Shown here piece after piece: positions 1 to 25,688 of a stretch of DNA of 25,688 nucleotides. The position numbers were made by a program, and so were the translations under genes. The number at the start of each line of letters is the position of its first letter. Within the stretch, counting starts at the first letter, position 1. The notes beneath the pieces were generated by a model that worked only from the letters and a program-made list of their open reading frames with translations, was not told where the DNA came from and made no database searches. This stretch comes from Atractiella rhizophila (lineage: Eukaryota), in the NCBI GenBank assembly GCA_021432655.1, contig MU271334.1, positions 62,001 through 87,688 on the forward strand. Direction: 5' to 3'.

Positions 1-541
1 GGACATTGCAAACCATTCCCGGTTCCTCTCAATCCAATGAAAACATGGGCTGACTTTTCCTTTAGCCTGGCAGTGATGACTTTATTCAAGAGTGATAATC
101 CCTTCCCTCCGCACAGGACCGCTCACTGTTATTCCCTTTCTTGAAGAAGCGAAACCGACTAAGTCACAAGTTCAATCCACTCTTCTTTTCGAACGCGACG
201 TCAAACAAATCTTTTCCGACTTGGACGAAGAAATCACGAATCTAGTATCCACAGCTTCCTCAGACTTGTACGCTGTTATCCTGCGCCATCTCATCTGCAG
301 TGAGAGATCTACGCGACTCGCTGACTTCGGTATGCTTTGTGTTTACAGGGATGGGACTGTCAAGGCGATCCGTGCTGCCCTGCACGCAGCGAATGATGGA
401 GGAGTTGCGGATAAGGAAGAAGAGCTCGACCTCAATGTTGAACTCATCGGGGTCACCGAAGCCATGAATAAACTTTTGCAAGATTGTGAGACCAAGAACG
501 ATGAATTTTGGACACGGGTTCCCGAAATCGGTTCGTGGTGA
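1..541 (+). CDS. 3' part of an unknown spliced protein-coding gene (enters from the left edge)
   Basis: Open frame to TGA at 539-541 with protein-like composition; intron-like segments upstream (acceptor tttag at 61-65; GTGATA at 92 ... gctcac ... gaag). No family recognised. Confidence 0.5.
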
Positions 542-851
542 TAGTCTGCTTCAACCCGCGCCATGCTGAGTGAGGCGTACCTGGTGTAGTAAAAGGAAGG
601 AGAGAGAGAATCAACGCTTTCAAAGCTGAGACCAACGCTGAGTTTAAGAAGAGCTTTGCGAAGGAGAGGAAGCGAATTCAACAGTCAAACGATGCGAGAG
701 TTCTCTGGAAATCGATCAGAGCAGGATTAAGTGTTTGAATTATCTCTATCTGCTGTGTGTATAACCGATCTCCGAAGTGTATCAACGTGATGTTCTATGA
801 AAAGAAGCCGTTAGCCATGTAAACTTCCCTTCAAGAAGACTCACCTCTTGA

Positions 852-2518
852 TCAGAGCTTGAACCCTCCTGGCACTTGCCGCTGAAATACACCTTTTGGA
901 TCGTATTTTTTGCTCATCTGTTTCAGAAAGGCTAGGTTTTTGGCACCATAGCCCTCAAACGGCTTCTGTGAAGGGTTCGCGTAGTTGATGTATTGGTATT
1001 GCCTGAGCAGCCCACTCTCCTCCGCAGACTTGTCTAGTTCAGCTAAGAGCGACTGAGCCTGGGTACTGATCTCGGAACAAGAGGAGGAATCGGGCCAAAT
1101 TGCTGTCAAAAGCAGAACTGTATCACCTTTCGTGAGGTAAATGGGGAAAAGAGTGAAGACAGGCGTACCAAAATCATTCCCTTCTTGGGATATGCCGAAG
1201 ATGTCGTTCTTTGTAAGCTTTTTAATGGCAGTTGGAAAAGGCTCCAATGCTATGTCCCATAGCACACCGCCTGTTGGGTTAAAGGAATACACCGTTGAGT
1301 TGACAATGTTGAAGAAGTTTTCCAATAAAGGAAGTGATACGCCATAAGTGCCTGTGTAAAACGCCCAATTCCTGTCGGTGTTGCTTTAGGGCTGCTCCAA
1401 ATATTGGAGAGGAGCATGCTCACAATGGACGTGTTGCGGCTTCCGCCGCCAGGGTCGATAGGTTTTGAATTGCCGAGCTGTTAGTTAACTGAGGTATTTG
1501 GAAGAGTTCCTCGTACACCGCTGGTCGCGCGACGGGTTTGGTATAAAGCGGATTGCTGCTGATTACCCAACTTTTGGTCGTGGAGTTAAAGATGAGGCCA
1601 GTGACGATGGATGCATGAACATCATATTCTGCGGAGTCCGCGATATTGGTGAATGCTTGAAAGATGGCTGAACTTTGACCAATCGAATTGACCACGCTGC
1701 CACCGAGTATTTGGCCAATTTGCACTGGTGTGTAATCGATGCGGGTAACAACGCCGAAATTGTTTGCTCCACCTTTAAGAGCCTTGAAAAGATCTGAGTG
1801 AGAAGTAGCGTTCACATTCGTGAGCTTTCCGTCTGCCAAAACAATCTTTTCAAACGGACATCAGCATCACTGTAATTTTAAAGCGAGAAACTACATACCT
1901 CAAAGTTGACCACTGTATCACAAGTCAATCCTACTTGCGGACTCCAATAGCTTATTCCCCCTCCTAAAGTCAAACCAGCAACACCAACAGCCCCATTCCT
2001 TCCACCAGCCACCGTAAGTCCCAAAGGATCAAGGAACCTGTAAACATCGATCCATTCGGCTCCAGCACCGACGGACACCACCTTGGTTCCATCGTCTACA
2101 GTGATGGAGTCAAGGCGGCTCATGTCAATCGTTACACCACCATCGATATTCGCGAATCCTGCAGCTGGCGCATGTGTGGCACCTTTGATCGCGAATTTGC
2201 AGTGAGAGGAAGAGGGAGCGGTGAGCACTGAAACTGCTTGTGCTAGGTCGGACGGGGAGGTGGGAGCGAGGAAGCAGGATGGGGAGAGATTGGCTTCTTG
2301 TAAAGACCAATAGGAGGAGAGCGTGGACTGGTAAGTCGCATTCGATGGATACAGTACTTTGGACGGTAAAGCTTGTTCCAAGGAAGAGCACTGTCAAGAA
2401 ACACTCAGTATGAATTCCTTTGTATAGTTATGCAGGCAATACTCACACAGTCGACACTCGCTTGACACACTGAAAACCACGTAAGGAAAAACAACAAACT
2501 AACCGCCGTCGACTTCAT
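852..2518 (-). CDS. Secreted FAD-linked oxidoreductase, berberine-bridge-enzyme/VAO (AA7-like) family, ~501 aa, 4 exons (2518-2447, 2390-1899, 1845-1424, 1371-852)
   Basis: Signal-peptide-like MKSTAVSLLFFLTWFSVCQA; FAIKGATH (position of FAD-binding His); GVAGLTLGGG; DLFKALKGGANNFGVVT; C-terminal YINYA...KKYDPKGVFQ. Three GT-AG introns of 56, 53 and 52 nt keep the frame. Confidence 0.92.
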
Positions 2519-3695
2519 TTCCGCCGTCACTGTAGATGCCGGGTGAAGGAAGGCGTTTCTTTTGAGGCTAACGATGTGCTATTTTCGGAGGAGTCTCTGG
2601 TCATGCAGCCATGCTGTGGATTGCGGAAGCGACCGAAAAACGCGAGAGGAATATCCTCACGGCTCTTTTGGCCGTATTCTTGATCCTTTGCAAGTACCCT
2701 TGAGTTTGAAACATAGAGCAGCTTGGGAAAGGCTCCTCCTGCAGCGCCTCTTTCAGTTAACCGATTTATCAAGGCATTTGGATCAGTTTGATAATGTCTG
2801 TAAATTTTTCGAAAGTCTATGTACAAGCAGCCTTGAGCAGAATAACACCTTGATTTCCAGCTGAAGCAAGAGTAGCTTCTCTTTAGGGAGAGGATCCGTT
2901 CTCTGGCGGCTCTCACCTCAGGATTTGGCAGGAAGAATGTGACAGCTCCTGCTTCCAAACTCATCAGCACTCATTTCAAACAGAAAGCACGTCACGGGAG
3001 AAGAAGCGAAGCGAAGCGCATCAGAGTAACTATGAAAGCCATCCTCGACGTTGTTATACGTCTCTAGCTCCTTTCTCACGAGAGGAGGTTCGATGCAGAA
3101 TACGGCGGTGCAGCTCATCCTTTGCTTTGTATCGCAAGCAATGACCTAACCATAACAGGAGAAAATAACTCACTTCGCATGAATTGATCGCTACTCATCC
3201 TTCTTCCATGCTGCTATGCATGATCCATTCTCATTCTAGTTATACACCTAGCGCATAGAACGCGACTGTTCTGTAACTGTACTTCATGCATGCTTCATGG
3301 TGGTTGAAACTAGTGAAAGAAAAAATTTGGCGAAGCGAAGTTCCCAAGGAGCGCGACTCCGCTGCTTGCGCTCACCCGCGCCCTCCACAGAGCAAGCGCG
3401 TTTCATATAAATACCCACCGAAACCTTCGACGCGCTTTGACTCGTCCTAGCTCCTTCAATTTCGCTGTTCGTCCCAAATATATAATTCCAAACGCTCCCC
3501 AGCAAATTCTCAAGGTTCCTTTTGGATCCCATCAACTACAAGACGACTTTCCTTCTCTGCTCACTTCATCGCCCCTTCTTCCTTCCCCTCACCAGGAGGT
3601 ATCTCCAAATATCCCAGTTCTGCACATCCCTTCATCGCTGCAAAGTTTCACGACTGCCTTACACGCGAAGACTCACCAAAACTGCCGAAATCACC

Positions 3696-5303
3696 ATGCC
3701 TGTCACAAGTCTGAAGCGTAAAGCGTCGACAGTCTCCAATGGACAGAAGGGGAAGAAGGCACGCGAAGAAGACTCTGACGATTCCATGAATGGTGTTTCA
3801 GATGCTAGTGAAGGCGAAGAATCTGTGAGCGACGTGGAGGAGAAACCGAAGAAAGGAGGGTTGAAGCGGAAGGCGTCGAAGATATTGAAGACTGTGACCG
3901 GGAAAGGAAAAGGGAAGAAAAAGGATGTGGAAGAGGAAGGCAGTGGTGGAGAGGAAGAAGAGGAAGAGGAAAAGCCGAAGAAAAAGGCTAAGAAGGCAAA
4001 GGCTCCCGTGTCCGCCTTCAATCTTTCTTTCTTTCCACGACACGCTGATGAGGTCGGAAGAATAGGCAACCCCTCGACCCTTCTATTCCGCACAATACGA
4101 GTCTTCCGGATCCTCTGGTTTTGAAGAAGAGGGAGGAAGGAAGGATAAGAGTGGTCAGTTGGAATGTCGCCGGGTTAAATGCAAGTCTGAAGAAGGTTCG
4201 TCCCCTCTCTTCCTTCTTCTAAAGCACCGTTGTTTATGAAAAGTTACCCTCGATTCAGGGATTCAAATCCTACATCTCAGCTGAAGACCCCGACATCCTC
4301 TTCATCAGTGAGACGCGTCTCTCGTCCGAGCTGACATTCGAAAAAGAGACCGAGGAGCGCTATCCTGTACGTGCTAATCCTCCTTTCTTCCTATGCTGAT
4401 ACAGAGAGCATAGCACAAATATTTCGGTTTCGATCCCAAAAAAGGCAACGCTGGCGTCCTCTTCCTCTCCAAAATCGAACCCACAAAAGTCGTAAAAGGG
4501 CTCCCAACCTGGACCACGCCCAGCGAAACCGAAGGGCGTACGTGTTTCTTCCTTCCAAACGTTACTCAAAAGCTAACAATCCCAATACGCAGGGATAATC
4601 ACTTTGGAGTTCCCCACTTGCTACCTCATCGGTACCTACACTCCAAACGCAGGAGCGGGACTCAAGACGCTGCCCTTCAAAGAAAAATGGAACGAAGCTT
4701 TCCTCGCCTATCTCCTCGATTTGGATAAAACAGGGAAACCGATCGTCTGGATGGGAGACATCAATTGTGCGCGCACCGCTATCGGTTCGTCCCACTGTGC
4801 TGCCGAGGTTTGTTGTGCTGATTGAGATGGATAGACATAAGGAACGCAAAAACCAATTGGAATAAGTCCGCTGGGTACACCGAGCAGGAGTGTCAAGGAT
4901 TAGAGAAACAGTTGAAGTTGGAAGGAAACACCATGGGACGGTTAGTCGATACCTGGAGGGAGAAAGAAGGAAATAAGGAACGAGAAGGGGTGTACACGTC
5001 AGTTTTCACTGCCTTTGAAGCACCAATTAGCGCTGTTGAACATGGGGTTGTGTATAGGTATTATGCGTATAAGTTCCAGTGTCGCTCAAAAGGAATTGGA
5101 TGGAGGCTGGATGGAGTCTATGTATGTTCCATATTCATTCTTTCAAGCCTTCGTCTCCTGAAGTGGATATTGGTGTGCTGACGAAATGAATCTAGGTGAG
5201 CGAAAGTTTTATGGCAAGAGTGAAGGATGCGGAGATCAGGAGTGAAGTTTGGGGAGCGAGCGATCACCTTCCAGTCTTGATAGATGTAGAGGGGAAGTTG
5301 TAG
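3696..5303 (+). CDS. AP endonuclease / exodeoxyribonuclease III family (APE1-like) with a Lys/Glu-rich N-terminal tail; multi-exon
   Basis: Spliced translation gives SWNVAG, PDILFISET, EGRIITLEF, YTPNAG, MGDINCA, AGYTEQE, LVDTWR, GWRLDG and SDHLP; stop TAG at 5301-5303. Confidence 0.92.
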
Positions 5304-5392
5304 TTCTTAAATCAGTCTTGGATGATCTCTTATTAACTAACGGTTTATGTGGCCTTTTGGACATCTGAAGAAAAGTGGAATACAATTACATT

Positions 5393-6732
5393 TTAATCTC
5401 TCATTCGACTTGGAGAGAACCTCCCTACCCCAACTTCTCGGATCTTATACTTCCTTATCAACCGTCGCGGATCATTCCAATCCTCTGGCATGACTGAAGA
5501 GGTGGGAGGGATGGTGACATAGGCTAAAACGAGTGTCTGTCACCGTCCATCCACGATCAATCAGTTCGTTCACATCTTGTTTCCAGCAAGAGGGCCAAGG
5601 CAGATAGGAATTAGAATTAGACGTACCTTCTTCACTCCGCTCGTGATTCGATTGAGTGTAAGGAAGCGAGTCCATGGCATGCCTTTCTCCTTCGACTTCT
5701 TGTCTGCATCTGAAAATGTCGGTATAACTTTGATAGAAAATCTGTAGGGTTGTATCCCTCCCATAGTCAACAGCAGCAGAAGGAAGTGAGAAAAGAGACA
5801 GACTCTGCATGCCCTCCCGCTGGTCCTCCCCTTCCATAAGCGACCCAGTCAACGCAAAACTTGATTCCGCTCCTTAAAACCCATCCGAGAGATCGATAGT
5901 GGTGATAGACGAGGTAAGATAGGAGGAAAGGGTTGTCCGGCTCCTTTTCTCTACCTCCGTGAGCAAGAAAGGCGTCCCATGTTTCTTCAATGCTCAACGA
6001 TGTGACGCGATCTGAAGGCTGGAGGACGTGGGTACCGATACCGAAAATGAGGAAAAAAGCCTCCTCCTTCTGCAGCTGAAGCCTCTCCTCGCCCCTCAAC
6101 TCCCTCAAATCCTCTTCTGAAAAATCCTCCAAGCCGTCTCCTCTCCCTTTTCCAGCTCCTTCTTCCAACGAAGGAAGAGGCGGAAGTCCCTTTTTCTCCC
6201 TCTTTGCCCTACCCAACTCTCTCCTCCGTCGTGCTGTCCTCTCTTCTCGTGTCTCGATGAAAGACAATCCGAGGCGATTGGAGAGACGGACGAAAAAGGT
6301 AGGCTCGGATTTGGACAGTGTACCTTTGCCGAAGGAGCCTTCCCGCCACAGAGATGTCGTATCGCCCTCTTCGACAGGAAGGTAGATACAATCTGTATCT
6401 ACATCCCATACCAAAACCTCTTTCCGCCGCTCTCTCCAAGATCTCCACAGCGTCCCAACGCCACAAAGCAGGATCCCAGTGATCGCGGCAGAGTTTGAGG
6501 TTCGAGTGAAGTTGCGTACGAAGGAGCGCGTTGAGAGGGCGTAGAGAATTGGCGAGAGTAACAAGATGTTTCGAACGGAGAAGAGGGAGGCGATTGGGTG
6601 CAGAGGGAGTGGTACGACGAGCGATGCGGGTAAGGCTCCCTGTTTTGCGCGGGAGACTAGGGGAACCTGTCTTGTCTGACCAGATTTAAGAGGCGTTCGT
6701 TTAGCCTGGGGTTTAGGGTTCGATTGCGACAT
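5393..6732 (-). CDS. SEN2: tRNA-splicing endonuclease catalytic subunit Sen2; exons 6732-5804, 5741-5627, 5536-5393
   Basis: LWREGSFGKGTLSKSEP, ERLQLQKEEAFFL, YHHYRSLGWVLRSGIKF; catalytic Tyr/His/Lys context in VAYGRGGPAGGHAEF...GVKKTL; ends RFSPSRMRD. Confidence 0.93.
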
Positions 6733-7284
6733 GTGGAAGAAGTTTTAAGTTGAGAGAGAATAGCTAAGCTGAGAAGAAAGCGAAGTCAGTCCATTTCACT
6801 CGCTCACCGACCATTGCTAGTGGAATGAGCACAAAACCTGCGAGAAGGTACTGCAGTAAGTTTTTCAATATGTCAACCAACCTGGGACCTCGTTTTGGTG
6901 GTTACTGCAATAGAAATTGAACTTCAACACTGAGATCATTGAAAAATGGACAAGGAACGAGGTGGGAAAAAAAATTGACGACGCCTGTGTGATTCGAACA
7001 CACGCCCTCGAAAGGAATGCCTTAGCAGGGCATCGCGTTAACCACTCCGCCAAAGCGCCAATGTCACTATTTTCTTTATGTGCGTTCTCTTAGGTGTCAC
7101 AAAAACAATAACCCATTCTCTTCAACTGCCATCAATTGCATTGAGTCGACACCAAGTCGTAAACTTGCCAATTACCATCCTATACATTCTTCATGTAAGT
7201 CCATAGACGTGATTAGATGGTTCCAATCTCTGACGTCCCCATAGACTTCAAGTTTTGCACGCATTACCACCATCAAAAGCAAGG

Positions 7285-8298
7285 ATGTCCGCATCGCAAT
7301 CTGAAAAGTCGCGCCAGGCGGCGTTGGAGAAGAAACGAGCGGATTTCCTAACATCTGTCGCTCAAGAGAAGCAGCGTATAATATCTGAAAGCTCGAAAGA
7401 TCGAACATCGGCAGCACGTTTCGTCGGGCAAAATGATTCGATGGAAGAGGTGTTGAAGAAGGGAACAGTGGGGTTGGTGCACTTGGACAGTTTCAAAGCG
7501 GTCCAGGAAGAGCTGCAAGAGCAGAAAAGGAGGGAGGCAGCTGGGACGGATTTAGAGGCTTTGAGGAGGGAAGAAGAGGCGGAGAGGGCGAAGATGGAGA
7601 AGAAGAGGAAGAAGGAAGAGAAACGGAAGAAGAAGTCTAACCTCTCGTTCGATACAGGAGAAGAGGTGGATTCGGCATCGTCAGCTCCTTCAAAACCCAA
7701 GAGGGACCTAGACCCAGTCGAAGAGACGCCAGAGGATGCACCACCGGTCAAGAAACTCAAAAAGAATCCGAATGTCGACACCTCTTTCCTCCCCGACCGC
7801 GAACGTGAAGCGAAAGAACGAGCGATCAAAGAAGAGCTGCGTCTCGAGTTCCTCGCCAACCAAGAACTCATCAAAGCCGAACCCGTAGAAATCACGTATT
7901 CGTATTGGGACGGATCTGGTCATCGAAAGTCTGTCATGTGCACGAAGGGAGACACCATCTCCAACTTCCTTGAAAAGTGCCGCGCTCAGTTTCCGGAGTT
8001 GAGGAACGTCTCTGTCGACAATTTGATGTACATCAAGGAAGACTTGATCATTCCTCACCATTATAAGTTTTACGATTTCATTCTCAACAAGTATCGTGGC
8101 AAGAGCGGTCCCTTGTTCAATTTCGACGTCCATGACGATGTTCGGCTGATGGCGGATGCGACTATGGAGAAGGATGAAAGTCACGCCGGGAAGGTGGTAG
8201 AGAAGAGCTGGTATAATAGAAACAAGCACATATTTCCGGCAAGCAGGTGGGAGGTTTTTCATCCCGACAAGGACTACGGTAAATACACAATAGCATGA
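7285..8298 (+). CDS. XAP5: XAP5/FAM50 family nuclear protein, intronless, 337 aa
   Basis: [79 protein letters not shown]. First in-frame ATG at 7285. Confidence 0.96.
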
Positions 8299-8909
8299 GT
8301 GCGTACTCCTCCTTGTTGTAGTATTGAGCCAACCCTATTGCATTAGGACTCTACCATGTCGTCGCAGAATCTTGTCATGACATGTGTTCGTATATTACTT
8401 TCAACTGGACACCATTTTTTCACTTCCCGCAATGCATCAAAGCATTTCCTTGTGAGCTGTCATCCATGAAGTGGCTGTCCATCGCCATCGCTATTATATC
8501 GCTTCCTTCACCGTATCCGATCCCACTGAGTCCGACAATCTCTGCACAGTTCGAATGATGATACCTGACAGCTCTGTGACCTTGAGAAGACGGGTGTTAC
8601 TGTGAGGTACCGCCTCTGAACGGTGGACCAGAACTAGACCAACATTCACTTTTAATCGAGCAAGATCGAGACTTAGCGATGGTTCATCAGGAGGTACAAG
8701 CGGGAAGGTGTGAATGTCTCAGAATTCCGTCGCAAGTTCCCTGTTCCCGCCGCTGGCGAATTCCTCTAAAGTCTCCTTCCCATGTCTCCTATTTTCTGTC
8801 CCATTTCAAAGCCCGAAGGATACTCTTTCGGAAGAAGTATTGAGACAGGTGGTGTGTACCGTTTCCTCCAACTTCAAGTTTTGAAGTTAATCTCTTCAAA
8901 GTCGCAATC

Positions 8910-9857
8910 ATGAACTTCACTCCATTAAATCGCTCGTACCTCCGCCTTCCTTCTACTCCAGAGCCCGTTTTCCGGCCCGTGGACGCGAACACGCCTCCTT
9001 CCAAACGTTCGACAAACGTTCCTACCCTCCCATCCTTTCTCGTACCAATCGAACATGTTCGACACAAGCAGGCATCCTTCGGTGGTTGTGCAGAACGGCT
9101 TGATATCTCAGTTATGGAGATGACAACTTCAATCCGAACCGTTCTCGACCCCTACGCGTTTTATCTCCGCTATCGGGAAGAAAACTTTCATTGGCCGTTC
9201 TACTTCCATTTCAATGATCCAAAGGTTGGCTATCGTCAGCAAGCGACTAGAACCGAATATTCGCGCCAACACATCGAGGTGATGTTTGCACCCGCCGAGA
9301 GGATGGAAGACAAAATCTCTGTTGCTTCCTTCGGCGAATATGACGAATCTCTGCGCTTTCTGGATTTGGCACCGTCGGGGATGGAGAAAACGCAAATACT
9401 CGTTGCGACAGTCGGAGTGCCTCGTCCAAGCCCTCATAGTTGGGATTCGTAGGAACGGATACGTGACCGAGTTTTTGAAGGAGGTGTCGTACTCAGACAG
9501 GGCGATGATATTATTTGTCTGAAGGTGCAGACCAGCGTTTATGTCGACGGTCAGCTCAATGGAGTAACAAAAGCGCTTCTCCTTGGTCGATACCACAGAG
9601 AAACAAAAGCCTACGAGTATAACGCCCGCCTTCCCTTCAGCAAGGACCTCAAGTACTCTTACAAGGCGGCAGACGTTACACTTGGATTAGCGGCGAAGAT
9701 GGTCGTTGTTCAAGAGTTTGTTGTCCTTGGGCAATACCAGGAAGATTACGAGCCTATCCTCTTGATCTTCACATTCTCTCTTCTCCCTAGCAATCAACTC
9801 CCTAGCTTCTCCCTCGCATCTGTCAGCATTTCACCTAGTTTGCGAAGTGGGAATTAG
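8910..9857 (+). CDS. Hypothetical protein, probably two or more exons
   Basis: ORF 8910-9452 continues in the same frame after its TAG to 9857; a 42-nt GT..AG segment (9411-9452) would remove the stop. No family recognised. Confidence 0.5.
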
Positions 9858-11540
9858 AAAATCAGACATCCTATTCTCGGTCGCGATCACTCGAATTTTC
9901 AATCTAGCCACAGTGGTACGATATTTCCTTTGTGACGCGGTCCCAAGAACTGTCGAAACTATTCTAACCTACCCAGTCATAGGAGTAGTCTCCCGTAGAA
10001 CAACCTCCGACACAACGGGGGATGGGCAAAACCCAAAGGTATACGCGTTGTATCTGAATGAATTACCAGCTTGACGGAAAGGTTACTCCTTTCAAGACAC
10101 TTTGCTCTTCTTCGTTTCAAAGTGCACGCCTCAAATAAATTTCAGACATGTGCCTAGTGTTCAAATTCAGGCTTTAGGAATCTAGTTCAATTCTCATTTG
10201 GTTGCAACTTCACGGTTATAGTACATGACATGATGTTTATTTGGTTCGACCTTTGATAAAAAAAACTTGACTCTTTCGGATTTCTAGGGTTTGTCATCAT
10301 TTTGGTAATCATTATAGTATATTAACCCCGTGACCTCGTTGTCTGGTGATTTCCAACAGAGTTAGCAAATCTAAATGACCATACTTCGCTAATCACACTG
10401 TCTAGAATATTTTCATGTAATGGACACCTGGGCAAAAAGAGAATGGCACAACTCTTGGTTGTTAAACGATTTTGATGGCTTTGCTGAGTGTAAACAAGGT
10501 GGCAACAAAAAGCAGTGAGTAATATTCGACATCGCAGGGATTTACTAATGTTTAGCAAGGGGAACGTGAATTTTCCGTCTCGGAGTGCACTACAGGCTGT
10601 CCGGGAGATCACATGTACAACACAGGCAACGACAGGTTGGTGAGATGACATGATCATAGGTGATATCAAAATGAGGGCAAAGATACAGTCATAGACAATG
10701 TTAACGTTACCAACAACAACAACATCATGGGTGATGACAGCGTGGTAGAGGAAAGCGGCGAACCCGTCTCGCGTGAAGTCTCCCCCACCACCACCCAAAT
10801 CTGTCAGACCGTTACACCAACAGGACGACATCGAATCCACTCTGAGCTCCCTTCCAAACATGCTCACGTTGCAGTCATGCAGGTTCTCCTGCATTGCATC
10901 GGCACCACATGGACTGACGTTGCTTCTTGCTTGAATCGATGTTCTCTTGGTTGCGTCTGTTGTGGTGGTAGATGGATGCCAGAATCAGGATGAGTTGGTC
11001 GACGTTAAGAGTGGTCGAAAAGAGAGCAGAGCTGTCGCGCTTTGTAAGGTCTGTTGAACCGAGAAACAAATTAGAAGCCCCTCAACACGCTGTAGGAACT
11101 GTCAGATCCACCCCTGGGATACTGGTGAGAAGGAAAAATTGACCCCTGGGGGTTTGCGGGATTCTGCACCTCAGTTCGGCAAAGATGTGCACGTAAGAAT
11201 GGTCCAGTTTTCAACACGACATTGCCGACACTGTAATTGCCCAGAAAGTTGCAAGTTTGCCTAAACCTCACTTTTTGCTCCTGTCTAAGAAATGTGAGTG
11301 ACTCTCTGCAGGGTATCTTGTGTTGACCTGTTGCTAAAAGGGTGATCCGAAGACCAGGGGTCGACTTTCCAGTCATCTGTCCCTGGAAAGACCCTCCACC
11401 ATTCGTAAGGTGGAGCTCAGAGGAACCTCGGTACAGTCTTGGATGGCTACTCGAAGGAGAATTATACCGATCCATGAGCATGGAGTTCTTGAACAGGCCG
11501 GATAGAAATGCTACAAGCTGCCTGTCAGGTTTGCATCTTA

Positions 11541-11641
11541 CGCAAATCGGCGCCCGTTCGCCGGATTGCGTCTCTTATTGCCCATTTGCGTTCCCTGCGA
11601 ATCGGCGCCCGTCGCCACTGCGTCTCCCGTCGCCCATTTGC
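11541..11641 (+). repeat. GC-rich imperfect tandem duplication (~55 bp period) in the U3 part of solo LTR A
   Basis: AATCGGCGCCCGT at 11545 and 11600; TGCGTCTC and GCCCATTTGC each occur twice. Confidence 0.75.
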
Positions 11642-11823
11642 ACCTACATCACCACTTAGCCAATTGTGCCTAACCTCCTCTTATTAACTCCATGTAATCC
11701 CACTGCCACTTCCCCTTTTAGTTCTCTTACATGTTTCATCTGCTCTCCTCCACGCTCTGTGGCAGTGTTATTCCGCTTGTATATATAGATCCGAGAGTAG
11801 TGGAGGTGACCTTAGAGTATTCT

Positions 11824-11892
11824 CTTAGGTTTATCTCCACTACAGGTTAGTCTTCATGTCATATCATGCACTTAGGTTTATCTCCACTACAG
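11824..11892 (+). repeat. Direct repeat X-(GT..)-X in solo LTR A defining a 47-nt intron-like unit at 11846-11892
   Basis: CTTAGGTTTATCTCCACTACAG at 11824-11845 and 11871-11892; the spacer starts GTTAGT; hairpin GTAGTGGAG/CTCCACTAC at 11797-11843. Confidence 0.85.
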
Positions 11893-12048
11893 ACGCATCG
11901 CCTATCGGCGACCGCACATAGTGTCAGCCCTAACACTGCCTCATCTTTGTGCTAAAAAGTGGGAGAGCGAGAACATGTTTGTCACTCCCTGAACCACCCT
12001 TCGAAGTCTTTCTACATTTAATGTGTTAAAGGGAAGGTCCACTCGCTG

Positions 12049-12543
12049 TGTTAGAATTGGTGGTTTTTATTAGACGTTCTTATATGTTTCTTCCTCTTTG
12101 TCTTATTGTTGTAACGCGTCTTCCATATTTGTACGTGATTGCGGAGTTTTGTGGTGTTTGTTTTATGTGGGCACTTCGCCACTTTGCCGGGACTATAAAA
12201 GACTTATCCTGTTTTCTTCAAATCTTTTCCCCAATCGATTTGCTTGTCATTTCACTGCTTACACTCGATTGGGGAAACCAGGTATGTTCATTACTTTATT
12301 CACTTGAAATACCAAATCGATTTGCTTGTCATTTCACTGCTTACACTCAATTGGGGAAACCAGGTATGTTCATTACTTTATTCACTTGAAATACGAATCG
12401 ATTTGCTTGTCATTTCACTGCTTACACTCGATTGGGGAAACCAGGTATGTTCATTACTTTATTCACTTGAAATACAAATCGATTTGCTTGTCATTTCACT
12501 GCTTACACTCGATTGGGGAAACCAGAGCAAATCCTTTCTCTTT
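12049..12543 (+). repeat. 5' LTR of the copia element (495 bp) with ~3.6 copies of an 81-82 bp unit
   Basis: Starts TGTTAGAATT, ends CTTTCTCTTT; unit starts at 12233, 12315, 12396 and 12477. Confidence 0.96.
12194..12200 (+). promoter_or_regulatory. Candidate TATA box of the copia LTR
   Basis: TATAAAA 39 nt upstream of the first repeat unit; same motif in the 3' LTR. Confidence 0.6.
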
Positions 12544-12555
12544 TGGTAGCGAGAG
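12544..12555 (+). other. Primer-binding site TGGTAGCGAGAG (probably initiator tRNA-Met)
   Basis: Directly follows the 5' LTR; TGG complements tRNA CCA; the first 8 nt equal the yeast Ty1 PBS start TGGTAGCG. Confidence 0.75.
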
Positions 12556-12597
12556 AGTGTTGCGAACAGCGACATCGAAGAGAAATCTGCGCGCGAA

Positions 12598-15500
12598 ATG
12601 TCACGACAAGAGCCCACCACTCCTGAAAATCAAACGAGAGCTGCGAACGATACACCTCAACCTCCGTCTCGTGCCCCTCCTCCTAGAAGTACGGTTACTC
12701 CTCCCCTCATCGATCCCTCATCATTCTCCATTCCACTCTCTCTCTCAAACAGTGGCAGAAGTGGGGAAATGTCGGTGAATGGCGCGATTCAAAGCCTCCT
12801 CGCGAACGATCCCATTCCTGAACTTGATTACAACAACGCGAAGATATTTTTCAAGCTCATCGATCAAGCGTTTAGAGCATATGGTGTTGCGTTGGTTACC
12901 GAAGGCGTTCTTACGGAGCCGATAAATCCTAAGACAGGAATCACGCTGACCGAACAAAGGAGGATCATGCAATCTGGAGGTACCATCAGCATCAGGGAAG
13001 CAACGGAGGAGAGAATCGAAGCGTATATGAGGGCGCTTACGGTTTATCAGCAAAAAGCTGCAATTGCGATGGCGTTATTGAGGAAAGCTGTGGGAAATAC
13101 GGCAAAAGTCTTTATCGAAGGAACCAAAGATCCTGTCAATGCTATGAAGATTCTCAAGCAAAAATTCGATACAACGCAGTATATCGACGTGGCTCACCTG
13201 CTCAAGGAACTCCTCGATTTCGTCTTCCCTGCCAGTGGACTCTCTCTCTCCGATTGGATTGCGAAGTTGCACGAAAAACGTAGACACTTCAACGAAGCGC
13301 AGTCAACTATTCAGATTTCGGACGCTTTTCTCTCCTTGATCCTTATCAACGGTCTTGATGAGCCTCTCCGGAGATGGCTTTCCTCTACCGGGGTGACACA
13401 AACGGATCTCGCGACCGTTGTGCAGAAGCTTACAGCAGAGGAGCAAGCCAGGAAGAACAGGGGAGGGAGCATGGAAGATGCGGGATTGTCACTATTTGCA
13501 AGGATGGAGGGTCAACAAAAGCAGAACAGCACTCCCAAGAAGTCCAACTCCGCTAGCCTGGCCGCGCGAATCTCCTCTCCGAACAAATCTGGCACTAGAA
13601 CTCCAACGAAGCCTGCTGCGTCAACGTCGCGATCTCCTCCTGTTACACCTCTCATCAACAGGATCGCTCCAAACGCGCGAGCACTCAAGAACTGGGGAGA
13701 ATGGCCACATGGCACTTCCCCCAAGGGTTTCTTTCGTATTGGACTTAACCAGTGCTACCATTGTGGACAAGAGGGACACTGGGGAAGAGAGTGTACCTTG
13801 CCTAAGCACCAACAGATTGATTCCCTCGTACGAGAATTCAAAAAGTTCAACATCGATCTACCTCGAGCAAACGCCAACGCTTTCCTCATCAAGGTCTTCG
13901 ATGAAGGAAACGCTCCTGCGATTTTTGCTGAAGATATCAATCCAGAGACTCAACGTCCTTATTTCGAAGAACCAGATGTCATCTCGAGCTATGACAATCA
14001 TTCTCAAGACGTGAATTCTGCGCACTACGTCATACACACCTCTGATGGCAAGATGGACGAAACGTTTGTAGCTGGGGACTTTGGGGCGTATCTGGCGATG
14101 GTGAATGACGATGATACCTTGGAGCAGGGAGATGAATTGGAACCTCTCATTCAAGAACCAGCTTTCGAGATTTTTACGAAACAAGACAACTTCTGGACAG
14201 AGGATGTTAGAGAGTTGGAAATCGTTCATGCCCTTTCTGCTTTCGCCGCGCAGCTTCAAGATGAAGACCAGGTTATCCGTGTTGCAGGAGCGTCAAACTA
14301 TCTCGACGACTTCCTCGCCACGATGGAAACCAGAGACAGGAAGGATGTCGAAGGCTTGAGTGCTGAGCATAAGATTGTTCAAGATGGCCTCAAGCAGAAG
14401 TTGAAGGATGTCGTCGATTACGTGTTGAAGAACCTCTCGCCTGCCACTCTCAGCGTTCCACCCCAGTTGGAACGAAGGGGTGATAGTGGTCAGGGAGAAG
14501 GTGGTTTAGGGGAGTCGATGGTGGTGCCATCGCTCTCCAGCAGCTCGAATCACGGAAAGGAGCAAGATGATCTCAAACTGGGTGGTACTGTCCAAAACGC
14601 ATTCGTAGTGTCTCCCGTAAATCTTTCGATGGATCACGTTCCCGTCCACCCTCCTACGAATCCAGATGCGAAGCAGGAACGATTTCACCTTGATTCTGGC
14701 GCCTCTATTCATCTTACGGATTCTCAGAGGTTACTTCACAACTATCGAGAACTCCAGGTGCCCATCGCGATCACTGGAGTTTTCGGTTCGACTGGTTATG
14801 CTGTCGGAGTGGGAGACTTGAGACCAGTTTTTCAAGCATGGAACGGGTTGATCCACTCTGGGACGATTAGAAACGTATTCTACGCACCCCAGCTCGGAGT
14901 AAACCTCATCTCCTCGAGAATCTTGATGAAGTCTGGAGTAAAGTTTACCAACGACACTAGAACCGTGTACCTAGCTGGAAGAGACGATAAAGTGTTCGGG
15001 ACTTGCGAAATAGGTCACAAACTTATCACCCTTCAGGCGAGTTTCATCCCAGCCTCTCCCTCGTCCCCTCGACCAAATGCTTCTCTAAATGCTTTCCCTG
15101 CAGTATCAATGCGTACCTGGCACCTCCGTCTAGGACATCCCGGAATGGATAGGCTTAAGCAAGCCATAAAGGATGGATTGGTTTTGGATTCTCAAATAAA
15201 GTCTTGCAATGAGAACGAAGTTCAACAGTGCGTTGTATGTGCGAAAGGGAAAGCACGTTACGATAAGAGCAAGACGCCTGAAAAGGACAGAGAAAGCGTT
15301 GTGGGAAGGACTTTTGGTTTCGATACTTGGGGACCGGCTTCAGTGAGGAGCATCCAAGGATATCACTATGGTTATGGGGCAATCGATGAAGCATCGCGAT
15401 TCATGGTCATCGGAGGGATGAAATCGAAGTCAGAAGCCCCTGAGAAAATAGAAGATACGAGGGCTTTCATTAAAAGGGAGAAAAATCAGGACGTGTGCAT

Positions 15501-18303
15501 AATCAGGCACGATAGAGCGATGGAATTCACTTCAAAGGCAGTTGAAGAGTGGAAAAAGAAGCACAACATCACATCGATGAGAACGCTTCCGTATGCGCAT
15601 GAACAAGGGGGGCTCTGGGAACGTCAGTGGTACACACTCCTGAATATCACGCGTTGTCTCCTCATTCAGTCTGGGCTCCCGTTATCGTTTTGGTACGAAG
15701 CAATCAAAGTTGCAGTAAAGCTACGGAACATAATGCCAACGAAGGGAAATAAGGATGGAAAGTCAGCGTATGAGGTGTTCTACGGCAAGAAACCGGACAC
15801 GACGCATCTAAGGACATTCGGTTGTCTTGCTGCTGTGACTATAATGCCAGAAAAAAGGGGATCGAAACTATCGCCAAGGGCGAAGTTGATGTACTTTGTC
15901 GGATACGTCTCAGACGGATACGGGTGGCGTTTTTGGGACCCAGAAGGAGGCCCAACAAAGATTGTTGAGAGTCGATCCGCGAAGTTCTTCGAAGATAAGT
16001 TCTATGAGAAGAGGTCAGAACAAGACCAGGAAATTTTGAGGAAGATGAGTACGGACGGTCTCCTTTTGTTATCGCCGCCACATGGAGATGATGAAGACGA
16101 GGATGACGATGACGGAGTACTGGAAGAGGAGTTGGATGGACCTCATGTAACACGATCAACCGAGGAACGGGAATGGAAACCACGAACCGTTGATTTTTCA
16201 AGCAGGCCGTCTCCATCTCCACCACCCTCTCCCTCTCCCGTACCAAGGTCCACTCTGTCCATAGATCAGAACACATCGCCCCCGGAGTTCACCCACTCGT
16301 CGAATTCATCTCGAGTTCCCGCACCCAGGAACGTCCGACATATGGTGACCGCTTTTGAACAGAATCTAGAGAGAGAACGCCAGCACGCGAAGGAAACTGA
16401 AATCTTCACACCAATGAAGAATGCCTTGAGGAGGGGGTTACGTAGAAAGGAGAGGAGGGACTACCGACAAATGCATGAGAAAGGACTGTGTACGATAGCT
16501 GAGGGAGATTTAGCTGTTGAAGACCTCCTCCGAGGAGTGACAACGGCAAAATCGGATGGTGGGACTCATGCCCTTCTTGCGCGCATCTCGGAGGGACCGT
16601 ATCACTTCCTAATCCCTGACGAAGATGACGATGAAGAGTTTGAGGTTTATTGGACCGGAAATCTTGATGAGCCATCGTATGCGCAGGCAATGGCAGGGGC
16701 GGATGCTGAAAAATGGAGGATGGCTATGGATACAGAGATGGCGGCGTTAGATGCGATGGGGACATGGAGAAGGAAATGCATTGAACTGCCGTCAGGTCGT
16801 AAGGCGTTGGGAGTAAAGTGGGTGTTGTTGATCAAACGAGAACCGGATGGGACGGTGCGAAAGTACAAAGCGAGACTGGTGGTGCGGGGAGATCAGCAGA
16901 CAGAAGGGGTCGACTATGCGGAAACTTGGTCACCTACCGTGCGGATGACATCCCTTCAAGCGATAATGGCACTATCTGCTGTGCTCAAACTCCACCGTCG
17001 TCAGTTCGATATTGGCAATGCATTCCTCAATGGGAAGTTAGACGAAGAGGTCTACGTAAGACAGGCGCCTGGATACACTGACCCATCCAATCCGAAAGCA
17101 GTGCATCAGCTCTCGAAGGCCCTGTATGGACTGTGTCAAGCTGGCAGACAATTTAATATCGATCTTCATGAAAAACTTACCAACATCGGTTTCCGTAGGA
17201 CCGAATCCGATCACGGCGTATACACGCTATCTCGTGGAAAGGATTTTATCTTCCTGTGCCTCCACGTCGATGATGGATTATTGGTGTCCACCGACGAAAA
17301 ATTAATCGATAACATCTTGGACAACTTGCGAAAACACTACAAGGTCGAATCCGGTGAGGCAAAGCTGTTTCTGGGGATTGAATTGGAGGGGGACGAAGGA
17401 AGGGGGTTGTTAAAAGCGCATCAAAGGGGGTATGCGAAGAGGCTGGTCGAGCGTTACCTAGGGACGCAGGTGTCACCAGTGAGGATGCCAGTCGATTACG
17501 GGAAACGGCTTACCCCAGATTTGTCACCGAAATCAGAGGTTGAACGGGAATCCATGAAGCATGTCCCTTATCGCGAAGCCGTGGGAGCGCTCATTTATCT
17601 CACGACTTGTACTCGTCCGGATATCGCATTCGCTGTTGCAGATGTCGCTCGATATTGTGCGGACCCTGGGGTGCAACACTGGTTAGCTGTGAAGCGAATA
17701 CTTCGTTACATAGCGGGGACTTACGACTACGGGCTTCATTTTGACGGATATCAACACTCCAGCACGGCATTCGACGCCTATGTGGACGCGGATCATGGGG
17801 CAGACCCTTCCACCAGGAGGTCTGTTTCCGGTGTCCTCTTTCGCCTAGGGGGATCCGCAATTTCTTGGATTTCGAAACGGCAGCTGAGCGTAGCAATTTC
17901 GTCCACCGAGGCGGAGTATATTGCAATGTCATTGGCTACACGCGAGGCCGTATGGCTACGTCGTTTGTTTTTCGAGTTAGGATTTAGTCAAGAGGGACCT
18001 ACCTTGATCAGGGGTGATAACCAGGGTGCAATTACTCTCGCTTCGCACCCGGTTGCTCATGGAAGAACAAAACACATTGAAGTCCACTATCATTACACTA
18101 GAGAAAAGGTGTTAGACCAGTCCGTCCTCTTGAAATGGATTCCTACCAGGCAACAATTGGCGGACATCCTCACAAAAGGCCTGGCGGCGAACCTGCAGCT
18201 TCGTTTCTGTTTCCAGATTGGCTTGTTGGGAGACTCTGCAAGCGTGGAGTTCCTCGATCGGGACGTGGATGGACTTGGAGGAAATGGAGCAGTGTCGAAG
18301 TGA
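12598..18303 (+). CDS. Copia Gag-Pol polyprotein, single ORF, 1901 aa
   Basis: Zinc knuckle CYHCGQEGHWGREC; protease LDSGAS; WHLRLGH...CVVC; integrase FDTWGP / RHDRAMEF / LWER; RT KYKARLVVRG, FDIGNAFLNG, ALYGLCQA, HVDD; RNase H YVDADH, TEAEY, DNQGA, LADILTK. Confidence 0.98.
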   Translation: MSRQEPTTPENQTRAANDTPQPPSRAPPPRSTVTPPLIDPSSFSIPLSLSNSGRSGEMSVNGAIQSLLANDPIPELDYNNAKIFFKLIDQAFRAYGVALVTEGVLTEPINPKTGITLTEQRRIMQSGGTISIREATEERIEAYMRALTVYQQKAAIAMALLRKAVGNTAKVFIEGTKDPVNAMKILKQKFDTTQYIDVAHLLKELLDFVFPASGLSLSDWIAKLHEKRRHFNEAQSTIQISDAFLSLILINGLDEPLRRWLSSTGVTQTDLATVVQKLTAEEQARKNRGGSMEDAGLSLFARMEGQQKQNSTPKKSNSASLAARISSPNKSGTRTPTKPAASTSRSPPVTPLINRIAPNARALKNWGEWPHGTSPKGFFRIGLNQCYHCGQEGHWGRECTLPKHQQIDSLVREFKKFNIDLPRANANAFLIKVFDEGNAPAIFAEDINPETQRPYFEEPDVISSYDNHSQDVNSAHYVIHTSDGKMDETFVAGDFGAYLAMVNDDDTLEQGDELEPLIQEPAFEIFTKQDNFWTEDVRELEIVHALSAFAAQLQDEDQVIRVAGASNYLDDFLATMETRDRKDVEGLSAEHKIVQDGLKQKLKDVVDYVLKNLSPATLSVPPQLERRGDSGQGEGGLGESMVVPSLSSSSNHGKEQDDLKLGGTVQNAFVVSPVNLSMDHVPVHPPTNPDAKQERFHLDSGASIHLTDSQRLLHNYRELQVPIAITGVFGSTGYAVGVGDLRPVFQAWNGLIHSGTIRNVFYAPQLGVNLISSRILMKSGVKFTNDTRTVYLAGRDDKVFGTCEIGHKLITLQASFIPASPSSPRPNASLNAFPAVSMRTWHLRLGHPGMDRLKQAIKDGLVLDSQIKSCNENEVQQCVVCAKGKARYDKSKTPEKDRESVVGRTFGFDTWGPASVRSIQGYHYGYGAIDEASRFMVIGGMKSKSEAPEKIEDTRAFIKREKNQDVCIIRHDRAMEFTSKAVEEWKKKHNITSMRTLPYAHEQGGLWERQWYTLLNITRCLLIQSGLPLSFWYEAIKVAVKLRNIMPTKGNKDGKSAYEVFYGKKPDTTHLRTFGCLAAVTIMPEKRGSKLSPRAKLMYFVGYVSDGYGWRFWDPEGGPTKIVESRSAKFFEDKFYEKRSEQDQEILRKMSTDGLLLLSPPHGDDEDEDDDDGVLEEELDGPHVTRSTEEREWKPRTVDFSSRPSPSPPPSPSPVPRSTLSIDQNTSPPEFTHSSNSSRVPAPRNVRHMVTAFEQNLERERQHAKETEIFTPMKNALRRGLRRKERRDYRQMHEKGLCTIAEGDLAVEDLLRGVTTAKSDGGTHALLARISEGPYHFLIPDEDDDEEFEVYWTGNLDEPSYAQAMAGADAEKWRMAMDTEMAALDAMGTWRRKCIELPSGRKALGVKWVLLIKREPDGTVRKYKARLVVRGDQQTEGVDYAETWSPTVRMTSLQAIMALSAVLKLHRRQFDIGNAFLNGKLDEEVYVRQAPGYTDPSNPKAVHQLSKALYGLCQAGRQFNIDLHEKLTNIGFRRTESDHGVYTLSRGKDFIFLCLHVDDGLLVSTDEKLIDNILDNLRKHYKVESGEAKLFLGIELEGDEGRGLLKAHQRGYAKRLVERYLGTQVSPVRMPVDYGKRLTPDLSPKSEVERESMKHVPYREAVGALIYLTTCTRPDIAFAVADVARYCADPGVQHWLAVKRILRYIAGTYDYGLHFDGYQHSSTAFDAYVDADHGADPSTRRSVSGVLFRLGGSAISWISKRQLSVAISSTEAEYIAMSLATREAVWLRRLFFELGFSQEGPTLIRGDNQGAITLASHPVAHGRTKHIEVHYHYTREKVLDQSVLLKWIPTRQQLADILTKGLAANLQLRFCFQIGLLGDSASVEFLDRDVDGLGGNGAVSK

Positions 18304-18310
18304 AGGGGGG
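18297..18310 (+). other. Polypurine tract
   Basis: GAAGTGAAGGGGGG immediately before the 3' LTR, overlapping the pol stop codon. Confidence 0.85.
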
Positions 18311-18642
18311 TGTTAGAATTGGTGGTTTTTATTAGACGTTCTTATATGTTTCTTCCTCTTTGTCTTATTGTTGTAACGCGTCTTCCATATTTGTACGTGA
18401 TTGCGGAGTTTTGTGGTGTTTGTTTTATGTGGGCACTTCGCCACTTTGCCGGGACTATAAAAGACTTATCCTGTTTTCTTCAAATCTTTTCCCCAATCGA
18501 TTTGCTTGTCATTTCACTGCTTACACTCGATTGGGGAAACCAGGTATGTTCATTACTTTATTCACTTGAAATACAAATCGATTTGCTTGTCATTTCACTG
18601 CTTACACTCGATTGGGGAAACCAGAGCAAATCCTTTCTCTTT
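18311..18642 (+). repeat. 3' LTR of the copia element (332 bp) with ~1.6 copies of the 81 bp unit
   Basis: Equals the 5' LTR minus 163 bp (82+81); units start at 18495 and 18576. Confidence 0.96.
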
Positions 18643-18947
18643 CGCTGGATTTGACTTCTTGAAAGATGGGGATTTTATTCCTGTGCTCACATTCACAATG
18701 AACACATCGAAGACGCTGCTGAACAAAGCGGTGGATGAAGTATATGTGCAGAGAGGAAAGAATGTGTTTGGAATAAAGGAGGATCCTCAATGGTATTGTC
18801 ACCCCTGTACCAATGCTAACCCTTCCATATCCTCACATGCAGCATATTGTCCTCTTCCTCATCATGAGCCTCACACAGAATGTCTTCGAAGTTAATGCTG
18901 TAAGTCTTGTTGCAGGAATGTGTCTTTGTGCAACCCAGGGGAGATGA

Positions 18948-19426
18948 TGTTATGGCAGGCACTATGTGTGGTTGCCGGCAGGGCGATGCATCTGTAGTGG
19001 AGATAAACCTAAGTGATATATGCCATGAGAAGACTAACCTGTAGTGGAGATAAACCTAAGAGAATACTCTAAGGTCACCACCACTACATCTTGATGTATA
19101 TATACATATGTAATGGCACCATCACAAACTGTAAAATGTATCTCTTGAAACATGTGGAATATCTAGATCAGGAAAGTAACAAAGGGAATAGCCAGAAATA
19201 AGATATACTAAGTAGGACGAATGAGAAAGGACATCAAGACAAAAATGGTGATGGTGCAGACCGGCGAAAAGTATAAGGTTTACTGAGCAGCGACTTGTGT
19301 GAGTAGAGGGAAGGCGGTGGAGAGTGTGGGAGTATGCAAAGCGGCGACGAGTAGACACGTGACTCTATGAGTAGGTCACGTGACTTGGATTGGTGCATTT
19401 CAGTAATGTGCGGGGCAAGTCTGACA
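18948..19426 (-). mobile_element. Solo LTR B (479 bp), related to solo LTR A, opposite orientation
   Basis: On the minus strand it starts TGTCAGACTTGC (A: TGTCAGGTTTGC) and ends CATAACA; flanks GATGA (18943-18947) and GTTGA (19427-19431), 4/5 match; TATATATA at 19097-19104; 22-nt repeat at 18992-19013 and 19039-19060. Confidence 0.78.
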
Positions 19427-19578
19427 GTTGATAAGGTAGCTATAGATTGAATGACCTTTTGGCTCAAGAGTGAGCAGCAAATAGGATAGTCAGGGGTCGG
19501 TGGGTGGTCAAAGGGCTTGATGAAGTGGACTGGTATGTGGTGTTCTTGTCTCATACTCTTCGAAAGATTTCTTGATGA

Positions 19579-19774
19579 TGTGAGAGGCTCGTTCGGCTCT
19601 GCTCTAGATGGTGAACAACCACTCTCAGGATGCATTGCAGGACCTACCTGCTCTAGATGGTGAACAACCACTAGAGCAGGAGAGGAGGAAGTGTACTACA
19701 TAGCGGGGCAAAGTGGGGCAAAGCACGAAGACAACGGTGGGCGGTGTGGTGAGTGCCATGCTCCCACTCTCACA
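19579..19774 (-). mobile_element. Solo LTR C (196 bp), different family
   Basis: Perfect 8-bp terminal inverted repeat TGTGAGAG/CTCTCACA; perfect TSD GATGA (19574-19578, 19775-19779); 25-nt direct repeat at 19599-19623 and 19648-19672. Orientation inferred from the splice-like signals. Confidence 0.82.
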
Positions 19775-21053
19775 GATGACATCTTTGCCCTCATCCTTGG
19801 AATATTGGACCGAGTGGAAGCCTTTGTCAACAAGTGCAACTCTTTGAACCCCACAATACCATCAGATACGCTAGGGCATGCTCAAGTGTCAAAGAATTTG
19901 ACAAGATGATCTCACTCTTCACAGTATGCCTCCAATGCAGAGGATACCGCTCAAGCTCATAAGGTCACAACTATCTATGGTCAGGCACAAAGATCGCCGG
20001 CACTATCTAGAAGAGAAGGAGAATAAGAAAGATATCCTCCCACTCCTCTTCAAAGTGGAGTCAAACCCATTCCCAGCAAGGGACAGGATTCACCCCCCAC
20101 TTCGACTTCATGCATTCATGCACCAAGCACAAAGAAAGCTCATTTCAGCCTTTAAAAGTGGGGAGAATCGAGGGGAAATAAACAACTCATAGTTAGATCA
20201 AGTTACGTTGTGCCAACTTTCATCCATGACTGGTATTTCCGAACATAACCCTCTTCCCGTACACGTACACGGTCACTCAGGAGTCAGGCGCAGGCCGTTA
20301 TGAAGCTCGTCCAGCAATCATAGCCTCTTTCACCGTAACAAATATCTATGTCTAACAGACGCAAACTTACCTGAGCCGCTAGCATTCATTTTCTTCCAAC
20401 TCACGACCTTATCCTCCCCTTTGGTGGCATGGCATGCATGCAATGTCATTCTGCACAATTGCCAGAGTGTGCGGTGTTTTGCAAACTCTCATGATAGTTT
20501 CACGTAGAGTTTCACGCATTCGAGGTTCACCAAATATTTCACAGCTTTTCTTCAACAGAAAATGTGAATAGTCGACGACCTGCTACCTAGCACGTCCTGA
20601 GGTACTTGATACGGCGTAGAGAGGAGTGAAATATTTTATTTGGCGCGTACAGAGTAATAGAACCGGTGGTGAGAGGTCAGTCCATTTTTTTGCACAAAGA
20701 ATGGGAATGTCCTGTAGGAGAATGAAGATGCAAGAATCTCTTTCTTTAGCGACCCCTTAGTCCCGGTTGAGGGCTCGCTCATTTGTTTGTTTCAAGTGAA
20801 TTGAAGCAGATGTTTTGGTTTGCCATGCTCATGCGCTTTGAAGCAAACTTAGCTTTCTTTCGCAACTTGTTGGGAAACTCCTTGAACAATAACAGCCATA
20901 ATATGCCTTCGAATCAAATTGATGAGACATGCTAAATATGAGTTCCAGACATTCTTGTGCGGAGAGGAGGTTTATCGTTTCCCAACTCCTCAATGTTTAC
21001 TTTCGCAATGTTCCGCGACTGAACTGCTCTAAACAGCGGCTTCCCCATTCACG

Positions 21054-21878
21054 ATGCCCGTACGACCACCCCTTCCCATCTCGCGACGATTTCTATCCTC
21101 GCCTCCACCAACAATGCACCGACCAGCGCTTTCGTCCCTCCTTCGGTTAGTCAACAATTCCTACGCAACGGCATCCACGTCTCCTTTGGTTCCACGAGAT
21201 CAGCATCGCTACATCATTCACGTCCGGTGTCACAAGCACAATACTCATTTTACCCTCTCCTACCTCGATTCTCACCCTACTGGTGTTCCACTCGAACGAG
21301 CAGCGAAAGCTGGAGGCATCCTGAAGGAGCGGGAAAGCACGGCTCCTGTTTCAGAGAAAGAGGCAGAATGGGCATTGGCGAATCCGTACGGTGTGCGGCA
21401 GCCTTATTCCAAGGTCGTGATTGCGATGACTCCTGGAAACCTGGGATTTAAAAAAGCACAGCGAAAGTCCCCAGAGGCTGTCACCATGGCCTTTCTTCGA
21501 TTTATCTCCCTTATAAACCACCACCTCATCCTTCGAGGACGCGCACCTCGGACTGCACTTCCCTCACACATGCTTACACCCGCAACAGAGGATGGAGATG
21601 AAGAGGGTTCATCGTCGTACCGCAAACACTTGCCCGCTCCCAGCCTTGATCCAACTTCCGTATACAGCAAACGAATGGCTCTTTGGCCTGAACCGACCGA
21701 CATCCACTTCTATCTTGGCGGTAACCCGATTGGAGGGTCGGGACGGAATGTAGTCATTGAGTTATTGACGACGTCGAAAGAGGCGGATAGGCTCAGGAAG
21801 AAGATCACCGTGGTTGGAGATAATACCAAAGTCCCACTGATCGGAGTGCGACCAAAGAAAAAGCGACGGCTGCAGTGA
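21054..21878 (+). CDS. Mitochondrial small-subunit ribosomal protein uS11m, intronless, with lineage-specific insertions
   Basis: Arg/Ser/Pro-rich presequence-like N-terminus; IIHVRCHKHNTHFTL, TPGNLGFKKAQRKSPEA, ITVVGDNTKVPLIGVRPKKKRRL match the S11 pattern. Confidence 0.85.
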   Translation: MPVRPPLPISRRFLSSPPPTMHRPALSSLLRLVNNSYATASTSPLVPRDQHRYIIHVRCHKHNTHFTLSYLDSHPTGVPLERAAKAGGILKERESTAPVSEKEAEWALANPYGVRQPYSKVVIAMTPGNLGFKKAQRKSPEAVTMAFLRFISLINHHLILRGRAPRTALPSHMLTPATEDGDEEGSSSYRKHLPAPSLDPTSVYSKRMALWPEPTDIHFYLGGNPIGGSGRNVVIELLTTSKEADRLRKKITVVGDNTKVPLIGVRPKKKRRLQ

Positions 21879-21991
21879 TCCCAAAAGTACTACCATGGTA
21901 TATTTGCGTATATTGTACACAGTTATCTAGTTGGAAATGCAGTCCATCTTTCTTTACCTCTCTGCAGCGTTATCTAACTCCCTCCTGAACG

Positions 21992-24198
21992 TCAGCCCAA
22001 GTCTCCTCTCTTTCTACTTTGCCCTACATCCTTTATTTGTTCTGCCCTCACCTTGCCACAGCTGTTGCCGTCATTTCCATTTGCATCGAGTTCATCACCA
22101 ACACCGATGATCTTAAGGAAATACTTAGTAGGCAACCATTCTTGCAAAAAGACTGTGGACTCAGCGTACTCATCAATGCAAAACTTCAGGTTGGCGATAT
22201 GTTCAGTCATTTTAACTGCTGGTCCGGTGCAACACTTGACATCGAAGGGTAGTCAGGGATTTGAGGGATTTGAGTTGTTGATACTGTCGAAGACGCATAG
22301 GTGTTTGGCTACAATGTTCAGAACATTCCACCACGATAAATATATTGTACCACCTTACTCAGCCAGAAATGGCGTACATCTTTCTTTACACCATTTTTAC
22401 TTCCGTTATCCTTCGTCCCCACCAACTGTCCTTCCAACCCTCCACCGTTTCGAGGTCAGTTTCCCACCCACCTACTCCCATCCACTCGTTTTGTTTAGCA
22501 TCGTCGTCCAATCTCCCTCTGGTGCTTTCAAAAGTTAGCAGCTTGTTCTCCTCCCAAATGTTGGTAGTCGCGATTCGCTGACGAATCGTATGTTCGTCCG
22601 GCTTCTCTAACAAACTTCCACAATACTCGACGACCCGTTCCACATCTTTTCGTTCCCGACTTTGGGGATCCTTTTGAAAGACTTGAGCTGGGTCCCGCAA
22701 AAAGGCAGAACTGTGCTTCCATATCGAATGACGTCGCTCGTAATTGGGTAGCTGCCGTTCACATTCCAGCAGGAGGATTTGCCGGGCTAAAGGAATAAAA
22801 GAGAGATGGTAGACATATTCGAAAAAGACTGTCAATGGGTTAGTGCGTGTCGCCTGCAGGGAAGGAAAGCGTGCGTGGCCAAGTCCGTTGTGTTTGCAGC
22901 ACCGTTTCAATCGTCACTCTCTCCCGCCGTGGATCGGTTGGAGCGTTGTGGAACCATATCCAGCTTTACCAGCGATCAGTTACAGATCATAGCCAAAGAG
23001 GACGGTATTCACATCAGAGTGTTCCGCAACATTTCGAGCGATGGTAGCGGCTCCAATTTCCACCATTGCTCACTGTTCGCACCATCACAACGGTAAGGGA
23101 GATATGATGAGAAACACTTACACAAGCTTCGCACCATGTTGATGGCTCCATACGGCGAATCCTCTCTTTTCTTTCTTCAGGTCATTGATACGAGGCAACT
23201 CGTCCTGTGACTTGCCGTGGAAGAAGGTAATCGATTTCTCAAGACCTTGATTTGCGTTCGCTGTTACAGACGAGATCAGGGGATGTTGTATGAAGGCTAA
23301 AACGTACGAATGTAACGCAGAATGCCACCAAAACGCCTTCGTGTCAATTCGGGCTTAGAAAAGAAGCCAGACAGATCACTGGGAACTCGAAGCAGATCAA
23401 AGTCTTTGGTTTCAGATTCGTCCAATGTGCAATACTCTGGACCGACAATAAATTTTCGCACTTGATCCATCATTGTTTCAAGTCTGCTGTAACAGTAAGA
23501 TGGGAAATCAGTGATAAAGGATGTACCCTTCCCATGACCAATAGGAACTAGAAGGCAGGTTAGGACCTGATGTGATGTTTACACTCAACCGTGAGATGAG
23601 CTCCTTATTTGCGTTCCTCTGAGAAATTCTTCCAGTGATTGTGATGGATGGAATCCCCTCCTTTGGGACTGAATGGTTGGCACGCTCCTTGTTCTGTATA
23701 ACGCTCTGCTCTCGTTTTGTTTGAGGTGCTGGTTTGGTGTTTATTTTCATTTTCCCAGCTTCGACTGGACCTGGTTCCTCCCCCTGACCCAAACTTGTGG
23801 TTCGCGGTGACTTCAACTCTCTCCGATGCCTTTTCGAGGGTCGCTCTGCGTCCTGCTCTTGAAATTGAGCGTCCCGTCGCTTCTTACGTTCGACTAAATG
23901 AGCAGGCTCAGCTTCCGGTCCTGAACCGCTCGTTTCTGCGAATCGCTAATGTCAGCGGGCTTAGATAGGATGATAAAGGATTGGGCTCGCCAGCATCTCC
24001 TGCCACATCGTTACTTCCTTCACCATCATCTGTTGCGTCTTGCGCTTTAGCTTCCCGCAACCGTCTCTGCCTCTCCAGGAAGTCCTTTTGAAATGTGCTG
24101 AGCGTATTCTCCAGTCGATCCTGCCAGGATGTTGTCGATTCTGGGCTGAATCGTAATCTATCGATTATCGGTTTTGTCTCCTCCGCGTCAGAATCCAT
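21992..24198 (-). CDS. Hypothetical multi-exon protein (start and last exons uncertain)
   Basis: Successive minus-strand ORFs joined by short introns give a continuous translation (MDSDAEETKP...RLETMMDQVRKF...EQWWKLEPLP...FFEYVYHLSF...). No family recognised. Confidence 0.6.
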
Positions 24199-24996
24199 CA
24201 GGCTGTAAAGAAAAGTCGAAAGCACAATTAGCTGTCCATACATACGCTGAAGACAGACCAGATGTACATATTCGCTGGTCAACATTCAAAAAAGACGGGA
24301 GTCTGTTGCAGTGGGATAATAAGACAAGACAACTAAAATCGAAGTCCAACCCATCCTACATTCATATCACGCTGCCATTTCACTGCTTTGATTTACGCCT
24401 TACTGGTCACGTGATCCATGAATCTCAAGGCTTCTCGTCACCCAATAATATTGGACACAACTATGAATGTTGAGCCAAGGTCCTGTCTGCTCTATATCAT
24501 GAGCAGGGCGTTGAACATTATACCAACTCTTCGAAAGAAATCTGGATATGAAGATGAACAGCACACCTGTGCTTCCCCCGTAATACTACTACTAGTAGAC
24601 GGTCTGTGACGATGTCGAATTTCTACTTAATCCACCAACATCTCCACTTCAGAGTGAGCGCGTCAATAAAACAACGAAAACATGGACGTCGCGTCGGTTG
24701 AGCACGCATGGTCGCCATTTTCCTAGAAGGGGAGGAGCCGACCATGATTGTGCATTTGGCGGATGAACTTCCATTCATTCAGGGTCCCAATGAGGCAGCC
24801 GTCGAAGTGCAGACGTGCTGAGCTAGGGACAGGTTCAACACTAGGAAGACCGAGAAAGAGTGATATGTGAGCCATACTCCTTCAAGTTGGCTATAGAACT
24901 GTAAATAGAACTGAGCATTCATAGACTGCTACCCTTGTGTACTAATTGATCACACAATTTACAATCCTGATACAATCTGTATCAACTCTGGACGCA

Positions 24997-25688
24997 ATGA
25001 CAGCTTGCGTTGGATTTGGCGCTCTCCCGATCGAGTTGCAGCTCCACATCCTGCCTTTCTGCACGGGGAGCCAGAAGACCCTCTCCCTCATCTGCCGGCC
25101 CATCCGTTCTCTCGTCCTCCCTATCCTTTTCTCGACTCTGTCCCTCTCCCGCTTCCGCAATCCGGACGGGGACCTTTCCACCTTCCTCTCCTTCCCTCCT
25201 CACCTGGGCGCACACGTGCGGAACCTCAAACTGTGCATCGGGGATGTTTGGGACGGGTCTCAGATGGCGGAAATGTTGAAGGCCGTTTTGCTTTGGGATT
25301 GGAGGATGGAGGTTGAAGGGGTAGAGGTTTGGATGGAACAGGGCTCATTGAATTGGCAGGCGGTCGCGGCCTTTTCTCGTCCTCTCTGCGCCGCCATCAC
25401 CGCACTCCAACCGAAACAGTTGCGGCTGGAGATCGGGTCTCGCTTGGATGGGTTCCTCTTCCGTAAGGAGTGCACGGTGTGGAACACCGACCTTTTGGCT
25501 TGTTCGTACCTCCATCTCACCCATCTACACCTCGCCATTGCCTTCTTCGCGCACGATGTCTTCGAGTCCCTCAAATTCCTCCACCTCCAGTCCCTCACGA
25601 TCGCACTCTTCCGCTCCTTCAGCTCCCTGCGAGGTTATTATGGCCCATCCCCCGATCCCGCCTGCTATCCTTCCCACATCAAGCATCT
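24997..25688 (+). CDS. F-box-like protein with Leu-rich repeats-like body, truncated by the window edge
   Basis: Frame open from ATG 24997 to the end of the window; FGALPIELQLHILPFC...LSLICRPIRSLVLPILFSTL, then HVRNLKL, LTHLHL and LQSLTI repeats. Confidence 0.7.
   Translation, partial: MTACVGFGALPIELQLHILPFCTGSQKTLSLICRPIRSLVLPILFSTLSLSRFRNPDGDLSTFLSFPPHLGAHVRNLKLCIGDVWDGSQMAEMLKAVLLWDWRMEVEGVEVWMEQGSLNWQAVAAFSRPLCAAITALQPKQLRLEIGSRLDGFLFRKECTVWNTDLLACSYLHLTHLHLAIAFFAHDVFESLKFLHLQSLTIALFRSFSSLRGYYGPSPDPACYPSHIKH

Follow-up and report, generated by a model that had tools for sequence, protein, structure and literature searches.

A 25,688-nt stretch of contig MU271334.1 of the basidiomycete Atractiella rhizophila (the window) contains five long terminal repeats (LTRs) from three families that are built on one plan, which raises the question of what this plan is for. 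In each of them, a hairpin leads into a block, named here X, that ends in CAG; X is followed by a spacer (S) starting with GTNNGT and by a second X, again ending in CAG. This common plan is real and not a random arrangement, and genuine splice signals in the repeated units are indicated by several in silico tests. The sample comprises these five LTRs, all from the one window.

Two of the LTRs belong to an intact Ty1/copia retrotransposon (12049–18642, forward strand), which shows two direct LTRs, a target-site duplication (CGCTG at 12044–12048 and 18643–18647) and the order gag–protease–integrase–reverse transcriptase, with a reverse transcriptase of the RVT_2 type. Its open reading frame (12598–18303) is intact, encodes 1,901 residues and matches the Pfam families Retrotran_gag_2, zf-CCHC, Pol_BBD, gag_pre-integrs, rve, SH3_retrovirus and RVT_2 (3.6e-50). 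A primer-binding-site (PBS)-like TGGTAGCG lies 3′ of the 5′ LTR and a purine run 5′ of the 3′ LTR. The 5′ LTR (12049–12543, 495 nt) has its TATA-like box TATAAAAG at 12194–12201 and hairpin arms at 12226–12238 and 12265–12277, which form a perfect 13-bp stem (TTTCCCCAATCGA/TCGATTGGGGAAA). It carries four 49-nt X blocks (12233–12281, 12315–12363, 12396–12444 and 12477–12525), the second with a single mismatch at 12349, separated by three spacers of 33, 32 and 32 nt (12282–12314, 12364–12395 and 12445–12476), giving a unit of spacer plus X of 81–82 nt; the tail (12526–12543) directly precedes the PBS. The 3′ LTR (18311–18642, 332 nt; TATAAAAG at 18456–18463, arms at 18488–18500 and 18527–18539) has two X blocks (18495–18543 and 18576–18624) around one spacer (18544–18575), followed by the tail (18625–18642). 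The two LTRs thus differ in the number of X, and the remainder is 100% identical; the spacer kept in the 3′ LTR is the third variant of the 5′ LTR, not the first.

A and B are solo LTRs of one superfamily, with TG..CA termini, flanking 5-bp duplications and multiple copies. LTR A (11523–11935, forward strand, 413 nt) has a perfect target-site duplication (CTGCC), the TATA-like TATATATA at 11780–11787, an outer 5′ hairpin arm at 11797–11805, X1 at 11824–11845, a spacer (GTTAGT...) at 11846–11870, X2 at 11871–11892 and a tail at 11893–11935. LTR B (18948–19426, reverse strand, 479 nt) is flanked by GATGA/GTTGA (4/5 matching) and has TATATATA at 19097–19104, the 5′ arm at 19079–19087, X1 at 19039–19060, the spacer at 19014–19038, X2 at 18992–19013 and the tail at 18948–18991. 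X is 22 nt long when exact and 27 nt when two mismatches are allowed, the unit is 47 nt, and the stem (9 bp in A, 8/9 bp in B) lies within a longer imperfect hairpin. Conservation between A and B is concentrated at the repeats: X1 and X2 are each identical at 22/22 positions and the first 10 nt of the spacer at 10/10, against 5/15 (33%) in the remaining spacer, 35/43 in the tail and 121/257 (47%) in U3, which in B cannot be aligned to A.

The LTR-like repeat C lies on the reverse strand at about 19429–19774, with an uncertain 3′ boundary. Its hairpin arms (19671–19680 and 19647–19656) form a 10-bp stem that takes in the donor G, and its module consists of X1 (19648–19672), a spacer (GTAGGT..., 19624–19647) and X2 (19599–19623), so that X is 25 nt and the unit 49 nt. 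The TATA box is degenerate, and the tail measures about 170 nt if the LTR ends near 19429. The original prediction of a hairpin followed by X-CAG, GT-spacer and X-CAG in these five LTRs was borne out at the predicted places, as were the length of the copia X, its 13-bp stem, the dimensions of the A/B and C modules and the degenerate TATA of C. Its two-X copia LTR proved right for the 3′ LTR (X at 18495 and 18576) and wrong for the 5′ LTR with its four X (12233, 12315, 12396 and 12477); the stem assigned to A and B is complete in A only, and the short tail expected for C does not hold if its end is near 19429. The difference in X number between the copia LTRs had been missed, and no reason had been given for the duplication of X.

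The families share this layout without sharing sequence, as had been claimed: the only similarity among them is that of A with B. Direct repeats of at least 18 nt spaced by less than 150 nt are confined within the window to these LTRs (families D1, D5, D6 and D7 of 11), and neither spacer nor X has further copies there. The repeat edge reads CAG|GTATGT in copia, CAG|GTTAGT in A and B and CAG|GTAGGT in C, and in all three families the final X ends in CAG and gives way to an unrelated tail. The motif CAGGTNNGT occurs in the window at a frequency of 1.95e-4 per position, corresponding to 7e-12 for three independent families; GT/AG at the repeat junction, which the original prediction expected to be enriched or conserved across LTR families, is present in the 3/3 families of this window. 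In all four LTR types, neither the region before X nor the tail resembles the spacer (265 to 1,750 of 2,000 shuffles score equally), and X-S-X is therefore not an integer tandem duplication. Enhancer repeats in the U3 of retroviruses and plant elements likewise vary in unit number, and they form integer arrays upstream of the TATA box. Here, in contrast, the repeats are non-integer, have edges with splice-site consensus and start 30–44 nt downstream of the TATA-like box.

The layout does not extend to copia LTRs in general. Distant relatives of the element were found at 80 loci of metagenome contigs (27–46% identity), 14 of which have LTR pairs; leaving out four near-duplicates (L026, L029, L072 and L073) and a 105-nt partial copy (L033), 0/9 loci show X..AG|GT..X. 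Seven of the nine have no repeat of at least 14 nt within 160 nt, and two have a repeat of 14–15 nt. The open frame spanning the copia 3′ LTR, used as a protein query for other LTR copies, gave 39 candidates, none with E<=0.001, and a search of 11400–20000 against Rfam (E<=1) returned two chance-level matches only, both within the copia ORF.

The splice-like signals were compared with the introns of one annotated host gene, threaded from a 99%-identical named protein. Its five introns (46, 53, 52 and 51 nt, and one of 1,028 nt) all have G at +5 and end in CAG (three) or AAG (two). The LTR units (47, 47, 49 and 81–82 nt) have GT..AG ends, and every one has the host-like +5 G and a terminal CAG. 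As far as the introns of this single gene go, the units of A, B and C agree with the original statement that unit sizes fall within the host range, whereas that of copia exceeds all four short introns. The terminal AG is the sole AG of the 81-nt copia unit, a situation matched by 392 of 20,000 shuffles; in C, the terminal CAG is preceded by a TAG at 5 nt and a GAG at 3 nt, rendering the acceptor ambiguous. As a candidate branch-site motif, CTNA occurs once in the copia, A and C units and twice in B (CTCAT 34 nt and CTTAG 18 nt from the end), and all four LTR types have one CTNA 18–26 nt from the 3′ end of the unit, although the motif specifies only three bases. In A and B it opens X2, directly at the S|X2 boundary, whose position is set so that X begins with the C of the motif. 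The 5′ ends of the spacers are rich in T, and each spacer contains one or two ATGs, whereas no X contains any; a hypothetical spliced copia leader (X, tail and 54 nt to the gag ATG, 121 nt) would have none, against three in the unspliced 5′ LTR leader. That a shared architecture argues for function, as originally proposed, is thus supported in part: the layout is non-random and its signals, as read in silico, resemble splice sites. Judging from these features, the LTR units are probably spliced in vivo.

What would such an intron do in an LTR? A realistic possibility, short of a probable one, is that a leader intron resides within the LTR and that X serves as strand-transfer repeat, so that the intron would be rebuilt even from spliced RNA. 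The intron would comprise S and the second X, complete, short and spliceosomal, in the transcribed leader just 3′ of the promoter. Since X lies 30–44 nt after the TATA-like box, we infer that transcription starts at or just within the first X; the outer 5′ hairpin arm of A and B, 10–18 nt after the TATA-like box, would then belong to U3. At the 5′ end of the RNA, the donor would be free and S+X2 would be spliced out, leaving an X-tail-PBS leader without upstream ATGs. At the 3′ end, where U3 is transcribed, the hairpin would cover the first X and the donor, the intron copy would be retained and the last X would be terminal, at the presumed poly(A) site. Minus-strand strong-stop DNA, complementary to X-tail, would anneal to this last X and be extended through S, X1 and U3, so that both new LTRs would again read U3-X-S-X-tail. 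With strong-stop DNA landing on the last X, the intron would be inherited from a spliced or an unspliced template alike, and X2 would be rewritten from X1 in each cycle. Strong-stop DNA annealing to X1 instead would yield one-X LTRs.

Such a cycle would account for the coincidence of the right edge of X with the putative splice junction, for the use of one CAG as both exon end and presumed acceptor, and for identical X copies beside a drifting spacer interior. Changes in unit number, as between the four X and two X of copia, could arise through mis-registered transfer or slippage. The simple cycle does not itself predict this difference, which needs slippage or later deletion. With more reserve, we suggest that X may work as a regenerating R. 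The full model, which we advance only tentatively, is that of a splicing-proof LTR intron in which the intron closes with a second copy of the first exon's end, this repeated sequence doubling as R, with a U3-encoded arm masking the upstream X and donor at the RNA 3′ end only, and which would have arisen convergently in three unrelated families of a basidiomycete host with relatives in which mRNA accumulation depends on introns.

RNA folding agrees with this masking in A, B and C and disagrees in copia. All hairpins are more stable than expected (z-scores of −4.55 for copia, −3.42 for A, −2.27 for B and −2.64 for C). In 3′-end-like RNA, running from U3 to the last X, the mean unpaired probabilities of X1/X2 are 0.11/0.72 in A, 0.16/0.70 in B and 0.25/0.41 in C, and the first donor of these three is unpaired at 0.14–0.21, compared with 0.47–0.52 in 5′-end-like RNA starting at X1. 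For copia, the predicted state of a masked X1 and a free X2 fails: X1/X2 are unpaired at 0.42/0.43 and the 3′ arms at 0.16/0.17, and the donor does not open up in 5′-like RNA (0.36–0.38) relative to 3′-like RNA (0.41–0.42). The copia 5′ arm pairs nearly exclusively with X1 (12.6 of 13 bp expected).

A real leader intron need not be rebuilt in this way. It is conceivable, if somewhat unlikely, that reverse transcription, as in retroviruses, uses unspliced RNA exclusively, and that X2 is kept for its branch site and acceptor, perhaps also as an alternative partner of the hairpin arm in a splicing switch, with no role in strand transfer. The same splice signals apply to this reading, which also fits the CTNA at the start of X2 in A and B and the copia fold, in which the 5′ arm chooses X1 and X2 is not freer. 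However, it gives no reason why, in each of three unrelated families, 22–49 nt of the intron 3′ end should be an exact match to the end of the exon, when a branch site and acceptor require far fewer fixed bases, nor why the left edge of X should lie 30–44 nt past the TATA-like box. That no splicing takes place is unlikely: X-S-X would then be a variable-number R/U5 repeat generated by template switching of reverse transcriptase near the hairpin, and the CAG|GT edge would be another signal, for example cleavage behind a CA with a GU/U-rich element downstream of it, making X the R that extends from start to poly(A) site. The strong hairpins at the repeat, the T-rich spacer 5′ ends, the four against two X within one copia element and the TRF output for its 5′ LTR, a plain 81-nt array of 3.6 copies, all suit this explanation, which leaves unaccounted for the GTNNGT with +5 G in 3/3 families, the non-integer repeat, the conserved first 10 nt of a spacer whose interior is 33% identical and the fact that the copia unit has just one AG. 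Slippage should moreover delete units as easily as add them, yet among the six contig joints listed above the thresholds of the table none skips 47, 49 or 81 nt, and no one-X copy is therefore listed; this is a weak argument, and one-X copia forms would be invisible in that table because the copia X exceeds the 31-nt assembly word.

Two further explanations are far less probable. Tandem repeats are common in LTR promoters, and X might be a duplicated initiator, downstream promoter element or factor-binding site providing two alternative starts, the hairpin being a palindromic DNA site; a beginning 30–44 nt past the TATA-like box would agree with this, but the repeats lie downstream of that box and outside U3, and splice-like edges and a conserved donor would go unexplained, so that we give it very little credence. 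An intron that arose when an AGGT-containing segment was duplicated in tandem, or when a mobile introner-like element inserted with a long target duplication, would likewise start with GT, end with AG and have direct repeats on both sides. This origin is disfavoured, and we regard it as highly improbable: tandem duplication needs an integer X S X S, at odds with a tail and a pre-X region unrelated to the spacer, and the spacers of the three families are mutually unrelated and absent elsewhere in the window, contrary to introner-like insertion there.

The LTR of HTLV-1 is stated to contain an intron (preprint 10.1101/2023.01.28.526022), the ‘LTR intron' of hybrid EF1alpha/HTLV promoters, and resembles the present case in having splice signals within the LTR and the donor in its transcribed part. 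HTLV-1 is, however, a vertebrate retrovirus with unspliced genomic RNA and no hairpin-plus-repeat layout, and the preprint's passages on this LTR mention no second copy of the exon end at the close of the intron. In split-intron retroviral vectors (Ismail et al. 2000, via PMC3182074), LTR copying creates an intron in the next provirus; these are engineered, carry the donor within the 3′ LTR and the acceptor beyond LTR sequence, lack a repeated block and do not rebuild the intron after splicing. Ogre and EVADE are LTR retrotransposons with functional introns (PMC12786077); these introns are situated internally, none of them within the LTR, and give rise to subgenomic RNAs, and plant elements are called otherwise generally intron-free in that review. 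Fungal transposon transcripts, introns and host control are also linked in the spliceosome-coupled RNAi (SCANR) of Cryptococcus and through a cryptic intron in the S. pombe element Tf2 (PMC7175516), although these represent a host-defence readout of poorly spliced transposon introns, and not an LTR design or a repeat architecture. Phrase and term searches of the openly accessible literature, the latter judged by title or abstract, listed no retrotransposon LTR intron with a flanking repeat.

Retrotransposons copied via processed RNA should lose introns, yet intronless genes yield little mRNA in several basidiomycetes: intron removal strongly lowers mRNA accumulation in Cryptococcus neoformans (PMC3744415) and reporter expression requires an intron in Armillaria (PMC4935854). 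If the proposed cycle is true, an LTR-rebuilt intron would resolve this conflict and represent a natural counterpart of the split-intron vectors as outlined in PMC3182074. The layout would then mark transcription start, R and exon junction directly in LTR DNA and explain the variation in unit number, and might guide basidiomycete expression and retro-vector design. It would also make the long-debated connection of splicing or debranching factors with LTR-element cDNA synthesis easier to study; PMC12786077 describes the part played by DBR1 as unresolved. If one of the rival readings holds, these LTR leaders would contain an unusual but ordinary variable repeat.

Backward joints in the DNA contigs, from 19064–19066 to 19018–19028 with 1–10 other letters between, may be read as copies with extra units or, equally well, as ordinary two-X copies with an X 4–6 nt longer and a different 3′ part of the spacer; they do not count as evidence of expansion. 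C has low depth, yet other contigs match 19426–19578 and 19636–19774. The core of B (19006–19113) reaches a summed depth of 4.2–4.9e5 in DNA contigs from two runs of one sample, compared with 3e2–1e3 in adjacent bins.

The retroelement nest (11523–19774) hosts an intact Ty1/copia element (12049–18642, plus strand), delimited by the target-site duplication (TSD) CGCTG and a pair of LTRs (5′ LTR 12049–12543; 3′ LTR 18311–18642), and encoding an open reading frame of 1,901 aa with gag, zinc knuckle, integrase and RVT_2. A PBS-like TGGTAGCG directly follows the 5′ LTR (PBS 12544–12555, TGGTAGCGAGAG) and a purine run (region 18298–18310) precedes the 3′ LTR. The copia LTR terminus reads ..CTCTTT, not ..CA, and its boundary is set by the TSD rather than by canonical termini. 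Solo LTR A (11523–11935, plus strand) begins with TG, ends with CA and is flanked by a perfect TSD, CTGCC, and solo LTR B (18948–19426, minus strand), flanked by GATGA and GTTGA, adjoins a third LTR-like repeat, C (about 19429–19774, minus strand). On the minus strand, B and C follow each other head to tail (18943–19779) with exactly one pentamer between them, in the order GATGA, B, GTTGA, C, GATGA, as if the same 5-bp target had been used in turn, or as if they were one composite insertion. No similarity connects the three LTR families copia, A/B and C (blastn, best E value 0.056), and that between A and B is confined to their last 162 nt (88%, blastn).

The LTRs display a TATA-like box, a hairpin, a block X ending in CAG, a spacer S starting with GT, a second X ending in CAG and a tail. 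In copia X spans 49 nt and the unit, S plus X, 81–82 nt; A and B have an X of 22 nt, or 27 nt if two mismatches are allowed, in a 47-nt unit, and C has an X of 25 nt in a 49-nt unit. Folding z-scores of the hairpins are −4.55 (copia), −3.42 (A), −2.27 (B) and −2.64 (C). These X–S–X repeats are the only direct repeats of at least 18 nt with a spacing below 150 nt in the whole window. The original prediction of a repeated-block layout in all LTRs of three dissimilar families is confirmed, X, S and X being present throughout and blastn similarity between families being absent, but two of its details require amendment. In copia the layout holds, but the 5′ LTR contains four X, the second with one G-to-A change, and three spacers that vary at their final bases (..ATACCA, ..ATACG and ..ATACA), while the 3′ LTR, otherwise identical, contains two X and the ..ATACA spacer. 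In C, the hairpin and X–S–X are found as described, but no TATA is clear and the tail, expected to be short, extends over about 170 nt.

Defined objectively, as the point where the copies cease to match, the repeat's right edge falls at CAG/GTNNGT in all three families. This motif has a frequency of 1.95 × 10⁻⁴ per position in the window, corresponding to ~7 × 10⁻¹² for three independent families. Distant copia relatives from metagenome contigs served as a control (14 loci with LTR pairs, of which 9 were examined and 5, near-duplicates or partial, left out). None of the nine shows the X..AG/GT..X layout and seven have no short-range repeat, so that the layout is not general to copia LTRs. Simple tandem duplication generates an integer array, X S X S, unlike the single S observed in X–S–X. 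No resemblance to S is detected in the pre-X sequence or the tail of copia, A, B or C (265–1,750 of 2,000 shuffles score equally), and no spacer copies occur elsewhere in the window. An intron origin by AGGT tandem duplication is disfavoured, S being single and its flanks unlike it, as is a mobile introner, given the absence of spacers elsewhere in the window.

The window is fungal, and comparison with host introns was based on one gene (855–3635, minus strand). A protein attributed by its source to Atractiella rhizophila matches this gene at 99% identity and was threaded on the window. The gene's five introns (46, 1,028, 53, 52 and 51 nt) have the donors GTGAGC, GTGGGT, GTATGT, GTGAGC and GTACGC, all with G at +5, and the acceptors AAG, CAG, AAG, CAG and CAG. 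The LTR donors GTATGT, GTTAGT and GTAGGT likewise carry G at +5. The proposal that unit sizes fall in the host intron range stands for A, B and C (47–49 nt, inside the 46–53 nt of the four short introns of this one gene); the copia unit is longer. CTNA motifs number exactly one per unit in copia, A and C and two in B; one lies 18–26 nt from each unit end (CTTAC in copia, CTTAG in A/B, CTGAG in C). The terminal AG of the copia unit is its sole AG (392 of 20,000 shuffles do as well); in C, TAG and GAG just upstream of the terminal CAG leave the choice of acceptor ambiguous. As none of the host exon ends (GAA, TCG, GAG, ATT and TTG) is CAG, the CAG that closes X fits the needs of an acceptor more readily than any consensus on the donor side. 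ATG occurs once or twice in every spacer and never in X; the predicted spliced copia leader (X, tail and 54 nt to the gag ATG) would be 121 nt long with no upstream ATG, compared with three in the unspliced leader. Splicing of the LTR units in vivo is judged somewhat more probable than not.

A and B have U3 regions diverged to saturation (121 of 257 aligned positions identical). X1 (22/22), the first 10 nt of S (10/10) and X2 (22/22) are invariant between them, the remaining S matches at 5/15 and the tail at 35/43. An intron constrained at its ends and free in between would show such a profile; here, moreover, the constraint covers all 22 nt at the 3′ end. Other copies were sought in the DNA contigs of two runs from one sample, placed on 18250–19850 at 80% likeness. 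Summed contig depth, which is not copy number, reaches 4.2–4.9 × 10⁵ over the B core (19006–19113; TATA, hairpin, X1 and 5′ part of S), 3 × 10²–1 × 10³ in neighbouring bins and 1–4 × 10⁴ in B's own U3; the core clearly recurs far more often than any single U3. Because, in addition, A-type sequence follows at the loose contig ends 18981 and 19087, many LTR subfamilies with different U3 seem to have one conserved R/U5 module in common. Among the joints listed, none of six skips 47, 49 or 81 nt as a one-X LTR would, a weak indication in which copia forms are not resolvable. Backward joints from 19064–19066 to 19018–19028 show that other copies keep the 5′ part of S, vary its 3′ part and extend the repeat 4–6 nt further upstream; they are no proof of extra units, and a longer X with a variant 3′ S fits them. 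At 18763, in the unique stretch that separates copia from B, both DNA runs have A at full depth in place of the window's T, a discrepancy due either to strain variation or to a mistake in the assembly.

A spliced retrotransposon loses its intron unless reverse transcription restores it. The likeliest reading, though short of even odds, is that X would act as a regenerating R, the repeat used in strand transfer. The spliced RNA would then begin with X–tail–PBS, giving strong-stop DNA complementary to X–tail, which could anneal to the last X provided that the RNA 3′ end keeps U3–X–S–X; extension through S, X and U3 would regain the unit in both LTRs. An unspliced template would yield the same product. 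This reading would account together for the right edge of X being the exon junction, for one CAG serving as exon end and acceptor, for S drifting between X copies that do not change, and for the left edge of X, 30–44 nt after the TATA, because X would have to reach at least to the transcription start. The main rivals, both less likely, are a plain leader intron replicated from unspliced RNA alone and, a little behind it, an unspliced variable repeat in R/U5. In the regenerating-R scheme, unit number could change by mis-registration; the contrast of four versus two X within the copia element would require a further step, either slippage in plus-strand synthesis with repair or a later deletion. 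The 3′ LTR retains the third spacer variant, and so units 2 and 3 would have been deleted rather than lost by simple re-annealing.

The outer hairpin arm of A and B lies 10–18 nt after the TATA and would therefore be transcribed solely within U3 at the RNA 3′ end. In folded 3′-like RNA of A/B, unpaired values are 0.11–0.16 for X1, 0.70–0.72 for X2 and 0.14–0.20 for the first donor; in 5′-like RNA starting from X1, the donor reaches 0.51–0.52. These modelled values agree with the outer arm acting at the RNA 3′ end. C shows a like trend (X1 0.25 versus X2 0.41; donor 0.21 in 3′-like versus 0.47 in 5′-like RNA). In copia folding, masking of X1 is not seen (X1 0.42 versus X2 0.43; 3′ arms 0.16 versus 0.17), which goes against the masking idea. 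The claim that the shared architecture is functional gains partial support.

Relatives offer a selective reason: mRNA accumulation falls greatly on intron removal in Cryptococcus neoformans (PMC3744415) and reporter expression requires an intron in Armillaria (PMC4935854). Retroelement LTRs with introns or splice signals are already known. The HTLV-1 LTR is described as having an intron, with donor and acceptor within the LTR (10.1101/2023.01.28.526022), a likeness to the splice signals predicted here from sequence, and in split-intron retroviral vectors LTR copying rebuilds the intron (PMC3182074). Plant LTR elements 'generally lack introns', with Ogre and EVADE as exceptions (PMC12786077); their introns are internal, whereas the candidates here are LTR-contained. 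Poorly spliced transposon introns serve as an RNAi signal in fungal hosts, and Tf2 carries a cryptic intron (PMC7175516). In phrase and term searches of the literature outside Repbase, Dfam and subscription journals, no account emerged of an intron contained in an LTR and repeating the upstream exon at its 3′ end; the specific, testable replication logic is possibly new.

Elsewhere in the window, the FAD-binding host gene model needs the 1,028-nt intron (2391–3418, minus strand), the other four being 46–53 nt. This long intron encloses a 147-aa open frame (2527–2970), and the model may be wrong in its 5′ exons. Among unannotated open frames sits a 49-nt direct repeat (21909–21957 and 22341–22389; 73% identity, spacing 432 nt). 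A tRNA-Ser(GCT) gene (6977–7060, minus strand) is located about 4.5 kb from the retroelement nest, its neighbours being a tRNA-intron-endonuclease-like gene and an XAP5 gene.

Follow-up and report, generated by a model that had tools for sequence, protein, structure and literature searches.

A tandem array at the predicted transcript start in the LTRs of an Atractiella rhizophila Ty1/copia element, with candidate leader introns

Reverse transcription of spliced RNA erases introns, an outcome that furnished the first proof of retrotransposition, and retroelements are hence mostly intron-poor. In several basidiomycetes intronless genes are poorly expressed, and poorly spliced transposon RNAs trigger RNAi. 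A locus of Atractiella rhizophila raises the question of how the LTRs of a retrotransposon could come to carry tandem copies of what appears to be the start of their own transcript, with a motif resembling a splice donor at the repeat borders. We analysed a 25,688-bp window of contig MU271334.1 (assembly GCA_021432655.1, positions 62,001 to 87,688 of the forward strand); positions given below are those of this window, and the features of the element all lie on its + strand. A preliminary description had explained the array as an intron that is rebuilt from spliced RNA at each round of reverse transcription.

The element is an intact Ty1/copia LTR retrotransposon. Its LTRs are direct repeats of 495 bp (12049-12543) and 332 bp (18311-18642), flanked by the 5-bp target-site duplication CGCTG at 12044-12048, where a 6-nt reading TCGCTG is also possible, and again at 18643-18647, where it adjoins the end of the 3' LTR. 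Directly 3' of the 5' LTR, TGGTAGCGAGAG begins at 12544; we read TGGTAGCGAGAGAGTG (12544-12559) as the primer-binding site, apparently of the initiator-tRNA-Met 3'-end type, and GAAGTGAAGGGGGG (18297-18310), which adjoins the 3' LTR, as the polypurine tract. A gag-pol ORF of 1901 aa runs without interruption from 12598 to 18303, and its Pfam domains follow the Ty1/copia order of gag, protease, integrase, and RT/RNase H: zf-CCHC at residues 385-400, gag_pre-integrs at 822-885, rve at 919-998, SH3_retrovirus at 1062-1136, and an RVT_2-type reverse transcriptase at 1394-1632 (E = 3.6e-50), with Pol_BBD also detected. The LTR starts with TG (TGTTAG) and ends in CTCTTT in place of the CA of a TG...CA terminus, a usual but not strictly defining feature that we do not hold against membership in Ty1/copia. 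With LTRs that are identical outside the array, a preserved target duplication, and an unbroken reading frame, the element appears to be young and autonomous. A protein search with gag-pol found no close relative, and the nearest named relatives, from Microbotryomycetes, share 42-48% identity.

The array is built from a 49-nt repeat, here called X (AATCGA...ACCAG), which starts at 12233, 12315, 12396, and 12477 in the 5' LTR and at 18495 and 18576 in the 3' LTR. Five of the six copies are identical, and the one at 12315 carries a single G>A (48 of 49 nt identical). Every X except the last of each LTR is followed by a 31-nt spacer beginning with GTATGT, and X, spacer, and 1-2 junction nucleotides make up a module of 81-82 bp. 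TRF describes 12233-12525 as 3.6 copies of period 81 with 97% matches and a score of 563. The 5' LTR, as counted in the window's assembly alone, contains four X and three spacers: X1 (12233-12281), spacer 1, GTATGT...GAAATAC, with junction CA (12282-12314), X2 with the G>A (12315-12363), spacer 2 with junction G (12364-12395), X3 (12396-12444), spacer 3 with junction A (12445-12476), and X4 (12477-12525), followed by the 18-nt end of U5, AGCAAATCCTTTCTCTTT (12526-12543). The 3' LTR has two X and one spacer, arranged as U3 (18311-18494), X (18495-18543), spacer (18544-18574), junction A (18575), X (18576-18624), and U5 end (18625-18642). The repeat, the GT-spacer, and the hairpin discussed below had been named in the preliminary description and are all present at the positions it gave. 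Its scheme U3-X-intron-X-U5 describes the 3' LTR correctly but not the 5' LTR, the interval for which it was offered.

U3 enhancer repeats were considered as an identity for the array and rejected, since it begins 38 nt downstream of TATAAAAG, a candidate TATA box; it extends to 18 nt before the primer-binding site. Rfam gave no match in 12000-12650 at E <= 1, the sole match in the whole window being a tRNA. For the spacer, no similar sequence was found elsewhere in the 25,688-bp window, the best stray match being 12 nt.

The inheritance of the array can be approached by comparing the two LTRs. Outside the array they are identical, in U3 (184 bp) and in the last 68 bp, and there are 0 differences in 332 aligned bp; the 5' LTR simply has two extra units of 81-82 bp. 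A single deletion from unit 1 to unit 3, which share 80 identical nt, turns the 5' array exactly into the 3' array, whereas conversion of the 3' into the 5' array requires an expansion plus three point changes in 163 bp. By our arithmetic, three changes placed at random among the 827 LTR bases would all land in the extra 163 with a probability of about 0.008. This asymmetry, together with the identity of the LTRs elsewhere, suggests that the array most likely had its several units before the insertion took place and that its template was the 5' end of an unspliced RNA. The difference between the LTRs could also have arisen through gene conversion by another copy, and the number of units counted in the 5' LTR could result from misassembly.

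These observations bear on the plainest account of the locus, in which the array is an ordinary minisatellite produced by slippage or unequal exchange, or else a misassembly, and the splice-like motifs are incidental and without meaning at the RNA level. Variable-copy tandem repeats are common in LTRs, the two LTRs here differ in unit number only, and the 5' count comes from a single assembly. The 3' array of X-spacer-X, at 1.6 units, is nonetheless impossible to obtain by tandem duplication of a single-copy sequence, since plain duplication of a single X should give at least 2.0 units. The sequence variation is also concentrated at the junction nucleotides: the spacer-to-X junction is different in each unit of the 5' LTR (CA, G, and A), and of the three differences among these units, two are at the 1-2 nt just 5' of X and one lies within X2, an argument drawn from three junctions in one LTR. 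Finally, the array starts at the expected transcription start, inside the arm of a strong hairpin, and its repeat border coincides with CAG|GTATGT, a motif with a chance of about 4e-5 per position in the window. We regard a minisatellite or artefact as improbable.

Transcription is predicted to start at 12233, the first base of X1. The candidate TATA box (12195-12202; its function is judged from sequence) lies 38 nt upstream of the first X, X1 begins at a C|A step, and a variable nucleotide precedes each later X. The junction is the only hypervariable position of the array, a trace to be expected at the point where reverse transcriptase reaches the RNA 5' end and leaves its template.

A hairpin of 13 bp with a 26-nt loop occupies 12226-12277 (arms 12226-12238 and 12265-12277, UUUCCCCAAUCGA and UCGAUUGGGGAAA), and its 5' arm straddles the start of X1, half of it belonging to U3 and half to X1. 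Its folding energy is -22.3 kcal/mol, whereas shuffled sequences average -10.4 (z = -4.8), and 0 of 200 shuffles fold equally well. In the context of the later copies the hairpin is absent, and X folds at -5.8 kcal/mol (z = +1.3; 182 of 200 shuffles as good). The 3' LTR has the hairpin as well, with 18478-18642 folding at -35.8 kcal/mol (z = -3.3). If 12233 is the start site, it follows that the two RNA ends would be asymmetric, with the full hairpin predicted to form only where U3 is transcribed, at the RNA 3' end. That a hairpin of -22 kcal/mol masks the first X is conjecture.

Each border between X and spacer reads CAG|GTATGT (12279-12287, 12361-12369, 12442-12450, and 18541-18549), which agrees with a GTRNGT donor, preferably preceded by AG. 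The last base shared by the X-spacer and X-U5 borders is the G of CAG, after which GTATGT begins. CAGGTRNGT occurs six times on both strands of the window and four of these occurrences belong to the array, leaving two in about 51,000 positions, or about 4e-5 per position by our arithmetic; judged by these counts, the coincidence of donor motif and repeat border would not plausibly be due to chance. From GTATGT to the next CAG, the candidate acceptor at the end of X, the putative intron spans 81-82 nt, so that a YAG lies at a host-typical distance. Within these 81 nt there is no CTRAY branch site, and so none in the interval of 10-40 nt upstream of the 3' splice site; a pyrimidine tract is missing as well. 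Under the looser pattern YTNAY, CTTAC lies 20 nt and TTCAC 27 nt before CAG, with CTTAC the best branch candidate.

Short introns of this kind would suit the host. The flanking genes appear to be split by GT..AG gaps of 43-105 nt (10 candidates from an ORF-joining heuristic, some of them mutual alternatives), which makes short GT..AG gaps plausible in A. rhizophila. In Cryptococcus neoformans introns are required for mRNA accumulation (PMC3744415), and Cryptococcus introns have degenerate signals and a mean length of 65 nt, those in UTRs being somewhat longer (PMC5851062).

The border between the last X and U5 reads like an exon-exon junction and has exactly the sequence that splicing at CAG|GTATGT would produce, X4 plus U5 corresponding to the spliced leader. 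This suggests that the cDNA of a spliced leader was once, probably, joined to an unspliced 3' end of the form U3-X-spacer. Each spacer has an upstream ATG (12284, reading MFITLFT*, 12366, and 12447 in the 5' LTR) that opens a 7-codon uORF, and the 121-nt leader equivalent to the spliced form has none.

As a side observation, a spliced junction would have the same sequence as the genomic last X-U5 and is thus invisible to short-read junction callers. The U5 stretch AGCAAATC is able to pair with GATTTGCT of X, and since the fold of the spliced-equivalent leader is no better than that of shuffles (z = 0.12), we draw no claim from this pairing.

The 3' end of the RNA is a second point on which the array speaks. 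The preliminary description had placed polyadenylation within the second X, for which the sequence gives no support: no poly(A) signal was seen in the sequence of X, and the sole signal-like stretch, UAUGU...UUUAUU...GAAAUAC|A, is located in the spacer. These motifs point to a candidate poly(A) site at or just before 18575-18576, outside X.

A signal in the spacer is central to a different account, in which there is no splicing today. The module would be R itself, from the transcription start to polyadenylation at GAAAUAC|A, concatemerised by aberrant minus-strand transfers, and GTATGT would be a UAUGU-type poly(A) element, or a U1 site that silences the promoter-proximal poly(A) signal, rather than a used donor. 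The module borders suit a start site and a Py-A cleavage site, the spacer contains UAUGU, a U-rich stretch, and GAAAUA, in an order that we take to be that of yeast-type 3'-end signals, and the branch site departs from the consensus. A poly(A) tail could have supplied the junction A, and copying of the cap the junction G. What this account leaves unexplained is that the last X is joined to U5 exactly at CAG, for which a spliced ancestor is still required; in addition, unspliced leaders would have one to three uORFs and one to three poly(A) signals before gag. We consider it a tenable minority possibility.

The reading that we prefer, to which we give a probability of roughly 0.5, is that minus-strand strong-stop transfer built the array at the start of R, that the array probably contains one or more leader introns, and that it is normally copied from unspliced RNA. 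The module would consist of X, as the start of R, the spacer, and 1-2 untemplated junction nucleotides. In a founding event, strong-stop cDNA made on a spliced leader (X plus the 18-nt end of U5) would have been joined to an RNA ending in U3-X-spacer, giving U3-X-spacer-N-X-U5. Out-of-register or end-to-end transfers of cDNA from unspliced leaders would then add units, each transfer with its own junction nucleotides left where reverse transcriptase runs off the capped 5' end of the RNA. Units could be lost again by homologous slippage, as may have happened in the 3' LTR of the present copy. In the ordinary cycle unspliced RNA would be copied, R-U5 would come from the RNA 5' end, and the array would be inherited by the standard mechanism.

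Such transfers would leave the LTR with between one and three short candidate introns in its leader (GTATGT...CAG, 81-82 nt). The nested introns would be removable stepwise, since CAG|GTATGT would be re-formed at each X-spacer border. Their splicing would strip all upstream AUGs and all poly(A)-signal-like spacers from the gag-pol mRNA, and it would supply the splicing event needed for expression in intron-dependent basidiomycetes.

A rival model is the regular cycle of the preliminary description, in which the RNA begins with a leader spliced to X-U5-PBS and has its poly(A) site inside the second X, the hairpin masks the first X, and U3-X-intron-X-U5 is rebuilt every time. Part of it agrees with the sequence, namely the likeness of the X-U5 border to an exon-exon junction, the donor lying exactly at the repeat border, and a strong hairpin that would be fully formed only at the 3' end. 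If out-of-register transfers are frequent, and the three different junctions suggest that they are, the structure would at some rate be regenerated from spliced templates too, and engineered split-intron retroviral vectors provide a precedent for assembling an intron by LTR copying (PMC3182074). The same model predicts a stable X-spacer-X, whereas the 5' LTR has three unspliced units with diverged junctions that were most likely inherited through reverse transcription. Moreover, the only poly(A)-like sequence is the spacer itself, and a site at the spacer end would leave an RNA without the second X; a partial second X would provide a shorter stretch of homology than the first X, which is complete. 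Hairpins in R that are about as stable, HIV-1 TAR among them, are not known to block transfer, and in Ogre/EVADE-type elements the unspliced RNA is the genome that is copied. The introns of Ogre and EVADE yield subgenomic RNAs by alternative splicing (PMC12786077). Routine regeneration of the intron from spliced RNA is improbable.

In a further reading, the element is a natural split-intron retrotransposon in a host that depends on splicing for mRNA accumulation, and its LTR intron is more than tolerated. Here strong-stop cDNA of the spliced leader would join unspliced U3-X-spacer, out of register or end to end, so that the LTR intron is rebuilt at minus-strand transfer and its loss is repaired at an appreciable rate. 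We think this improbable; if it is true, the unit number and junction nucleotides of an LTR would record the number and kind of transfers.

Sequencing data and relatives were searched for further copies of the array. Among 11 sequencing runs listed, most of the stretch occurs in two DNA runs of one sample only, and we compared four of the runs with it, labelled X1, X4, X5, and X11, all of which consist of contigs. DNA run X1, assembled as k-mer unitigs, spans the LTR and breaks at the repeats, with no joint reported within 12049-12543. Its summed depth in bin 12310-12360 (unit 2 and variants) is 45.7 against about 250 in the internal region, in data of a type whose holes prove nothing, and it shows several differences from the window in the flanks and gag, so that it may be another strain. 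In the RNA-labelled run X11, a root metatranscriptome, one 151-nt contig of depth 2 matches U3 at 12050-12200 with three differences, and it is no evidence of transcription, start site, splicing, or polyadenylation. In each of runs X4 and X5 the match was limited to a short piece of gag or to the repeat upstream.

An exact-pattern scan for X gave 0 matches in viral_contigs and 0 in metagenome_contigs. A protein-guided search kept 80 loci with identities of only 27-46%, and 19 of those of at least 5.5 kb have a direct-repeat pair. Eight of the 19 were inspected: seven contain true LTRs with plant-type primer-binding sites, and in the remaining one (L001) the repeat is coding sequence. In none of these seven distant copia LTRs, from metagenome loci of unrelated plant-type hosts, is there an X-spacer-X layout or any internal repeat of more than 15 nt. 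The primer-binding site of the element was found in none of the 80 loci, in which TGGTAGCG occurs six times but never after an LTR. These loci are too distant to bear on the question of the array. A literature search, which most subscription journals lay outside, returned no report of an intron within an LTR or built from R repeats.

An LTR that has its own leader intron, formed by duplication of the start of R, would show a way for a retroelement to supply the splicing that its host requires and still keep the intron, and the element would be a natural counterpart of engineered split-intron vectors. Even when read conservatively, the array is a rare case of strand transfers recorded in a sequence, among them a spliced leader joined to an unspliced 3' end, untemplated bases at the junctions, and unequal unit numbers in the LTRs of one young copy. 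The model lends itself to direct testing, since the array yields nucleotide-precise predictions for the start site and for the end of R.

The closest known systems are the split-intron vectors themselves (Ismail et al. 2000, as described in PMC3182074), whose genomic RNA is not spliced at a donor placed in the 3' LTR. Through reverse transcription this donor is copied into the 5' LTR, and a functional intron exists in the progeny provirus only (PMC3182074). The likeness to our reading of the Atractiella LTR is that an intron is assembled through LTR copying. As described there, the vectors are engineered, their acceptor lies outside the LTR beyond the packaging signal, and they have no R repeat, whereas in the Atractiella element both candidate sites are within the LTR, and the end of exon 1, in its duplicate, would serve as acceptor.

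In HTLV-1/BLV and the foamy viruses the major donor is in R. Both RNA ends therefore have it, but only the 5' copy is used, and there is an interplay between this donor and the regulation of the promoter-proximal poly(A) site. Their acceptors, in contrast, are far downstream in the body of the genome, the intron extends beyond the LTR, and there is no tandem repetition of R. Drosophila copia is an intron-containing LTR retrotransposon. Ogre and EVADE, too, are LTR retrotransposons with functional spliceosomal introns (PMC12786077). The three belong to the Ty1/copia or Ty3/gypsy elements, and their introns are internal and serve subgenomic gag mRNAs or mRNAs that fuse ORFs, and our literature search found no report of an LTR-internal or R-repeat-built intron in elements of their kind.

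For the array as a repeat, the 72-75-bp enhancer repeats of MLV and the U3 boxes of Tnt1/Tto1 are comparable in being head-to-tail and variable in copy number, with changes that arise during reverse transcription. They lie in U3, upstream of the start, and act as enhancers, while the Atractiella array extends from the predicted start onward. For the junctions, the 'untidy ends' of Ty1 described by Gabriel, Mules, and Boeke in 1996-98 reportedly consist of non-templated additions at strong-stop ends that become fixed at the junction through strand transfer. They resemble the source proposed here for the CA, G, and A junctions; they are point changes at LTR borders, not concatemers of R.

For the candidate introns, recursive splicing at CAG|GTATGT 'ratchet' sites re-forms a donor at each step, so that several units are removed stepwise. 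Introns are also gained by duplication of an exon segment containing AG|GT, in which one copy provides the donor and the other the acceptor and the mRNA is restored. That route duplicates the DNA of a host gene, whereas in the Atractiella element the duplication would involve the beginning of a retroelement transcript and would probably have occurred during reverse transcription.

The LTRs of a complete retrotransposon in the window carry a tandem array of 81-82 bp units. We consider it about an even bet (roughly 0.5) that this array repeats the start of R in variable number, having been made and resized by minus-strand transfer, and that it yields one to three leader introns; all readings given here are drawn from the sequence of one element copy. 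The 5' LTR spans 495 bp (12049-12543) and the 3' LTR 332 bp (18311-18642), flanked by a 5-bp target duplication, CGCTG (12044-12048 and 18643-18647), which can also be read as 6 bp, TCGCTG. Read from the sequence, a candidate primer-binding site (TGGTAGCGAGAG) lies directly 3' of the 5' LTR and a candidate polypurine tract (GAAGTGAAGGGGGG) directly 5' of the 3' LTR. A single unbroken ORF (12598-18303, 1901 aa) encodes Pfam-type domains in the Ty1/copia order of zinc knuckle, gag_pre-integrs, rve, SH3_retrovirus, and RVT_2. Judged by its LTR pair, target duplication, primer-binding site, polypurine tract, and domain order, the element is a Ty1/copia member; the usual CA is absent from the 3' terminus of its LTRs, which start with TG and end with CTCTTT (12541-12543 and 18640-18642). 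Among the matches listed, the closest named polyprotein relatives are from Microbotryomycetes (Sporobolomyces, Rhodosporidiobolus, Rhodotorula, Microbotryum) at 42-48% identity, and none of the best 120 matches listed from a search of 5.8 billion proteins exceeds 48%. Long by copia standards, the polyprotein has acidic and Ser/Pro-rich low-complexity linkers (gag/protease and integrase/RT).

The array is built on X, a repeated 49-nt sequence (AATCGA...ACCAG) with first bases at 12233, 12315, 12396, 12477, 18495, and 18576; five of its six copies are identical and the 12315 copy has one G>A. Within each LTR, consecutive X copies are separated by a 31-nt spacer (GTATGT...GAAATAC) plus 1-2 further nt on its 3' side. 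TRF assigns the 5' array a period of 81, 3.6 copies, 97% matches, and a score of 563. All features named in the preliminary description are present at the positions given there, and its U3-X-intron-X-U5 layout matches the 3' LTR (U3-X-spacer-X-U5), but the 5' LTR interval to which it was applied has four X and three spacers. Since the array lies downstream of a candidate TATA box (TATAAAAG, 38 nt upstream of the first X), it is not a U3 enhancer repeat. The hairpin reported at the first X (predicted arms 12226-12238 and 12265-12277) is borne out by folding, with -22.3 kcal/mol where shuffled sequences average -10.4 +/- 2.5 (z = -4.8; none of 200 did as well). X in the context of a later unit reaches -5.8 kcal/mol (z = +1.3), and the 3' LTR forms the same hairpin too.

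Hypervariability within the array is confined to the 1-2 nt directly 5' of X. In Ty1, untemplated additions occur where reverse transcriptase runs off the end of its template. By analogy, the first base of X would mark the RNA 5' end, and this candidate start site agrees with the TATA spacing and a C|A step. Since this site falls within the hairpin's 5' arm, the complete hairpin would be confined to the RNA 3' end, an asymmetry that the preliminary description had foreseen. X-spacer and X-U5 agree up to the G of CAG, beyond which the spacer opens with GTATGT. The two strands of the window together contain six CAGGTRNGT motifs, four of them in the array, and on these counts the chance of the motif at one given position is ~4e-5. 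The simplest account of the X-U5 border is an exon-exon junction. X-spacer-X cannot arise from one X by plain tandem duplication; that the array is an ordinary minisatellite or an assembly artefact seems quite improbable.

Sequence features bear both ways on whether the unit is an intron. The candidate donor matches the full consensus, the candidate acceptor is CAG, and the length of 81-82 nt is within the fungal range. The flanking host genes (FAD/BBE oxidase, tRNA-splicing endonuclease, XAP5) appear interrupted by short gaps, which a crude heuristic joins as GT..AG intervals of 43-105 nt; the host is probably a basidiomycete with short introns. In Cryptococcus, introns average 65 nt, with longer UTR introns and degenerate signals (PMC5851062). 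A uATG within each spacer starts a uORF of 7 codons, and the 121-nt leader equivalent to the spliced form, with X joined directly to the end of U5, has none. Because CAG|GTATGT is re-formed at each X-spacer border, units could be removed stepwise. The candidate intron lacks a CTRAY branch site, CTTAC at 20 nt upstream of CAG being the closest approach to one, and it lacks a pyrimidine tract. The sole RNA-labelled run yielded one 151-nt contig, located on U3; the spliced product is identical to the genomic last X-U5 and so would be detectable only by cap-anchored full-length reads.

The spacer also reads UAUGU, a U-rich stretch, GAAAUA, and then C|A, an order that we take to resemble a yeast-type 3'-end signal. 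These motifs place the candidate end of R at the spacer end, ~18575, rather than within the second X, where the poly(A) site had been proposed; R may thus end there, which would make the module a complete R. The array could then be a set of R concatemers without present-day splicing, in which GTATGT serves as a poly(A) or U1 element, a reading that we regard as unlikely.

Comparison of the two LTRs bears on the template. Outside the array they have 0 differences over U3 (184 bp) and the last 68 bp, so this copy is young by its sequence. The junctions preceding X2, X3, and X4 (the second to fourth copies in the 5' LTR) are CA, G, and A, the sole 3' LTR junction is A, and the two extra 5' units hold three differences, including the G>A of X2. 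A single homologous deletion from unit 1 to unit 3, which have 80 identical nt in common, turns the 5' array exactly into the 3' array, while the reverse requires an expansion and three point changes in 163 bp with 332 aligned bp unaltered; by our arithmetic, three random changes would all fall in that 163 bp with a chance of ~0.008. The 3.6-unit array with its diverged junctions therefore most likely predates this insertion. Under the standard mechanism, the genomic RNA's 5' end supplies R-U5 to the two new LTRs, so three spacers most likely remained unspliced in the template of this copy.

This is the main counterpoint to the preliminary description, in which the intron is regenerated each cycle from 5'-spliced RNA and progeny should always be X-spacer-X; as a regular cycle, we consider this very doubtful. 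Its logic is partly supported, and its core idea gains support at least for the origin of the structure, the X-U5 border being equal to a splice product. The multi-unit array, most likely inherited, contradicts it in part. Its specific steps find no support: a poly(A) site in the second X, masking of the first X by the hairpin, and an obligatory spliced template.

If the array is instead made and resized by minus-strand transfer, it would have been founded when strong-stop cDNA made on a donor-spliced leader joined an unspliced RNA 3' end still reading U3-X-spacer. Growth would come from transfers of unspliced-leader cDNA, out of register or end to end, with separate junction bases left by each, and shrinkage from homologous slippage. 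The one to three candidate introns would probably be spliced from translated mRNA, the normally copied template being unspliced RNA. Unspliced genomic RNA is the copied template in intron-bearing LTR elements. Ogre and EVADE are named as LTR elements with introns in PMC12786077. Leader splicing would strip the uORFs and promoter-proximal poly(A) signals, and would supply the splicing event that intron-dependent basidiomycetes require for expression (PMC3744415). A weak branch site could also be a liability, since in Cryptococcus RNAi is set off by transposon RNAs that splice poorly (PMC5851062, PMC7175516).

A tRNA-Ser(GCT) gene (6977-7060, minus strand) lies ~5 kb upstream of the element, between the tRNA-splicing endonuclease (5472-6744, minus) and XAP5 (7234-8298, plus) genes. 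Ending ~110 bp upstream of the insertion site, positions 11800-11935 are a very high-copy repeat in DNA sequencing run X1 (summed contig depth ~250,000-650,000 versus ~250 for the element interior), where variant contigs are numerous and internal rearrangements occur; it is found at 100% identity in run X5, from another organism, and matches no tRNA and no Rfam family. Non-coding sequence upstream of it (11530-11640) holds a local direct repeat, gcaaatcggcgcccg...gcccatttgc, twice. Starting at 12161, one contig of run X1 agrees with the LTR through TATA box, hairpin and X, and it differs upstream, which points to another LTR subfamily or to a recombinant sharing the promoter-proximal part and R. 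On the right flank (18643-18700), an ATG ~25 nt downstream of the element opens a frame, part of the 18461-18895 frame, which has no Pfam match; given this spacing, the insertion may lie in a promoter or 5' UTR. Another 49-nt direct repeat (21909-21957 and 22341-22389; 73% identity, 432 bp apart) lies in or beside unannotated ORFs.

No report of an LTR-contained intron or of an intron made of R repeats was found in the literature searched, which excluded most subscription journals. Among the closest concepts are retroviruses whose major donor is located in R, intron gain by duplication of an AG|GT segment, and recursive splicing. Equally among them are split-intron retroviral vectors, in which reverse transcription copies a donor in the 3' LTR to the 5' LTR (PMC3182074).

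Follow-up and report, generated by a model that had tools for sequence, protein, structure and literature searches.

A candidate intron inside the long terminal repeat of a Ty1/copia element from Atractiella rhizophila, possibly rebuilt during each replication cycle

Introns are expected to disappear from anything that is reverse-transcribed from its own spliced RNA. New introns can be born when an AG-GT segment is duplicated in tandem, and AG|GT points are used in recursive splicing. Strong-stop transfer in Ty1 and in retroviruses is said to leave errors at template ends, as Gabriel and colleagues reportedly found in 1996. The sections of PMC12786077 that deal with the Ty1 intron-loss experiment and with artificial-intron reporters in Ty1 and plant elements describe an intron that is precisely removed and permanently lost. 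In foamy viruses, poly(A) choice is controlled by a U3-dependent fold together with the major splice donor, which lies within R and precedes the poly(A) signal (Schrom et al. 2013, PMC3694450, excerpt); these viruses have one R only and an acceptor beyond the long terminal repeat (LTR), and no part needs rebuilding. An intron within a copia LTR was not described in the literature searched (subscription papers and Repbase lay outside its scope); the word “intron” is absent from the excerpt of Donnart et al. (2017, PMC5445492), and the excerpt of a yeast transposable element review (PMC7175516) makes no mention of introns for LTRs.

The locus described here was taken from the Atractiella rhizophila assembly GCA_021432655.1 (contig MU271334.1, positions 62,001 to 87,688, forward strand). 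This whole stretch of 25,688 nt is called the window, and all coordinates refer to it. It holds an intact Ty1/copia element on the plus strand, flanked by the target site duplication (TSD) CGCTG at 12044-12048 and again at 18643-18647. Comparison of the LTR pair delimits a 5' LTR at 12049-12543 (495 nt as assembled) and a 3' LTR at 18311-18642 (332 nt). Between them lie a primer binding site common to the clade (PBS, 12544-12555), which we take to be of the initiator-Met tRNA type, a gag-pol open frame of 1917 aa from stop to stop (12550-18303, first ATG at 12598) and a polypurine tract (18302-18310). Domain matches place a zinc knuckle, a protease-type beta barrel, GAG-pre-integrase, integrase and RVT_2 in this order, i.e. 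with integrase 5' of reverse transcriptase as in copia. In domain order, PBS, polypurine tract, 5-bp TSD and single long frame the element resembles other Ty1/copia elements (Pseudoviridae). It differs in its LTR ends, which are TG..TT instead of TG..CA, in a doubled R-like block placed around an intron-like spacer, and in the probable position of its strand-transfer junction, inside the LTR behind this spacer and not at the U3/R edge. The LTR ends are backed by TSD-flanked solo LTRs with the same TG..TT termini (L003, L005) and by loose contig ends; in related families the LTRs end in CT, TT or CA. Contigs that join the left flank directly to the right flank (near 12044-12048 and 18643-18700), with several letters different, represent paralogous empty target sites.

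Within the 5' LTR, a TATA box (12194-12200) lies 39 nt upstream of a 49-nt block, A1 (12233-12281), which ends in CAG at a splice donor and would correspond to the R region and first exon. It is immediately preceded by a short U3 arm (12225-12232) that in computed folds extends a hairpin over the 3' part of A1; only transcripts that come in through U3, at the 3' LTR, contain this arm. Three abutting units follow (12282-12363, 82 nt; 12364-12444, 81 nt; 12445-12525, 81 nt), before a short U5 of 18 nt (12526-12543). In line with the earlier note, each unit starts with GTATGT, carries CTTAC 19 nt before its end and closes with CCAG; the single unit of the 3' LTR (18544-18624) is identical to unit 3, and outside unit number the two LTRs are identical. 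Tandem Repeats Finder gave the array a score of 563 with 3.6 copies, so the array is not a chance pattern. What had been left out of that description is block A, which is the key to the mechanism: the 49 nt before unit 1 recur at the end of each unit, and the array is thus A-(B-A)n. Unit 3, the candidate 81-nt intron predicted from its sequence motifs, accordingly consists of a spacer B (12445-12476, donor GTATGT) and a second copy, A2 (12477-12525), with a branch-like CTTAC at 12502 and a CAG acceptor. In the 3' LTR, A1 occupies 18495-18543 and U5 18625-18642. Each donor also contains an ATG (12284, 12366, 12447) that opens a 7-codon frame, and a leader left unspliced would hence bear upstream ORFs ahead of the gag ATG (12598).

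The three-unit array itself is probably an assembly chimera, in which the assembler walked round the A repeat and took each genomic allele once. A genome search recovered three other LTRs of the window family, namely a 3' LTR on contig C210 (L002) and TSD-flanked solo LTRs on C34 (L003) and C188, with one unit each. The variants of units 1 and 2, thought to be private to this locus, are alleles of these copies: the junction allele of unit 1 is that of the C34 solo LTR, while the A variant of unit 1 followed by the junction allele of unit 2 is the haplotype of the C210 3' LTR. Read from left to right, the array starts with the junction allele of C34, continues with the A variant and junction allele of C210 and closes with the allele proper to the window; each occurs exactly once.

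The copy numbers expected for 31-mers were checked against the contig depths of two DNA contig sets (X1 and X2) from one sample, possibly the assembly's own source; 31-mers cannot phase variants that lie 37-46 nt apart. With one unit per LTR, X1 gives single-copy depths of 157, 164 and 161 (locus junction 163), as opposed to 157, 109 and 118 with the array as assembled. In X2 the values are 97, 100, 114 and 96 with one unit versus 97, 100, 83 and 86 as assembled, and three units fit almost equally well. Over 20 combinations the best depth fit was six units in six LTRs (0.059), tied between a 1+1 and a 2+0 split of the units. Three units in this LTR scored 0.251, or 0.099 if a C210 LTR missing from the assembly is without a unit, with a range of 0.099-0.53 that depends on that missing LTR. 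Its existence follows from the loose contig ends: they reveal another three left and four right flanks, which gives C210 a 5' LTR that the assembly lacks; no TSD was found before the C210 gap.

Target site duplications point in the same direction. Among 16 LTR pairs on the same contig, nine have an exact TSD, one has a TSD with one mismatch and six have none. The left flank of the C145 pair equals the right flank of C115, and its right flank equals the left flank of C814, so the assembly evidently joins different copies. The TSDs crossed between these contigs (L080, L076, L077, L081), as well as C58 and C629, mark mis-joined or recombined copies. Two further two-unit 5' LTRs that are paired on their contig with a one-unit 3' LTR (C145, C111a) both lack a TSD. 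Read-word depth and crossed TSDs together make an artefact the likelier source of the three-versus-one difference, which had been attributed to slippage, recombination or strand transfer. Unequal LTRs as such are not solely an artefact: unit numbers differ in 4 of the 10 TSD-supported pairs, namely the window, C85 (0/1), C403 (0/1, with one TSD mismatch) and C142 (1/0). Unit counts and LTR identity are therefore unreliable for such elements in short-read assemblies.

It is possible, if on balance doubtful, that the window array is real and arose when the template was switched repeatedly between co-packaged RNAs from different copies, or through later exchange with other copies; the left LTR would then have been built from another template than the right, as had been suggested before. 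The TSD at the locus is correct, an A variant followed by its junction allele is the order of an unspliced C210-type 5' end, two-unit LTRs seem to be real in another family, and the X2 depths are compatible with three units. Such a history would nevertheless require three donors, one of them known only as a solo LTR. The X1 depths, moreover, give a count of two for the C210-type junction, already consumed by the two LTRs of C210 itself, and mis-joins are evident in this same assembly (C145, C115, C814).

Whatever the number of units at this locus, the module is real and conserved. The layout U3-TATA-A-[GT..B-A..AG]-U5 is a recurrent feature of a single copia clade, both in this genome and in two elements from metagenomes. 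Among the best 30 loci in a search with reverse transcriptase-RNase H (RT-RH), it is present in most of those above about 44% identity that have a 3' LTR in view. The families with the layout share 44-76% RT-RH identity with the window protein, and their A blocks measure 22-59 nt; A and B sequences are unrelated between families. Seven further LTR searches yielded 130 parsed records with 0, 1, 2 or 3 units; automatic unit counts run low where motifs are mutated, and only hand-checked rows were used. Of 33 metagenome loci 25 were inspected, and three (L266 and L267/L268, that is, two elements from independent assemblies with 45-49% identity, one with a GC/GT donor) carry the layout; the other inspected loci are more distant (26-43% identity) or have no LTR in view. 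Among viral contigs, 21 pattern matches included no relative. In a quick tree, from which three frameshifted rows were skipped, the elements with the layout fall into one clade including L266 and L267 (SH-aLRT 99). This clade holds 21 rows: for 19 the family has the unit, one has intron-less LTRs only and one has no LTR in view. Outside it stand three rows from the same genome without a unit, and L052, on a long branch, with a similar unit.

Unit number varies within this clade. In a family with an A block of 26-28 nt, LTRs with 0, 1 and 2 units are all present, and its two-unit LTRs (L219, L220) look real, as a word-based assembler could not invent units if its word length exceeds A. Exact intron-less LTRs exist too, including TSD-flanked elements without a unit in either LTR (C294, C147, C161). 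They are no proof of splicing, since a deletion between two A blocks also yields an intron-less LTR. In the subfamily L125-L134 and its relatives the LTRs are mostly intron-less; unit loss may be frequent or tolerated there, and the intron may not be required for movement. The element L024 (contig C16) has one unit in its 5' LTR, none in its 3' LTR and no TSD; its LTRs are identical over 190 nt of U3 and A and differ at about 4 of 51 positions in U5, and compared with the window's family its hairpin stem is changed on both sides. Smaller irregularities are a 17-nt duplication of the end of A before U5 in the C111 5' LTR (L057), a 4-nt insert at the donor in L169 and an internal 2-kb duplication (99.7%) in L061.

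The reading of the unit as intron-like is supported by its conservation over many families, in which both layout and splice-type ends are kept. In 20 representative units the end is YAG throughout, and the start is GT in 19 and GC in one. Their length of 47-88 nt falls within the host intron range, and a likely host intron in the window also begins with GTATGT. The repeat stops at an AG, with a forward extension of just 0-2 nt in all single-unit LTR rows; this AG stands before the donor and again, as YAG, before U5 in 20/20 representatives. The edge is the one expected if A2-U5 was copied from an RNA in which A1 had been spliced to U5. Other signals are weaker. A CTNAY motif lies 15-35 nt from the unit end in 14/20 representatives and is missing by pattern in 6/20; the branch-like motifs are non-canonical (CTTAC, CTCAC, CTCAT), canonical CTRAC occurs in 0/20, and some donors are weak (GTAGGA, GTAGGG, GTTAGT). 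B often closes with a word resembling AATAAA, AATGAA or TTGCAT, the first two types being confined to some families, and a poly(A) role for these words is a guess.

The upstream edge of the repeat is fixed as well. A1 mostly starts at a pyrimidine|A step, and a TATA-like motif lies 32-44 nt above it in 13/20 representatives. This spacing matches the -40 to -35 distance reported for Cryptococcus (10.1101/2023.07.18.549460, excerpt). A1 thus begins where strong-stop DNA would be expected to end, and transcription in the window would begin with the first base of A1, 12233 (C|A). The bases directly before A2 differ in 209 of 318 within-family pairs (17 expected from background), as compared with 5 of 318 for those before A1; the pairs, from 86 LTRs in 13 families after four LTRs with deletions or N were dropped, are not independent, and the hand-set block lengths can sharpen the junction peak. 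Per-site difference is 0.50 at -1, 0.19 at -2 and 0-0.13 elsewhere. In the window this clade-wide mutation hot spot falls at 12475-12476 and is probably the scar of minus-strand strong-stop transfer, with A2 as the place where the jump would usually land. The same hot spot accounts for the clustering, at the B/A2 junction, of the variants once regarded as private. A1 and A2 change together: within LTRs 3097 of 3148 sites are identical between the two copies, and at 11 sites both A copies of an LTR carry the same variant, in the closest cases 5 and 8 nt from the AG. Finally, the hairpin between the U3 arm and the 3' part of A1 beats shuffled U3 tails in 18 of 23 cases (p<=0.05; z -3.5 in the window) with sequences that differ by family, and in several families the arm covers AG|G. 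Masking of the donor as in foamy viruses is not supported as a general rule, for in ensemble folds the donor was less accessible with U3 in only 11 of 23 cases (L267 was read 3 nt off).

Taken together, these features are best accommodated, and with somewhat better than balanced confidence on our part, by a replication cycle in which A serves as R, splicing removes the intron from the 5' end of the RNA, and the strong-stop DNA restores it by landing on the second A. Transcription would begin with A1, at its first base. Excision of the small intron B-A2 would turn the 5' end of the RNA into A1-U5-PBS; the 3' end would read U3-A1-B and would probably be cut and polyadenylated within A2, so that, according to this proposal, the intron could not be completed there and would be retained. 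Minus-strand strong-stop DNA, a copy of A1-U5, would then anneal to A2 and not to A1, presumably because A1 is closed in the computed hairpin with the U3 arm. Reverse transcription from there would restore U3-A1-B-A-U5, re-creating the intron in each cycle with its 3' half renewed from A1, and the jump would leave its errors immediately before A2. Landing on A1 would give an intron-less LTR, and unspliced RNA landing on A2 would give two units with a zero-length exon. Combining spliced or unspliced RNA with landing on A1 or A2 yields 0, 1, 1 and 2 units, and all three numbers are seen. A likely use of such a cycle would be that a 3'-end signal in B is kept silent in the 5' LTR. Out-of-register strong-stop transfer, invoked in the earlier note for the gain of units, is the best explanation, and both hot spot and shared variants fit it; transfer onto A2 is likely the normal cycle that keeps a single unit.

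Two other explanations of the module were weighed. In the first, which we regard as unlikely, nothing is spliced: the GT serves only to bind U1 and so to silence a poly(A) signal further downstream, in the style of foamy viruses, and A1 and A2 stay alike by skipping of reverse transcriptase between the repeats before the jump onto A2. The conserved donor next to weak branch motifs would suit such a role, the excerpt of PMC3694450 states that foamy virus suppression requires U1 binding, and the junction hot spot is accounted for equally well. Left unexplained are the shared variants 5 and 8 nt from the end of A, and the fact that in every family the repeat stops precisely at a YAG and A2 closes with another. 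The second, an ordinary tandem duplication homogenised by slippage or unequal exchange at the DNA level with ancestral or incidental splice motifs, would yield 0, 1 and 2 units and asymmetric older pairs with TSD, yet it is quite improbable. It would not account for mutations concentrated on just one edge of the repeat, for boundaries that stay at the start site and the donor in families whose sequences are unrelated, or for a U3 arm that covaries, and B, once lost, would not be regained.

Under the preferred reading, an intron spliced out at the 5' end and rebuilt by transfer onto A2, the window element can be set beside the closest known systems. It shares with foamy viruses a donor shortly past the presumed start within the LTR, a fold that is altered by U3 bases, and identical LTRs with opposite jobs. 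In contrast to foamy viruses, the candidate intron is contained entirely in the LTR, with a 3' half that duplicates the exon upstream of it. The precise loss of introns from Ty1 reporters resembles the intron-less LTRs, whereas the window layout would restore the intron. Strong-stop errors in Ty1 and retroviruses are reportedly substitutions and insertions of 1-2 nt just upstream of R; here they sit at the B/A2 edge. As in introns born by duplication, the ends derive from a duplicated block, although this duplication is apparently renewed in each cycle and is not a one-off event. Multi-unit arrays contain zero-length exons as in recursive splicing, with ratchet points that would be a by-product of unit gain.

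Our judgement is evenly divided on the widest form of the proposal, namely that a fungal copia lineage and at least one further abundant LTR family of this genome use an obligately spliced RNA whose intron is rebuilt in both LTRs each cycle, that a U3 hairpin picks the landing site, that unit number (0-3) reads out splicing and landing, and that multi-unit LTRs make recursive splice points. Splicing, if confirmed, would surprise a specialist. If the proposal is true, an intron-restoring layout would be a new answer to the problem of identical LTRs serving as start and end; the element could use splicing in an intron-rich host and would be a repeatable source of short introns. The layout would also provide a DNA-only record of start sites and strand-transfer errors over many copies.

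Next to the element lie solo LTRs with the same layout. Repeats of 47-49 nt that flank the element had been considered as inverted ends of a DNA transposon and are actually solo LTRs. Two of them, with ends TG..CA, belong to a very abundant family (TGTCAG..CTAACA): 11523-11935 (plus strand, exact TSD) and 18948-19426 (minus strand, TSD with one mismatch). This family has 440 candidates and the layout hairpin-A-GT..B-A with donor GTTAGT and an A of 22 nt, and it has a junction hot spot too. An LTR pair on C442, tried as a complete element of the family, proved to be two sides of solo insertions within pol sequence of gypsy type; no gag was found at the family's C3 locus and no shared PBS among the matches listed (100 of 180). 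Further repeat families with hairpin, AG|GT and doubled block are found at L201:2345-2452, L188:2091-2184, L127 (minus strand) and L052. A third solo LTR in the window (19579-19774, minus strand), whose ends are similar to those of the copia clade, has an exact TSD and the same layout, with a 49-nt unit, donor GTAGGT and a U3 arm over the AG.
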